DNA of 64,000 bases, taken from the NCBI GenBank assembly GCA_030390025.1, contig CM059432.1, positions 79,672,001 through 79,736,000 on the forward strand. Reading direction: 5' to 3'. Shown one piece after another: positions 1 to 64,000 of the stretch. Within the stretch, counting starts at the first letter, position 1. Each line of letters opens with the position of its first letter. The notes beneath the pieces were generated by a model, which saw only the letters and a list, made by a program, of their open reading frames with translations, was not told the origin of the DNA and searched no databases. A program made the translations under genes and the position numbers. Source of the DNA: Squalus acanthias (lineage: Eukaryota).

Positions 1-1
1 G

Positions 2-826
2 CAGTGCGTTGAGTCTGCAGCCGAAGAGGTCATTGGTGAAGGGCATGTTGAGCCAGTGGGAGATGCGAGTGAGGTGGTGGTGGAGGAGCAGCAAGAGGAA
101 ATTGTTGCTGAATTAAACATGGAGGTTCTGGAATCTGGGTTGCAGGAGAGGTCCTCTCAATCTTCCTCTCCAACTCCTGGCACCTCTGGCTCTGTGCCAA
201 ACAGACAGCAGCTTGATACTACAGTGCCTGTGGGAGACACAGATATATATGCAGCAGAACAGGAGATACAGGGTCACATCCACCATCTTGAAGGCTTGAG
301 TCAATCGATGTCTTCTCTTACAGAGAAAGAAATTGATTGTCTTGCCTCGGTCAAGCAGGGAGTGGAATGTCTGTGCATGTCACTTAATGAAATGACTCAG
401 AATCAGGGAATGGAGCTTAAGAAAATAAATGAGTCTCTTGAAGGACTGTTGCAGAAACCCGATTTGGGAGTGGATCTTAGGAAAATAAATGAGTCTCTTG
501 TTGGACTGTTGCAGAAACCCGATTTGGGAGTGGATCTTAGGAAAATAAATGAGTCTCTTGTTGGACTCATGCAAATAATTTCTGCTGCCATTACTGTGAC
601 TCCCTCAGAACCAACCTTACCTGCTCCCAGCGCAGAATCAGTGCAGGTCCAAGAGCCAGCTACTCCGCCTACGATGATGCAATCAAACATTGCCTTGCAG
701 CAGCAGCAGCAGCAACAACCCTGTCAGGAGGCAATTGCTGAAGGGCAAACGATGGCAAGCAGGGCCGTTTCAAGTCGCAGCACCGGGCAACGGTCACGGG
801 GAGCGGGAAATCGCAAGAGACATTAG
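2..826 (+). CDS. C-terminal part of putative Harbinger accessory (Myb/SANT-type partner) protein; frame open from window edge
   Basis: Uninterrupted frame 2-826 with acidic, Ser/Pro-rich and coiled-coil-like composition and a basic C-terminus, convergent with the transposase. The Myb domain itself is not visible and is presumably upstream. Confidence 0.55.
   Translation, partial: QCVESAAEEVIGEGHVEPVGDASEVVVEEQQEEIVAELNMEVLESGLQERSSQSSSPTPGTSGSVPNRQQLDTTVPVGDTDIYAAEQEIQGHIHHLEGLSQSMSSLTEKEIDCLASVKQGVECLCMSLNEMTQNQGMELKKINESLEGLLQKPDLGVDLRKINESLVGLLQKPDLGVDLRKINESLVGLMQIISAAITVTPSEPTLPAPSAESVQVQEPATPPTMMQSNIALQQQQQQQPCQEAIAEGQTMASRAVSSRSTGQRSRGAGNRKRH
411..567 (+). repeat. In-frame 60-bp tandem repeat (~2.5 copies) encoding LRKINESLVGLLQKPDLGVD
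   Basis: Near-identical units visible at 416, 476 and 536. Confidence 0.95.
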
Positions 827-1382
827 GGTGTTGCATGTTCCACAATGCACATCCATTGACCCTCAGGAATAGTTTATTTGTGGTAAAATTTTTCAATTGT
901 TTAATTTTTAGTTTTATTTAAAACTTACATGTTTACATTTTTATTTATTTATATATATATTTGACACTGAAACTGAAAGTTAGCTTTTCATTGAAAAAGT
1001 ACAGCCTCTAGTCACTTTTTAAAAATTCAAATTGTTTATTTGCACAAAAAAATTGAACATTTAAACTTTTTTACATTTAGGAAAGAGTTATTTTCCATCT
1101 TGAATGTCTTTACTGCATTAACGAAGCAAAAAAGTAAGTCAGAACTGTGAACAAATTTTTTAAAACCTATTTCTGTTTACGATTGTTTACAAAGTTGAAA
1201 AGTAGCTAGTTAACATTGAAAAGTTATAAACTATGTAAAGCAACAATGAACCTCAGAAGTCTATAATGCTGCAATAAAGAGCACTGTTTCACTTTAAATT
1301 GTGTCTGTACCTTTATTTGCCTTGCTGGTGGAGAGGGAGGGGGAGGGGGAGCGGGAGCGGGAGCGGGAGGTACAAGGCGACA

Positions 1383-1882
1383 CTACCTCGTGAAGGTGTT
1401 GGCTACCAGCTGCTCCCGAGCAGCCTTACTTTGAGCAGCAGTTGGCTCTTCCCCATCATGCCTTCCCACAGGCACATTGGCATTGTCCACGTCCTCCATT
1501 TCTGCAGGTAGTTCATCTGCAGCGTTAAGGGTCAGTCCTTCCTGCAGGGCAAAGTTATGCAAAGCACAACAGACCACCACAATCTTTGCCACTTTCGCAG
1601 GAGAATACTGCAAGGTCCCCCCTGACCTGTCCAGGCACCGGAAGCGTGATTTCAGAACTCCAATTGTCCTCTCCACCACTTGCCGTGTGGACACGTGTGC
1701 CTGGTTGTATCTCTCCTGAGCCTCATTATTGGTCTTGCGGTAGGGAGTCATCAGCCATGGTAGTAGTTTCTCCTTCTCTGGAGGAGACGGGCTTGGTTCC
1801 TCCGTCTGATTAGTTGTCTGTATTCGAAAATTCTCTGATACACAATCCCACAGAGGAACAGGAATTGATTGTGAAAGGGCAT
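1383..1882 (-). pseudogene. Harbinger (HARBI1-like, DDE_Tnp_4) transposase with large internal deletion and frameshift
   Basis: ATG at 1882 gives MPFHNQFLF...ARLLQRRRNY, joined out of frame at ~1760-1767 to LPWLMTPYRK...HVSTRQVVERTIGVLKSRFRCLD...CCALHNF, a typical C-terminal Harbinger transposase segment. Confidence 0.85.
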
Positions 1883-2654
1883 CTTTCTCTCACACAGGCT
1901 TCCTCTTCAAACTGAAAGTTGTAATGAAAAAATGGAAATAGTTGTTAAAGTAACTTTAGTTAAGTGAGTGGCTATAAAATCAGGTCGGGCTATGGTGGGA
2001 CACGTGCGCTATCGGCTTGGGAACACATCTACCCGCCACACGGCCCTAGCTGATTTTCCAAAACTGTAACATTTTCATAAATTCATACATACATACATAC
2101 TTACTTACTCATTTTCATCTTTAAAACTTTTTGAAACGTAAACAGTTCATTTTTAAACTTTCATTTTCACAGATAGATACCTAAATATGCCTTGTACACA
2201 CCCACAGTTGCTATACTACTCCAAATGGTCAAAACCCATTTTTAAAATTTTTAAAAAATTCCAAACTTATCTAAGACTTCATTTAATAAACTTTGGTGGC
2301 TTTCAGATTTAAAAAACTCACCTCAGTAGCCCCACTGCAAAAGGATTTATTCCTCCTGCTATCTCCGTATATTTAGAAATGGCTGCTGCTCCTGCTTTTA
2401 ACATGTGTAACTGCTAGGAGCTTACACACACTACTATCATTCACAAAAATCATGAAGTTTCAGACGCACGCGCAGAATCACCAGCCCACGCGATTACTCG
2501 GAGATCCCTGAAACTGACCCGACATGAAGTGCCGGTTTTCAGCGCATGCGCAGTGCATGCAGAAAACCGGCAATTGGAGAGAGAATACACGAGAGTACAC
2601 AGTGCGTACTCTCGCGTAGCGACACCAATTTTTGGCCCAATGTGTTTTATATGG

Positions 2655-2875
2655 TATTGGTTGAGGAATAAATGTTGGATAGGATACTGAGACAACTGCA
2701 CTGTTCTTCGACTAAAGCTATGGGATCTTTTACATATATCTGAGAGGTAGTGGATTGGGCCTCGGTTTAACGTTTCATCCGAATGATACACATCTAACAG
2801 TGCAGCACTCCCTCAATACTGCACTTAAGCGCCAGCCTAGATTCTGTGCTCAAGTCTTGGAATAGAGCTTAAAGA
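2655..2875 (-). mobile_element. Deu-domain SINE fragment (SacSINE1/AmnSINE1-like)
   Basis: Reverse strand reads ...CAGTATTGAGGGAGTGCTGCACTGTT...GATGAAACGTTAAACCGAGGCCC...AAAAGATCCCAT, the Deu-domain pattern. Similar to copies at 5265, 15250 and 45680. Confidence 0.7.
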
Positions 2876-3329
2876 TCGTTGAGTGCTGTCACTTTCAAAA
2901 GATCGCTGGGAGAAATAAACTAAATAAAAGTAAACAATTGATAAAATTAAAAATAAACAAAACGTGACTGGGGAAAATAAACAAGAAACTCGAACAAAAT
3001 AAACATAAAATTGCTGCGGAAAATAAAGAAAAAATGGCTAAGTATAAAAATGAATGAGAAATGACTGAACAAAAATAAAAATAAATGACGAGAGATCGAG
3101 CTCTTTAATGGGAAGCTTCTTCAGCATTAATCATCTAGCCCAGCAGGGAAGCACCCACAGATACAGAGGCGAGTCAGCTCCACACAGTTCACTCTTGGCT
3201 CTCTCTCCCTTTGCCAAAGCCGCTGTTATTGTACCAAAAAAATAAAGGCTCCTTGGTTCCGAACGGTCGCAATGCATGATGGGCCTGGAGAGTGAGGGTA
3301 GGAGGAGTGAGGAGAGGGCGATGTGGACG

Positions 3330-3935
3330 GAATGTTGGTGGCAGTGGAGCGCGGCTCTCGAGCAGCCTGATTTAAATCCTCAGTGAAGAGCGCGAGGGGC
3401 GGGCGGCGGAGAGTGTAAGCAACCGGCGACAAACCTGCCTCCGCTTTTCAAGCTGATATTCTGCTCAGGAGCTTTGCCAAAATGAGCAGGACGTGAGCCC
3501 GTTGTCCTGTCCGTTTCTGCTCCACGCTTTCCCCATTTTCACCGTTTCTCTCCGGGTGGGTGACTTTGTTCACGGCCCCGTGTTGACGGGCAGGCCGTTT
3601 GCTCTGGCCGTTTGGAAGGCGAGCGCCGTTGTCTGTCGGTGTTGTGGAGAGGTGGCGCCGAGCCGCGTTGCCTGACTGCTCGGCTTCAGCCCGGAGCGGC
3701 GAGTCCCTTCGATACGCGTTTCATCGTCTTGACAACTGTCGTGCTGCATGTTTATGTTTCGCTTCGTTGGTGAACGGCTGCTTAAAAAATAATTTCCTTC
3801 AGCGTTAAGTACATTTTGTAGTAACATCCCGCTGACTGACTGCAAGTCGTCCGGGGATTGGTTTCAGTGCGATGAGGTTTGTGTATGGTTTCAGTGCCGA
3901 TGAGGTTTGTGTACTAAAGTTGCTTGACAACGAGT
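3330..3935 (+). promoter_or_regulatory. CSPP1: CpG-rich promoter / probable 5'UTR first exon of CSPP1 (donor AC|GTGAGC at 3492/3493)
   Basis: Only apparently non-repeat CpG-dense island upstream of the coding exons. GC box GGGGCGGG at ~3396; splice donor at 3493. TSS not determined. Confidence 0.65.
3859..3913. repeat. 27/28-bp tandem duplication TGGTTTCAGTGC(C)GATGAGGTTTGTGTA
   Basis: Two adjacent copies visible. Confidence 0.9.
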
Positions 3936-4004
3936 GCGCCATTCTGTGGAGCCAGGTTATTTTTCATCTCTTTCCCTTTCTTGATGGAAAATAACCTATC
4001 TATT

Positions 4005-4810
4005 TTTAGATCTTGATATAGAGATGTATTTGCCTTTATATAGTGCTTTGATGTAGAAAATGTTACGAAGTGTTTTGCAAGTTGGGGAGGGAGGTGGTGT
4101 GGTGCGGAACAAAATAAAGAATTAAATGAGATAAAGGAAAGTGTGTTCCATGGAGTGAGTGTTAGGACAGATGACTGAAAGCTTGGTTGAAAAAATTTCT
4201 AAAGGTGGAGGGAGAGAAGTACAGGGGTTGAAGAAGAGACTTCTTTGGGGTCAAGGTGGTGAAGTGAGGGTGAGATGCACAAAAAGGTCACGGTTAGAGA
4301 ATGAAGAGAAGGGATATAATTGCTGGCGGAGGTTGATGAGATGAGGTGAGACAAGGCCATGGAAGGATTGGTGGCTGTGGGAACATTGGAACAGGAGTAG
4401 GCCACTCAGCTCCTTGAGCCTGTTCTGCTATTCAGTTAGATCATGGCTGATCTGTACGTCAACTCTATTTACCCGCCTTCGCTCCATATCCTTTGATACC
4501 CTTGCCTAACAAAAAATTAGTCTTGAAAGCTCCAATTGTCCCAGCATCCACAGCTTATTGGGGAAGAGAATTCCAGATGCCAGAGAGCCAATGCAGGTCA
4601 GCAAGGACAGGAATTGATGCGCAAGCTGGACTTGGTGTCGGGCAGCTGAAACAGATGGCTGAGTTTTTGGAGAATGGGAAGTTAGCAAGGAGGATGTTGG
4701 AGAAATTGACTCGAGGTGACAAAAGCATGGATAAGGGTTTCAGTGTCAGTGGGGCTGAGGTAGGGCATAGGTGGGTAATCGGTGGAAGAAAACAGTCTTG
4801 GTGATGGATA
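4005..4810 (-). mobile_element. Degenerate L2 fragments with a nested CR1 3' end (~4380-4580)
   Basis: [16 protein letters not shown] in ORF 4682-4888 matches the L2 at 15706. CR1 tail GGAGTAGGCCA...GATCATGGCTGATC present. Confidence 0.6.
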
Positions 4811-5264
4811 GAATGTTGGGTGATTGGTGATGGATAAGATATAGAAAATGTATAATATACAGAATTGTTCCTGCTTGTCAAGTCTCACATTTTTCCAGCC
4901 TTATTACTTATACTAACTTATTTCCTAATAATCAGCATTTGCTTATTGGCTTATAAATCTAATTATTAATAAACAGCTGATAATTCTTTAGTGTGGCTAT
5001 CAATACATGTCATCTATATGCATTATGCTGTCTGCAAATCTGCTGTGGAAGACTCTTTTGCTCTAATAATATTGTTAAAACTAGAAATAAGATTTTGGGG
5101 GAGGGAGTTACTTGCATCTTAAACAGGTATTGAAGTGTCATATTTTTATTTTCTATCAGCCATGTGATCTATTGTAACAAAAAACAGAAAATGCTGCAAA
5201 TACACAGGTTGGGCAGTACTGTAAAGTGAGAAGGATAGTCAATGTTTTGGGTACAATTATCAGC

Positions 5265-5410
5265 CTTGGCTCAGCGTTGATATTCTTGCCTCTATCAGAA
5301 GGTCGTGGATTTAAGCTCCACTCTAGAGACTTAGCACATAATCTAGACTGAAGCAGCACTTGAGGGAGTGCTGCACTGTTGGGGGGGTGATGTCTTTCGA
5401 ATGAAACAAT
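5265..5410 (+). mobile_element. Deu-domain SINE 5' half, truncated by MITE
   Basis: TTGGCTCAGCGTTG head followed by GAGGGAGTGCTGCACTGTTG...TCTTTCGAATGAAAC. Confidence 0.6.
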
Positions 5411-6177
5411 GGCCTGATTTTTGCGGTGGTAATGACAGTGAAACTGTCAGCGTTCGCCGTCATTACCCCTCTGAAACTGGCCGTAACTTCAGGATTTAGC
5501 GCATGCTCCATCTCCAGGGCCACCTGGGCGCGAACATAGCCGCAGAAATCCTGAAGTTACGGTCAGTCATTCCCTGCTTTGGCACAGACTGCACTGTGGA
5601 ACTACCCAGAGCAGGCAATCACTGAAATCACTTGAACTGATGAAAACTTCCCCTTTTCTGCTCTAATATCACTTTTTAAAAACCCTATAAAAAGTTAAGC
5701 CTTGATGAAAGAGGTGTAACTAGGTTTTTAACGGCGTAGTGACTGCTGAACAACCGTTCCGGCCCTGAAAAACTAATTTTATATTTGCGGAATGTCAAAT
5801 TTCACCAGTATGATAAAATGACTAGATTTTTAATATATAATTTTAATTTTTTTAAAAGTTTGTTCATGATATTTCAACTTCTACCGTAACCCCATGTGCA
5901 TGGCCCAATCTTTATTTTGCTCTCTGTAAAATTTTTAAAAAGTGAATGATAAAAACAGCTTTTTATTTCCTGGTTTGCTGTCTGTGAGAATTCTTTAATA
6001 TGATTGGCTGCTTAGATAGCTTGATGACATCACTGCTGCTGTACGCTGGAGATTCCCTATAGGCTGCGCTATAATCAAATTAACATCAAGAGAGCTAAAG
6101 TTTTCACCAGAGATCGCAAGATCTTCGTGGTCGGCAGCGAATGCTGTTACTTCGCCGCTGACCGCAAATTCCGGGCC
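5411..6177. mobile_element. Harbinger-like MITE (family A)
   Basis: TIRs GGCCTGATTTTTGCGGT / ACCGCAAATTCCGGGCC; flanks AAT/ATT; non-coding. Homologous inverted copy at 25491-26198. Confidence 0.8.
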
Positions 6178-7144
6178 ATTACATAATTTTTTTTCTGAAG
6201 AGGTGGGCATCCTCCTTGAAAGGGATAGAAGTTAGAATAATTGTTGCTGGATAAGACCTGTTTCACTTTATCCACTTAAAACCTATAATTCTTGCTAAAG
6301 CATTCAAGTTTGCTTGGATGATCAAAATTATTGATTCTCAGGCAAATTACCTTTTATGTTGAGTGTCCTCATTGAGGAAGCTTTGGTGCACATAGCTTTC
6401 ATGATGCTAGTCTGAAACTCTAGCACTTTGAAATTGTGGAAAGAAAGTTTGAACAGGGAAGGGTTGGTGCTGATTGGGCTTGTGGGGACACCAAAGCCCA
6501 AAAGGATTTGATGATGTAAATTTACGTGTTCTAAATCCATATATATCTGTATGAAGTGTACCTGCCATTGTATTCTGTTGAGTTTTGTGATTTAACGATT
6601 CCCACCTTTGGTACACCTTTACAGCTAGCAGCTGCAGTAGATTTTACAGGCCCATAAGCGATGTTAACAAATACAAATAAACTATTAGTTTTGTTAGAGT
6701 TTAATGCAATCATTGAGTCATGTGCCTAACAAAGTCGGTTCCTGCAATATCTTGGGAGCTTTCAAATGTGAATAAGGAGTTGAAAAAAGTTATACCACAT
6801 CAGTCACCTGCAGTACGAACTGCATGAATATCGTTTCCGTTTTTGATCATGTGAGCCTGGTCCTCCAATCGGAAAACAGATAGTCTTTCATTCATTTAAA
6901 TTACTACATTACTTCATTACTACAGCCTTTAAAATACATACAGATTAGCTTTTATCGTGGGAATCCAATTCATTACTTATAATTCCCACTTCAAAACAAA
7001 TACTGGTAACTGTGCATAAAGTTAGGAAATTTAAATGTTATTTTAAAAAAACTTGCAGCTTTAACACACACTAGGATTGCTTCTCATTAAAGCTTTTCGT
7101 GCTCCTGGAGTCATTTAATTAAAAAAAAGCATTTTTTTCATTTC

Positions 7145-7421
7145 GAGTATCCCCTTACACTGTGGAAGCAGGCCCTGCGCCTGTTTCCACCAGCCGTAAA
7201 ATTTCCGTATGCTGGGCAGTTGGTGGGCAAATAGCCAACTCTGCACCAACAATTAGGTTTTCGGTGGCGGAGTGGATGGCCTGTCAATGCGTACGTTAAT
7301 AGACCGCAAGTTCGGGATTTAGCGCATGCATGCAGAAATCCTGAACTTGCGGTTGATTTCAAAGGTGGTATTACAGCGTACTCTGAGAGTACGCGGTCCT
7401 ACCCACTGCAAAATTCAGGCC
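7145..7421. mobile_element. One end of a related Harbinger-like MITE
   Basis: Ends ...CACTGCAAAATTCAGGCC and shares the GCGCATGC..AAATCCTGAA subterminal motif with family A. Confidence 0.6.
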
Positions 7422-7427
7422 ATTTTT

Positions 7428-7945
7428 AAAATTCATTCTTGGGATATCGGCGTCGCTGGCAAGGCCAAAATTTATTGCTAGTTGCCCTTGAGAAGGTGGT
7501 GGCCCTTTTTGAATCGCTTCAGTCCACGTGGTGAAGGTACTCCCAGAACACTGTTAGGTAGGGAGTTCCAGGATTTTGACCTAGTGATGATGAATGAACA
7601 ATATATCTAAGTTGGCATGGTGTGTGACTTGGAGGGGGACTTAGAGGTGGTGGTGTTCCCATGCATCTGCTTCCCTTGTCCTTCTAGGTGGTGGAGGTCA
7701 CAGGTTTGGGAGATGCTGCCAAAGAAGCCTTGGCACGTTGCTGCAGTGCATCCTGTAGATAGTACACACTGCAGTATGCTGGTGGAGGGAATGAATGTTT
7801 AAGCTGGTGGATGGTGTGCCGATCAAGCGGACTGCTTTGTCCTGGATGGTGTTGAGTATTGTTGCAGTTTCACCCTTCCAGGCAAGTGGAGAGTATTCCA
7901 TCACACTCCTGACTTGTGCCTTGTAGGTGGTGGAGGGATTTTGAC
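7428..7945 (-). mobile_element. 5'-truncated copy of the LINE family seen at 10329-13523
   Basis: Encodes MMEYSPLAW...DKAVRLIGTPS...; shares the 3' tail. Confidence 0.85.
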
Positions 7946-8199
7946 TATGCTTTCTTAAGAATCTTGCCTAATTTAAAAATCTAATATTTAATATGCTGAA
8001 ATAGGGAAGCTTGTGAGGAATCGCATGTAATTGTTATGGGATTTTTAAAGGGGGAAATTCCTTCAGTGCTATCTACTTCTCCACTACCTCTGTATTGTCA
8101 GACTGCTTGTCCGATATCCAGTCTTGGATTAGCTGCTATTTCCTCCAATTAAACACTGGGAAGGCTGCCACAAGCTCCAGACCCTCGCTACTGATTCCA

Positions 8200-11100
8200 T
8201 CCTCCTGGAGGGGGAGCTTGCACACGAGTTCTGCTGCAGAAGAATCAGATGAGCACTTCGATGGGGCAGGCTACAAAAGAAGGCTGATGTATTGGATAGC
8301 CTGCCAGAAAGCCTGTGTTCAATGTCAAGAAGCATGGAGTAGACCGGCACCAAATTGGCGCAGAGCTTGGAGCCTATCCTTTCCAGCATGGAAGTGCTGA
8401 CCAACTCCATTAGTGCACTTGTGGATCCAACCATGATGCAGTGTCTGATGGCTGATGTCTCAGCTTCCATTGCAGCACAAGCAGCAGTCACCCAACGTCT
8501 GAGTGCTGCAGTGGAAGCTCAGAGTGCTGCCATCATGGCTCTGGACTCTAGTGTTAAAGAAACTTGCAGGGTGTCACAGCAGTTCAGCAATCTTTCCTCC
8601 AATAGATTACTAGGATTGCTGAGGTGCCGCCCCGGGGGAGTGCCAGTGGCTCCATGGAGCACGAATCTGCTGTCCTCTCAGGATGACAGTGCCCTTGCTG
8701 TTGCCTGTCAGCCAGCCAGCCCAGACTGCTGCCGCCCATGTCGAGATGGTGCAGTCTGCAGCCGGGCCTTCTAGGCCCAAAGCTGCTTGAGGTTGTCCTC
8801 CAAGGCCATCTGCAGTGTCCTCCACAAAGTCAGCAGCCTTCCACCAGCCATGCTGTAGCCACTGGGGTAGTACAGCGTAAGGGCACTTGGCCTGGCGCAG
8901 GCACTAAGGGAATGCACAAGGATGATTAGTTGACGTTTGTATACAATATAGTATGATTTGATTTATAAATTTGGTTTGGAATGTTTATTTTGTGTTGGCT
9001 TTTATTTTTGCATTGTGACCGGTGATCAGCTTTGAATACAGCAGGACTTGAGAATGAACAGAGGGCATGCAGAGGGCATCGCTGTGATGGCCAGTGACTG
9101 AGGGAAGGTAAGGTGTGGTACGGTTGGTGAATGGGAATTGGGGTTGTGGTTACCAGCAATGTTCCCCTAATTTTTTTTTTTGGATGTGCAGCCCCTTCAC
9201 AGTTTCGTGCATGTGCGAAATTTAACATTAGAAAAGCCATCCTTTTTGTCATGGTGGTTCAAATGCAGATAGCATAGCAGACTGCTGCAGAATGAAGGCA
9301 TCATGACAGCTGCCAGGATGCCGGGCATTGACCTGCATAATTCGCTGCCTATGGCCGCACAACAGCTGGATGTTGAGGGAGTGGAATACCTTTCAGTTCC
9401 GGTACATCAGAGTTGACTTGCGGCACCTGCAAAGTGATGTACGTGCAGTCAATTGCACCCTGCACCATGGGGAAGCCTGCAATCCTAGCAAAGCCGTGAG
9501 CTTGCTCCGCCTGCTACTGTCTGGCAAGAGAGAATGACCTCTTTAAATAGAGAGCCTCAGTGACCTCCCTTACGCAACAGTGGATGGCAAACTGCGAGAT
9601 GTTGCAAATATCTTCAGCTCCAGCCTGGAAGGAGCCAGATGCATAAAAGTTCATCACCACGGTCACCCTCACAGCCACTGGCAATGCGGTCCTTGCCCTG
9701 CATTGAGGTTACAGTTGTGGCTGCAGCAGGTAGCAGATTTCAGTGAGGACGTCCTTACTGAAGCGCAGACACCTCACACGTTGTTCCTCGCTGAGGTTTA
9801 GGTAGGAGAATTGCTTCCTGAACACCCTAGGCGGATATGGCCTCCTGATGAGAGCCTTTCTCGCCCCTTGTCCTGCTCTGCATGCCCTCTGTTCATTCTC
9901 AAGTCCTGCTGTATTCAAAGCTGAATTCCTACTAGTGCACCCATGTCTGGCAGCAAGTGGTTTGTGCAGAAGCCTTGAACGCAGGAAACAGTCCTTCAGC
10001 ACCTGCCACACCTCCCTGTAGACTTTGGCAACTTTAAACAACTGTAGAAAGCACCAAACACTTGTAGAACTGTAGCTACTAACCTGTAAGTAGTTGATGA
10101 TCCCTTTAAATAGCGCTGGTGGGGCTCCTTCCTGCTGTTGAACGTCTGCTCAGTTGTGGGAGGTTAAGAGAGGGCGTTAGCTTGAGCATTGAGCTCCAAA
10201 ATGGCAGCGCTGGCATCAAATCAGCGTTGCACGCTGATTGACGTCATAATCTGCCTGCTCTGCATACTTCCGGCGGGCGTTCACTGCGCACGCTAACGCA
10301 CTCAGGAATATGCCATCTTTCAAAAAAATTTTTTTATGGGATGTGGGCATCGCTGGCAAGGCCAGCATTTATCGCCCATCCCTAATTGCCCTTGAGAAGG
10401 TGGTGATGAGCCGCCGCCTTGAACCGCTGCAGTCCGTGTGGTGAAGGTACTCCCATCATAGGTAGGGAGTTCCAGGATTTTGACCCAGCGACGATGAAGG
10501 ATCGGTGATATACTTCTAAGTCAGGATGGTGTGTGACTTGGAGGGGAACTTGGAGGTGGTGGTGTTCCCATACACCTGCTGCCCTTGTCCTTCTAGATGG
10601 AAAAGGTTGCGGGTTTGGGAGGTGCTGCCGAAGAAGCCTTGGTGAGTTGCTGCAGTGCATCTTGTAGATGGTACACATTGCAGCCACGGTACACCGGTGG
10701 TGGAGGGAGTGAATGTTTATGGTGGTGGATGGGGTGCCAATCAAGCGGGCTGCTTTGTCCTGGATGGTGTCGAGCTTCTTGAGTGTTGTTGGAGCTGCAC
10801 TCATCCAGGCACACTCCTTACTTGTGCCTTGTAGATGGTGGAAAGGCTTTGGGGAGTCAGGAGGTGAGACACTCACTGCTGTATACCTAGCCTCTGACCT
10901 GCTCTTGTTGCCACAGTATTTATGTGGCTGGTCCAGTTAAGTTTCTGGTCAATGGTGACCCCCAGGATGTTGATGGTGGGGCATTCGGCGATGGTAATGC
11001 CGTTGAATGACAGGGGGCGGTGGTTAGACTCTCGCTTGTTGGAGATTGTCATTGCCTGGCACTTGTGTGGTGCGAATGTTACCTGCCACTTATAAGCCCA

Positions 11101-13631
11101 AGCCTGAACGTCGTCCAGGTCTTGTTGCTTGCGAGCATGGACTGCTTCATTATCTGAGGAGTTGTGAATGGTACTGAATGCTGTGCAGTACATCCCCATT
11201 TCTGACCTTATGTCGGAGGGAAGGTTATTGATGAAGCAGCTGAAGATGGTTGGGCCTAGGACACTGCCCTGAGGAACTTCTGCAGCGATGTCCTGGAGCT
11301 GTGATGATTGACCTTTGACCATCTTCCTTTGTGCTAGGTATGACTCCAGCCAGTGGAGAGATTTCCCATTGACTTCAGTTTTACTAGGGCTCCTTGATGC
11401 CACACTCGGTCAAATGCTGCCTTGATGTCAAGGGCAGTCACTCTCATCTCACCTCTGGAATTCAGCTCCTTTGTCCATGTTTGGACCAAGGCTGTAATGA
11501 GGTCAGGAGCTGAGTGGTCTTGGCGGAACCCAAACTGGGCATCAGTGAGCAGGTTATTGGTGAGTAAGTGCCGCTTGATAGCACTGTTGATGACACCTTC
11601 CATCACTTTGCTGATGATTGAGAATAGACTGATGGGGTGGTAATTGACTGGATTGAATTTGTCCTGCTTTTTGTGGACAGGACATACCTGGGCAGTTTTC
11701 CACATTGTTGGATAGATGCCAGTGTAGTAGCTGTACTGGAACAGCTTGGCTGGAGGTGCGGCTAGTTCTGCAGCACAAGTCCTCAGCACGATAGCCGGGA
11801 TGTTGTCGGGGCCCATAGCCTTTGCTGTATCCAGTGCGCTCAGCCGTTTCTTGATATCACGTGGAGTGAATCGAATTGGCTCAAGACTGGCTTCTGTGAT
11901 GGTGAGGATCTCCGGAGTAGGCCGATATGGATCATACACTTGGCTCTTCTGGCTGAATATGGTTGCAAACGCTTCAGCCTTGTCTTTTGCACTCACCTGC
12001 TGGGCTCCACCATCATTGAGGATGGGGATATTCATGGAGCCTCCTCCTCCCGTTAGTTGTTTAATGGTCCACCACCATTCACGACTGGATGTGGCAGGAC
12101 TGCAGTGCTTTGATCCTTTGATTGTGTGATCGCTTAGCCCTGTCTATAGCATGTTGTTTCCGCTTTTTAGCATGCATGTAGTCCTGTTTTGCAGCTTCCC
12201 TAGGTTGGCACCTCTTTTTTAGGTACGCCTGGTGCTGCTCCTGGCATGCTCTTCTCCACTCCTTACTGAATCAGGGTTGGTCCCCTGGCTTGATGGTAAT
12301 GGTAGAGTGAGGGATATGCTGGGCCATGAGGTTACAGATTGTGGTGGAATACAATTCTGCTGCTGCTGATGGCCCACAGCGCCTCATGGATGCCCAGTTT
12401 TGAGCTGCTAGATCTGTTCTGAATCTATCCCATTTAGCGCGGTGGTAGTGTCACATAACCCGATGGAGGGTGTCCACAATGACTGTGCGGTGGTCACTGC
12501 TACCAATACTGTCATGGACAGATGTATCTGCGACTGGTAGATTGGTGAGGATGAGGTCGAGTAGGTTTTTCCCTCGTGTTGATTCTCTCACCACCTGTTG
12601 CAGGCCCAGACTGGCAGCTATGTCCTTCAGGAGTCAGCCAGCTCGGTCAGTAGTGGTGCTACCGAGCTACTCTTGGTGATGGACATTGAAGTCCCCCACC
12701 CAGAGTACATTCTGTGCCCTTGCTACTCTCAGTGCTTCTTCCAAGTGGCTGTTCAACATGGAGGATTACTGATTCATCAGCTGAGGGTCAGCGGTAGGTG
12801 GTAATCAGCAGGAGGTTTCCATGCCCATGCTTGACTTGAAGCCATGAGACTTCATGGGGTCCGGAGTCAATGTTGAGGACTCCCAGGGCCACTCCTTCCC
12901 ATACCACGGTGCCGCCACCCCTGGTGGGTCTGTCCTGCCAGTAGGACAGGACATACCCAGGGATGGTGATGGAGGAGTTTGGGACATTGGCTGAAAGGTA
13001 TGATTCTGTGAGTATGAATATGTCAGGCTGTTGCTTGACTAGTCTGTGTGACAGTTCTCCCAATTTTGGCACAAGTCCCCAGATGTTAGTGAGGAGGACT
13101 TTGCAGGGTCGACTGGACTGGGTGTGCCGTTGCCGTGTCCGTAGTCTGTGCCGAGGTCGATGCTGGGTGGTCCGTCCGGTTTCATGCTTATTATTGTGTT
13201 TCGTAGCGGTTTGTTACAACTGAGTGGCTTGCTAGGTCATTTCAGAGGGAAGTTAAGAGTCAACCACATTGCTGTGGGTCTGGAGTCACATATAGGCCAG
13301 ACCAGGTAAAGGTGGCAGATTTCCTAAAGGACATTAGTGAACCAGATGGGTTTTTACAACAATCTGATAGTTTCATGGTTACCATTACTGATACGACTTT
13401 TTTTTATTAACTGAATTTAAATTCCCCAGCTGCCGTGGTGGGATTTGAACTCTCATCTCTGGATCATTAATCCAGGCCTCTGGATTACTAGCCCAGTGAC
13501 ATTACTACTATGCTACCGTTCCCTCACGCGATTCGCCTCAAGTGTGCGAGCGTGCCCTGTGTGCCATTTTTGAGCTCCAAGGGCACTCATAGCACCCAAA
13601 AAACGGGCACTACGATCTGAATTTTGCGCCC
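8200..13631. mobile_element. Degenerate PIF/Harbinger transposon (partner ORF remnants + 8200-8930; transposase remnants - ~9280-10040) interrupted by a LINE
   Basis: Minus strand encodes RRPYPPRVFR...FYASGSFQ...GFPMVQGAIDCT...PGSCHDAFILQQS with stops and frameshifts. Terminus ...CTGAATTTTGCGCCC at 13631. Left boundary uncertain. Confidence 0.8.
10329..13523 (-). mobile_element. Apparently full-length single-ORF LINE (APE endonuclease + RT; CR1/L2 group, Crack/Daphne-like, clade unresolved) with tRNA-like 5' head; ORF disrupted
   Basis: EN motifs TNIWGL, DIFILTES, DRPTRGGG (12788-13100). RT motifs [35 protein letters not shown] (10873-12035). A-rich 3' tail at 10329. Box A at 13505-13515, box B at 13441-13450. 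Confidence 0.9.
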
Positions 13632-13720
13632 TTTGTTTCCATTCGGCTGAACTGTGCTTAGTCATAGAGCCAACATTTTAATTTATAAATTTAAATGTTG
13701 TTAAAGGTACTTTGCTGACA

Positions 13721-13819
13721 ATGGCAGATGAGTTGGAAAGGTTCCTTGAAGAACAGAGGGCCAAGTTAGCACAAGATAAAATCGAGCTGGACCAAGATCC
13801 ACCATACATGGAGATGAGA
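13721..13819 (+). CDS. CSPP1: CSPP1 first coding exon (exon starts 13707), [33 protein letters not shown]
   Basis: Matches the recalled vertebrate CSPP1 N-terminus ([33 protein letters not shown]). AG acceptor 13705-13706, GTAAGT donor 13820, strong Kozak acaATGG. Confidence 0.95.
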
Positions 13820-14479
13820 GTAAGTCGATAATTTTACTGCTTTATATTAAAAACAGCAAATTAATTTGAAAAATTACTTGAATGAAAGTGAAGTTAGGTG
13901 GAGATTCTCTGTAGTATGTATTGATGTTCAAATGTAGCAAATGTAATGAATACAATCTAGCATCTGTATTTAATAAGTTAGATGGGCAGCTGATGAGTGT
14001 AACATACTAATCAATTGTTTACTTGAGGTGGGGGAAAATAATAGGTTTCTCCTGAAGTACTTGATCCCAGAATTCATGTTGCATTTACTTTCCATTTAGG
14101 ACAAATGTACATTTAAGAGGAAGAATCCAAGGCATATGATTTAGAAGCATTTTCCTACTATTACCTGCATAGATAGTGTTAATTTCAAGCCTACTTTTAA
14201 ATTTTACATGCTGAAGTAGAAACAATATTGTTATAAGTTTTACATTGGAACATTGGTGTAAATGCACCAATTTCTGAAGGCAATTTAAAAAAAAACCTCA
14301 TGTTTACTGAATTCTGATGTGCTTATCGGTGGCACAGACTAAAATTCTTATAATTTAGAAAAGATAAATGTAATACAGTATATTAATTTTATTCTTTATA
14401 AACTTAAAAAAAAAAGCAGGATCATGTACAACTGCACATTACAAACAAAATCCAAATTAGTTATGGGGGAGTTATAAAA

Positions 14480-14641
14480 CAGTGTTCCCTGTAATTTTTT
14501 TTCGTCTGCGGCCCCTATAATTGGCTGTGCAGGCCATTCAAATTTTCGCGCATATGTAGTTTCTCTCATGTAAAAGCTTGTGAGTGGCCTACGTGGCTCC
14601 TCCATACTGCTACGCAGCCGTGCAGCTTAACAGGAACGTTG
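14480..14641. mobile_element. hAT-type MITE
   Basis: TIRs CAGTGTTCCCTGTAA / TTAACAGGAACGTTG; imperfect TSD GTTATAAA(A)/GTTATAAC; ends match the 2.87-kb element at 40753. Confidence 0.75.
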
Positions 14642-15249
14642 GTTATAACACAACTTTTGCATTGATGAAAAGTGATTTCAAATATACTTTAATGCAAAAA
14701 TAGCTGTGAAATGTGAGAGTCAGGCCTGACATCTGACTGCACTAAAACCAAAAGAACACTGATGAGGCGCAGATTAACTTCAGACCTGAGCAAAACCCAG
14801 CTAACCTTTATCCAGAAAGTTCATTGGATCGTGTGGAACTTAATTTTGAATGGTTTTGTTGTTGGTAGAGTACATGAGCTCAATCCTTTACTCTTAACAG
14901 TAGCAGTGCATTTGCACAGGTGTAGCACCGTGCAAAGTGGTTTCAGCTTTACACTGATGTGAAAATTCTGATGTATAAATCAGGTGATAAGGTTCAAGCT
15001 GACTTCAAAGCTGCTTCCTACAGGGAGTTTCATTCTGCTTTCAATGTCAAGTATGTCTCAGTCCAGATTCAGACTGTTTGCACTGTAACTAGAACGTTGG
15101 CGTGAAGCAAAGCTGCTTTGCACTGACACCGCAATTATAGTGTGAATCGACCCTAAAATACAGTTGGCCGAAAAACACAGCTCTGCTAGGAAGAATAACG
15201 TGCAGCCACTAGCATAACTTTGCTTCGGGGCCTTACTAATAGGCGAGCG

Positions 15250-15640
15250 TCAGTCAAGGCTGTGAATTCCAGACCCACTATGGACTTGAGCATGTGATTT
15301 AGGCTGACATTTCAGTTCAGTATTGAAGGAGTGCTGCTTTGTCGGAGGTATTGTATTTCAAGGTCCTATCTGCTGCCCATGTGAGTATAATAGATCTGAT
15401 GGCACTATTTGAAGAGGAGCACAAAGTTCTTTTGTTGTCCTGGTCAATATTCCTCCCTAAACCAACAGCACCAAAAACATTATGTGGCCATTCATACATC
15501 TGCTGTTTGAGGGACCATGCTGTCTAAAATGGCTGCTGCGTTTGTCTACAGCAGTGACTCGCGCTAAAAGTAATCCATTGGTTGTAAAGTGCTTTGAGGC
15601 ATCCTGAGGACATAAGGTGCTATATAAATGCAAGATATTT
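15250..15640 (+). mobile_element. Deu-domain SINE with L2-like tail
   Basis: Deu core, and 3' end AAGGTGCTATATAAATGCAAG. Confidence 0.75.
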
Positions 15641-15705
15641 ATTTAAATCCCCTGAGGCAGGTCAATTAACAAAACAAATCCTGACTGCCCCACCAGATGT
15701 AAATG

Positions 15706-18700
15706 CAACAACAACAACCTGCATTTATAAGGTGCCTTTAACGTAGCAAAACATCCCAAGGTGCTTCACGAGTGCATAATCAGACAAAAATTGACAGTGA
15801 GACATTAGGACAGGTGACCAAATGCTTGGTCAAAGAGGTAAATTTTAAGCAGTGTCTTAAAGCAAGAGAGAGAGGTGGAGAGGTGAAGAATTTTAGGGAG
15901 GGAATTCCAGAGTTTATGGATTAGACGGCTGAAGGCACACTCGCCAATGGTGGGGAGAAGGAAGAAAGAGGCCAGAGTTGGAGGAACGCAGAGTTGGTGA
16001 GAGTTAGGACACGGGCAGCCGAGTTTTGAATTACCTCAAGTTTACGTAGGGTAGAACGTGGGAGGCCAGCCAGGAGTGCATTGGAATCATCAAGTCTAGA
16101 GGTAACAAAGGCATGGATGAGGGTTTCAGCAGCAGATGAGCTGAGGCAGGGGCGGAGACGGGCGATGTTACGGAGGTAGAAATAAGCGGATGTAGGTCGT
16201 AAGCTCATTTCAGGGTCAAATATGACACCAAGGTTGCGAACAGTGTGGATCAGCCTCAGACAGCTGCTAGGGAGAGGGATGGAGTCAGTGGCTAGGGAAC
16301 GGAGTTTGTGGTGGGGACCGAAAATCATGGCTTCGGTCTTCCCAATATTTAGTTGGAGAAAATTTCTGCTCATCCAGTACTGGATGTCGGACAAGTAGTC
16401 TGACAATTTAGAGACCGTGGAGGGGCTGAGGTAAAGCTGGGTGTCGTCAGCGTACATGTGAAAAGTGACGCTGTGTTTTCGGATGATGTCGCCAAGGGGC
16501 AGCATGTAAATGAGAAATAGGAGGGGGCCAAGGATAGATCCTTTGGGGACACCAGAGGTAAAGATGCGAGAGCGGGAAGAGAAGCCAATACAGGTGATTC
16601 TCTGGCTACGATTAGATAGATAAGAATGGAACCAGGTGAGTGCAGTCCCACCCAGCTAGATGACGATGGAGAGGCATTGGAGGAGGATGGAGTGGTCACC
16701 TATGTCAAAGGTTACAGACAAGTCGAGAAGGACGAGGAGGGATAGTTTACCTTTGTCGCAGTCATAAAGGTTGTCATTTGTGACTTTGATGAGAGCTGTT
16801 TCGGTACTGTGGCGGGGCTGAAATCTGATTGGAGGCATTCAAACATGGAGTTTCGGGAAAGATGGGCACGGATTTGGGAGTCAACAACACGCTCAAGGAC
16901 TTTGGAGAGGAAAGGGAGGTTGGAGATGGGGTGGTAGTTTGCAAGGATGGTGGGGTCAAGGGTTGTTTTTTTGAGGAGAGGGGTGATGACGGCAGATTTG
17001 AAGGAGAGGGGGACAGTACCTGAGGAGAGAGAACCGTTAACAATGTCAGCTAACATGGGAGCCAGAAAAGAAAGTTGGGTGGTCAGCAGTTTAGTGAGAA
17101 TAGGGTCGAGGGAGCAGGAAGTGAGTCTAATGGACAAGATGAGCACGGAGAGGTCATGAGGCGAGATTGGAGAGAAACTAGAGAAAGATGCGCGGGCAGG
17201 GGGGAACCTGAGAGGAAGTTTGGCCCAGTGGGCATGGGGAAGGAAGGGAAGTGGCAGAAGCAGCTGATTGGATGGTCTCAGTCTTGGAGACAAAGATGTC
17301 AATGAGCTCCTCGCACTTGTTGGAGGTGAACATAAGAAATAAGAGCAGGAGTAAGCCATACAGCTCCTCAAGCCTGCTCCGCCATTCAGTAAGATCATGG
17401 CTGATCATCGACCTCAACTGGAGGAAACAGAGGAGAGGGGTTTAAGAAGACGGTTAGCAGTAGAGAATAGAAGCCGGGGTTATCTTTGCATTCTAGAATG
17501 ATTCTGGAATAGTGAGCAGTTTTGGCAGATGAGAGCAGGACCCGATGATGCTTTGTGATCCAGCCAGATCTGGCAGTGAATGGCTAAACCAGTTGTCCAC
17601 CATATCCGTTCAAATCTGCATCCCTTGGACTTAAGGGAGCGAAGATGAGGGCCGTACTGGGGCAACGGCCAGGGTGAGAGAGAGTAATTGTTTTAATAGT
17701 GACTAGGGCATCAAAAGTGGTGGTGAGGGTGTGGTTGAGCAGATCGGTAGCAGAAATGTCGTGGTGAATGGAGGGCCAGTTGGGATTTCGTAATTGCAGT
17801 TATAAGAGAGTTGGGAGAGAGTTTTTTCCCGGGGCGGACACAGAAGAAGTAGGTTTGGGGGATGTGGGTGGAGAGCGATAAAAGGAAGTGATGGCCTTAT
17901 CTGCGATTGACATGATGGGAGTAGCGAGGCCACAAGATGGCAAGGTCGAGGGTTGGCCGTGAATATGGGTTGGGGAGTTTACATGGAGGGAGAGATTAAG
18001 GGAGGATAGGAGGCTAGTGAACTCAGAGGAGAGAGAGCATAATGAATTAAGATGGAGGTTGAAATCACCGAGGATGAGAAGTCGCTCGGTGCTGAGGGTG
18101 GAAAGCAGTGAAGATATCTCGGTGATAACATTTTTATGGTACTTGGGTGGGTGGTAGAGAACGAGAATTTTAAATGAGAGGTGAGAGGGGTGGAATAAGA
18201 TGAGATGCTCAAAGGAGGAGAAAGTGCCGGAGGAGTAGGGGGACAGACCAAGGTGTGATTTGGTGATGAGAGCCGCACTGCCACCATGGCAGTCTGGACG
18301 GGGCAAGTGGTGGACGGTATAGCCAGGTGGGGAGGCTTCATTTAAGGGTAAGGTGTCATTAAACCTCAGCCAAGTTTCCGTCAGGGCCATGATGTCGATG
18401 CAATCATCCACGATAAACTCATGGATATTCGCAAGTGAACGGATGTTCTGGAGGGAGATGTGGAGAGGGTCGGTGATGACTGACCCATTGCCAGCGTCCA
18501 CAGGGTTAGTGCTGGAAGGGGTGAGTTGGACGAGGAGGAGATTGGCAAGATTAGCCTCCAGCGGATGTGCTGGACGGGAAGGTCGGCGAGAGAGTAGGAT
18601 GGGGCAGTTGGGGTTGCTGCTCGTGAGGAGGCTGCGACGAGTGCTACGGTGGGCCTTTCGGAGAATGCCAAGAGAGGCACAGAGGGAAGCTGTACGCATA

Positions 18701-18960
18701 TCTATGAGGGAGTCAAGCTTGGGATGGCGGCAGGAGAGTAGGAAGGTCGAAGAGTTGGGGTAGGGAGTTGGGAGGGCAGAGTATCCGAGAGAGGAGAGAT
18801 GAAAGGAGGCATGATGACAGGAGAGTGTGGTCAGGGAGGGATACAGACAAAAAGAAAAGTGGGGATAAAAAATGTAAATAGAAGTGAATGGTTTGGGTCT
18901 GGAGCGGCAGCCAAAATGCGCTCTTGAATGGACACGGAAAAACTCAGGTTACGTGGGCCT
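15706..18960 (-). mobile_element. L2 LINE, long copy with EN and RT, frameshifted; short CR1 tail nested at ~17329-17418
   Basis: [37 protein letters not shown]; (GTT)n tail at 15706. 5' boundary approximate. Confidence 0.9.
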
Positions 18961-20051
18961 GGTTATATATCAATTAATGGGATACATATTTCCTGGTAGT
19001 AGCAGGGAATAGGTTGGAGACAATAGTAGGGAGACCAGAGTTAAAGTCCGAGGTCCCATGGAGGGGAAAAAAATTGACGCAGGTAGAATGGAGTTGGCAT
19101 GGAGCATCGACGAACTGTTGTCCAAGTTCGGAGACAGTTGTAGCAAGTGAGTGAAATCCAGAAGCTATTTGAATGGTAGAGAATTGGAGGATGGAGGTTA
19201 TTGCCGTAGGAACTTTTCCTAATCTCACGAGGGAATATTCATGTGTTTCAGCAATCCTATAAATGTGGATGTCATCCCTTATCAATCTTCTATTCTCCAG
19301 TGAAAACTGGTTCAGCTCTGCCCTTGTCCAGAGTATTTTGAGCAATACACCACCACCTCGTGGCCAGATATTGCAATTACAGGGTGATGAGTTTATGTAG
19401 TTGGTTTCTGTTGTGCGCTTGGAATTTACAATGGAAAAAGTTGACTAAGTGTGACAAATGTGATTATAGACAAGCCCAGGTGTAAAATTTTTTAATTCTT
19501 ACATGAGGTGCAAGCTTCATTGAAAACTATGTAAACATTTCCTATGGAAATTCCAGTGTAAAAATGTCTACACTTATCTGTCAAAATTCTCTTTCATGCC
19601 TCTAAGTGGCGTTTAATAGCATTTCTAGTGTTAATCTGAACAGTGGCCTGTCACAGCTCCCTGTAGCGCCACCATATGATGCTGTAATAGTGCTTCCCCA
19701 TAAGTCATTCAGAATGCTTTCTGGGAAATATTTTGTCCATCAGTTTTTATTACTAACTGAAATGACTATGTCTAAAACTTGGGTATAAACAAACCAAATA
19801 AAAATATATAATTCACAATAACATAAATTAAATTATCCATTGAGTTGAATCTTGTGTGTTTTATTATCTTCATTATCGTTATTACTTGAAGACTTCAGCC
19901 TCTTCTATAAACGTCAAGTGTTATTAAGATGAGTGTGTCTGCTCATGCTAATGTTACTTAAATTGCCAAAAAACATTGGACTTTGAGGCCAACTAATTAT
20001 TTCACCTGTGTTTTGTTGACTGTTAAAAGGTAAATGTTTACACCTGTGAGA

Positions 20052-20054
<3 letters not shown>

Positions 20055-20087
<33 letters not shown>

Positions 20088-20101
20088 ATATCTATATCTA
20101 T
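20055..20101. repeat. (TA)n plus (TCTATA)n microsatellite
   Basis: Directly visible. Confidence 0.95.
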
Positions 20102-20836
20102 GAAACACAGAGGCAGGCACAGGTTTATTTTTTTAAAAGAAAGCTGAATTTTCAAAGTTGAAAAGATTTTTTGAGGGGAACAGATTGAAAAGGAAGGTAT
20201 AGGAGGACTTTGGTCTATCGTCCAGAAGTGAGTGGGATTGAGAGGAAGTAGTTGGCAGCGTAAGGGTGAGATGAGTTACAGCAAGGGGAGGAGGATACAG
20301 GGGTTCCTGTACCCTGGATAGTATAAATGGGTAGTGATGGGACTGTGGGGGAGGGGGATTGGAAAAGTGAAGGGGTCGGGGACATTATATTATGAGGGAA
20401 TGTTTGGAAGCAGAGCAGTGATTGGAGGAGGAGATAGAGAAGGAAGCTGCTAATAGCTATATTTTCACCCTCACCTCCCACTCGGAATGCAACCTGTGTT
20501 GTATGTAGCTCTTTTCCCTGCCGCATCACATCATACCACTCGCCACCTTCCACCCGAAAGGAAAGAAGAAAAAGGCAGAGAGAATCAAAAATATTTGGAG
20601 AGAGAGAAAGAGACAGGGAAACAGCAACATGGATAAGAGATGGGTAAGATGGAGACCATATTCTCTGCCTTATTGTGTGCAATGCAATGGGAGATTTTTT
20701 TAATACTAAGTATTGACAGCCATACAAACCATATGCAGGTTCCACTGTGTTATGGTGAATGTGACTTGTCTTCCTGATATAAATAGTTTGAGACAATTCC
20801 AGTTGATATTTTTATAACTTGACTTTTTTTTCCCAG

Positions 20837-20954
20837 ACAAAATCTTCAGACCCATTTAGTAAGACCTATCAAGCAGCTGAATCAATAGCTAAAGGAAATA
20901 TCCTCCCAGGCATTCAGTCTATGAAAGAAAATCTACAAACTGGCAGATCTAAAG
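20837..20954 (+). CDS. CSPP1: CSPP1 coding exon 2 (phase 0 to 1), TKSSDPFSKTYQAAESIAKGNILPGIQSMKENLQTGRSK
   Basis: Polypyrimidine + CAG acceptor, GT donor, phases fit neighbours; SIAKGNILP resembles recalled SMAKENIPP. Confidence 0.85.
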
Positions 20955-21552
20955 GTACAGTGCAGTTAGTAGCATCTAACATGTTGGTATTATACAAATA
21001 ACTGCCCACCATGGCTCAGTGGGTAAATGTAGCTTCTGGTGTTGGACTGAGCTGTTCTGAACAGGAAGGTCCCATGCAGAATCACTGGTTTTTGTTGCGA
21101 TCCTTCTGTTCCTTGTATACATAAGCTACATAGATTGGCTATTTCAATGCAAGCTGGTTAAATTTGGGTACATGATTACATAGCATTGCATTGAAATTAC
21201 AACACAGAAACGTAATGTTTAGCTCCACGCTGGTGTTTATCCTGCATATGTGAATAGTACTAAAATTCCGCTCTAGATCACTAATTTTACAGAACATCTA
21301 GATTTAATATCCTTGTTACATTTTGGGGTTATCACTTTTTTAACATTTTAAGTGCTTTTGATAGAAATGTTTATTTTTTACTTTGCTTTATTTTATTTGA
21401 ATTTGTCAAAATCCAATCCTGAAGTGGTTTTTGCATGATTTAAACAAATATTTTAAAATCTTGTTGTATACACATTAATTTGCTCAAAAGCATGAGTAGG
21501 CAACAAAAAGACACTGAAATTATAAATATTTTAAAAACAACTCTATTTTTAG

Positions 21553-21656
21553 AAGAAAACTATGGGTTAAGCCTGCCACTTGGATTAGAATATGATCAAA
21601 AGAAACAGAAATTGAAGGAGGAACTTCGACAAGACTACAGACGCTACATGGCAGAG
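21553..21656 (+). CDS. CSPP1: CSPP1 coding exon 3, [34 protein letters not shown]
   Basis: Strong match to the conserved YGLSLPLG...[13 protein letters not shown] motif; AG/GT boundaries. Confidence 0.95.
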
Positions 21657-22320
21657 GTAGAGTGTTGCAATGATGTGTTGTGTCAGTCCCAATGTAAACA
21701 CCAAAAAAAAACGCTGTAAAGGCATAAGGTTCTGTTTTTGTCATTTTCTTCCCCTCTTTTGAACACCTGATAACTCCTGCTGTTAACCTATGGGCAGTTT
21801 TAATACTCCCATCTTTCTCTTGCCCATTCTCGAAACTAGATGCTGAGTGTTGATAGGCTAACTAACTGGGGGGTGAATTGGGGTGGGTGTGGGGAAGAAA
21901 GAAGATAGTTACAGCTGAGCTTGATCTCTACTTACCTATCCCCTTGCGACTACTGGAATTCAGGAGCAGGAATTCCTATTTTCCCCTGATTGAAAAAGGA
22001 TAGCTGAGAGGGAGCGACATGGTGGTGAAGATGGAGAAAAAGCAAGGGACAGAGGCGGTAGTGAGAGAGTGTTAGAGAGAGTGTGAAGCAAACTGGATTG
22101 GGTGCAAGTTGGAAACAAAAATGCAGGAGGGTGGCAATGCCATCTATTTGAGGTTTCCATTTTTTATTTAGACTTGGTGCTAATATCCATAGCTGATTAG
22201 GTGCACAAGTCTGTGACTTTTGGTGAGATTCCAAAAAGTTTGAAAATCATTGGCCTAATCGGGTAATCAAAGAAAGGAATTGTACTTTTAAAATTATTTC
22301 GAGCCTCTTTCTTGTTCCAG

Positions 22321-22401
22321 AAAAATTCCAGGACTGTAAGGGAGCTGGAGCGAACAACTGAAAAGCTTTCGCTTCCCATCTCTGACAGAAAATCAGCAAA
22401 G
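22321..22401 (+). CDS. CSPP1: CSPP1 coding exon 4, KNSRTVRELERTTEKLSLPISDRKSAK
   Basis: SLPI..R.SAK motif; CAG acceptor, GTAAGC donor. Confidence 0.92.
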
Positions 22402-24071
22402 GTAAGCACATAAAGCAAGGTAGTACTTAATGCAATGTAAACTTGCTTAACTTAGTAACTGAATAAATAGATAAACTGTAAGTGCCGATGACATTAGTGG
22501 AGATTGGCATACAACGTCACGTTTATATTGAGGAACAGTTGTTCAGTCAGTCACTCCTTCTGAGCACAGACCATGTAAATGTGTGTTGCATCATGGACTA
22601 TAACCAACCCTCTGCAAACTTCAACTCATCCAAAACTGCTGCCCGTACCCTATTCTGCACTTTGTCCTTGCTGATGCACCTTGGGTCCCAGTCCCCCATG
22701 CCTCGAATTTGAAGTTCTCATCCTCGTGTTTAAATCCCTGATGAATTGAACAATACCAACTGAGACGAAGTTTTGAACAAAATTAACACTAATAAATGCT
22801 TTTTAAACTTCAAAAGACATGATTAAACAATGAAACTTTAACTATTTATGTATTATATGTTTACTTAACCTCACTCTTCCCAGACTTCAAATGGTTCATC
22901 GGATATTAATGTACTAACATCCATCTTTATCCTGGGTGGTTTTTAACAGTTTGCCTGTATTGTATTGTACGTTACACTTATCAGGGAAAGTATATCATGC
23001 ATGTTGTGACTTCTTATGAGAGCCACTATGGAGATCTGCTAGTGCAAATAGATTTATATATTTAATATGTCTTGTGGCTGCTGTGAGTATGTTGCATCTG
23101 AAAGTCACACTTTGGAATCTCCCATTTTGTCACACATACTAAGTATGTTTCACACTTACATCTGTTTGGCTTAAATCTCTCACTCAGTAAACAGTAGCAA
23201 ATCACAACTGAATTTATTGTGGCGGCAGCAGCAGCAGAGTTTTTCTCCTGTGACAAATGGGACATTTCTGTTTTTATTTCATATGCTATTTTGAAGTAGC
23301 CAGAGATAACATGGAAGCTGTCTTCCCTTGCCCAAGTTTCAAAATGGAGAACAGGAAATGAGGTCTCTATAGGGCCAGGCCAAGTTGGTTGACATTGAAA
23401 TTAGTCAAGCTACAGGGTCTTTGTTCTAAATCCTAATTGTTACAGATGCCCAAAACATTAGCAGAGATGAGAAACTGGGACTATTTATGAATACTTATTC
23501 GCATGACCTGCAATATCGCCTTGCATTGTGTAATTGATAAAGATAATTGACAGCTCTGACTTCTGAGGCTTTTGCATGGTTTGTCTGTTTAATGCTGCAT
23601 ATGCTTCAGTTCTGTCCAGGGATTGGCAAACTGATAGACTGGAAATTTGTGCCAACAATGGATATTGTGGCATAAAGGTGTACAAAATACTTTTTTTAAT
23701 TAAAAAGTCCTGTTGCTGTTTAAGCTGTGCAAGAAATATAGTCTAAAAAGGGCACTTTAACTTCTTGTGCGTTGATTCTATATTTATTGTTTTTGAGTAT
23801 TGTACTCTCGATACCTTGTTGCATCTGAGTGCTTCTATGCATTATTCAACCTTTAAATAAATCTGACATGATTTTACCCTGAATGCTTTGGTCTGATGGC
23901 ATAACAAAGCTCAGGGAATGTGGTGGGATTTCCAGTGGTTAATAGAACAATTATAGGATAATTGTTAATCCTGGGCATAGGGTCTGAGAGACAGCACATA
24001 TGAGGTTTAGGGTCATAGAACATTTAGTATGTTTATGGAATCTGCCTTTTTGCTGTGAGCAGAGTGTGATT

Positions 24072-24162
24072 CATAGAAACATAGAAACATAGAATCTAGG
24101 AGCAGGAGCAGGCCATCCGGCCCGTCGAGCCCGCTCCACCATTCAATACGATCATGGCTGAT
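24072..24162 (-). mobile_element. CR1 3' tail
   Basis: (CATAGAAA)n repeat followed by GGAGCAGG..GGCCAT..GATCATGGCTGAT. Confidence 0.8.
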
Positions 24163-24759
24163 TCAAACAAAAACTGAACACCAACCAATAAGCAAATACC
24201 AATGAGGTATGAAAACTACCCATCAGCAAATAACTACCAATAAAATGATTATCAAGAAAGAAATTAAATCACAAAATACTCTCTTTTTGAAAATCTTCTC
24301 GGCTTCACCTTGTTTTGTTAGTAACCTCGGGCATATAGTACTAAAAATAAATTTTCTTATGGAGCATCAGCTTGCCAATCAGATGAATTTTGTATTTGAA
24401 ATCTATCCAATAATATTTCCCTCCTGAGACCTTCCGCTCTTTTTCAAGTGCCCAGGGCCAGTGCTCATTAAGCTTCCCACAACTATTGCTTTGTCGACTA
24501 TCCTATAAAGAGGCTCAACCAGATAGCAGAATTTCTTTTTTTAGTGCAGATTTCATACACCTCGGGGGAAACAAATTTAATTTCCAAGGTACAAACTTAC
24601 GAAAAAGTAAAATATAAATTGGTCTATCAACCCTAGCCCATCCAGACATGGTACAGCCTACCTGCACCATCAAATCCTCTCCACCCCTACCCCAGTCATG
24701 CAATCTCCTGGGAGCAACAAAACAACCAGAGAAAAACCTTAGGTCAGGAAACTGCTTTT

Positions 24760-25260
24760 TTTGTTAATACATTCTAGAGGTTGATGACTCTGTGACAAGA
24801 AATACTTCCTGTCGTCTAATCTAACTTTTTTTTTCTCTTGTTTTGTGTTTTATACTGATATTCTTCATTTTTCCCATCCCTATCTATCTTAAATAATCTA
24901 TTCAACCAAACGGAATCTATTAATTTCATCATTTTAATAACCTCAAACATATCTCCTTGAAGTTTACACTTCTCCAATGGAAAAAGCCCCAGTTCCTTGA
25001 GCCTATTCTGATAGCTAAGAGCCTTAAGACTAGGTATCATTCTGGTTGCCTCACTCTTGACCTTATCATGGGCCTCAATATCTCTGGCCATGCCAGAGGA
25101 CTAAAACTGGACACCATATTCTAAATGCAGCCATACCAAAGCCTTTTATAAGTATCCTGATTTCCACAATTATATTGAACTGTCCTAGCTATACACCCTA
25201 ATACCTCACTCACTTCTCCATTGACCTTGAAAAGCTGATTGTGGATCTGCAGTGTTTTGC
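24760..25260 (-). mobile_element. Old CR1 ORF2 3' fragment
   Basis: ATRMIPSLKALSYQNRLKELGLFPLE. Confidence 0.75.
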
Positions 25261-25332
25261 CAACTATGCTGCTTGTCATTCATCTCTCTGAATTAGCTGA
25301 TGCAGTAATACATGGTTTGAATGTTATTTCAG

Positions 25333-25431
25333 GACAGACTGAGAAATGAAAGAAACCAGGAGTACAATCAATTTCTTAGGGAGCAAGACAAATATGAGCA
25401 ATTAAGAAGAAATGGCAGGTGGATACCTAAG
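25333..25431 (+). CDS. CSPP1: CSPP1 coding exon 5, DRLRNERNQEYNQFLREQDKYEQLRRNGRWIPK
   Basis: Matches recalled ERLKLERNKEYNQFLR; TTTCAG acceptor, GTGACT donor. Confidence 0.93.
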
Positions 25432-25490
25432 GTGACTATTTTCTGATCACTCCAGAAAAAAACAATCATAATCTGGCAGGAATTAACATT

Positions 25491-26198
25491 GGCCTGGAAT
25501 TTGCCCAAAGAAAGCTGCCCACAGAGATTTTGCGATCTCTGACGAGAAGTTTGTCTTTTTCGAGGTGCAAGTGATTTTAGTGCAGTGTAGTGGGAATTCC
25601 CTTGTGCGACTTGCTGTGATGTCAACAAGCTGTCTAAGCAGCCAATCACGTTACAGAATTCTCAGACAGAGAACCAGGAAATGAGAAGCTGCTTTTATCT
25701 GGACTTTTTAAAAATGTTAGAGAACAAAACAAAGATTGGGGCTCTCACATGGGGATAAGGTAGAACCTGAAATATCATGAACAAACTTTATTGTAATTTT
25801 TATCATAATGGAGAAATTTGACACTCCACAAAATTAAAATTAGATTTTCAGGGCCATAACTTTTGTTTAGCAGTCAATTCGCTATTAAAACCCCAGTTAC
25901 ACCTAATCCAACAAGGCTTAACATTTAATGGGGTATTTAACAGTAATATTACTGTGGAAAAGCCCAAGTTTTTGTCAATTTCACTGATTTCACTGATTAC
26001 ACTGATTGCCGGCTGTTGTAGGTGGGGCAGGGGTGCATAGTGCAGCCAGTGTTGGATCAGTGAATGACTGACTGCAACTTCAGGATTTCTGCGTTTAGAT
26101 GGGCATGTGCTACATCCTGAAGTTGCGTTCAGTTTCAAAGGGGTAATAACGGCAAACGCTGTTAGTTTGCCATTATTAGCCACTGCAAATTCCGGCCC
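25491..26198. mobile_element. Harbinger-like MITE (family A), inverted relative to 5411-6177
   Basis: TIRs GGCCTGGAATTTGC / GCAAATTCCGGCCC; internal similarity to the reverse complement of 5411-6177. Confidence 0.8.
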
Positions 26199-26264
26199 AG
26201 TAACATCAAATCAAAAAATATGGTTCGTGGTGCCTTTTTATTAAAAATATGTTTAAAAAATATA

Positions 26265-27960
26265 TAGAATCATACAGCATAGAAAGGGACCATTCGGCCC
26301 ATCGTGCCTGTGCCAGCTCTTTGAAAGAGCTATCCAATTAGTCCCACTACCCTGCTCTTTCTCATAGCCCTGCAAATTTTTACTTTTCAAATATTTATCC
26401 AATTCCCTTTGAAAGGTACTATTGAATCTACTTCCACGACCCTTTCAGGCAATGCATTCCAGATCATTACAACTTGCTGCGTAAAAAAAAAAAAAAAATT
26501 GTCCTCCTCTCCCCTCTGGTTGTTTTGCCAATTACCATAAATCTGTGTCCTCTGGTTACTGACTCTCCTGCCAGTGGAAACAGTTTCTCCCAATGTACTC
26601 TATCAAAACCCCTCAATTTTTAACACCTCTATTAAATCTCCCCATGACCTTCTCTGCCCCAAAAGAGAACAATCCTAGCTTCTCTAATCTCTCCACATAA
26701 CTGAAGTCCCTAATTTCTGTTACCATTCTAGTAAATTTTTTTGCACCTTCTCCAAGGCCTTGACATCCTTCCTAAAGTGTGGTACCCAGAATTGAACACA
26801 ATACAACAGTGTGATGAAAGATGTGATTGACTGTGCTATCAAGCGGCACTTACCAATAACCTGCTCACCGATGCTCAGTATAGGTTCCGCCAGGTCCACT
26901 CTACTCCAGACCTCATTACAGCCTTGGTCTAAACATGGACAAAAGAGCTGGATTCCAGAGGTGAGGTGAGAGTGACTGCCCTTGACATCAAGGCAGCATT
27001 TGAACGAGTGTGGCATCAAGGAGCCCTAGTAAAATTGAAGTCGATGGGAATCGGGGAAAACTCTCCACTGCCTGGAGTCATATCTAGTACAAAGGAAGTG
27101 TCTCACCTCCTGACTCCCCAAAGCCTTTCCACCATCTACAAGGCACAAGTCAGGAGTGTGATGGAATATTCTCCACTTGCCTGTATGAGTGCAGCTCCAA
27201 CAACACTCAAGAAGGTCTACACCATCCAGGACAAAGCAGCCTGCTTGATTGGCACCTTATCCACCACCTTAAACACTCACCCCCTGCATCACCGGCGCGC
27301 TGTGGCTGCAGTGTGTACCATCTACAAGATGCACTGCAGTAACTCGCCAAGGCTTCTTTTTGTCAGCACTTCCCAAACCCGTGACCTCTACCATCAAGGG
27401 CAATTAGGGATAGGCAATAAAGGCCTTGCCAGTGATGCCCACATCCCATGAATGAATTAAAAAAAAAAACTGAGGCCTAACCAGTGATTTATAAAGGTTT
27501 AGCATAACTTCCTTGTTTTTATACTCTAGGCTTCTATTTATAAAGCCAAAGGTCCCATATGCTTTTTTAACAGCCTTTTCTACTTGTCCTGCCAGCTTCA
27601 AAGATTTGTGCACGTAAACCCCCAGGTTCCTGCACTCTCTTTAAAATTGTACCATTTAGTTTATATTGCCTCTCCTCATTCTTCCTTCCAAAATGCATCA
27701 CTTCACACTTCTCTGCATTAAATTTTATCTGCCCAGTTCACCAATATGTCTATGTTCTCCTGAAGTCTGCTGCTATCTTCCTCACTGTTTTACTACATTT
27801 CTGACTTCCGTGTCATCTGCAAACTTTGAAATTATGCTCTGTATACCCCATTCCAGGTTATTAATATATATCAAAAGGAGCAGTGGTCGTAATACCCTGA
27901 GGTTACCACTGTATACTTCCCTCAGTCTGTAAAACAACCGTTCACCACTACTCTCTGCCA
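26265..27960 (-). mobile_element. CR1 3' fragment, interrupted at 26810-27469
   Basis: YCVQFWVPHFRKDVKALE and EVMLNLYKSLVRPQ are contiguous once the insert is removed. Confidence 0.85.
26810..27469 (+). mobile_element. Internally deleted copy of the tRNA-headed LINE family, nested in CR1
   Basis: MRVTALDIKAAFERVWHQG...; 3' tail ...GCCCACATCCCATGAATGAATT(A)n. Confidence 0.85.
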
Positions 27961-28325
27961 TATTTGGGCAATGAACTTTTAATTACTTAGTATTTACAGC
28001 ACAGAAACAGGCCATTTGGCCCAACAGGTCTATGTCAGAGTTGATGCTCCACACAAGCCTCCTCCCACCTTACTTCATCTTACCCTATCAACATATCCTA
28101 TTCCTTTCTCCTTCATGTGCTGTCTGACAATTTCTATTACTGGCCGTTCGGATTGTTTTAAAATTAACATTTGTAAAATTTTATGAAATGATTTCCTGTG
28201 TATTACTATTATTTGTATCCTAGTGTAGAAAAATACATAATGCTAATATTTTAAATGTTTGTAATATGCTTTTTAATTTTTACAAGTTATGAGTACTAAC
28301 TGATTTCTTTCAAAATTGTAACCAG

Positions 28326-28531
28326 TATTATAAGGAGAATATTGATCCTTCAGATGACACCAGATTTCAGGGTGCAGCTCACATAAGATCTGATCCACCA
28401 CTACGTGAGCCAGCCTCTTACAGGAACGATGCATATACGTCAGTGGAGGCTTACGAGGAATTGTTGAATAAAAAGCGTCAAGAAGAGGAGAGATATCGCA
28501 GATCTGATGATCCTGAGATTGGTCAGAGAAG
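28326..28531 (+). CDS. CSPP1: CSPP1 coding exon 6 (phase 0 to 2), YYKENIDP...[30 protein letters not shown]
   Basis: Matches recalled [30 protein letters not shown] branch point at 28294-28300; GTAATA donor (read-through would hit TAA). Confidence 0.9.
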
Positions 28532-29064
28532 GTAATAATATTGATGAAGCATTGTTGTAGACTAGGCAAAAATGGAAAAAGCTGATGGGAAGTGCATGAT
28601 TTTAATGTAGCTAGTTTTCATGACCATATTCTAATGAAATGTCCATTTAACTAGTTCTATTTAAATTATTTTGATTCACAGTGATATGCTTTGTAAATAT
28701 ATTCTCTTGAGGCTCTCTCAATTGCTGATGGAACACTGCTATCTAAACCACATTTATAAAATCTGTTAATTCTATTCCAGCATTGTGATTGCCCACTGCT
28801 GGATTCACTTGGTTAGTACTGTGATACAACTAACTGGTTCACTGGAAATTATCCAAGCTTGTTGAGCAGTTCTGTCATCCAAATCCTCTCTAAACCCGCA
28901 TTCTTATTGTAGAACCATTTCATAAAACTCTGTAGAAACTGGCCAATCGACAGCAGCCATGATACATCGTAAAGCCACTGCACTTGGGCACGCACGGATT
29001 TAAAGTTGCAAACAACAACTATTCCCAAATGGTTTTGCCGGCCTACATGAAAGGAGTGCCACAG

Positions 29065-29640
29065 TTGCTCAGACCACACCTGGCGTACTGTGTGCAGTTT
29101 TGGTCTCCTTACCTAAGAAAGGATATACTTGCCATAGAGGGAGTGCAGCGAAGGTTCACCAGACTGATTCCTGGGATGGCAGGACAGTCGTATGAGGAAA
29201 GATTGGGTCGACTAGGCCTGTATTCACTAGAGTTTAGAAGAATGAGAGGGGATCTCATTGAAACGTATAAAATTCTGACAGGGCTAGACAGACTGGATGC
29301 AGGGAGGATGTTTCCCCTGGCTGGGGGGTCTAGAACGAGGCGTCACAGTCTCAGGATACGGGGTAGAACATTTAGGACTGAGATGAGGAGAAATTTCTTC
29401 ACTCCGAGGGTGGTGAACCTGTGGAATTCTCCACCACAGAAGGCTGTGGAGGCCAAGTCACTGAATATATTTAAGAAGGAGATAGATAGATTTCTAGACA
29501 CAAAAGGCATCAAGGGGTATGGGGAGAGAGCAGGAATATGGTATTGAGATAGAAGATCAGCCATGATCATATTGAATGGTGGAGCAGGCTTGAAGGGCCG
29601 AATGGCCTACTCCTGCTCCTATTTTTCTATGTTTTCTATG
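29065..29640 (+). mobile_element. Well-preserved CR1 3' fragment
   Basis: Intact ORF2 C-terminus RPHLAYCVQFWSPYLRKD...; TTCTATG-type tail. Confidence 0.92.
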
Positions 29641-29907
29641 CTGCTCTTGAGGCGGCAGTGCTGTCTGTGGCATGGGATGAAATCACCTGCTTTGGTGATA
29701 CATGCTGCCTACAGTGCTGCAAATGCTGCTTTGTTATATACAGTAGTTCAGTTTGCCACTAACTTCATTGTTACTGTTAGTTGCACACATCAAATATAAA
29801 TGTACAGGAACAAAACAGTTTCTAACTTTTTAATACTACACATGCCATTGGTCTCTGCAATTAAAGGGCATTGCAAAGTATTTGAACTATGGATTATTCC
29901 TTTCCAG

Positions 29908-30003
29908 AAATGTTCAGACACAAACAGACAGAAGGTCAGGGTGTTATGAAAATAACTTTCCAGATTCCGGCAACTACTTCCAGGGATCGAGAAATGAATA
30001 CAG
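29908..30003 (+). CDS. CSPP1: CSPP1 coding exon 7 (phase 2 to 2), NVQTQTDRRSGCYENNFPDSGNYFQGSRNEY
   Basis: TTCCTTTCCAG acceptor, AG|GTGAAT donor, 96 nt open in the required phase; only weak similarity to recalled DERFRYESDF. Confidence 0.7.
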
Positions 30004-30996
30004 GTGAATAACTGTTCAGAGCTATTGTTCCCATATTGAGATTCACACACCCTGTTAATATTGCAGAACTGCTTCTAGTAGAAGTGATCCTGCAGTGTGC
30101 CAAAGTTTCCAATTACATTGTGGGGTGGAAGGTTTTCAGGAAGTCATGGACTTTCCTCAAAATTGCAGTCAGAAAATGATGACCAACTCTGCCAATGGTG
30201 GCTGTCTGCCCCTTGCCTCTGGAGAAGTGTGGGAAATGACCACTAGACGTGGTTCTTGGCTCCAGCAGCTACCTTCCTTGATGCCATATATAGATATTTT
30301 ACTGGTGCAAAATGAACGGCTTGGCTTTGTTATGTAGTTCAAGTTTCTGCCAGACAAATGGAATCCTCAATTCAGAGGTAACTTTTAGCAGTCAGTGCAG
30401 TGGCCCTGCATGTTCTGGGTCTTGCAGGTTTATCCTGTTTTCCCTCATGGCACAGATCATTTATGTTGTATGAAGTGGAAATGTCCATCCTTTTTATGAG
30501 CGGTAAGGGCTGAAAAAATCTGGTTTTTGGATTTCCTGATTCAGCAAAGACTGGCCCATCAAGATCCTGTACAGGGAAGACCTTCTTACCCAGTTGCACT
30601 CAGATCAGGCACAGTGACCTCTAGAATTTTCATTTGACATCATGGCTCTTGAAAGGGCTGGCTTGGAGGAGCTGGGTTTTCAGCAGTTAGTTGTAACAAT
30701 ACTGCTGGTCTCCAGGGAAAGCTCAAGGGTAAGTAGAAACACTTCTGGTGTTTTTAATCATCATAAATCCAGAAGATCATCAATTTTATTGTAAATTAAA
30801 ATATTGTTAGATGAGGCGCACTTTCCTAGCTCACCGATAGTCCATGTTGTTGCTTTCTGCCTGTTTCATTTCCCAGAGGTATCGTGGTGCAGAAACAGCA
30901 CTTTTTGTCTTAGTTCATGAAGTGTGCGTGGAAAGTGAGTATTGTTGTTCCTCAGGCTATCCCTTTGTGAGACTTGTATTTGGTTTTAAACTGCGT

Positions 30997-31110
30997 AATA
31001 GAAACATAGAAACTAGGAGCAGGAGTAGGCCATTCGGCCCGTCGAGCCTGCTCCACCATTCAATACGATCATGGCTGATCATCCAAATCCAGCAACCTGT
31101 CCCTGCCCCC
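30997..31110 (-). mobile_element. CR1 3' tail
   Basis: Same tail as 24072 and 59410. Confidence 0.8.
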
Positions 31111-31371
31111 TCACACAGAATCCCCATCGAGCCTGCACCGACACATATCCCACCCTATCCCCGTAACCCCACGTATTTAATTCCCCCTAACATATCCCAT
31201 CCTATCCCCGTAACCCCACATATTTAATCCCCCCCTAACACTAAGGGTCAATTTATCATAGCCAAATCAACCTAACCCGCACATTTTTGGACTGTGGGAG
31301 GAAACCGGAGCACCCGGAGGAAACCCACGCAGACACGGGGATGTGCAAACTCCACACAGACAGTCACCCGA
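31110..31371 (-). mobile_element. HE1-like V-SINE (5'-truncated)
   Basis: V-domain TGTGTGGAGTTTGCACAT..TCTGCGTGGGTTTCCTCCGGGTGCTCCGGTTTCCTCCCACAGTCCAAA on the minus strand. Confidence 0.85.
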
Positions 31372-32924
31372 GTAATCTTGGAGCACGAATACAGCAGGCC
31401 CATCTGAAGAGGGGTTCAGCCCGCAACATCAACTTTTCTTTTCTTTCTATAAACGGTGACATACCTGCTGTATATTTCCAGCATTTTCTCTTTTTTTGTT
31501 TTCCTCTGTTTAGCATGTGGATAGAGCAGTTAATTTGCATCTTTATTTTTTGTTTGAATGCTACTTGTTTCAGGAACTGATGTTGGTCAAAGTTTATCCT
31601 AACCTCAAGTTTCCTTTGTTGTAAAAAAAAAAGTATCCGTTTGCACAGACATTCATTCCTGAGGGACATGGGAATATAGGAACAGGAGTAGGTCATTCAG
31701 CCCCTCACACCTGTTCTGCAACTCAACAAGATCATGGCTGATCTGTATCTTAACTCCATCTACCTGCCTTGGTTTTGTAACCCTTAGCTATCAAAAATCT
31801 AGCAATCTCAGTTTTGAGATTTACAATTGACCTAGGCTCAACAACTTTTTGGGGAGAGATTTCCAGATTTACACGACCCATTGTGTGCAGAAGTGCTTCC
31901 TGGCATCACCCCATAACAGTCTAGCTTTAATTTTAAGGTTGTACTCTCTTGTTGTGGACTCTCCCACGAGAGGAAATAGATTCTCTCTATTTACCCTCTC
32001 AAATCCTTTAATCATCTTAAACACTTCAATTAGATCACCGCTTAATATTCTATATTCAAGGAAATACAAGCCTAGAGTATACAACCTGTCCTCGTAATTG
32101 AACCCTTTTAGCTCCAATATCATTCTGGTGAATCTATGCTGCACCCCTTCCAAGGCCAATATATCTTTCCTGAGGTGTGGTGCCCAGAACTGAATGCAGT
32201 ACTCCAGTTGTGGTCTAACCAGAGCACTGTAGAGCCATAACATAACTTCCACCTCTCTGTATTCCAGTCCCCTTGAGATCAAGTCTAACATTCCATTAGC
32301 CTTTTAAATTATTTTTTATACCTGTCAATGCTCTGCTCATCCACAGTTCCTAGCTGCTTGCCATTTAGAAAATACTTGGATCTATCTCGGGTCCAAAGTG
32401 GATGACCTCACACTTTCGCATATTGAACTCCACCTGCTACAGTTTTGCCCACTTATTTAATCTATCAGTGTCCCGTTGCAACTTTATGCTCCCATCTACA
32501 CTATTTACTGTGCCACCTAACTTGGTGTTGTCAGCAAACTTAGATATATGGCTCTCTATCCCTTTATCCAAGTAATTTATAAATATAGTGAAAAGCTGTG
32601 GCCCCAGAACAGATCCCTGGGGGACACCACTAGTCACATCCTGCTAATTTTGAGTACAAACCCATTATCCCTACTCTGTCTCCTACCTCCTAACCAATTC
32701 CCTATCCAGACCAATAAGTTGCCTCCAATTCCATGCGCTCTCATTTTTGTTAACAGTCTCTTGTGTGGAACCTTATCGAATGCCTTCTGGAAGTCCATGT
32801 AAATAACATGCATAGACACCCTTATGCATGTTTGAGGTCTACCCCATGTTTGAGGTCTATCATGTTAGACCTCAAAAATTCAACTAGGTTTGTTAGACAT
32901 GACTTACCCTTTACAAATCCATGC

Positions 32925-35780
32925 TGGGAAAATGCTGGAGTCCATCAGAAAGGAAGTGGTAGCAGGACATTTAGAAAATCAGAATATAGTCGAGCAGAGT
33001 CAGCATGGTTTTATGAAAGGGAAATCATGTTTGACAAATTTGCTGGAGTTCTTTGAGGATGTAACGAGCAGGGTGAATAAAGGGGAACTAGTAGATGTCG
33101 TGTATTTGGATTTCCAGAAGGCATTCGATAAGGTGCCACATAAAAGGTTATTGCACAAGATAAGAGCTCACGGGTTTGGGGGTAATATATTAGCATGGAT
33201 AGAGGATTGGCTAACTAACAGAAAACAGAGAGTCGGGATAAATGGGTCATTTTCAGGTTGGCAAACTGTAGCTAGTGGGGTGCCGCAGGGATCAGTGCTG
33301 GGGCCTCAACTATTTACAATCTATATTAATGACTTGGATGAAGGGACCGAGTGTAATGTTGTGAAGGAATAGCCAGGATTCAGAAAAATACACGATACTA
33401 AGAACAGATTTCTGAAATTATTAATAAAAGACATACTGGGTTTAAAAGACATAAGCCTTAGCAGACAAGGCTGCAGGCAGAAATACAGGCTTCTGAGATA
33501 AAGATCAGTTGTTAAACAAAGTTGTAAAACATCACAAGCTTTGAAATGGGAATTAGTTAAAAATACTAAAACAATGCCCTATTGAAGCAAACCATTGAAG
33601 GTTCCTCTATGTCTGAACATTGGAACCAACACAATGGAATCACCCAGTTTAAAGTGTTAAAAGCTAACACTGATGCAAACAGAAACTTAGAATATTAAAC
33701 AACCATAAGCCTTCATAATATAACATCAAATAAGACAGGAAACACGATTAAATATGCAAACAATTGAGATAGCTAGAAAACAAGTAAACACTGAGTTAAA
33801 GTGTTTTCAATTTACATATTGTAAATATAATACCTACAGAAGGCTTTGAAGAAATGACATCAAGTAAAAGAAACGCCTGCTGAACAAATAGTTTTAATGT
33901 TGAGCTTGAAATATGGAGTCCCAAGGTCTGATAAAAACCAATTGAAGTAAATAAGAAATGTATGGAACACTCTAGATGAAGTATTTACAAGTTGTAAAAT
34001 ATACCTACAGAAAGACTTCCGAAGAATGGCATCAAATAGATAAATCGATAATAACCATTTTATGATAGGTTTTTGAAACACCTAAAGGTAGAGACACAAG
34101 TCTAAAAGCTGACAGCTGAAATCACAGTAAAGAATAGAACAAAGTCAGCAAAGAATGACTTGACACAATTAGCTTACATCAGCACGAATACTTCAAAGGA
34201 TAAGCCACCAAAAAAAGATATAAAAATACGAGCTTTTCAGATAGAAAGTCAGAAGTCGCTGGGAAGACCAGCGTTTCTCAACTTCACAGAAATTCTCTGT
34301 TTTTAACTTTTGAGTCTCGGGTAATCAAGGTATTTGATTTTGGTGGATATTCTGGATTAAGAAATAAGTAGAAGTGTGGAAATGTAACGAAATTAAGATT
34401 TGAGAATAAGGATCTCTGATAAGAAATGTAAGCTATTTGTATTTTGAACGATTGAAGTTGCGATTGCCATAGCAGCTGTTTACTAAATGTCGGTTCTTTA
34501 ATAAATCTATATATTTTTAGAATAGTCTCAGAGTATTTTGTATCATCTTGCGAACTCAATTTCTGTACACTCTAAGGAGTTGCAGAATTCTGGGGGGTAT
34601 TCCGGACCCTCATAATATCCGGAAGGTTACAGTCTAGTTAAACTTATTAAAAGTACTATCCGGAGGACGGTAACATCTTTAGACCATTTCTTTCCTTTAG
34701 GGAGAGGTAGTCTGACCTTTAGACCCAATTAAGCGTCTTATGGGATCCGGCTACCGCTAACTTTAGTTGAAGGTAAACGTCTGGGGAATACGCCTGATCT
34801 GGGGTAGTCCGAAAGGGCTAGGACTTGTAATTATCCCTTCAATGTAGCCAAATTTGCTGCTGATATAAAGATAGGTGGGAAAGCAAATTGTGTGGAGGAC
34901 GCAAAGAATCTCCAAAGGGATATAGATAGGCTTAAGTGAGTGGACAAAAATCTGGCAGATGGAGTATAATGTGGGAAAATGCGAGGTTATCCACTTCGGT
35001 AGGAAGAATAAAAAAGCAAATTATTATTTAAATGGGGAGAGATTACAATGCGCTGAGGTACAGAGGGATCTGGGGGTCCTTGTACATGAATCACAAAAAG
35101 TTAGCATGCAGGTACAGCAAGTAATTAGGAAGGCAAATGGAATGTTGGCCTTTATTGCAAAGGGAATGGAGTATAAAAGTAGGGAAGTCCTGTTACAACT
35201 GTACAGGGCGTTAGTGAGATCACACCTGGAGTACTGCGTACAGTTTTGGACTCCTTATTTAAGGAAGGATATACTTGCATTGGAGGCAGTTCAGAGAAGG
35301 TTCATGAGGTTGATTCTGGAGATGAAGGGGTTGTCTTATGAAGAAAGGTTGAGCAGATTGGGCCAATACTCATTGGAGTTTAGAAGAATGAGAGGGGATC
35401 TTATTGAAACATAAGATTCTGAAGGGGCTTGACAGAGTAGATGCAGAGAGGATGTTTCTCCTCGTGGGGGAATCTAGAACTAGGGGGCATAATTTCAGAA
35501 TAAGGGGGCACCCTTTTAAAACGGAAATGAGGAGGAATTTCTTCTCAGAGGGTCGTGAATCTTTGGAATTCTCTTCCCCAGAGAGCTGTGGAGGCTGGGT
35601 CATTGAATATATTTAAGGTGGAGATAGACAGATTTTTGAATGGTAAGGGAGTCAAGGGTTATGGGGAATAGACAGGGAAGTGGAGTTGAGGCCAAGATCA
35701 GATCAGCCATGATCTTATTGAATGGCGGAGCAGGCTCGAGGGGCCAAATGACCTACTCCTGCTCCTACGTCTTATGTTCT
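32925..35780 (+). mobile_element. CR1 nested in opposite orientation, itself split by an LTR
   Basis: ORFs 32890-33372 and 34959-35414 are consecutive parts of CR1 ORF2; 3' tail at ~35780. Confidence 0.9.
33360..34841 (+). mobile_element. Solo LTR (ERV1- or Gypsy-type), 1482 bp
   Basis: TG...CA ends (TGTGAAGGAATA / TATCCCTTCA), 4-bp TSD ATGT (33356-33359, 34842-34845), TATAAAA at ~34219, no coding capacity. Strand inferred from the TATA position. Confidence 0.85.
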
Positions 35781-36326
35781 CTCTGATCAGCTCGTATTTG
35801 TCCAAATGCTCACTCACCCTGTCCCTAATAACAGATTCTAGTAAATTCCTCACAACTGACTTTAGAACTATAAGTGTATAATTTCCTAGTTTATCTCTAA
35901 TAACTTTCTTAAATAGTGGAGTGACATTGTCAATTTTTCAATCCAAGGTGACAATTCTTGAATCGAGAGAGTTTTGGAAGATCATGACTAACACATCAAC
36001 GATTTCCTCACCTACTGATTTTAATACCCTGGGGTGGAAACCATTGCGTCCTGGAGATTTGACTATCTTTAATAACATTAGTTTCTTCATCTCCATGTTT
36101 TTACTTATATTGAATCAAGTTAGTTCCTCTCCTTGATTTATTTTTAGTTTTCCTGTATCTCTGGTATTTTATCTTCATCCTCTACTGTGAAGACCGATAC
36201 AAAGTAGCTATTTAGTAAGTCTGCCATTTCCTGATATCCAATTACAATATCACCTGCGTCTGTCATTAGGGGCCCACATTACTTTTAGCTAACCTCTTTC
36301 TCTTAATATATTCATAAAAACCTTTA

Positions 36327-38125
36327 GGGGGAGAAATTCACTATCGCCCCGTTTGGGGTGCTAATTTTTAAAAGTTTGAAAAATTAGCGCCAGCCGCTAA
36401 CTATTTCATACTTTTGAAAAATTCGCTGTTCGCGCTCCAAGAAGGATGTGGAACACTAAATCAAGTGCTCCACTTCCTTCTTGAAGCGCAATCGGCAGCA
36501 GACGGGGCGGAGACTTCAGCAGCGCTGCACACTGGGCCGTGCAGCATTGCTGCGTTCAAAGGCTCCTTCCCTCCCTTAAAGGGAAGGGCCATCGCTGCAG
36601 GCTCTGCACTATAAAAAATGGATCCACCACAGACCCAATTCACGTACGGACCGGGGTCAAGCAAGGCTGTGTCATCGCACCAACGTTCTTCTAGATCTTC
36701 CTTGCTGCAATTGCAATGCTCCATCTCACCCTCCGTAAGCTCCCCACTGGAGTGGAGCTAATCTACAGAACAAACGGGAAACTGTTCAACCTCCGTCGTC
36801 TCCAGTCCAGATCCAAGGTCGTCCCATCCTCTGTCATCGAATTACAGTATGCAGACGATGCTTGCATCTGCGCAAACTCTGAGGTTGAACTCCAAACCAT
36901 TGTCAACACCGTCATCGAAGCGTACGAGAGCATGGGCCTTACACTAAACATCTGTAAGACAAAGGTCCTCTACCAACCTGCCCCCGCCACACAGCACTGC
37001 CCCCCCCGCCCCCCCCGATTATCAAAATCCATGACGAGGCCTTGGACAACGTGGACCACTTTCTATACCTCGGGAGCCTACTGTCAACAAGGGCAGACGT
37101 CGATGACAAAGTCCAACACCACCTTCAGTGTGCCAGTGCAGCCTTCAGTCGCCTGAGGAAGAGAGTGTTTGAAGACCAGGACCTCAAACCCGGCACCAAG
37201 CTCATGGTTTACAGAGCAGTAGTGATTCCCGCCCTCCTGTATGCTTCAGAGACATGGACCATGTACAGCAGGCACCTCAAAGCACTGGAGAGGTACCACC
37301 AACGCTGCCTCCGCAAGATCCTGCAAATCCATTGGCAGGATAGGCGCACCACCTGTCCGTGTTCTCGCTCAGGCCAACATCCCCAGCATCGAAGGTTTGA
37401 CCACGCTCGATCAGCTCCGATGGACGGGCCACATCGTTCGCATGTCCGATACGAGACTCCCAAAACAAGCGCTGTACTCTGAGCTCCAACACGGTAAGAG
37501 AGCCCCAGGTGGGCAGAGGAAACGCTTCAAGGACACCCTCAAAGCCTCCTTGGAAAAAGTGCAACATCCCCACCGACACCTGGGCATCCCTGGCCCAAGA
37601 CCGCTCAAAGTGGAGGAGAAGCATCTGGGAAGGTGCGAACACCTCGAGTCTCTTTGCCGGGAGCAAGCAGAAGGAGCGCACGTCCAACCCAAGAACCCCA
37701 CCCACCCGCCCCTTCAACCATCGTCTGCCCTACCTGTGACGGAGACTGTAGGTCCTGCATTGGACTCATCAGTCACCTGAGAACTCATTTTTAGCGTGGA
37801 AGCAAGTCATCCTCGGTTCCAAGGGACTGCCTAAGAAGAAGAATAAAAAGTACCTATCTGGACCACGAAGTCAGCCGCGATCTCGTGTGATCAGCCCGGC
37901 ACTCAAGCAGAGTGCCGGGCTGATTGATCGTGGGCAGGAACCCGCGGGAAAAAAACGGAAACAAGAAAAGTAAGTTAATTTTTTTACTTACCTTGACCAC
38001 CTCGCCTTTAATCATCACCCCTGATGCACGCCTCGTGCAGCTGTCTGTGTTTTCGACTGGCGCTGCTGCAGGGAGCAGAAATCAATTTCGGGTCCGGGGC
38101 GATGCACATGGCGATGACGTCACAA
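36327..38125. mobile_element. Harbinger-like non-autonomous element (one TIR, preceded by TTA) interrupted by RTE
   Basis: Starts TTA|GGGGGAGAAATTCA; CpG-rich body resumes after 37849. Confidence 0.6.
36618..37842 (+). mobile_element. RTE-clade LINE, 5'-truncated
   Basis: TGVKQGCVIAPT, LQYADDA, LRWTGHIVRMSDTRLPKQALYSEL; (AAG)n tail; TSD ATAAAAA at 36611-36617 and 37843-37849. Confidence 0.92.
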
Positions 38126-38159
38126 TTGTGTTTTTGATTCCAAAGTCATTCCAGATAGT

Positions 38160-39935
38160 TATCAAAAACACAATTTCTAAATTTGCGGATGACACCTAAT
38201 TTGGGGGGGGCGGAGGTGGGGGGATAGTCAATTCTGAGGAGGACAGCAACAAATTGCAAGAAGACGTTAATAAACTTGCTGAATGGGCATATAATTGGCA
38301 AATGAATTTCAACACAAATAAATGTTAATTATTACATTTTCAAGGAATTGTTACATACAAGGAGGTCACATATTACTTGGAAAATAAGAATCTAAATGGG
38401 ATAGAAGAGCACAGGGATCTCTGAGTACAAATACACAAATCACTAAAAGTAGTGACGCAGGTTAATAAGGACTTAAAAAAAAAAGCAGCAAACCAAGCAC
38501 TTGGGTTTATTTCTAGAGGGATAGAATTAAAAGGTAGAGAAGTTATGCTAAACTTGTATCGAACCTTGGTTAGACCACACTTGGAGTACTGTGTACAGTT
38601 CTGGTCGCCATATTATAAAAAGGATATAGGGGCACTGAAGAGGGTGCAGAGAAGATTTACAAGGATGCGAGGGTATACCTATCAGGAAAGGATGAACAGG
38701 CTGGGTCTCAGGCTGAGGGGTGACCTAATAGAGGTCTTTAAAATTATGTAAGGTTTTGATAGAGTAGACACAGAGGGCTCAATTTTCACCAGCCCTTGGA
38801 GGCGGGAGTGGTGTGAAAATAGCAGATTCGGGGGTCCCGAAACCATCCCGCCCCCAACCCGCCTCCATGCCAGTTTCCCCAGGAGGCGGGTACCCGACCT
38901 GTGCTGGGACCCGCCTCCCCGAGGCGGGAAGGGGATTAGTGCCAATAAACTGCCTGTTAACAGGTAGTTAACAGGCAGTTTTTTGCCTAATCCCTATTTT
39001 TAGCCCTGAAGTGTGGGCTTCCCGACAGGTCCGAACCACGCCGATTTAGCGAGGCGGACCGTCGGTCTGGAGGGCTTGGAGGGGTCGAGATGTTCGGTGT
39101 GCAGGTGAGTGATGGGTGCATGAGTGCAGAGGTAAGTGTGTTTGGTGTGTGTAAAGTGTTTTAAGAACTTTTACTTACCTTAACTTTGTCCTGCAGGCTA
39201 GCTTCCTTAAGGTGTCGGGAGTCCCTCACATTTACGGCACAGAAAGCAGAATGGCCGCGGAGCTGTCAAAAGCTGCAGTCTCTGCTTTCTGTGCTGGATT
39301 GATTTCTAACTGAGTCTAAGTACAGGGACTCAAGTTAGAAATCATAGTCAGTGTTTGACAGCTTCACAGAGCTGTCAAACGCTGAAATTTCATCTGTCAA
39401 AAGCTCTTGACAGATGAAATTTCAATGGCTGACGTCGCCTGTATCCAAGGGACCCTTGATTGGCCTGCTAAGCCTGCTGGGCTGGCTTAACAAGGTCAAT
39501 CAAGGGAAAATACAGTGGGTTGGCCACAAGTCGATGGAGGCGGGACTACAACCCAAAAAGTGGGAGTCCCGCCTCCAGCACGTCCCCATTGACAAAATCC
39601 AGCCCAGAGTGTTTCCACTTGTGGGGAAGAGCAAAACTAGAGACTATCAATCTAAGATAGTCACCAAGAAATCCAATAGGGAATTCAGAAGAAGCTTCTT
39701 TACCCAGAGAGTGGTGAGAATGTGGAACTCGCTACCACAGGGAGTGGTTGTAGCGAATAGTATAGATGCATTTAAGGGGAGGCCAGATAAGCATATGAGG
39801 GAGAAGGGAATGGAGGGTTACGCTGATAGGGTTAGATGAGGAAAGACGGGAGGAGGCTTGAGTGGAGCATAAACACCGGCACAAACTGGTTGGGCCGAAT
39901 GGCCTGTTTCTGTGCTGCATATCCTATGTAATCCT
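38160..39935 (+). mobile_element. CR1 3' fragment split by MITE
   Basis: [34 protein letters not shown]. Confidence 0.85.
38775..39605. mobile_element. Harbinger-like MITE (family B)
   Basis: TIRs GGGCTCAATTTT / AAAATCCAGCCC; 3-bp TSD AGA. Confidence 0.88.
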
Positions 39936-40249
39936 ATATAGTTGTCCTTGGCTGGTAAAATAAAAGACTTTATACTCTAATTAGTGGGTATGTTAATTTT
40001 TGGAGTTTTGGGTTTTTTTTCTTCTGGAAGTGATAACGATTCTTTAATTCTGCATGAAGGGACCATGTGTGGGGTCCGTGTGTGCGGGTGTTTTGTTCAG
40101 AAGTGCTGTTCCTCAGGTTTCCCCGGAGTTTGTAGCTCTGGATTGTTGCAGATTGGACTGCAGATTCAGGTCGCAACCTTGTGTGGGAACCGAGTTTGGC
40201 GCAGCCGGAGCGCTGAGTGGGTGCACTCGCGAACACGTAGTTGGTAATG

Positions 40250-40620
40250 GCGGTGCCCAGGAGTCGCACGTGAACCTTGGGCAGGAGAGCGCAAGAGGCA
40301 GCTGAGCAAGCAGTGCCCCGAGCCCTGACACCACCAAACCCCGGGGTGGGGGCATTCATGCGTGGCTCCTGGGTGCTAACCGTGTGTGTGAGGATCCCAG
40401 GGTTTGGTGGTGTCTGGGCTCAGGACACCGCTCGCTCTGCTGCTTCTCGCGTTCTCTGGCCTGGTGCGGGGTTCACGTGCGGCTCCTGGGCACTTGCAGA
40501 GTGTGTGAGGATCCCGGGGTTTAGTGGTGTCTGGGTTTGGGGTCCTGCTTGCTTTGCCACCTCTCTGAACCGGTGTGGTCTGATCCCGGGCTTTGGTGGT
40601 GTCTGGGCTTCCGAGTCCTT
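40250..40620. repeat. GC-rich ~115-bp degenerate tandem repeat with one inverted unit
   Basis: GATCCCRGGSTTTRGTGGTGTCTGGG occurs three times on +, and once reverse-complemented at ~40320-40345. Confidence 0.8.
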
Positions 40621-40719
40621 CTTTGCATGTGCCGTTTTAGTGGGGGCGGGACGTTTAGGCCCCATCCCCCATACGGACACATGCACAGAAGGACGCAGAA
40701 GACCGTGCAAATAATGACA

Positions 40720-43700
40720 GTGGAATTTTTTGAGGTTGTAACTAGCAGGGTACAATGTTCCCTCTAATTTTTTTTTATACTGAGCGGGCCACGAACTCCT
40801 TTTTTTCTGTGGGCAAATTTTACGACAACAACAACAACTTTTTACAATAACAACTTTTACAAAAACGCCAGCAACCACTTAAAAGCCTATATACAGTAAT
40901 GCCATATTGCCACCCCACAGTCTCAAATCATGAGACAATCAGACAAGGTTCTATACAAGTTTAACATAATTTCTCTGCTTTTGAATTCCATTCCTCTCGA
41001 ACCCCAGTGCTTTATTTGCACTTTTATGGCTTTTTGAACCTGCGTTGCTACTTTTAATGATTTGTGAATCTATACCCCTCGATCCCTTTGCACCTCTACT
41101 CCATTTAGACTCTTATTTTCCAAGGAGTAGGTCGCCTCCTTATTCCTCCTACCAAAATACACCACCTCACACTTATCTATATTGAAATTCATTTGTTATT
41201 TACATGCTCATTCTGCAAGTTTGTTTACGATAGAATTAATTAAAAGCTTTTACAAACTTGTACAAACTCTATTTAAAAAAAAAAAAATTACTTGTCAGAA
41301 ATGACTGGGATATAAAATAACTGCATAATAATGCATTAACACTTCAGAAACGCCACTCAGTTACACGGTTGTGCATCGACAAACAATCCAAAAGCCCAAG
41401 GTGAGCTGAAAGAGGCATATCCATCCAATTTGTATTAATTTTAAAATTTTCAACGTATTAGCTCATCCCTCATGTCACTATAGCAATGGCTGCACAAGCA
41501 GCAGGAGGAGCAGCTTTCCTATAGCGCTGACGGCTGGATGTCCACATAAGTAATTAGAATATTATTCACAATGCAACCAGACACTCAGCAAATATAAAGT
41601 GCTGTAGTTCTTTAGTTTACAGTATTAAAAAGAATTGAACAAAAACGGGTATTTTCAACTTCAATCACTTCCATTAATAAACGTTGTCTTCTTGAACCAG
41701 CACACCCCCCCCCCCCGCCCCCACGTAACATGTCAGAAATGTAGCACTTATTCACAAGTGCAGAAAAACACATACACAATTTGTGTCACCGAATTAAGAA
41801 CAACAAGCCGGAAAAGCTATGATTTAACAGAAATAAACATTCATTTTTCTTCCTGGACAGAAGAACCAATCGGACTGACTTGGAAATGTTTACTAGTATG
41901 GTGACGTAAAGATGTTAATTTACAAATTTTGCTTCTAATGTTTTGCTCTCAAACATTCTCCACAATATTAATCCCTGCGCTTAAGAGTAAGGAAGTCTTG
42001 CTACAATTGTACAGGCTTTGGTGAGACCACATCTGGAGTACTGTGCACAGTTTTGGTCTCCTTATCTGAGGAAGGATATACTTGCCTCAAAGGCAGTACA
42101 ACAAAGGCTTCACTAGATTGATCCCTGGGATGAGAGGGTTGTCCTATGAGGAGAGATTGAGTAGATTGGGCCTATACTCTCCGGAGTTTAGAAGAATGAG
42201 GTGATCTCATTAAAAATATACAAGATTCTGAGGGGATTGACAGGGTAGATATTGAGAGGTTGTTTCCCTTGGCTGGAGAGTCTAGAACTAGGGGGTATAG
42301 TCTTCGGATAAGGGGTTGGCCATTTAGTACGGCGATGAGGAGGAATTTCTTCACTTAAGAGGGTTGTGAATCTTTGGAATTCTCTACCCCAGAGGGCTGT
42401 GGATGCTCAGTTGTTGAGCATATTCAAGGCTGAGATAGATAGATAGATTTTTGGATTCTAAGGGAATACAAGGATATGGGATCGGGCGGGAAAGTGGAGT
42501 TGAGGTCGAAGATCAGCCATGATCTTATTGAATGGTGGAGCAGGCTTGAAGGGCTGTATGGCCTACTACTGCTCCTAAGAACATTCTTATGTTCTTAAGC
42601 GAAGTGTTTCAGCCTTTGCTTGTTAAAATTGGGGACCAAAGTGAATGGCTCAAAAACTGGTGTCAAATCAAACAATTGATCCAAAAGCATTTGAGCCTCA
42701 AAGGGTAGCAGTTATATTTGGGTTAAGTACTGCAGAATCATTGACATCATTGGCACGACAGTTTTTTTTAAAAGAGCCCTTGTAAAGGGGGACTGATTTT
42801 CTGGTAATGCTTGCATTTTTGGCTAACACCCATGCCTGGACCCTCTGACTAATGACTTGTTTGGCTGGTTAATGTAGCCATACTGGCTGCTTTGCATAAA
42901 CCAGGCTGTGAATGAGGAAATTCTTGACATCAGGGGCCATTTTTGGGGCAGATGGAAGCTCTGTCTCAAACAAGTCCCCACAGAAACTACCAACATAGGC
43001 TGAGACCTGTTGGATCCATGTCCTGATACAATTTTTGGCCTCTCCAAAGGACTTCCAGGGGACTTACCAGTGTGGCCAATAGCCCTGCAGATTAGTAAGA
43101 TGATGTTTCTTTAACTTAACACTACGCTTGTTACTGGCCAGGATTGCGTGCTGAGGTACTTACTGACTTGCCTTTCTTTGACTGTCTAATAACCCACTCG
43201 GGCCGCACTCTCACTCCCGTGGCACACTGAAGCTTCGCGCTGGCGACGCTGACTGGAGGCGGCATTTGCGCGGTAACCGCCCCTCAGTGACAGCCGTCTG
43301 ATTGGCAAGCCAGTGTGATTGGCAGGCCAGACCAGCCACTGACGTGCGTCGGGAGGGTCCCACCTTCTCTTTCCACTGATTGACCGGGGAACCCTGGTTG
43401 AGAGAGCCTGCAAATGCACGTCAGTGGCTGGACAGGCCTGCCAATCATACGGCTGCTTGTGAGGTGTGGTTACCGCGCAGCTGCCTGCCTCGAGTCAGCA
43501 TCCCCGGCGCGAAGCTTTAGTGTGCCGCGGGAGCGCGAGTGCGTGGCCCGCTTATTTAACTGCGTGGCCTAATCAAGAGTGCTGCGCGGCTGCGCACGCG
43601 TGCAGCTTAGGGGGGAACAGTGGCAGGGTAGATAAGGGCGAACCAGTGAATGTAGTGTATTTGGATTTTCAAAAAGCATTCAATAAGGTGCCACACGAGA

Positions 43701-44835
43701 TTATTGCACAAAATTAGGGCTCATGGAATTGGGGTAATATATTGGCATGGATTAAGGATTGGTTAGCGGACAGAACAGAGAGTAGGAATAAATGGTTAAT
43801 TTTTGGGTTGGCAGGCTGTAACTAGAGGAGTACCGCAAGGATCAGTGCTTGGGCCTCAGCTATTTACAATATGTATCAATGACCTTAGATGAGGGGACTG
43901 AGTGTAATGTATCCAAGTTTGCTGACGATGCAAAGTTAGGTGGGAAAGTAAGCTGTGAGGAGAATGCAAAGAGGCTGCAAAGGGACAAGTTAAGTGAGTG
44001 GGCAATAACATGGCAGGCGGAATATAATGTTGGGAAGTGTGAAGTTATCCACTTTGGTAGGAAAAATAGAAACGCAGAATATTTTTTAAATGGTAAGCTC
44101 CTGGGAAATGTTGGTATTCAGAGGGACCTGGGTGTCCTTGTACACAAATCACAGAAAGATAACATGGAGGTACAGCAAGCAATTAGGAAAAGCAAATGGT
44201 ATGTTGGCCTTTATTACAAAGGGATTGGAGTATAAGAGTAAAGAATTCTTACTACAACTATATAGGACCTTGCTGAGACCGCACCTGGAGTACTGTGTAC
44301 AGTTTTGGTCTCCTTACCTAAGGAAGGATATACTTGCCGTAGAAGGAGTGCAACAAAGGTTCACCAGACTGATTCCTGGGATGAGGGAATTGTCCTATAA
44401 GGAGAGATTGAGTAGACTAGGTTTATATTCCCTAAAGTTGAGAAGAATGAGAGGTGATCTCATTGAAACATATAAAATTCTCAAAGGGCTTGACTGGGTA
44501 GATGCTGGGTGGTTGTTTCCCCTGGCTGGGGAGTCCAGAACTAGCTGTCACAGTCTCAGAATAAGGGGTCGACCATTTAGGACTGAGATGAGGAGAAATT
44601 TCTTCACTCAGAGGGTGGTGAATCTTAGGAATTCTCTACCCCAGAGAGCTGTGGATGCTCAATCGTTGAGTATATTCAAGACAGAGAACGATAGATTCTT
44701 GGATACTCAGGGAATCAAGGGATATGGGGATAGTGCGGTAAGGTGGAGTTGAGGTAGAAGATTAGCCATGATCTTATTGAATGGCGGAGCAGGCTCGAAG
44801 GGCCGAATGGCCTACTCCTGCTCCTAGTTCTTATG
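40720..44835 (+). mobile_element. CR1 3' fragment split by hAT element
   Basis: EFFEVVTSRV (to 40752) continues as [17 protein letters not shown] from 43631; ORF 44090-44752. Confidence 0.9.
40753..43622. mobile_element. Non-autonomous hAT transposon, 2870 bp, containing CR1 fragments (~40930-41230 -, ~41980-42595 +)
   Basis: Perfect 8-bp TSD GCAGGGTA (40745-40752, 43623-43630); TIRs CAATGTTCCCTCTAA / TTAGGGGGGAACAGTG. Confidence 0.9.
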
Positions 44836-44869
44836 AATGTTAGGTTACCCACTATAGGTTTTTTTTTAC

Positions 44870-45265
44870 ACCTCTGCTTTTCCTCCATCCTCTCTTGAAG
44901 GTATAGACCTATGCTGGATTATGATTCCTTGGATCTCCATCAACTTACACAAGTGGCCATTTTCATGTGTGATTGAATGTTGACAGGCTATTGCGGAATG
45001 TGTCACAGTCAAGTCTAATCCTGTCCTCACTCAACATCCAAACAAAGGCTCTTTCCACCTGGGATCACTAGATATCAGAGAATCCTAGCTGATTTAAAAG
45101 AAAAATAATTTTCCTCTGTGTAGGGGATAGTAAGGCGAATTCTAGCACCCTAACCGCGCCTTCGCTGAGATCAACTAACTCAGCACAGACCAGGGATTGA
45201 ACCTGAAGCTTTCCTGATTTGTATGGCTCAGTACAGATTGGGTAGGGCATTTATCAGGGGAGCCT
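44870..45265 (-). mobile_element. tRNA-derived SINE, AmnSINE2-like (naming tentative)
   Basis: Minus strand GTACTGAGCCATAC...CAGGTTCAATCCCTGGTCTGTGCTGAGTTAGTTGATCTCAGC; more degraded relatives near 21005, 49500 and 58735-58980. Confidence 0.6.
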
Positions 45266-45679
45266 GCTGTCAGTTTTCATGTAAGTGCATTACTTCTGCT
45301 GCAGGGCAGCTCCAAACCAGAAAAAAAAAATCCTGCTTTTTTTAACACTCGTGTGAAGCGCTATGGGACGTTTTATTACATTAAAGGCGCTATAAGTTAT
45401 TTTTTGCCTGCCTGTACAGTGGGTTTAACCCTATACTGCATATCCTGCTTTCTTTTTCTGTTGAGTAAAAATTGAGTGAATCAAAAAAAATGTGTAATAG
45501 TAGACTGGTAATTTTAACCCCCCACAGTATTTGAGCATAGAGAGTAACTACTGATACCAGTTCAATTCATGACAAGTAAATAGATTACTACAATAGAGCA
45601 AGTATGCAATCCTTTGCGTTCAGTGCATTCAAAAACATTAAATTACAGAGAAGTTTTCCCTTGTATTAATAAGTATATG

Positions 45680-46040
45680 CATTTATATTGTGCCTTAACA
45701 CATTGAAACATTTCAAAGCTATTAACAAAATGAATTACTTTTCGAAGTGCATTGACTATTATGTAGGCAATAGTGGCAACCAATCTGCATCAGCAATGTC
45801 CCACAAATGACAGTGAGATAAATGACCAGTTATTCTATTTTGTAATGGTACTGGTTGAGGGATGAATGTTGGACAGGATGTCAGGAAGAACTTTTTTGAG
45901 CAGCGCCGTGGGGTCTTCAACGCCACCTGAAAAACTGGAACAGGCAGACAACCCGTTTAACGTCTCATCTGAAGGATGGTACATGCAGTACTTCCTCAGC
46001 ACGACATTGGAGTGTCTGCCTAGATTATGCATTGAACTCC
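45680..46040 (-). mobile_element. Deu-domain SINE
   Basis: Similar to 2655 and 15250, including the tail. Confidence 0.7.
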
Positions 46041-46355
46041 TGGTGTACTAAAACAATTTCACCAGTTCAGATATGTGTACTGGAGTTGAACTGACTTGAA
46101 AATCTGAATTTGGTTTGGTTCACTCAGTGATGAGTTCTAATGACTGAACATCTGCACTGCTGAAACTGCTTGCTTGGCAGCTCTGGTGCTGATATTCAGT
46201 TGCTACTCTTTTGATTCTTCGTGTTAAGTTCACCACATGTGGGTGCTGAATAATTTTTCTCCTGTATTGAAACGTGTATTCAACAAGAACTGTGGAAAAA
46301 ACATTAAGTACTTATAATTTTGTTGACATGAAGTTGGCTAATCCTTCTACCACAG

Positions 46356-46457
46356 GCAATATAAAGAGAGGAGAGATCAAGAACCACCAGCATACATTGA
46401 AGAGGACCACAAGGAAGAATACAGAAGACGACCTGTTTCAGCGGCGGGAAAATCTAG
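46356..46457 (+). CDS. CSPP1: CSPP1 coding exon 8 (phase 2 to 2), QYKERRDQEPPAYIEEDHKEEYRRRPVSAAGKS
   Basis: CTAAT branch, CACAG acceptor, AG|GTAAAT donor, open frame; RPVSAAGKS resembles recalled RISSAENKS. Confidence 0.8.
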
Positions 46458-46787
46458 GTAAATGTCCATAATCTTGCATTTTCATATTCCATGGCAAGAG
46501 TATCCAGCATACAGCTCCTGAGCCCAGACAATCCGGCCCTATTTGTACTTAGGTTTCAACTTTGCCGGTTTGTCCTGCTTGAATTTAATGTGCATTGTAA
46601 ATCAGGACACAAAGATATGTTAGTATCAGCAAGTTTAGATCTATTCAAATTAATGGGAACATGGATTTAAACTTCACATAGGTGGTCCTCAAGGCTCCAT
46701 AGAATGCACTTATACAGTCCATAAGAACAAAGGTTTGACACCTCTATTCGATGGAACACAACAAGCAAAAAAAGTTTTTTTTTTATT

Positions 46788-46980
46788 TGTTCCTTCATAG
46801 TCGCTGGGTCAAAATCCTGGAACTCCCTCCCTAACAGCACTGTGGGAGTACCTTCACCACATGGACTGCAGCGGCTCAAGAAGGCGGCTCACAACCACCT
46901 TCTCAAGGGCAATTAGGGATAGGCAATAAATGCTGGCCATTAACCAATCCTCAATCCATCCTGGCAACGAATTAAAAAAA
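46788..46980 (+). mobile_element. 3' end of the tRNA-headed LINE family
   Basis: CACCTTCTCAAGGGCAATTAGGGATAGGCAATAAATGCTGGCC tail. Confidence 0.85.
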
Positions 46981-46994
46981 CTAAATCTTGAGAC

Positions 46995-47375
46995 CCGCTC
47001 AGCCGAGTACTGCAGAGCAGTCCAGGCAGCGGAATCGTTGCGTCAGCACGCCAATGGTCTGTTCTATCAGATTTCGTGTGGCAGCGTGGCTCTCATTGTA
47101 TGCGTGCTGCGCATGGTTGCGAACCGGAGTCATGAACCATGTCCTCAGTGGATTGCCCTCGTCGCCCAGTAGCCACCCTTTGGTTTGCCATGTTGGCTGA
47201 AATACAGCTGGCACAGCGGACTGCTGTAGAATGAATGCATCGTGACTGCTGCCAGGAAACCGAGCATTGACCTGCATAATGCGTTGCCTACGGTCACACA
47301 CCAGTTACACGTTGAGGGAATGGAATCCCTTTCAGTTCAGGTACATGGCAGAGTTAACGTGAGGTGCACACAAAG
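46995..47375 (-). pseudogene. Harbinger transposase fragment (catalytic core)
   Basis: ARFPGSSHDAFIL...WLLGDEGNPL...MTP...RNLIEQTIGVLTQRFRCLD. Confidence 0.88.
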
Positions 47376-47379
47376 CAAT

Positions 47380-48770
47380 GTGTAATAGACTAAGTGGCGA
47401 CAAATCCCCTGGACCTGATGACCTGCATCCTAGGGTTATAAAAGAGGTAGCTGCACAGATATTAGATGCACTGGTATTAATCTTCCAGAATTCCCTAGAT
47501 TCTAGAACAGTCCCCAAGGATTGGAAGGTAGCAAACCTAACCCCGCTATTTAAGAAAGGAGGAAGAGAAAAAAACGGGGAACTATAGGCCAGTTAGCCTG
47601 ACATCAGTAGTAGGCAGAATGCTAGAATCTAGTATTAGGGACGTGGTAACAGGGCACTTAAATCATAATATGATTAGGCAGAGTCAACATGGTTTTATGA
47701 AAGGGAAATCGTATTTGACAAATTTATTAGTTTTTTGAAGATGTAACTAGTAGGATGGATAAGGGGGGAACCAGTGGATGTAGTGTATTTGGATTTTCAA
47801 AAAGCATTCGATAAGGTGCCACACGAGGTTATTACACAAAATTAGGACTCATGGTATTGGGGGTAATATATTAGCATGGATTGGTTAATGGACAGAAAAC
47901 AACAGAGTAGGAATAAACGGGACTTTTTCAGGTTGGCAGGCTGTAACTAGTAGGGTACCGCAAGGATCCGTGCTTGGGCCTCAGCTATTTACAATCTATA
48001 TTAATGACTTAGATGAAGGGACGGAGTGTAACGTATCCAAGTTTGCTGATGATACAAAGTTAGGTGGGAAAGTAAGCTGTGACGAGGACGCAACGAGACT
48101 GCAGAGCGATATAGACAGGTTGACTGAGTGGGCAAGAACATGGCAAATGGAATACAATGTGGGGAAGTGTGAAGTTATGCACTTTGGTAGGAAAAACAAA
48201 AAAGCAGAATATTTTTTGAATGGTGAGAGACTGGGAAATGTTTGCACTCAGAGGGACCTGGGTGTCCTTATACATGAATCACAGAAAGTTAACATGCAGG
48301 TACAGCAAGCAATTCAGCAAGCAATTAGGAAAGCAAATAGTATGTTAGCTTTTGTTACAAAGGGATTAGAGTATAAGAGTAAAGAAGTCTTACTACAGTT
48401 ATACAGGGCATTGGTGAGACCGCACCTAGAGTACTGTGTACAGTTCTGATCTCCTTGCCTAAGGAACAACATACTTGCCTTAGAGGGAGTGCAGCGAAGG
48501 TTCGCTAGACAGGTTCCTGGGATGAGGGGATTGCCCTATGAGGAGAGATTGAGTAGATTAGGCCTATATTCCTTAGAGTTTAGAAGAATTGAAACATATA
48601 ACATTTTTAAGGGGCTTGACAGGGTTAATGCTGAGAAAATGTTTCCCCTGGCTGGGGAATCTAGAACATGGGGTCACAGTCACAGAATAAGGGGTAGGCA
48701 ATTTAGGACTGAGATGAGGAGACATTTCTTCACTCAAAGGGTTGTGAATCTTTGAAATTCTCTACCCCAC
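47380..48770 (+). mobile_element. CR1 ORF2 fragment
   Basis: KSPGPDDLHPRV, SKFADDTKLGG, RPHLEYCVQF. Confidence 0.92.
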
Positions 48771-48912
48771 ATGTACATGTCATCCCAGAAAGTGTAAGTT
48801 AATACATTTATCTGTGGAGTTGTTATAAAGCCATTATTATCTTTGGTTATGTCTTGCTGCATAGTAATGATGTGTTGACTGTCATAGTCTTATGCTTTTA
48901 CTGTACCAATAG

Positions 48913-49007
48913 ATATTTGATAAATGAAGTACATGACTCTCAGAGAGAACGCTCCAAGTCTGCTTCAGTGAAAGATGATGTTACGTTTGGTACAGGATTG
49001 TTGTTGG
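48913..49007 (+). CDS. CSPP1: CSPP1 coding exon 9 (phase 2 to 1), YLINEVHDSQRERSKSASVKDDVTFGTGLLL
   Basis: SKSA...F.G.L.G resembles recalled SKSANQDTCSPFAGMLFG; GTAAGT donor. Confidence 0.87.
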
Positions 49008-49773
49008 GTAAGTCAAAGCCACAACTTTTGTTAAATGTTATGAACTAGTATATTACTTGCAACCAGACTGTGAAGTAGATTCTTGTGAACCAAGATCTGA
49101 ACATACAGTCGGCATGAGCATTCAAGTTCTTAGTCAACCCTTTTGACTGACAATCACACTCTTCCCCAGAAAGGGGGAATAACTCTTCAAAACATATTTG
49201 CATGGAAAATACAAAAAATAAATTTGAAGTTTTTTTTTGGTCCTCCCTTTCCCAATTTTCTCTACTTTTGTCTTTCCCAAAACTTCTGACTCATGTTGGG
49301 GTCTTGTTCTTTGGGTATTGGCAGCTCTCCAGTACCTTACCCAAATGGTCATTCTTCATCATGTTAAACTGGACAGTGGAATTCAGCAGGATATTTGATC
49401 GGTCTTGTCATCCCCTGCCTTCCACACATGCACACTTTTTCGCAGGATGGAACCTTGGCTGACTTTTTTATTCTTTTGTATTTCTTTAGCACAGGACTAT
49501 TGAATCCAATTGTAATACCATGTCTGAAGTTGATAATTTGGCAAAGATCAGGGATCAAACCTGAACCTGATATTAATGGCTCAGTACTATTGATAATTTA
49601 CCCCAGAGATGCTGGGGGAAAGGGAAGCATTAAATCTGAATATTTTTTTTCTTATCAAATTTTTCTTCTCCTTTTCTCGCCTAAAGGCTGTGATTCGTTA
49701 CTCTGTTATTCTGTGGATGCTTCATCCAGAAGGCTATTATTGCGCTTTGACGGAAAGTATTGGCAGACTGTTT

Positions 49774-50583
49774 GGGCTGGATTTTGTCTGGGGGCGTGTT
49801 GGTGGGTGGCACTGCTGGTTGTCGGGTTTCAGTCCCGCCCCCAACGACGTTCGGCCAACCCACGCTATTTTCCCTTGATTGACCTTGTTAAGCCTGCCCT
49901 GCGGGCTTAGCCGGCCAATTAAGGGAAAGCCAGTGACCGAGGACGTCAGCGTATGACGTTTCATCTGTCAAATTTTTGACAGATGAATTGTCAGCGTTTG
50001 ACAGCTTTGAGAAGCTGTCAAACATTGACAATCTCTGTTCTAAGGTGAGCCCTTGTACTGAAGGCTCACTAAACCTCTTTCCACAGCAGAAATCAGATGG
50101 CTGCTGCATCTGAGCATGCAGCAGCCATTCTGTCATCTCTGCTGTTGAGATGAGGCACCTCCGGATCCCCAAGGGTTGAAGCCTGCAGGAAGAAGCAAAG
50201 GGAAGTAAATTTTTTCTAACACTTACACTTACCTCTCCACACTTGCACCCATCACTCACCTCCACAGCGGTTTTCGATCCCTCTCGCCCCTGCAGACCCA
50301 CTGCTTGCCTCGCTGACCCTGGCGAGGTTTGCAGCCGTCGGGAAGCCCGCACTTGCAGGGGTAAAATGGGGATAAGCCTCAAAACTGCCTGTTAACTACC
50401 TGTTAACAGGCAGTTAATTGGCTCTAATCCCCTTCCCACTTCGAGGAGACGGGTCCCTGCGCGAGTCGGGGACCCGCCTCCCGGGAAGATGGCACGGAGG
50501 TGGGTTCCCGCTCCCAGTTTCTGCCATTTTCCCGCCAGTCCCGCCTCCATACCCGCCTCCCCAAGGCTGACAAAATTCCCCCC
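49774..50583. mobile_element. Harbinger-like MITE (family B), inverted relative to 38775-39605
   Basis: TIRs GGGCTGGATTTT / AAAATTCCCCCC; 3-bp TSD TTT. Confidence 0.85.
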
Positions 50584-51544
50584 TTTGACTACGGGAGCAT
50601 CAGAGTCAAGCCTAATCCTGCCCTCACCTGATATTCACACCTGCAATTTTGCAGGCCTACATCAAAATATTGGCTGTTTTGTTCAAACAAACCTTCAGGG
50701 TGAAATGAGTCCTGCCTTTATTCATATTTTTCCCATACCTTCCAAATGTTGTAAAATCTATAAACTTGCTATTGTTTCACAATTATCATTAAATTCTATG
50801 TGGAATGCTTTGAATTTTCTAAACCACACATTCTGGAAATATTTTACTTTGTGCCAGATTCTTCTCTCCAAAATTAATCTCTTTCTTCCAACCCCCTTCT
50901 CCTCAACGTCGGTCCCATGAACTCTGCTCGAATGATCGCCTATAACATCACAAAATGTATGTGTGTTATAGGAGAACGGTCATTAGAGGCCACTATTTTT
51001 AAAAGAAACGTTGTAAACTGACTGTTAATTGAGTATTCTCCCAAGACATGATTCACTGCATCCTATGGAATGTATAGATTGGAAATTAACTCCCCACAAT
51101 TTAATGTTTATCCTGTATTTGTTGTGCTTTAAATATTAATTGTCAAATCACTAATCTTAAATATTTGTGGCATCTGTTCCTCTGTCCTAAATTTGATTTG
51201 CAATGAAAACTACACACAAATACTAAAAGGAATTTAAGGAGAGGGGTTAATTGGGTTAGGGTGTGCAAATATAATTCAGTCCACATTTTGAAGTCTTGCC
51301 TTCTGTCTCACTTTTTTCCATTATAAATTTTAATGTCCACATTTATAATGGAAACTGACTATGTAAATTAGTCATGCTGTAACTGAACCCTTCTGCCAAT
51401 TGTGATGCTGCAGTGGCTCCACTGGTAGAGTTTAATTACAACATAACAAAATTACATAGGAAATAGAAAAAAATGGCAAAGTTTGTGGAGGTGCAAGTTT
51501 TACTATATTAAATAGACACACAGAATATACTTAACATTTCACAA

Positions 51545-51742
51545 ATGGGTCGGAAAGGAATTTCCCAGATTTTGTCCCCAAATTGGCCTGGGCTGTTTTT
51601 CTGTTTTTTTTTGCCTCTCCCAGGAGATCACCTGGTTTCGGGTGGGGTGGAGTATATATTGTGATACACAAGATATCATAATTGTGTGGGACAGGCTCGA
51701 TGAACTAGAGGGTCTTTACCTGTCCGTCATTGTTCATATGTT
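51545..51742 (+). mobile_element. Probable CR1-type 3' UTR
   Basis: Ends GGACAGGCTCGATGAACTAGAGGGTCTTTACCTGTCC...TATGTT, a terminal stem-loop like other CR1 tails. Confidence 0.5.
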
Positions 51743-53269
51743 AAATGTGCCATATATCTACAATTGAAAGAAAAGAATGCTAAATAAGCTATTTTGTTTG
51801 AATTGCAGCATTGCCAGTGGCAGTAGGAGTCATTTTTTATAATGTAATTAGAATTTGGCACTCTCAATACTGCTAGCCACCAGGGCCATCATTTTACATG
51901 ATGGGTAGTTTATGCTGATCTTTTATTAATACATTTTGCTTTTGAGCTCCAAATAACCTGGCTAAGATGTAAAACTTTAGGAGGAGCTTGAGTGAGAATA
52001 GAATTCCAGTGGTCAACTGATAATTTGGTTTACCTGAGAGTCCAATTCACCAGCATTAATTAACCTATTGAAATCCAAGATGAATTTGATCTGCCGCTGG
52101 TAAAAATGGAGATACCTCTCCACTATAATGCTAACCGGGCACTGATCTTCATACAGTAGCATAGAACTTCCATATCTTCCATACAAAAATATACTAAAAT
52201 TACGTTCTGTCTTTAGGACCCTGCAAGGAATCAATGCCTGGAATTGTCAACCTATATAAATGGTGACAAAATGGAGCATTTGAAATATGACTTCAAATTG
52301 GTCCTATGCTGCTAATTTTTGTGACAATTGTTATTCAACTGTTTTGTCATTATCATTATAATGCTAAACTGGCCATCGAGAGTGCAAAGTGTCAAATACA
52401 ACTACATCCCACATGCTGATGAGGTTGTATGGATCTTGGATACTGGGTGCTCTAGCTTCCTTTGGAACTCAAAACATCATTGCATGTGCAGGTATACAAA
52501 GCACAACACAAAATTGTTTGCACAGTGGTTCTTTGAGATTTGGGGAAGCTGAGGTGCTCATCTTCTATAACCTGACTAAGTTTATTATAATCAGTGTATC
52601 TAGTAAGAGGAGTCTAACTAGAGATTTTTTTAAATCAATTTTTACCGATTTCTGCCAGTAAATTCCTGGAATTTTTTTGGATTGTGAATTTTTCCTCCTG
52701 ACTTTTGAGGAAAAAAAATCACCAAATTTCTCATTGTTTTCTTAACAAAAATCAGGTCCACAGTTACATGTGCATCACATTTGTGATGTAAGAATGCAAA
52801 CTACATGCTGTATGTGCGATGCTGAGGTCTTGGATGTGATGCCCATACATCTCTGGACCCAATTATTTTTCTTTCTTTTGGCAGAATTTGGTTTCCTTAT
52901 GTTATGATTTTCACATTGCAAATTTATGCAGGATAAATGCATTAAAAACAAAGGCTCTAGATTGGATGGACTTGTTCTGTTGGAGAAAGGTGCCTACTTT
53001 TATTAAGTTTAATTTTCCAGTTTTCTTTTGTGAAACAGTGAACCAGATAAAGATTAATATTCAGAAAAGAATCTTTCTTGAAATTAGGAACATGCATATT
53101 TGTATTGAGAAATATGGCCAGATCTATGAGCTTTGATGTACAGGTCTTCCACACCTCAAAGTTATATACCTCACAATTGTTGTTTGTATTCTTCATGTTT
53201 TATAATTATGGAATTATATACCTTGGAAATTGCAAATAAATACTGAGTATTTTGATTTGTTAAATCTTC

Positions 53270-54105
53270 CTGGGGGCTGGGTGGTTCATTAGGTTAGCAC
53301 ATTTTCCTTTTATCCCGGACTTCAAGGGTTAAGTTACGAGGAGAGATTAAACAAATTAGGGTTGTAATTCCCTCAAATTTAGAAGGTAAAGGGGTGATCT
53401 GATTGAAGTTTTCAAGATATTAAGGGGAACCGATAGGGTAGATAGAGAGAAACTATTTCTGCTGGTTGGGGATTCTAGGACTAGGGGCATAGTCTAAAAA
53501 TTAGAGCCAGACCTTTCAGGAGTGAAATTAGGAAACACTTGTACACACAAAGGGTGGTAGAAGTTTGCAACTCTCTTCCGCAAATGGCAATTGATGCTAG
53601 ATCAATTGTTAATTTTAAATCAGAGATTGATAGCTTTTTGTTAACTAAAGTTATTAAGGGTTATGGGCCAAAGGTGGGTATATGAGTTAGGTTGCAGATC
53701 AGCCATGATCTCATTGAATGGCGGAACAGGCTCGAGGGGCTCAATGGCCTACTCCTGTTCCTATGTTCATATCCTGGAATCTAGGTTTAAAGTCTAAAAA
53801 TATGAGATGCAAATCTCTTCCCTCTGGCTTTATGACGTGAAATGAGCACCTACATTCTAATGGGCATGTTCTTGTGGCATAAAAATTGCTTCTAATTGAA
53901 CATGAAATTGAATGTCATTTAAAGAAGCTAGAGGAATGGCTGTTGGGGAAACAGAAGTGTCACATTGGTACCGTAGAATTAAGGCACATTGTAGGGACAC
54001 AGTAGAGGGTGCTTCTATCTGGATCTATAGCTGTACTTGATGCTCAAAGGTAGAACACTTCTATTTCCCAATACGGGCATTCTCACCTTGCAAAGCACAA
54101 AAATA
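53270..54105 (+). mobile_element. Degenerate LF-SINE-like element interrupted by a CR1 3' fragment (~53312-53768)
   Basis: The CR1 part is clear. Flanks retain GTGAAATGAG, GGCACATTG, GCTGTAC and CACCTT..AGCAC, words recalled from LF-SINE. Confidence 0.45.
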
Positions 54106-54189
54106 ATGAAATCTTTAATATAGTTACTTACACTTTACTAACTTTAATTGTGGTGTTGTCATTTCTATAAGTGTGCATATATATACTTG

Positions 54190-56225
54190 GTAGAATCATA
54201 CAGCACAGAAGGAGGCCATTCGGCCCATCGTGCCTGTGCTGGCTCTTTGGTAGAACTATCCAATTAGCCCTGCTCCCCTGCTCTTTCCCCCTAGCACTAT
54301 AATTATATTCTCCAAGTATTTATACAGTTCCCTTTTGAAAGTTGTGATTGAATATACTTCCACCACACTTTTAGGTTGTGCATTCCAGATCACAACAACT
54401 CATTGCGTAAAAAAAAAATGTCCTCAGGTTGCCTCTGATTCTTTTGTCAATCATCTTAAATCTGTGTTCTCTACCAACCATTCTGCCACTGGAAACCGTT
54501 TCTCTTTATTTCCTCTCAAAACTGTTCATAATTTTGAACACCTCTATCAAATCTCCTCTTAACCTTCTCTGCTCTAAAGAAGAACAACCCCAGCTTCTCC
54601 AGTCTCTCGACATAACTGAAGTCTCTCATCCCTGGTACCAATCTAATAAATCTCTCCTGCAGTCTCTCTAAGGCCTTGACATCCATCCAAAAGTGTGGTG
54701 CCCAGGATTGAGCACAATACTTCAGCTGAGGCTTAACCAGTGCTTTATAAAAGGTTTAGCAGAACTTCCTTGCTTTTGTACTCTCTGACTCTATTAATAA
54801 AGCCATGGATCTCATATGCTTTTTTAACAGCCTTCTTAACTTGTCCTGCCACCTTCAAAGATTAGTGTACATATGCCCCTCTGTTCCTGCGCCCTCTTTA
54901 AAATTGTACCATTTAGTTTATATTGCCTCTCCTCATTCTTCCTACTAAAATGCATCACTTCACACTTCTCACATCTGCCATATGTCTGCCCATTTCACCA
55001 GTCTGTCTATGTCCTCTTGAAGTCTATTACTATCTGCCTCATTGTTTACTACATTTACGAGTTCTGGTGTCATCAGCAAACTTTGAAATTGTGCCCTGTA
55101 TACCCAAGTCCAGGTCATTAATATATATCAAAAACAACAGTGGTCCCAACACTGACCCCTGGGGGACACCACTGCACACTTCCCTCCCGTCTGAAAAACA
55201 ACCATTCACCACTACTCTCTGCTTTCTGTTCCTTAACCAGTTTTGTATCCATGCAGGCACTGCTCCTTTAATCCCATTGGCTTCAATTTTGCTAACAAGT
55301 CTATTGTGAGTTACTTTATCAAACGCCTTTTGAAAGTCCATATACACATCAACCGCACTACCCTGATCTACCTTCTCTTTAACTTCATCAAAGAACTCAT
55401 TCAATTTAGTCAAACACGATTTGCCTTTAATAAATCCGTAGTGGTTTTTATTTATTAACTCGTATTATGATCACTGTTCCCCAACTGCTCCCGTACTGAA
55501 ACATGCTCCACTTGTTCTACTTCATTCCCCAGAACTAGATCCAGCACTGTTTCCTTCCTCTTTGGGCTGGGAACACAGTGATCAAGAAAGTTCTCTTGTA
55601 CACATTTCAGGAATTCCTCCCCCTCTTTGCCCTTTACACTGTTACTATCCCAGTCTATATTAGGAGAATTGAAGTCCTCCACTATCACTACTCTAATCAC
55701 ATACATCTTTCTGTAATTTGCCTGAAAATTTGCTCCTCAATCTCCTTCCCACTATTTAATGTCCTATAGTATACACCCAGTAGCATAATAACTCCTCTAT
55801 TGTTCCTTAATTCTAACCAAATAGATTATGTCTTTCAACTACATCATCCCTCTCCAGTACTATAATAGTTTTGTTGATCAGTACTGCCACCCCTCCTCCT
55901 TTTTCCCCTTCCCTATCTTTCCTGAATACCTTGTAGCCAGGAATATTAAGGTCCCAATCCTCCCATTCTTTGAGCCAGGTCTCTGTTATTGCCACTTTGT
56001 CATAGTCCCATGTGGTGTCTTGTGCTGCAGCTCATCAACCTTATTTACCATGCTACGTACATTTATGCACATGCGCTCCAAGCCTATCTTAGACTGCCTT
56101 ACATTTGCCACCTGTCTGATCCCTCCTGTTTCTGAACTAGTGCTATTTGTCTCTCCCAGTTCTCTGCGCACCTTGTTTCTCCTGTCACATGTTTCATCCT
56201 GGTGCCCATCCCTCTGCTAAATTAG
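54190..56225 (-). mobile_element. CR1 ORF2 (EN + RT) with internal deletion near 55460
   Basis: [64 protein letters not shown]. Confidence 0.9.
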
Positions 56226-57029
56226 TGTACCTTTCAGTGCATATAAAGATCATAAAATAGATGGCTCAATGAAAAGTTAAACTAAGTTAAATGAGTACTC
56301 TATTCGCTTTTCACAGTGGAGGAAGAGGACAAGATACCAGCGGTACAAGCAAACCTATAAATATGTCAAGGGGAGGAACTTGATTTAGTATAAGTTTAAA
56401 AAAAAAAGGTAATGAAGTAAATAATGGGACTTATGATGGGCAGATCTCTAGAGCAAGATTGATGATAGACTGATAGTTTCCACCTCAGAGTATTAAAAGA
56501 AGTAGGTGAGGAAATTGCAGATGCATTAATCATAATTTTCCAAACCAATTTTTTAAGGAAGTCACTAACTTCCTTTTTAAGGAAGTGTCTGTGGATGTTG
56601 TCTATATGGACTTCCAGAAGGCATTTGATAAGGTTCCACACAAGAAATTAACAAAAATAAAAGCACACAGAATTGGAGGTAACCATGTGACTTTCTTTAA
56701 ACGTTCACTAAGCAAGTGGAACAACTGGCCTTAGATAGTGAAATGTAGGTGTTTTTATTTTTCATGTTTTTAGTTTTTAATTCAAATAAGAACTACATTT
56801 GTGGTGGTTAACACAATTTTAAAAACTCCTAATTCAACAGTTTTGTGATCCGATTGGGACCTCTCATATCTCTAAATTGTTGTGAATATATATTTGAAAA
56901 GGTGTGTAAATAGTCCATTAGGCTTTCAGGAAATTTTTCAAACTTAGTATGGGATCTCTTTTTAATGTCAGATGGTGGACATTACTGATTGCTGTCTTAT
57001 CAAAAATTATCGACCAGGGAGTGGAGCAT

Positions 57030-57490
57030 TTTTTAAATCATTCTTTGGGATGTTGGTGTGGCTGGCAAAGCTGGCATTTATTGCCCATCCCTGCTTGCCC
57101 TTGAGAAGGTGGTGGTGGGCCTTTTTGAACCGCTATAATCCATGTGATTAAGGTAATCTCAAAATGCTATTAGATAGGGAGTTCAAGATTTTTGATCCAG
57201 TGACTATGAAGAAATGGCGATATATATGCAACATGCATGCAGAGCTCCTAGAAGCACACCTTATTGTGATATGCTAACTGCAACATAGCTTAGTTCTCTC
57301 ATAAGAACATAAGAACTAGAAGCAGGAGTAGGCCATTTAGCCCCTCGAGCCTGCTCCGCCATTCAATAAGATCATGGCTGATCTTCTACCTCAACGCCAC
57401 TTTGCTCCACTATCCCCATATCCCTTGATTCCCTTAATATCCAAAAAATCTATCGATCTCTGTCTTGAATATACTCAATGACTGAGCCTC
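57030..57490 (-). mobile_element. LINE 3' ends (tRNA-headed family ~57030-57230; CR1 ~57300-57490)
   Basis: Tails match copies elsewhere in the window. Confidence 0.8.
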
Positions 57491-57753
57491 TCGCCTCTGC
57501 TTGTATTGCTTAGATACCAGTCTAACCCCCTTTTCTTCACTATTTGGTTCAAAAGTCAAACAAAACACTGCTGAATAGAAGTCACTCTCTACAAAATGGG
57601 CCACTCTTTTGTTTATTGTTAGTTGTGAAATGATTGTAAATTAGTGGGTTGCTCATAGTTATGTAATGAGATGTTTGGCGAATCTTTGTTTTTCAGTAAA
57701 ATTTGGAAAAAGATGAGTGGTGCAACTTTATTGATATTAATCATAATCTTTAG

Positions 57754-57850
57754 GTAACAATGAGCGAGAGAGTGCACAAAGGAGAAGAAGGGAAAGGTAC
57801 AGACAGGAATTGTTGGAACAAATATCAGAAAAACAGAAAAACAAGAAACG
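57754..57850 (+). CDS. CSPP1: CSPP1 coding exon 10 (phase 1 to 2), NNERESAQRRRRERYRQELLEQISEKQKNKK; gene continues beyond window
   Basis: Matches recalled [23 protein letters not shown]; TAG acceptor, GTAATT donor. Confidence 0.93.
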
Positions 57851-58763
57851 GTAATTCATAGTTGAATTAAATTGCTTTATAAATGTTTAAAACTTACAAT
57901 CAAAGACTACAATACCAATACTTAAAAGTTATTACTACTGGAACTAAAATTGTAATTAAATACTTAATTCACTTACGATTTTCTGATTTCCTTATAAACT
58001 AATTAATCTCAGTTGTCTTTAGTTTACAGACATGGGCTGATACATTATGAACCGCATAACTAACAAGTTAAGATGCTGTTCAATATTGAGGAAGAAATGC
58101 TGGTGAACCGTACTTTATAACTTCCACTTTGTTTTATATTTTATATAACTGCAAATGTATTATTAGGGACCTGATTGGTAACTAAAATTGAAAGTATATG
58201 GCTAGGCTTTCGGATTTTTCATTTTTTTTTCTTGAATTCTAATTTTTAAAGAAAGGAGTGAGATCAGTTGTGAGCAAGTATGCTAAAATAAATTATTCTT
58301 AATTCCCTAACTGGCATTACTCCAGCAAGTCAACTCCTACTCAAAATGGATGTTTACAGGTTATTATGAAGGAACGTTGCAATCAAAAATTCTAGCATTT
58401 GAAGCAGAAAATTATTCTCTAAAGGGCAAATACTTTCAATATAAAGTATTACTGCATCTCGAAAAGCTTGGTTATTTATTTTTATATATAAAGGCTGGCG
58501 TAGTTAACCATTAGTGATGGAAGCTGACGTGGATCTTGGTGTGTAAATAAAATCATACCTTTGAAGGTTGAGATATACTTTAAAGAAAACATGTTTGCTG
58601 TAAACTACTGGGTGAAGAAAAGCATTATAGATTGTTTGAAAATAAAGACAAGCCGCCCTACTTTTGAAGGGTGTTTTTCAAATAAAAATGTCTTTATTTT
58701 TCTATATAACTCGTGGATATATGTACTGTGCAGTGTGAAACTGAGCCATACATACTATCTTGA

Positions 58764-58890
58764 ATGACGAAAGGTCTTCGACCTGAAACGTTAACTCTGT
58801 TTCTCTCTCCACGGATGCTGCCTGGCCTGCTGAGTTTTCCCAGCGTTTTCTGTTGTTATTTCGGATTTCCAGCATCCGCAGTATTTTGCT
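58764..58890 (+). mobile_element. Penelope-like element terminal fragment with hammerhead-like core
   Basis: TGACGA-A-AGGTC-TTC-GACCT-GAAACGTT followed by GATGCTGCCTGGCCTGCTGAG; related degraded copies at ~31400 (+) and ~5180 (-). Confidence 0.65.
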
Positions 58891-59409
58891 ATCATATGAG
58901 CTTGAATGTCTGGTCTTTACTGAGTTATATGATCTCAGCCAGAATGACACTGGGGCATTAGAACTGGGCTCAATATCTCTGGACAAGGTTGATGGATTAC
59001 AAATGTTGGTGACAATCAAGTTAAATTTCATTATGTTGGATACCATGGTTAAGTAACCTGATGATTTGAAGTGTCTGGCTCAGGGCTACTGCTACTCATG
59101 GAATTATACTCCAACATGGGATGCTCTTTCTGGAGAAGAAGGGTAAGTGTAGAAAATCTGAGGAAAAACTATTGATTTTTATGGTTCTGCCATAGGGAAA
59201 AGGAGCTTGAACTCAGAGTTGCTGCTTCAGGAGCTGCAGACCCAGAGAACGAAGTAAGAACGTAACCTTTTTGTATGCATTGTTACATAGAGCTTCACTT
59301 TTTAATCCTTCTGCACCTTTAGTATGGGTATGACTTCTTTTTGCCATTGCTTGGGGTCGAGCTATACATTGTGAACTGTGAACACAGGCCTGTTTGTCAC
59401 TTGCAATGG

Positions 59410-62400
59410 AAACATAGAAACATAGAAGATAGGAGCAGGAGTAGGCCATTCGGCCCCTTGAGCGTGTTCCGCCATTTAATGAGATCATGGCTGATCATCC
59501 AAATTCAGTACCCTGTCCCTGCTTTCTCCCCATATCCCTTGATCCCTTTAGCCGTAAGAAATATATCTAACTCCTTCTTGAACATATTTAATGAATTGGC
59601 CTCAACTGCCTTCTGTGGTAGAGAATTCCACAGGTTCACCACTCTCTCGGTGAAGAAATTCCTCCTCATCTCAGTCCTAAATGGCTTACCCCTTATCATT
59701 AGACTGTGACCCCTGGTTCTGGACTCCCCCGCCATCGGGAACATCCTTCCTGCATCTAGTCTGTCTAGTCCTGTTAGAATTTTATAAGTTTCAATGAGAT
59801 CCCCTCTCATTCTTCTAAACTCTAGCGAATATTAGCCTAATCGACCCAATCTCTCTTCATACGTCATTCCTGCCATGCCAGGTATCAGTCTGGTGAATCT
59901 TCGCTGCACTCCCTCCATGGCAAGAACATCCTTCCTCAGATAAGGCGACCAAAACTGCACACAATACTCAAGGTGTGGTCTCACCAAGGCCCTGTACAAC
60001 TGCAGCAAGACATCCTTGCTCCTGTACTCGAATCCTCTCGCTATGAAGGCCAACATACCATTTGCCGCCTTAACCGCCTGCTGCACCTGCATGCTAACCT
60101 TCAGCGACTGGTGCACAAGGACACCCATGTCTCGTTGCACTTCCCCTTTTCCCAATCTATTGCCGTTCAGATAATAATCTGTCTTCCTGTTTTTGCCACC
60201 AAAGTGGATAACCTCGCATTTATCCACATTATTCTGCATCTGCCATGCATCTGCCCGATCACCCAACCTGTCCAAATCATACTGGAGTTTCTCTGCATCC
60301 TCCTCACAACACACATGCCCACCCAGCTTTGTGTCATCTGCAAACTTGGAGATATTACATCTAGTTCCCTCGTCTAGATCATTAATATATATTGTGAATA
60401 GCTGGGGTCCTAGCACCGATCCCTGCGTTACCCCACTAGTCACTGCCTGCCACTCGGAAAAAGACCCGTTTATTCCAACTCTTTGCTTCCTGTCTGCCAA
60501 CCAGTTCTCTATCCAAGTCAGTACCTTACCCCAATCCCATGTGCTTTAACTTTGCACGCTAATCTCTTATGCGGGACCTTATCGAAAGCCTTTTGGAAGT
60601 CCAAATACACCACATCCACTGGCCTTATCTATCCTACCAGTTACATCCTCAAAAAATTCCAGTAGATTAGTCAAGCATGATTTACCTTTTGTAAATCCAT
60701 GTTGACTTTGTCCGATCCTGTCACTGTTTTCCAAGTGCTCTGCTATTGCATCTTTTATAATGGACTCTAGCATTTTCTCCACTACCGATGTCCGGCTTAC
60801 CGGTCTATAATTCCCCGTTTTCTCTCTACCACCTTTTTAAAATAGTGGGGTTACATTAGCTACCCTCCAATCCATAGGAACTGTTCCAGAGTCCATAGAA
60901 TTTTGGAAGATGACCAGCAATGCATCTACTATTTCTAGGGCCACTTCCTTAAATATCCTAGGATGTAGATTATCAGGCCCCGGGGATTTTCGGCCTTCAA
61001 TCCCGTCAATTTCCCTAACACCATTTCCCTACAAATACTGATTTAATTCAGTTCCTCCCTCTCATTAGACCCTATGTTCCCCGACATCTCTGGGAGGTTT
61101 TTTGTGTCCTCCTTTGTGAAGACAGAACCAAAGTATGTATTTAATTGGTCTGCCATTTCTTTGTTCCCCATTATAAATTCCCCTGATTCTGACTGCAAGG
61201 GACCTACACTTGACTTCACCAATCTTTTTCTCTTCACATATCTATAGAAGCTTTTACAGTCAGTTTTTATGTTCCCTGCAAGCTTACTCTCATATTCTAT
61301 TTTCCCCCTCTTAATTAATCCCTTTGTCCTCCTTTGCTGAATCCTAAACTGCTCCCAATCCTCAAGTTTGCTGCTTTTTCTGGCCAATTTATATGTCCTC
61401 TCCTTGGATCTTATGCTATCCCTAATTTCCCTTGTTAGCCACGGTTGAGTCACCTTTTTTGTTTTATTTTTATGCCAAACAGGAATGAACAAATTCTGTA
61501 GTTCATCCATGCGATCTTTAAATGTTTGCCATTGCCTATCCACCATCAACCCTTTAAAGTAATGTTCCCCAATCCATCCTAGCCAACTCGCGCCTCATAC
61601 CATCGTAGTTTCCTTTATTTAAATTAATGACCCTAGTCTCTGAGTCAACTACTTCACTCTCAATGAAGAATTCGATCATATTATGATCGCTCCTCCCCAA
61701 GGGGCCTCGCACAACAAGATTGCTAATTAACCCTTTCTCATTACATAATACCCAGTCTAAGATGGCCTGATCTCTAGTTGGTTCCTCGACATATTGGTCC
61801 AGGAAACCATCCCGTATACACTCTAGGAATTCCTCCTCCACAGTATTGTTACTAATTTGGTTAGCCCAATCTATATGTAGATTAAAGTCACCCATGATAA
61901 CTGCTGTGCCCTTATTGCATGCGTCTCTAATTTCCCATTTAATGCCATCCCCAACCTCAGCATTACTGTTTGGGGGTCTGTATACAACTCCCACTAACGT
62001 TTTCTGCCCCTTGGTATTTCTCAGCTCTACCCATACAGATTCCACATCATCAGAGCTAATATCCTTCCTTACTATTGTGTTAATCTCCTCTTTAACCAGC
62101 AATGCTACCCCACCTCCTTTTCCTTTTTGTCTGTCCTTCCTGAATATTGAATACCCCTGGATGTTGAATTCCCAGCCTTGGTCACCCTGGAGCCATGTCT
62201 CCGCCAATTATATCATATCCGTTTACATCTATTTGCGCAGCTAATTCATCCACCTTATTACGAATGCACCTCGCATTAAGGCACAAAGCCTTCAGGCTTG
62301 TTTTTTTAACACTCTTAGACCTTTTAGAATTATTATTTACTGTATCCCTGTTTGATTTAAACCCTTGATTTCTCTGCCTTCCACTTTTGCTTTTCTCCTT

Positions 62401-63790
62401 CCTGTCTTTTGTTTCTATCCTTGCTTTCCTTTCCTCTGTTTCCCTGCACAGGTTCCCAACCCCCTGCCATTTTAGTTTAATCCCTCCCCAACAGCACTAG
62501 CAAACACTCCTCCTAGGACATCGGTTCCGGTCCTGCCCAGGTGCAAACCGTCCAGTTTGTACTAGTCCCACCTCCCCCAGAACCGGTTCCAATGTCCCAG
62601 GAATTTGAATCCCTCCCCCTTGCACCATTCCTCTAGCCACGTATTCATCTGAAATATCCTTCTATTTCTACTCTGACTAGCACGTGGCACTGGTAGCAAT
62701 CCTGAGATTACTACCTTTGAGGTCCTATTTTTTAATTTACCCCCTAACTCCCTATATTCAGCTTTTAGGACCTCATCCAGTTTTTTACCTATATCGTTGG
62801 TACCTATATGCACCATGACAACTGGCTGTTCACCCTCCCCCTCCAGAATGCCCTGCAGCTGCTCCGAGACATCCTTGACCCTTGCACCAGGGAGGCAACA
62901 TACCATCCTGGAGTCTCGTTTGCAGCCGCAGAAACGCCTATCTATTCCCCTTACAATAGAATCCCCGATCACTATAGCTCTCCCGCTCTTTTTCCTCCCG
63001 TCCTGTGCAGCAGAACCACCCATGGTGCCAGGAAGTTGGCTGCTGCTGCCTTCCCCCGATAAGCCATCTCCCTCAACAATATCCAAAGTGGTATATCTGT
63101 TTGAGAGGGGGTTGTCCACAGGGGACCCCTGCACTACCTGCCTGCGCCTACTAATCTGCCTGGCGGTCACCCATTCCCTTCCTGCCTGTGCAGCCTTTAC
63201 CTGCGGTATGACCAACTCATTAAACGTGCTATCCACGTTGTCCTCAGCATCGCGAATACTGCAATATGTATCCATTTGCAGCTCCAGCGCCGCAATGCGG
63301 TCTGCCAGTAGCTGCAGCTGGATACACTTCCCGCACACATGGTCGTCTGGGACACGTGAAATGTCCCTGATTCCCCACATAGTGCAGGAGGAGCATGCCA
63401 CGGGGCTGAGCTGTGTTGTCATGACTTACACTTTAATTAATTTAAATTAAATCAAATCAATACCACTAATTACACTACAATTAAATGATATACTCAAGGC
63501 CCCTTGTTTACTAGCACTCCCCGCTACACAACAGAGACCTTAGAAACTATAACCACAAAATTTAAAACCTTCTAAACTTTATAAACTATTAACCTTAACT
63601 GTCAAACTATAGAGTAGTATAAATACTTACCTGGTCGTACTCACCCAATCAGCTGCTTCCTCTTGCCCGCGTCACTTTTTGAATCGTGACGTGGCTCTGG
63701 AACGCCGCCACCGGTCTGCGAGATTGGTAAGCCTCTGAAAAAAGCCCGTGAAAGTGAGTTTAAATACTCACTGTTCTCTCCTGTTGCTCC
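59410..63790 (-). mobile_element. Near full-length CR1 LINE: ORF1 (~62480-63422; zinc finger/coiled coil + SGNH esterase) and disrupted ORF2 (EN-RT)
   Basis: ORF1 CSSC..HVCGKC, IGDSIVRG, HIGTNDIG, and DGLH after a stop at 62562; ORF2 EN/RT motifs 59505-62280; (TTCTATGT)n tail. 5' boundary approximate. Confidence 0.93.
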
Positions 63791-63954
63791 CGACACTGGC
63801 CTCATTTGAAGTCATTTTATTCTATTAGTGATGCCCCATTAATCTTATTATCTTTCAGACAGGAGAGGTAATGAGAATTTATCCTGTCTCTGGAAGCATG
63901 CTGTACAGTAGATTCATACTGCATAGTAGTTGGGGATTATATTTGGAAGAGTAA

Positions 63955-64000
63955 GGGGGAAAAATTCAGTTGGTTGCGCCTCCCGTTAGTGCCTTAAGAG
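63955..64000. mobile_element. Probable start of another Harbinger-like element
   Basis: TAA|GGGGGAAAAATTCAG, resembling 36327. Confidence 0.45.

Follow-up and report, generated by a model that had tools for sequence, protein, structure and literature searches.

The element at positions 10322..13523 of the window (the whole 64,000-nucleotide stretch of Squalus acanthias DNA analysed here) is, on the evidence of its sequence, a dead copy of an abundant LINE family of sharks and rays, already catalogued as an elasmobranch Zenon LINE (PMC13343379). Elements of this lineage start exactly with a tRNA-derived head, and with moderate confidence this head is regarded as the likely internal promoter from which Pol III would transcribe the entire coding RNA of 3.3 kb. 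The new observations within the catalogued family are the tRNA-like head, the scarcity of T runs and the matching SINEs, none of which is remarked on in the accessible portions of PMC13343379. The words "tRNA" and "promoter" have no match in the main text of that paper, and "tRNA" has none in its supplement.

Table 1. Positions of the element, its parts and the surrounding repeat in the window
Feature	Position	Strand	Remark
Whole element, Zenon (CR1-group) LINE	10322..13523	-	full-length but decayed; 4.5% from family majority; frameshifts and stops
tRNA-derived head	13435..13523	-	A-box/D arm, anticodon-like hairpin, second hairpin, T arm/B box
A-box-like motif TAGCATAGTAG	13505..13515	-	begins at +9 of element
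B-box-like motif GAGTTCAAATCC	13441..13452	-	
Leader (SINE-body equivalent)	13215..13434	-	common to ~430-bp short elements
Single EN-RT frame	10382..13213	-	973 codons stop to stop in majority; first in-frame Met is codon 287
Conserved AUG	13183..13185	-	out of frame with EN-RT ORF; opens short overlapping frame
APE-type endonuclease region	12470..13102 (end approximate)	-	GDFN motif 12696-12685
Reverse transcriptase	10954..11672	-	Pfam RVT_1 E ~1e-13 on two pieces
3' UTR with AATAAA and A/T tail	10322..10381	-	common to short elements
Host repeat upstream of insertion	13524..13635	-	insertion site empty at 10 of 14 related loci
Host repeat downstream of insertion	9235..10318	-	broken transposase-like frame

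Family membership and coding capacity

Elasmobranch Zenon LINEs, including SquAca_Zenon-1/2/3 and the CarCar, RhiTyp, ScyCan and HypSab_Zenon-1 families, are described in Stuart et al. 2026 (PMC13343379). The first 400 letters of our family majority, compared by eye, are those of SquAca_Zenon-1 with about two differences, and the majority length of 3,314 agrees with ~3,310 for that consensus. The family shares with elasmobranch Zenon a single EN-RT ORF, the lack of an ORF1 and a poly-A tail. An A run of at least 4 is present in 116 of the 130 3' ends, and the tail of this copy reads A7 followed by T7 (10335-10322). The EN-RT frame lies in 5 pieces in this copy and is open throughout in the majority of 19 aligned copies. 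The majority combines the 973-codon frame of a single-ORF Zenon with GDFN and FADD motifs, and RVT_1 matches add to this; FADD is gone from this copy, and Pfam Exo_endo_phos matches its N-terminal piece weakly (E=0.045). A tree of reverse transcriptases that contains no reference named as Zenon joins the protein to three others (0.975), apart from the CR1 and L2 of this genome. A metagenome scan yielded only distant LINEs of 25-40% identity.

The sequence-only reading had proposed that the leader leads directly into one EN-RT frame and that no ORF1 exists, and both points hold. Head and leader take up ~310 nt in this copy, after which the EN-RT frame begins; the ~330 nt ahead of the frame leave no space for an ORF1, and the longest other frame there has 99 codons. 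The lack of ORF1 loses the peculiarity assigned to it, being a known trait of the Zenon clade (PMC13343379). Of the 19 copies, 9 allow the AUG within the start of the EN-RT frame to be scored and 10 do not; in 8 of the 9 it is out of frame. The AUG recurs, by eye, in the consensuses of five species.

The element is inserted ~105 nt from the end of similarity to a host repeat; of 14 related loci, 10 lack the LINE and have the two flanks side by side. Its description as one block inside a repeat is thus borne out. The repeat is putatively the end of a Harbinger-like transposon, a name that goes back to motifs in its translation. Pfam and PDB searches with the host frame pieces (52-63 aa), with DDE_Tnp_4 as the mark of Harbinger, gave no match.

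The tRNA-like head and its linkage to the reading frame

That head, leader and EN-RT ORF are mobilized together is supported by sequence from thousands of loci and from five shark and ray species. The leader-ORF junction has 4,015 exact 18-mer matches in the genome and a 3' ORF site has 62,738, against 0 for a control; the family shows a strong gradient of 5' truncation. Among 29 fetched copies, 26 have their start at 13520-13526, and their flanks are unrelated. Of 34 loci that were extended, 26 continue as far as the tail (16 of them in a single alignment). A query with the head only found loci that continue into the ORF in 26 of 29 cases. Conversely, a query with the endonuclease only found 9 separate insertions, all of which extend up into the leader or head, and no alternative shared 5' end was seen among these 9. 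The predicted colinearity of head, leader and endonuclease is therefore confirmed at independent loci, and no other 5' UTR came to light in the endonuclease-only search. A further piece at 7428-7934 was considered as a separate family and rejected, as its best matches are 93-97% to the main family. Target-site duplications of 25 copies were not longer than mismatched controls.

The linkage extends beyond this genome. In all seven Zenon consensuses, which come from five shark and ray species, the head stands first and the A-box and B-box motifs are preserved (by eye, first 400 letters); the hairpin arms of the head are likewise conserved between species by eye. Zenon consensuses of hagfish and coelacanth, inspected in the same manner, are without the head.

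The A-box-like (13515-13505) and B-box-like (13452-13441) motifs are present where they had been claimed. The tRNA-like character of the head stands for the copies as a set and is weak in this single copy. ARAGORN calls no tRNA in the head of this copy, and the Rfam tRNA model gives it 20 bits (E=0.21), under the gathering score. In contrast, 5 of 34 heads are called at the default ARAGORN score against 0 of 102 shuffles, and 22 of 34 against 2 of 102 at a relaxed score. The family thus has the 5' tRNA-derived head with A and B boxes of a SINE2, weak per copy and above shuffles as a set, whereas the SINE2 properties of a length <700 bp and of being non-coding belong only to the ~430-bp derivatives and not to the 3.3-kb EN-RT element. 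Pairing in the acceptor stem is poor, and folding of the head does not surpass that of shuffles (z=-1.2). For the single-stranded head, leader and tail of one copy, z lies between -1.25 and +1.28, nothing beyond shuffles. Two old copies, L225 (66-80% identity) and L229 (83%), have a shorter head of tRNA length joined to the ORF, with Rfam scores of 26 and 27.5 bits, under gathering; the second hairpin is missing in older copies. tRNA-Ser is no more than a candidate parent: an anticodon-arm motif had 209 matches, of which 12 were fetched; those inspected were heads of the element, and one was called tRNA-Ser.

Short elements with the same head

A multi-copy SINE of ~430 bp in this genome consists of the same head, leader and tail. 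The one SINE junction that was counted has 213 matches against 4,015 for the LINE junction, and therefore the head is not confined to SINEs. The short elements share their build, a tRNA head with A and B boxes, a body and a LINE-derived tail, with SINE2 elements including the bipartite Bov-tA (Kojima 2018, PMC5786205). However, the model of Kojima adds the head after the LINE has lost its ORF, whereas in our family it is part of the coding element. SacSINE1 and the CmiSINEs with L2-2_CM (Luchetti et al. 2017, PMC5499810) are also tRNA-headed SINEs of cartilaginous fish with a similar length; their tail is described as L2-derived, unlike here, so that they are set apart by description only. A motif search in the supplement of PMC7245038 found no match.

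In Lepidoptera too, a single-ORF Zenon is accompanied by short, internally deleted derivatives, Persaeus, that combine its 5' and 3' ends (Wang et al. 2019, PMC6740152). Persaeus is stated to be without tRNA homology and Pol III promoter; because the LINE's own 5' end is tRNA-derived here, its deletion products would be SINE-like from birth. Additionally, RTE-1_DAn and elements related to it are LINEs noted to contain tRNA-like sequence, in one passing sentence of PMC5786205. They belong to the RTE clade, neither a position nor a Pol III role is given there, and the likeness is by description only.

Scarcity of T runs and the transcribing polymerase

The family majority has 0 TTTT ahead of the tail, as would suit a type-2 Pol III unit, and decayed copies have 0-2 each (19 copies); statistically, the lack of TTTT is weakly supported and the scarcity of TTT more strongly so. 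With codon use kept, 1.9 TTTT are expected (P=0.11), while a mononucleotide shuffle gives P=0.02. TTT occurs 5 times against 11.3 expected (P=0.004), and AAA, CCC and GGG are as expected. The majority of an older layer, ~12% different, also has 0 TTTT and only 1 TTT against 7.9 simulated (P=0.0006). In the CR1 majorities of this genome, 5-7 TTTT occur per 1.0-1.4 kb. A TTTT-free ORF is also found in 1 of 3 independent metagenome LINE controls (L155 and L156 being one family), a short L2 control ORF has no TTTT either, and the coding strand has a T content of 20%.

The box positions, the T-run scarcity and the SINEs with the same head together argue for transcription by Pol III. An early elasmobranch Zenon would have acquired its head through a template switch, either to a tRNA-derived SINE or to a tRNA. 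TFIIIC would bind the A and B boxes, and Pol III would start ~8 nt ahead of the A box and read through the TTTT-free ORF. The RNA would be uncapped and, because no in-frame AUG lies ahead of the endonuclease, may be translated via a non-standard start. Target-primed reverse transcription is established for LINEs, and the EN-RT protein would copy the RNA from its tail in this way, with repeated internal deletion yielding ready-made SINEs. Counting against Pol III for a 3.3-kb RNA is its processivity, cited as the reason for the SINE length of 100-700 bp (PMC10886601).

A possible though rather doubtful alternative is that the head was captured once and that Pol II makes the full-length RNA, using a promoter internal to the head or leader, the boxes being kept mainly by exchange of 5' ends between SINE and LINE and the T scarcity being compositional. 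In its favor, PMC10886601 and PMC5786205 describe LINEs as transcribed by Pol II, 5'-end switching is a known LINE habit (bioRxiv 2022.11.04.512097), the tail holds AATAAA and poly(A), an unrelated control family has a TTTT-free ORF, and this strand is only 20% T. However, the 5' end sits where Pol III would start in five species, the TTT depletion is T-specific and recurs in the older layer, and the LINE junction outnumbers the counted SINE junction. It is improbable that the head instead acts as a processing signal, by analogy with the R2 ribozyme, which gives a precise 5' start; host-promoter read-through would then be cut at the tRNA-like 5' end by RNase P. Such cutting would explain the sharp 5' boundary, an uncapped RNA lacking an in-frame AUG and the conserved hairpin arms, but the acceptor stem pairs poorly and the avoidance of T runs is left without a reason. 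A chance SINE landing ahead of a truncated LINE at this locus, conceivable as a free SINE with the same head exists, is refuted by the junction counts and by colinearity in independent loci, old copies and five species, and has almost no probability left.

Reviews divide the classes by polymerase, with LINEs transcribed by Pol II and SINEs, short and non-coding, by Pol III (PMC3531059, PMC10886601). If the Pol III reading is true, this rule would be broken by a natural coding element that is high-copy, long-lived and driven by a Pol III promoter. Such an element would allow Pol III processivity over 3 kb and the translation of uncapped RNA to be studied, and would provide a second route to the origin of SINEs. 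Under Pol II transcription, too, the fixed tRNA head has consequences for annotation, as such 5' ends can be mistaken for SINE insertions.

Other candidate signs of T avoidance or of Pol III termination were set aside. Phe depletion is strong against proteins P0004 and P0009 and absent against the closest relative, P0003, which shares the low Phe content (15 vs 17), and against four metagenome LINE frames. At 38 sites one change away from TTTT (207 young pieces), T has a frequency of 0-4%, which resembles the background and makes this test of selection uninformative. Because a T run in front of the A tail can expand once the element has inserted (PMC9599045 section 3.3), such runs are not counted as Pol III terminators, even though T runs of at least 4 precede 21 of 116 A tails, compared with 1 among 125 A runs in the flanks and 0 of 116 after the tail.

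Linkage of the head, the leader and the reading frame

The minus-strand element of the window starts with a tRNA-like head and continues through a leader and a broken endonuclease-reverse transcriptase (EN-RT) frame. The A-box and B-box motifs and the A-rich tail described in the sequence-only reading are all present, the last as an A7-T7 tail.

Features of the window
Feature	Position	Strand	Remark
LINE element	13523-10322	-	head to tail
tRNA-like head	13435-13523	-
A-box motif	13505-13515	-
B-box motif	13441-13452	-
Leader	13215-13434	-
EN-RT ORF	10382-13213	-	broken
Short out-of-frame ORF	13185-13040	-	majority nt 363 onward
5'-truncated pieces, same family	7428-7934, 26811-27458, 46791-46938, 57035-57224		four; 75-88% identity
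CR1-like and L2-like LINE fragments	43621-44835, 47402-48769, 54191-55222, 59413-60989, 15921-16655		window rich in these; T-run controls

Of the 40 places scored with a combined head and EN query, 39 lay elsewhere in the genome, with identities of 87-90%. The 5' start lies at 13520-13526 in 26 of 29 fetched copies, none of which carries the upstream flank of the window copy, and the tail is reached by 26 of 34 extended loci (16 within one alignment). As this query selects for linkage, head-only and EN-only queries were added. With the head alone, 26/29 loci continue into the ORF, the remainder being two short head-tail elements and one copy cut by another repeat. The 29 EN-only loci represent nine independent insertions, since 21 of them are one amplified insertion; all nine extend up into leader or head, with no alternative shared 5' end among them. 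Moreover, exact 18-mer matches in the genome number 4,015 at the leader-ORF junction versus 62,738 at a 3' ORF site (controls 0); this ratio is the gradient of 5' truncation that target-primed reverse transcription would be expected to leave. Thus, all three queries and the junction matches bear out the proposed colinearity of head, leader and EN at many independent loci; the unit, its spread and its truncation pattern are direct observations, and the head-LINE linkage is real and family-wide. A chance SINE-LINE pairing at the window locus is ruled out by this colinearity amid unrelated flanks.

The amplified insertion lacks leader nt 135-300 and has at least 21 near-identical copies (L269-L297; C29 and many small contigs). 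Its flank was amplified along with it, and it is therefore part of a larger repeated unit. Three unrelated copies (L198, L212, L222) are 5'-truncated at nearly the same point in the leader, possibly a reverse-transcription pause site (nt 271-273 in the majority, which is the consensus of aligned genomic copies). At L002, L004, L005, L019 and L026, the 5' part adjoins the downstream part in inverted orientation.

The window copy interrupts another repeat, whose two flanks adjoin each other in 10/14 related loci, so the earlier claim of a nested insertion stands. The name Harbinger for this repeat is putative and comes from sequence motifs; Pfam and PDB searches with short pieces (52-63 aa) of its frame returned zero matches.

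tRNA-likeness and the catalogued Zenon family

ARAGORN called a tRNA in 5/34 heads versus 0/102 shuffles at default score and in 22/34 versus 2/102 at a relaxed score; taken as a set, the heads exceed shuffles in tRNA-likeness. The window copy's own head received no ARAGORN call and matches Rfam tRNA weakly (E=0.21). The head of young copies includes an additional hairpin. The old copies L225 (66-80% identity) and L229 (83%) have a shorter, standard-length tRNA-like head joined to leader and endonuclease. Additionally, in contigs of four other runs the depth of head plus leader is far above ORF depth, and a single contig, from run X13, spans the leader-ORF junction.

According to the available text of Stuart et al. 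2026 (PMC13343379), Zenon LINEs occur in sharks, rays, coelacanth and hagfish; none of them has an ORF1 and every one is poly-A tailed. SquAca_Zenon-1 from that source matches the majority over its first 400 letters with about two differences (by eye), and judging from this match the family is already catalogued under that name. The available main text contains neither 'tRNA' nor 'promoter', and its available supplement lacks 'tRNA'; the head of this known family has apparently gone unremarked. Each of the seven elasmobranch consensuses, which represent five species, starts with the head and its A-box/B-box motifs and is free of TTTT (first 400 letters, by eye); the tRNA-headed LINE is conserved across sharks and rays. 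In contrast, two hagfish and one coelacanth Zenon entries start differently and contain T runs (first 400 letters, by eye), and the derivatives of Zenon in Lepidoptera have, according to the available text of PMC6740152, no homology to tRNA. This distribution suggests that the head is likely an elasmobranch gain. The LINE probably captured it originally from a SINE or a tRNA.

T runs and the promoter question

Pol III terminates at T runs. Upstream of the tail, the majority has 0 TTTT versus 15 AAAA runs. Under a codon-preserving null, TTTT (0 versus 1.9 expected) gives P=0.11 and TTT (5 versus 11.3) P=0.003-0.004, while AAA, CCC and GGG are at the expected level. An older-layer majority of 36 pieces, about 12% different, has 0 TTTT and one TTT versus 7.9 simulated; it was aligned to the young majority and so may lean towards it, differs from it with an excess of synonymous changes (124 versus 100), and is noisy, with 4 stops. 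For comparison, there are 5-7 TTTT per 1.0-1.4 kb in CR1 majorities of the S. acanthias genome and 1 in 0.9 kb in an L2. Phe scarcity and the T run of the tail were both rejected as evidence for Pol III.

Promoter use and cap status of the LINE RNA, like its translation start, we infer. Transcription of the full-length RNA by Pol III is modestly favoured by the sequence. Against this reading, a TTTT-free ORF is also found in 1/3 independent metagenome LINE controls, another such control is low in TTT (P=0.03), and TTT is mildly low in CR1 too (P=0.07). An internal Pol II promoter making the full-length RNA is a rather unlikely alternative, and read-through transcripts processed by RNase P are an improbable source of it. 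A literature search, covering mostly non-subscription papers and lying outside Repbase and Dfam, found no description of a Pol III-driven autonomous LINE.

Coding frame and short derivatives

The window copy and 18 full-length copies differ by 3.2-6.6% from their majority, which has a single 973-codon frame bearing both a GDFN and a FADD motif and leaves no space for an ORF1, whose absence had been proposed. The earliest in-frame Met of this frame is codon 287, and a conserved AUG a short way ahead of the endonuclease lies out of frame in 8/9 scorable copies (10/19 not scorable). This AUG opens a ~48-codon frame overlapping the endonuclease start; this short ORF may have a role in frameshift or reinitiation. 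Target-site duplications of LINE copies did not stand out from controls.

The ~430-bp elements, also directly observed, join the head and leader of the LINE to its final ~100 nt. Thirty aligned copies have a mean divergence of 7%, several with common flanks, and exact matches to one junction number 213 in the genome. Different internal junctions occur in L101 and L117, and yet another in runs X10 and X13. The simplest reading is repeated internal deletion of the LINE; the element may be an already named SINE. Two older short elements (L256, L257) have a standard-length head without the extra hairpin, and L257 also has a LINE-type tail.

Gene models of three elasmobranch species contain fragments of the EN-RT protein at 68-85% identity. 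RT pieces lie inside predicted elasmobranch proteins that bear unrelated names such as aldo-keto reductase, anoctamin-7 and DMBT1-like (P0001, P0002, P0005-P0008), and are probably gene-model artefacts.

Follow-up and report, generated by a model that had tools for sequence, protein, structure and literature searches.

[quoted passage not shown] R2 is co-transcribed by RNA polymerase I and released by a ribozyme, and in R2 and other LINEs translation uses an uncapped RNA and no initiator AUG. PMC5725217 gives four T (T4) as the minimal human Pol III terminator, with an efficiency of 18-75%, and reports no termination at T1-T3 in human cells. Reporter RNA from tRNA-type promoters can be translated, and removal of a TTTT improves this, according to PMC8223928. 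The described elasmobranch Zenon elements are SquAca_Zenon-1/2/3, CarCar, RhiTyp, ScyCan and HypSab (Stuart et al. 2026, PMC13343379). The terms 'tRNA' and 'polymerase III' have 0 occurrences in the main text of that study; thus, the tRNA-derived head and the T-run avoidance reported here are not described there.

The window analysed was a stretch of 64,000 nucleotides of Squalus acanthias. At 10337..13523 lies a defunct elasmobranch Zenon LINE, with a head derived from a tRNA and a single frame for endonuclease and reverse transcriptase (Table 1). Judged by its sequence, the element, 3.3 kb long with a single ORF, belongs to Zenon of the CR1 group and matches the published SquAca_Zenon-1 consensus. 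The family was assigned by its 5' match to SquAca_Zenon-1, whose first 400 letters, when inspected by eye, were almost the same as those of the family majority, with no difference noted over that part. The lengths are 3,314 and 3,305, respectively, and both lack ORF1 and carry a poly-A tail (PMC13343379). The reverse transcriptase tree, whose sequences included no named Zenon, sets the family apart from the CR1 and L2 of its own genome.

Table 1. Features of the Zenon copy and of a related fragment in the window
Feature	Position	Strand	Remark
Full-length decayed Zenon-type LINE copy	10337..13523	-	92.8% to family majority, indels counted
tRNA-derived head	13441..13523	-	Rfam tRNA 20.1 bits at 13459-13515; gathering score 29
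A-box-like motif TAGCATAGTAG	13505..13515	-	family majority ends TGG
B-box-like motif GAGTTCAAATCC	13441..13452	-	resembles the general box consensus
Pair of anticodon-arm-like hairpins in tandem (21-nt period), lying between A and B boxes	13459..13496	-	
Remaining 5' module, common to short SINE-type derivative; ends with the TAA before the long frame	13214..13440	-	
Final upstream ATG, not in the frame of the long ORF	13183..13185	-	in majority, opens 48-codon overlapping frame
ORF piece 1, with the basic N-terminus and the beginning of the AP-endonuclease region	12788..13213	-	homologous to endonuclease-RT proteins
ORF piece, reverse transcriptase first half	11334..12143	-	PF00078, E 6.7e-13
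ORF piece, reverse transcriptase second half	10873..11409	-	PF00078, E 2.7e-13
ORF piece, C-terminal region and stop	10382..10936	-	
Sole sense TTTT within copy; private change from family state	10601..10604	-	
3' UTR and tail, A7 then T7	10322..10381	-	
3' fragment from the same Zenon family, 5'-truncated and further diverged	7431..7934	-	83% to majority

The majority carries one 973-codon frame from nt 330, all upstream frames being short, and this frame aligns over its full length with endonuclease-RT proteins; Pfam gave no match on ORF piece 1 of the copy. The closest protein relatives of the frame were P0045, P0052 and the lancelet P0048. None of the 47 best full-length matches was intact, and all carried stops. 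Among the shared ORF variants, 24/41 fell at the third codon position (P 0.0008), showing that the Zenon ORF was under coding constraint. At the 3' side, 44 of the 45 collected ends were A-rich, the remaining one being a false match, and in the window copy a T7 run (10322-10328) lies directly past the A-tail, just outside the limits first assigned to the element. Target-site duplications were limited to four weak candidates of 5-6 nt in 26 copies.

The tRNA-derived head is a trait of the LINE family. When flanks were compared, its start was sharp at the first G (on the 13523 side), and 36 of the 39 best head matches continued into the ORF. Conversely, 26 of the 29 copies found via the endonuclease region reached into the 5' module and 11 reached the first 19 nt; 13 truncated copies had no alternative upstream sequence in common. 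The junction of module and ORF was spanned by 1,366 exact matches. In 6 of 15 further loci the Rfam tRNA model reached 21.6-26 bits, all below the gathering score of 29, and ARAGORN found no tRNA gene over the window. The A- and B-box motifs were identified by comparison with the general box consensus. In the supplement of PMC13343379, the first 400 letters of 7/7 elasmobranch Zenon consensuses, inspected by eye, open with a tRNA-type head and contain no TTTT, whereas the same part of the hagfish and coelacanth Zenon consensuses has no such head and several TTTT. The short SINE-type derivative carries the same 5' module and by itself corresponds to a short non-coding SINE. The long form shares the tRNA head and boxes of SINE2 elements and is neither short nor non-coding, with its 3.3 kb and constrained ORF. 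Folding of the 5' 360 nt was not unusual (z -1.09). A second tRNA-headed repeat was considered as an independent tRNA-headed LINE and rejected, since it is a 370-nt SINE.

The preliminary description proposed that the sense strand of this copy is nearly devoid of Pol III terminators. An exact recount agreed with its figures, namely one run of at least four T against 13 runs of at least four A on the sense (minus) strand, and four sense T4+ runs in the CR1 at 43623-44835. The single TTTT was also copy-specific as claimed, reading CTTTTCC where the family majority reads CTCTTCC; the 7431-7934 fragment has no T4 at the homologous site and a different one of its own at 7467-7470. However, the scarcity did not exceed chance in this copy, as shuffles gave means of 3.9 (mononucleotide, P 0.078) and 1.5 (dinucleotide, P 0.53). 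General A-richness, raised as a caveat, was not the cause: the strand is rich in A and C and poor in T (19.9% T in this copy), and A-runs occur about as often as expected (11 vs. 9.8).

The family majority was built from 26 copies and repeated with 125 alignments from 108 loci. In both cases it contained no T4 and seven T3 runs in 3,305 nt, so that, as in a Pol III unit, the non-template strand has no internal T≥4. The P value for zero T4 in the ORF was 0.11 under synonymous permutation, 0.14 when the third base was resampled within the codon block, 0.015 when any synonym was resampled, and 0.028 under the other three LINE families' codon usage; an order-1 Markov null over the entire element, in which the TT deficit is given, put it at 0.18. 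Hence the expected absence of TTTT from the consensus was borne out, but its depletion is only borderline and fails the strict synonymous shuffle.

A stronger signal was a graded, T-specific avoidance of T-runs that survives codon controls. Under synonymous permutation, the ORF contained 74 TT compared to 90.7 expected (z -4.2) and 5 TTT compared to 11.2 expected (P 0.003-0.005). TTT is the rarest trinucleotide of the majority (o/e 0.28), although its deficit beyond that of TT was marginal (7 vs. 12.5, P 0.07). Synonymous use of T fell with the resulting run length of 1, 2, 3 and 4+ from 140/477 (29%) through 40/226 (18%) and 5/54 (9%) to 0/6. This fall was absent for A and G and weak for C (P 0.07). 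No signal of avoidance was obtained in the ORF for AATAAA, ATTTA, pyrimidine tracts or 5' splice motifs, and non-canonical terminators or T-dense windows (0-1 seen) were not significant. Shared subfamily variants showed no T-run avoidance in an underpowered comparison (4/12 adjoining T vs. 523/1,229 private variants).

Host mutation of inserted copies is not the cause of this bias because substitutions after insertion were strand-symmetric. This explanation was rejected; if the majority decayed neutrally, 0.78 T4 would be expected in each copy, and 14 were seen in 80.8 kb. T≥4 occurred in 11 of 44 true 3' ends with lengths that differ copy by copy, so these tail runs may reflect slippage after insertion rather than built-in terminators.

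Set beside three LINE families from its own genome and 71 foreign LINE ORFs, the Zenon family had the lowest TT and TTT ratios. The odds ratio for T-runs of at least three was 0.22 in Zenon, compared to 0.61 in CR1 (z -1.9, each z comparing Zenon with that family), 0.83 in RTE (z -2.2), 1.03 in L2 (z -2.8) and 1.41 in L219 (z -3.6), a poly-A tailed family of the same clade as Zenon (97/94) with no tRNA match and 20 T4 runs. None of the 71 foreign ORFs was as low in TT, TTT, junction TT or phenylalanine, and none of the 42 with at least 600 codons was without T4; as these mostly distant ORFs are rich in T (median 31%, against 19%), only composition-corrected ratios are fair. The suggested comparison with CR1, L2 and RTE thus showed stronger avoidance in Zenon, but RTE, which has no tRNA head, is itself nearly free of T4: its 2.6 kb contain a single T4+ run, placed where its ORF ends.

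The best reading of this avoidance is selection for read-through by Pol III in a tRNA-headed Zenon source that Pol III probably transcribed, with a probability of roughly 55%. The tRNA head, the lack of internal T4 and the graded avoidance speak for this proposal of the preliminary description, and the T4 depletion itself does not carry it. Because T1-T3 do not terminate in human cells, the well-powered TT and TTT signals are not the terminator itself. Under this reading, source elements would be transcribed by Pol III from the head, with TFIIIC presumably binding the A and B boxes, and Pol III would run through 3.3 kb until it meets a first T-run, in the tail or past it. Selection for full-length read-through would purge T-runs from the sense strand. 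The uncapped RNA would be translated without a normal start, and the protein would use target-primed reverse transcription, at the A-tail, to copy its own RNA, and may also mobilise the short derivative. No RNA records carrying the element were listed; contigs of four runs from four organisms, of uncertain RNA origin and with strand, start and polymerase not readable, cover all 30 bins.

It is possible, though unlikely, that UU and UA are avoided for another reason, such as RNase L-type cleavage, which occurs after UU and UA according to PMC7756014, or U-tract binding factors; the missing T4 would then follow from the TT deficit under any polymerase. Zenon codon junctions are short of TT as well as TA (z -4.2 and -3.6), the order-1 model accounts for zero T4 and nearly for TTT, and weaker TT avoidance is seen in RTE and in CR1, which under-uses both TT (z -2.5) and T4 (3 vs. 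7.7, P 0.01). However, RTE and L2 are equally TA-depleted (o/e 0.45 and 0.58) without TT depletion (0.86 and 0.90), and a host nuclease would be expected to hit all LINE RNAs. The search for PF06479 gave two exons that presumably resemble IRE1 rather than RNase L, a weak negative, and the conserved A and B boxes are left unexplained.

Somewhat less probable still is Pol II transcription or host read-through, with the head a captured SINE end kept as RNA structure and T4 absent only from a T-poor lineage. Consistent with this, the same-genome RTE, with a GC-repeat 5' end and an ATG start, is T-poor (16.7%) and nearly T4-free, LINE base composition differs by clade and lineage according to PMC7140322, the 5'-end description in PMC6740152 gives no Pol III promoter for lepidopteran Zenon, and shuffles of the single copy were not significant. 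Nevertheless, the TT and TTT deficits persist after composition and codon controls, and the boxes, judged by eye, are kept in 4/5 species' Zenon consensuses with a differing sequence in between (supplement of PMC13343379). Furthermore, two AATAAA in the 5' part (positions 121 and 132), together with nine upstream ATGs, none in frame ahead of the endonuclease, would suit a capped, scanned Pol II mRNA poorly. A SINE-LINE chimera carried by a head-less Zenon source, never self-replicating from its tRNA head, is highly improbable: the ORF does start exactly at the end of the SINE-shared module, but no other 5' end was found among copies, the shared ORF variants show coding constraint, and the same head-ORF join appears by eye in five species' consensuses in PMC13343379.

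There is about an even chance that an autonomous coding LINE exchanged its own promoter for the head of a SINE in a shark/ray ancestor and has since been a Pol III-transcribed, 3.3-kb uncapped mRNA, with codons and even phenylalanine content reshaped against T-runs. Phenylalanine makes up 1.85% of the Zenon protein, below 108 of 109 related proteins; the lancelet relative, at 1.5%, is lower. If this is true, a vertebrate would have a natural, translated Pol III RNA of 3 kb, coming from a high-copy LINE with a tRNA promoter, in this family, which is common in sharks and rays. Terminator avoidance would be able to shape the codons and composition of a protein, SINE heads would be transferable to LINEs, and the element would offer a direct test system for translation of a Pol III RNA that needs neither a cap nor an AUG.

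Compared to R2, the Zenon long frame likewise opens directly after a stop with no in-frame ATG, whereas no Rfam ribozyme family matched the 5' region of Zenon or of L219. Lepidopteran Zenon/Persaeus resembles the shark system in pairing a single-ORF 3.3-kb CR1-group LINE with a short two-end derivative; however, Persaeus is stated in the element descriptions of PMC6740152 to lack tRNA homology or a Pol III promoter, and both shark forms are tRNA-headed. The tRNA-derived SINEs of cartilaginous fishes (HE1, SacSINE1 and CmiSINEs; PMC5499810, PMC3747384), of which HE1 and SacSINE1 were likened by description, share the tRNA head, the A and B boxes, a LINE-type 3' end and no internal T4. Those SINEs are non-coding and a few hundred bases long, whereas the Zenon element described here carries a 973-codon endonuclease-reverse transcriptase frame behind the same kind of head.

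The Zenon-type LINE of the window, whose sense strand is the minus strand, carries RT domains, and its long frame is broken into pieces. The preliminary description had counted one sense run of four T (T4) and 13 sense runs of at least four A in this copy, and four T4+ runs in a CR1 copy; our recount agreed with all three values. The scarcity of T4 in the single copy is not significant: at a T content of 19.9% on the sense strand, mononucleotide shuffles gave 3.9 T4+ runs (P = 0.078) and dinucleotide shuffles gave 1.5 (P = 0.53) versus one seen. TT was 0.71 of expectation, and 10 TTT were seen versus 25 expected. The T4 observation is correct yet weak alone, and the bias at the family level is real.

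Coordinates of features in the window
Feature	Position	Strand	Note
Zenon-type LINE copy	10337-13523	-	
tRNA-like head	13441-13523	-	
A-box-like motif	13505-13515	-	
B-box-like motif	13441-13452	-	
Out-of-frame ATG	13183-13185	-	family position 358
Sense T4 run	10601-10604	-	
16-nt inverted arms	10191-10206, 13562-13577		either side of the LINE
49-nt inverted arms	9026-9074, 9876-9924		perfect, 801 nt apart
Harbinger-type DDE transposase fragment	1383-1889	-	PF13359
Presumed Harbinger-like frame	9709-10149	-	
Presumed Harbinger-like frame	8343-8774	+	
CR1 copy	43623-44835		

A majority sequence of the family was built from 26 copies, comprising the window copy and 25 of the 38 fetched, selected by length. 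At 3,305 nt, it has a single frame of 973 codons and an A-tail, and no ORF1 is present in it. The majority contains zero T4 and seven T3 runs, as was also the case with 125 alignments from 108 loci. Family copies totalling 80.8 kb held 14 T4 at 12 positions (0.17 per kb; window mean 7.4), a count that agrees with the neutral decay prediction, and 12 additional copies found with a foreign protein query held 6. The T4 scarcity reported in the preliminary description extends to the majority, which has none; for this zero, strict synonymous permutation gave P = 0.11. The other models for zero T4 were two resampling nulls (P = 0.14 and 0.015), pooled CR1, L2 and RTE codon usage (P = 0.028), and an order-1 Markov model (P = 0.18).

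Shorter runs were clearly low in the majority, with 74 TT versus 90.7 expected (z = -4.2) and 5 TTT versus 11.2 expected (P = 0.003-0.005); the TTT deficit over and above that of TT was marginal (P = 0.07). Synonymous T was chosen at 140/477, 40/226, 5/54 and 0/6 sites when the resulting run was 1, 2, 3 and 4+, respectively. At synonymous sites, no equivalent fall was found for A or G, and C showed a weak fall. Phe amounted to 1.85%, under 108 of 109 related proteins of at least 800 aa. Subfamily variants gave no T-run avoidance signal in a comparison of low power. Since shared variants favour third codon positions (24/41, P = 0.0008), the source elements were under coding constraint. None of the 47 best full-length matches was intact, all having stops.

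The majorities of CR1, L2 and RTE from the same genome were derived from 29 loci each. The Zenon family had the lowest TTT observed/expected ratio (0.25 versus 0.92, 0.70 and 0.85, respectively) and the lowest odds ratio of forming a run of at least three (0.22 versus 0.61, z -1.9; 1.03, z -2.8; 0.83, z -2.2), but RTE is nearly T4-free and CR1 under-uses T4. RTE, which begins in a GC repeat and opens its ORF with ATG, lacks a tRNA head and still shows a single T4+ run over 2.6 kb, located at the ORF end; T4 absence alone is therefore not diagnostic. The CR1 ORF2 majority (L099-L128) under-uses T4 (3 versus 7.7, P = 0.01) and TT as well. As a foreign control, 71 of 80 metagenome LINE loci had a frame of at least 300 codons; these were T-rich and mostly distant. 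For each of TT, TTT, junction TT and Phe, all 71 had higher values than the Zenon family, and T4 was present in every one of the 42 with at least 600 codons. The nearest locus, L219, has a poly-A tail and 20 T4 runs, with no tRNA match.

The tRNA-like 5' end of the window copy scored 20.1 bits in Rfam, under the gathering score, and its box-like motifs were called by comparison with the general A- and B-box consensus. The head was searched against the 3.7 Gb genome (6,760 candidates, 40 scored), and in this set, skewed toward copies resembling the query, 36 of 39 non-self matches continued into the ORF and 3 were short head-plus-tail forms. A converse search with the endonuclease region, which has less of that bias, gave 29 copies, four being duplicates of one insertion; 26 reached into the 330-nt 5' module preceding the long ORF and 11 its first 19 nt. 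No other shared upstream sequence was found among 13 truncated copies of this set. The module-ORF junction had 1,366 exact-pattern matches.

Short derivatives that join the first 330 nt of the LINE to its final ~80-100 nt were also seen (L016, L023, L073, L311-L315; L007, L029, L064). One junction had 117 exact copies, and because junctions differ between copies, the derivative arose more than once. A separate ~370-nt tRNA-headed SINE family was present (L328:1300-1680 (-); L329-L348), with 2,602 candidates, 40 of them scored (78-83%). It ends in GAA/GAT-type repeats, by ~380 nt in 20 of 20 fetched copies, and a CPEB3/HDV-like ribozyme model matched the body of one copy (26.4 bits, under the gathering score of 35, with E 7e-5 over 501 nt). 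In the window, the 49-nt arms sit in apparent DNA-transposon remnants, possibly through local inversion. The two frames near the LINE, which presumably resemble Harbinger-type element parts, had no Pfam match. The LINE seems to be inserted in one Harbinger-like element.

For the Zenon family, we give a probability of about 55% to source elements that were transcribed by Pol III and selected against T-runs. Pol III would be directed by the internal A/B boxes, its transcript would run to a T-run in or past the tail, and selection would remove sense T-runs. The earlier proposal of selection for Pol III read-through is plausible, supported in part by the family T-run bias but not by T4 absence alone. 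Tests of run length in human cells showed no termination at T1-T3, 18-75% at T4 and complete termination at T6 (PMC5725217), so the best-powered signals, TT and TTT, are shorter than a terminator; pausing or weak termination accumulated over 3.3 kb would be needed to explain them. Avoidance of UU unconnected with Pol III, for instance under attack by an RNase L-type nuclease (PMC7756014), is unlikely: TA is depleted in the Zenon family, L2 and RTE and not in CR1, whereas TT depletion is mainly in the Zenon family, and a PF06479 search found no clear RNase L, a weak negative. Pol II transcription in a T-poor lineage appears slightly less probable still, and a passively carried chimera is very improbable.

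Regarding translation of a Pol III transcript, reporter RNAs with tRNA-type promoters were translatable, and TTTT removal approximately doubled activity (excerpts of PMC8223928). Residue 286 is the earliest point at which the long frame could have an ATG of its own. Upstream of the frame there are nine ATGs, and an overlapping frame of 48 codons starts from the last of them; therefore, translation would be non-canonical whatever the polymerase. The out-of-frame ATG heading an overlapping short frame has the same offset in the visible parts of shark and ray consensuses.

The LINE family and its consensus are already published: Stuart et al. 2026 (PMC13343379) report Zenon elements that lack ORF1 and end in a poly-A tail from hagfish, coelacanth, rays and sharks. 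SquAca_Zenon-1 of its supplement is near-identical to our majority by eye over the first 400 letters. The words 'tRNA' and 'polymerase III' do not occur in the main text of that paper. A literature search of mainly open-access journal articles, judged from its listings, turned up no account of the tRNA head, the T-run avoidance or transcription by Pol III; PMC6740152, PMC7140322, PMC4120745, PMC11481361, PMC3747384, PMC5499810 and PMC4824008 were consulted as well. Some predicted proteins of sharks and rays that carry the names of host genes include stretches of this LINE (P0001, P0002, P0005-P0008, P0011, P0023, P0025), likely as annotation artefacts. An RT tree with 35 rows, 2 being dropped for short alignments, set the family apart from the CR1 and L2 of its own genome and grouped it (97/94) with lancelet relatives, unnamed relatives and L219. 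Within the first 400 letters of each published consensus, to which the cross-species comparison is confined, the three rows from hagfish and coelacanth have T4+ runs and no visible tRNA-like head, their 5' ends being possibly incomplete. Over the same span, all seven elasmobranch Zenon consensuses are free of TTTT and start with a tRNA-like head.
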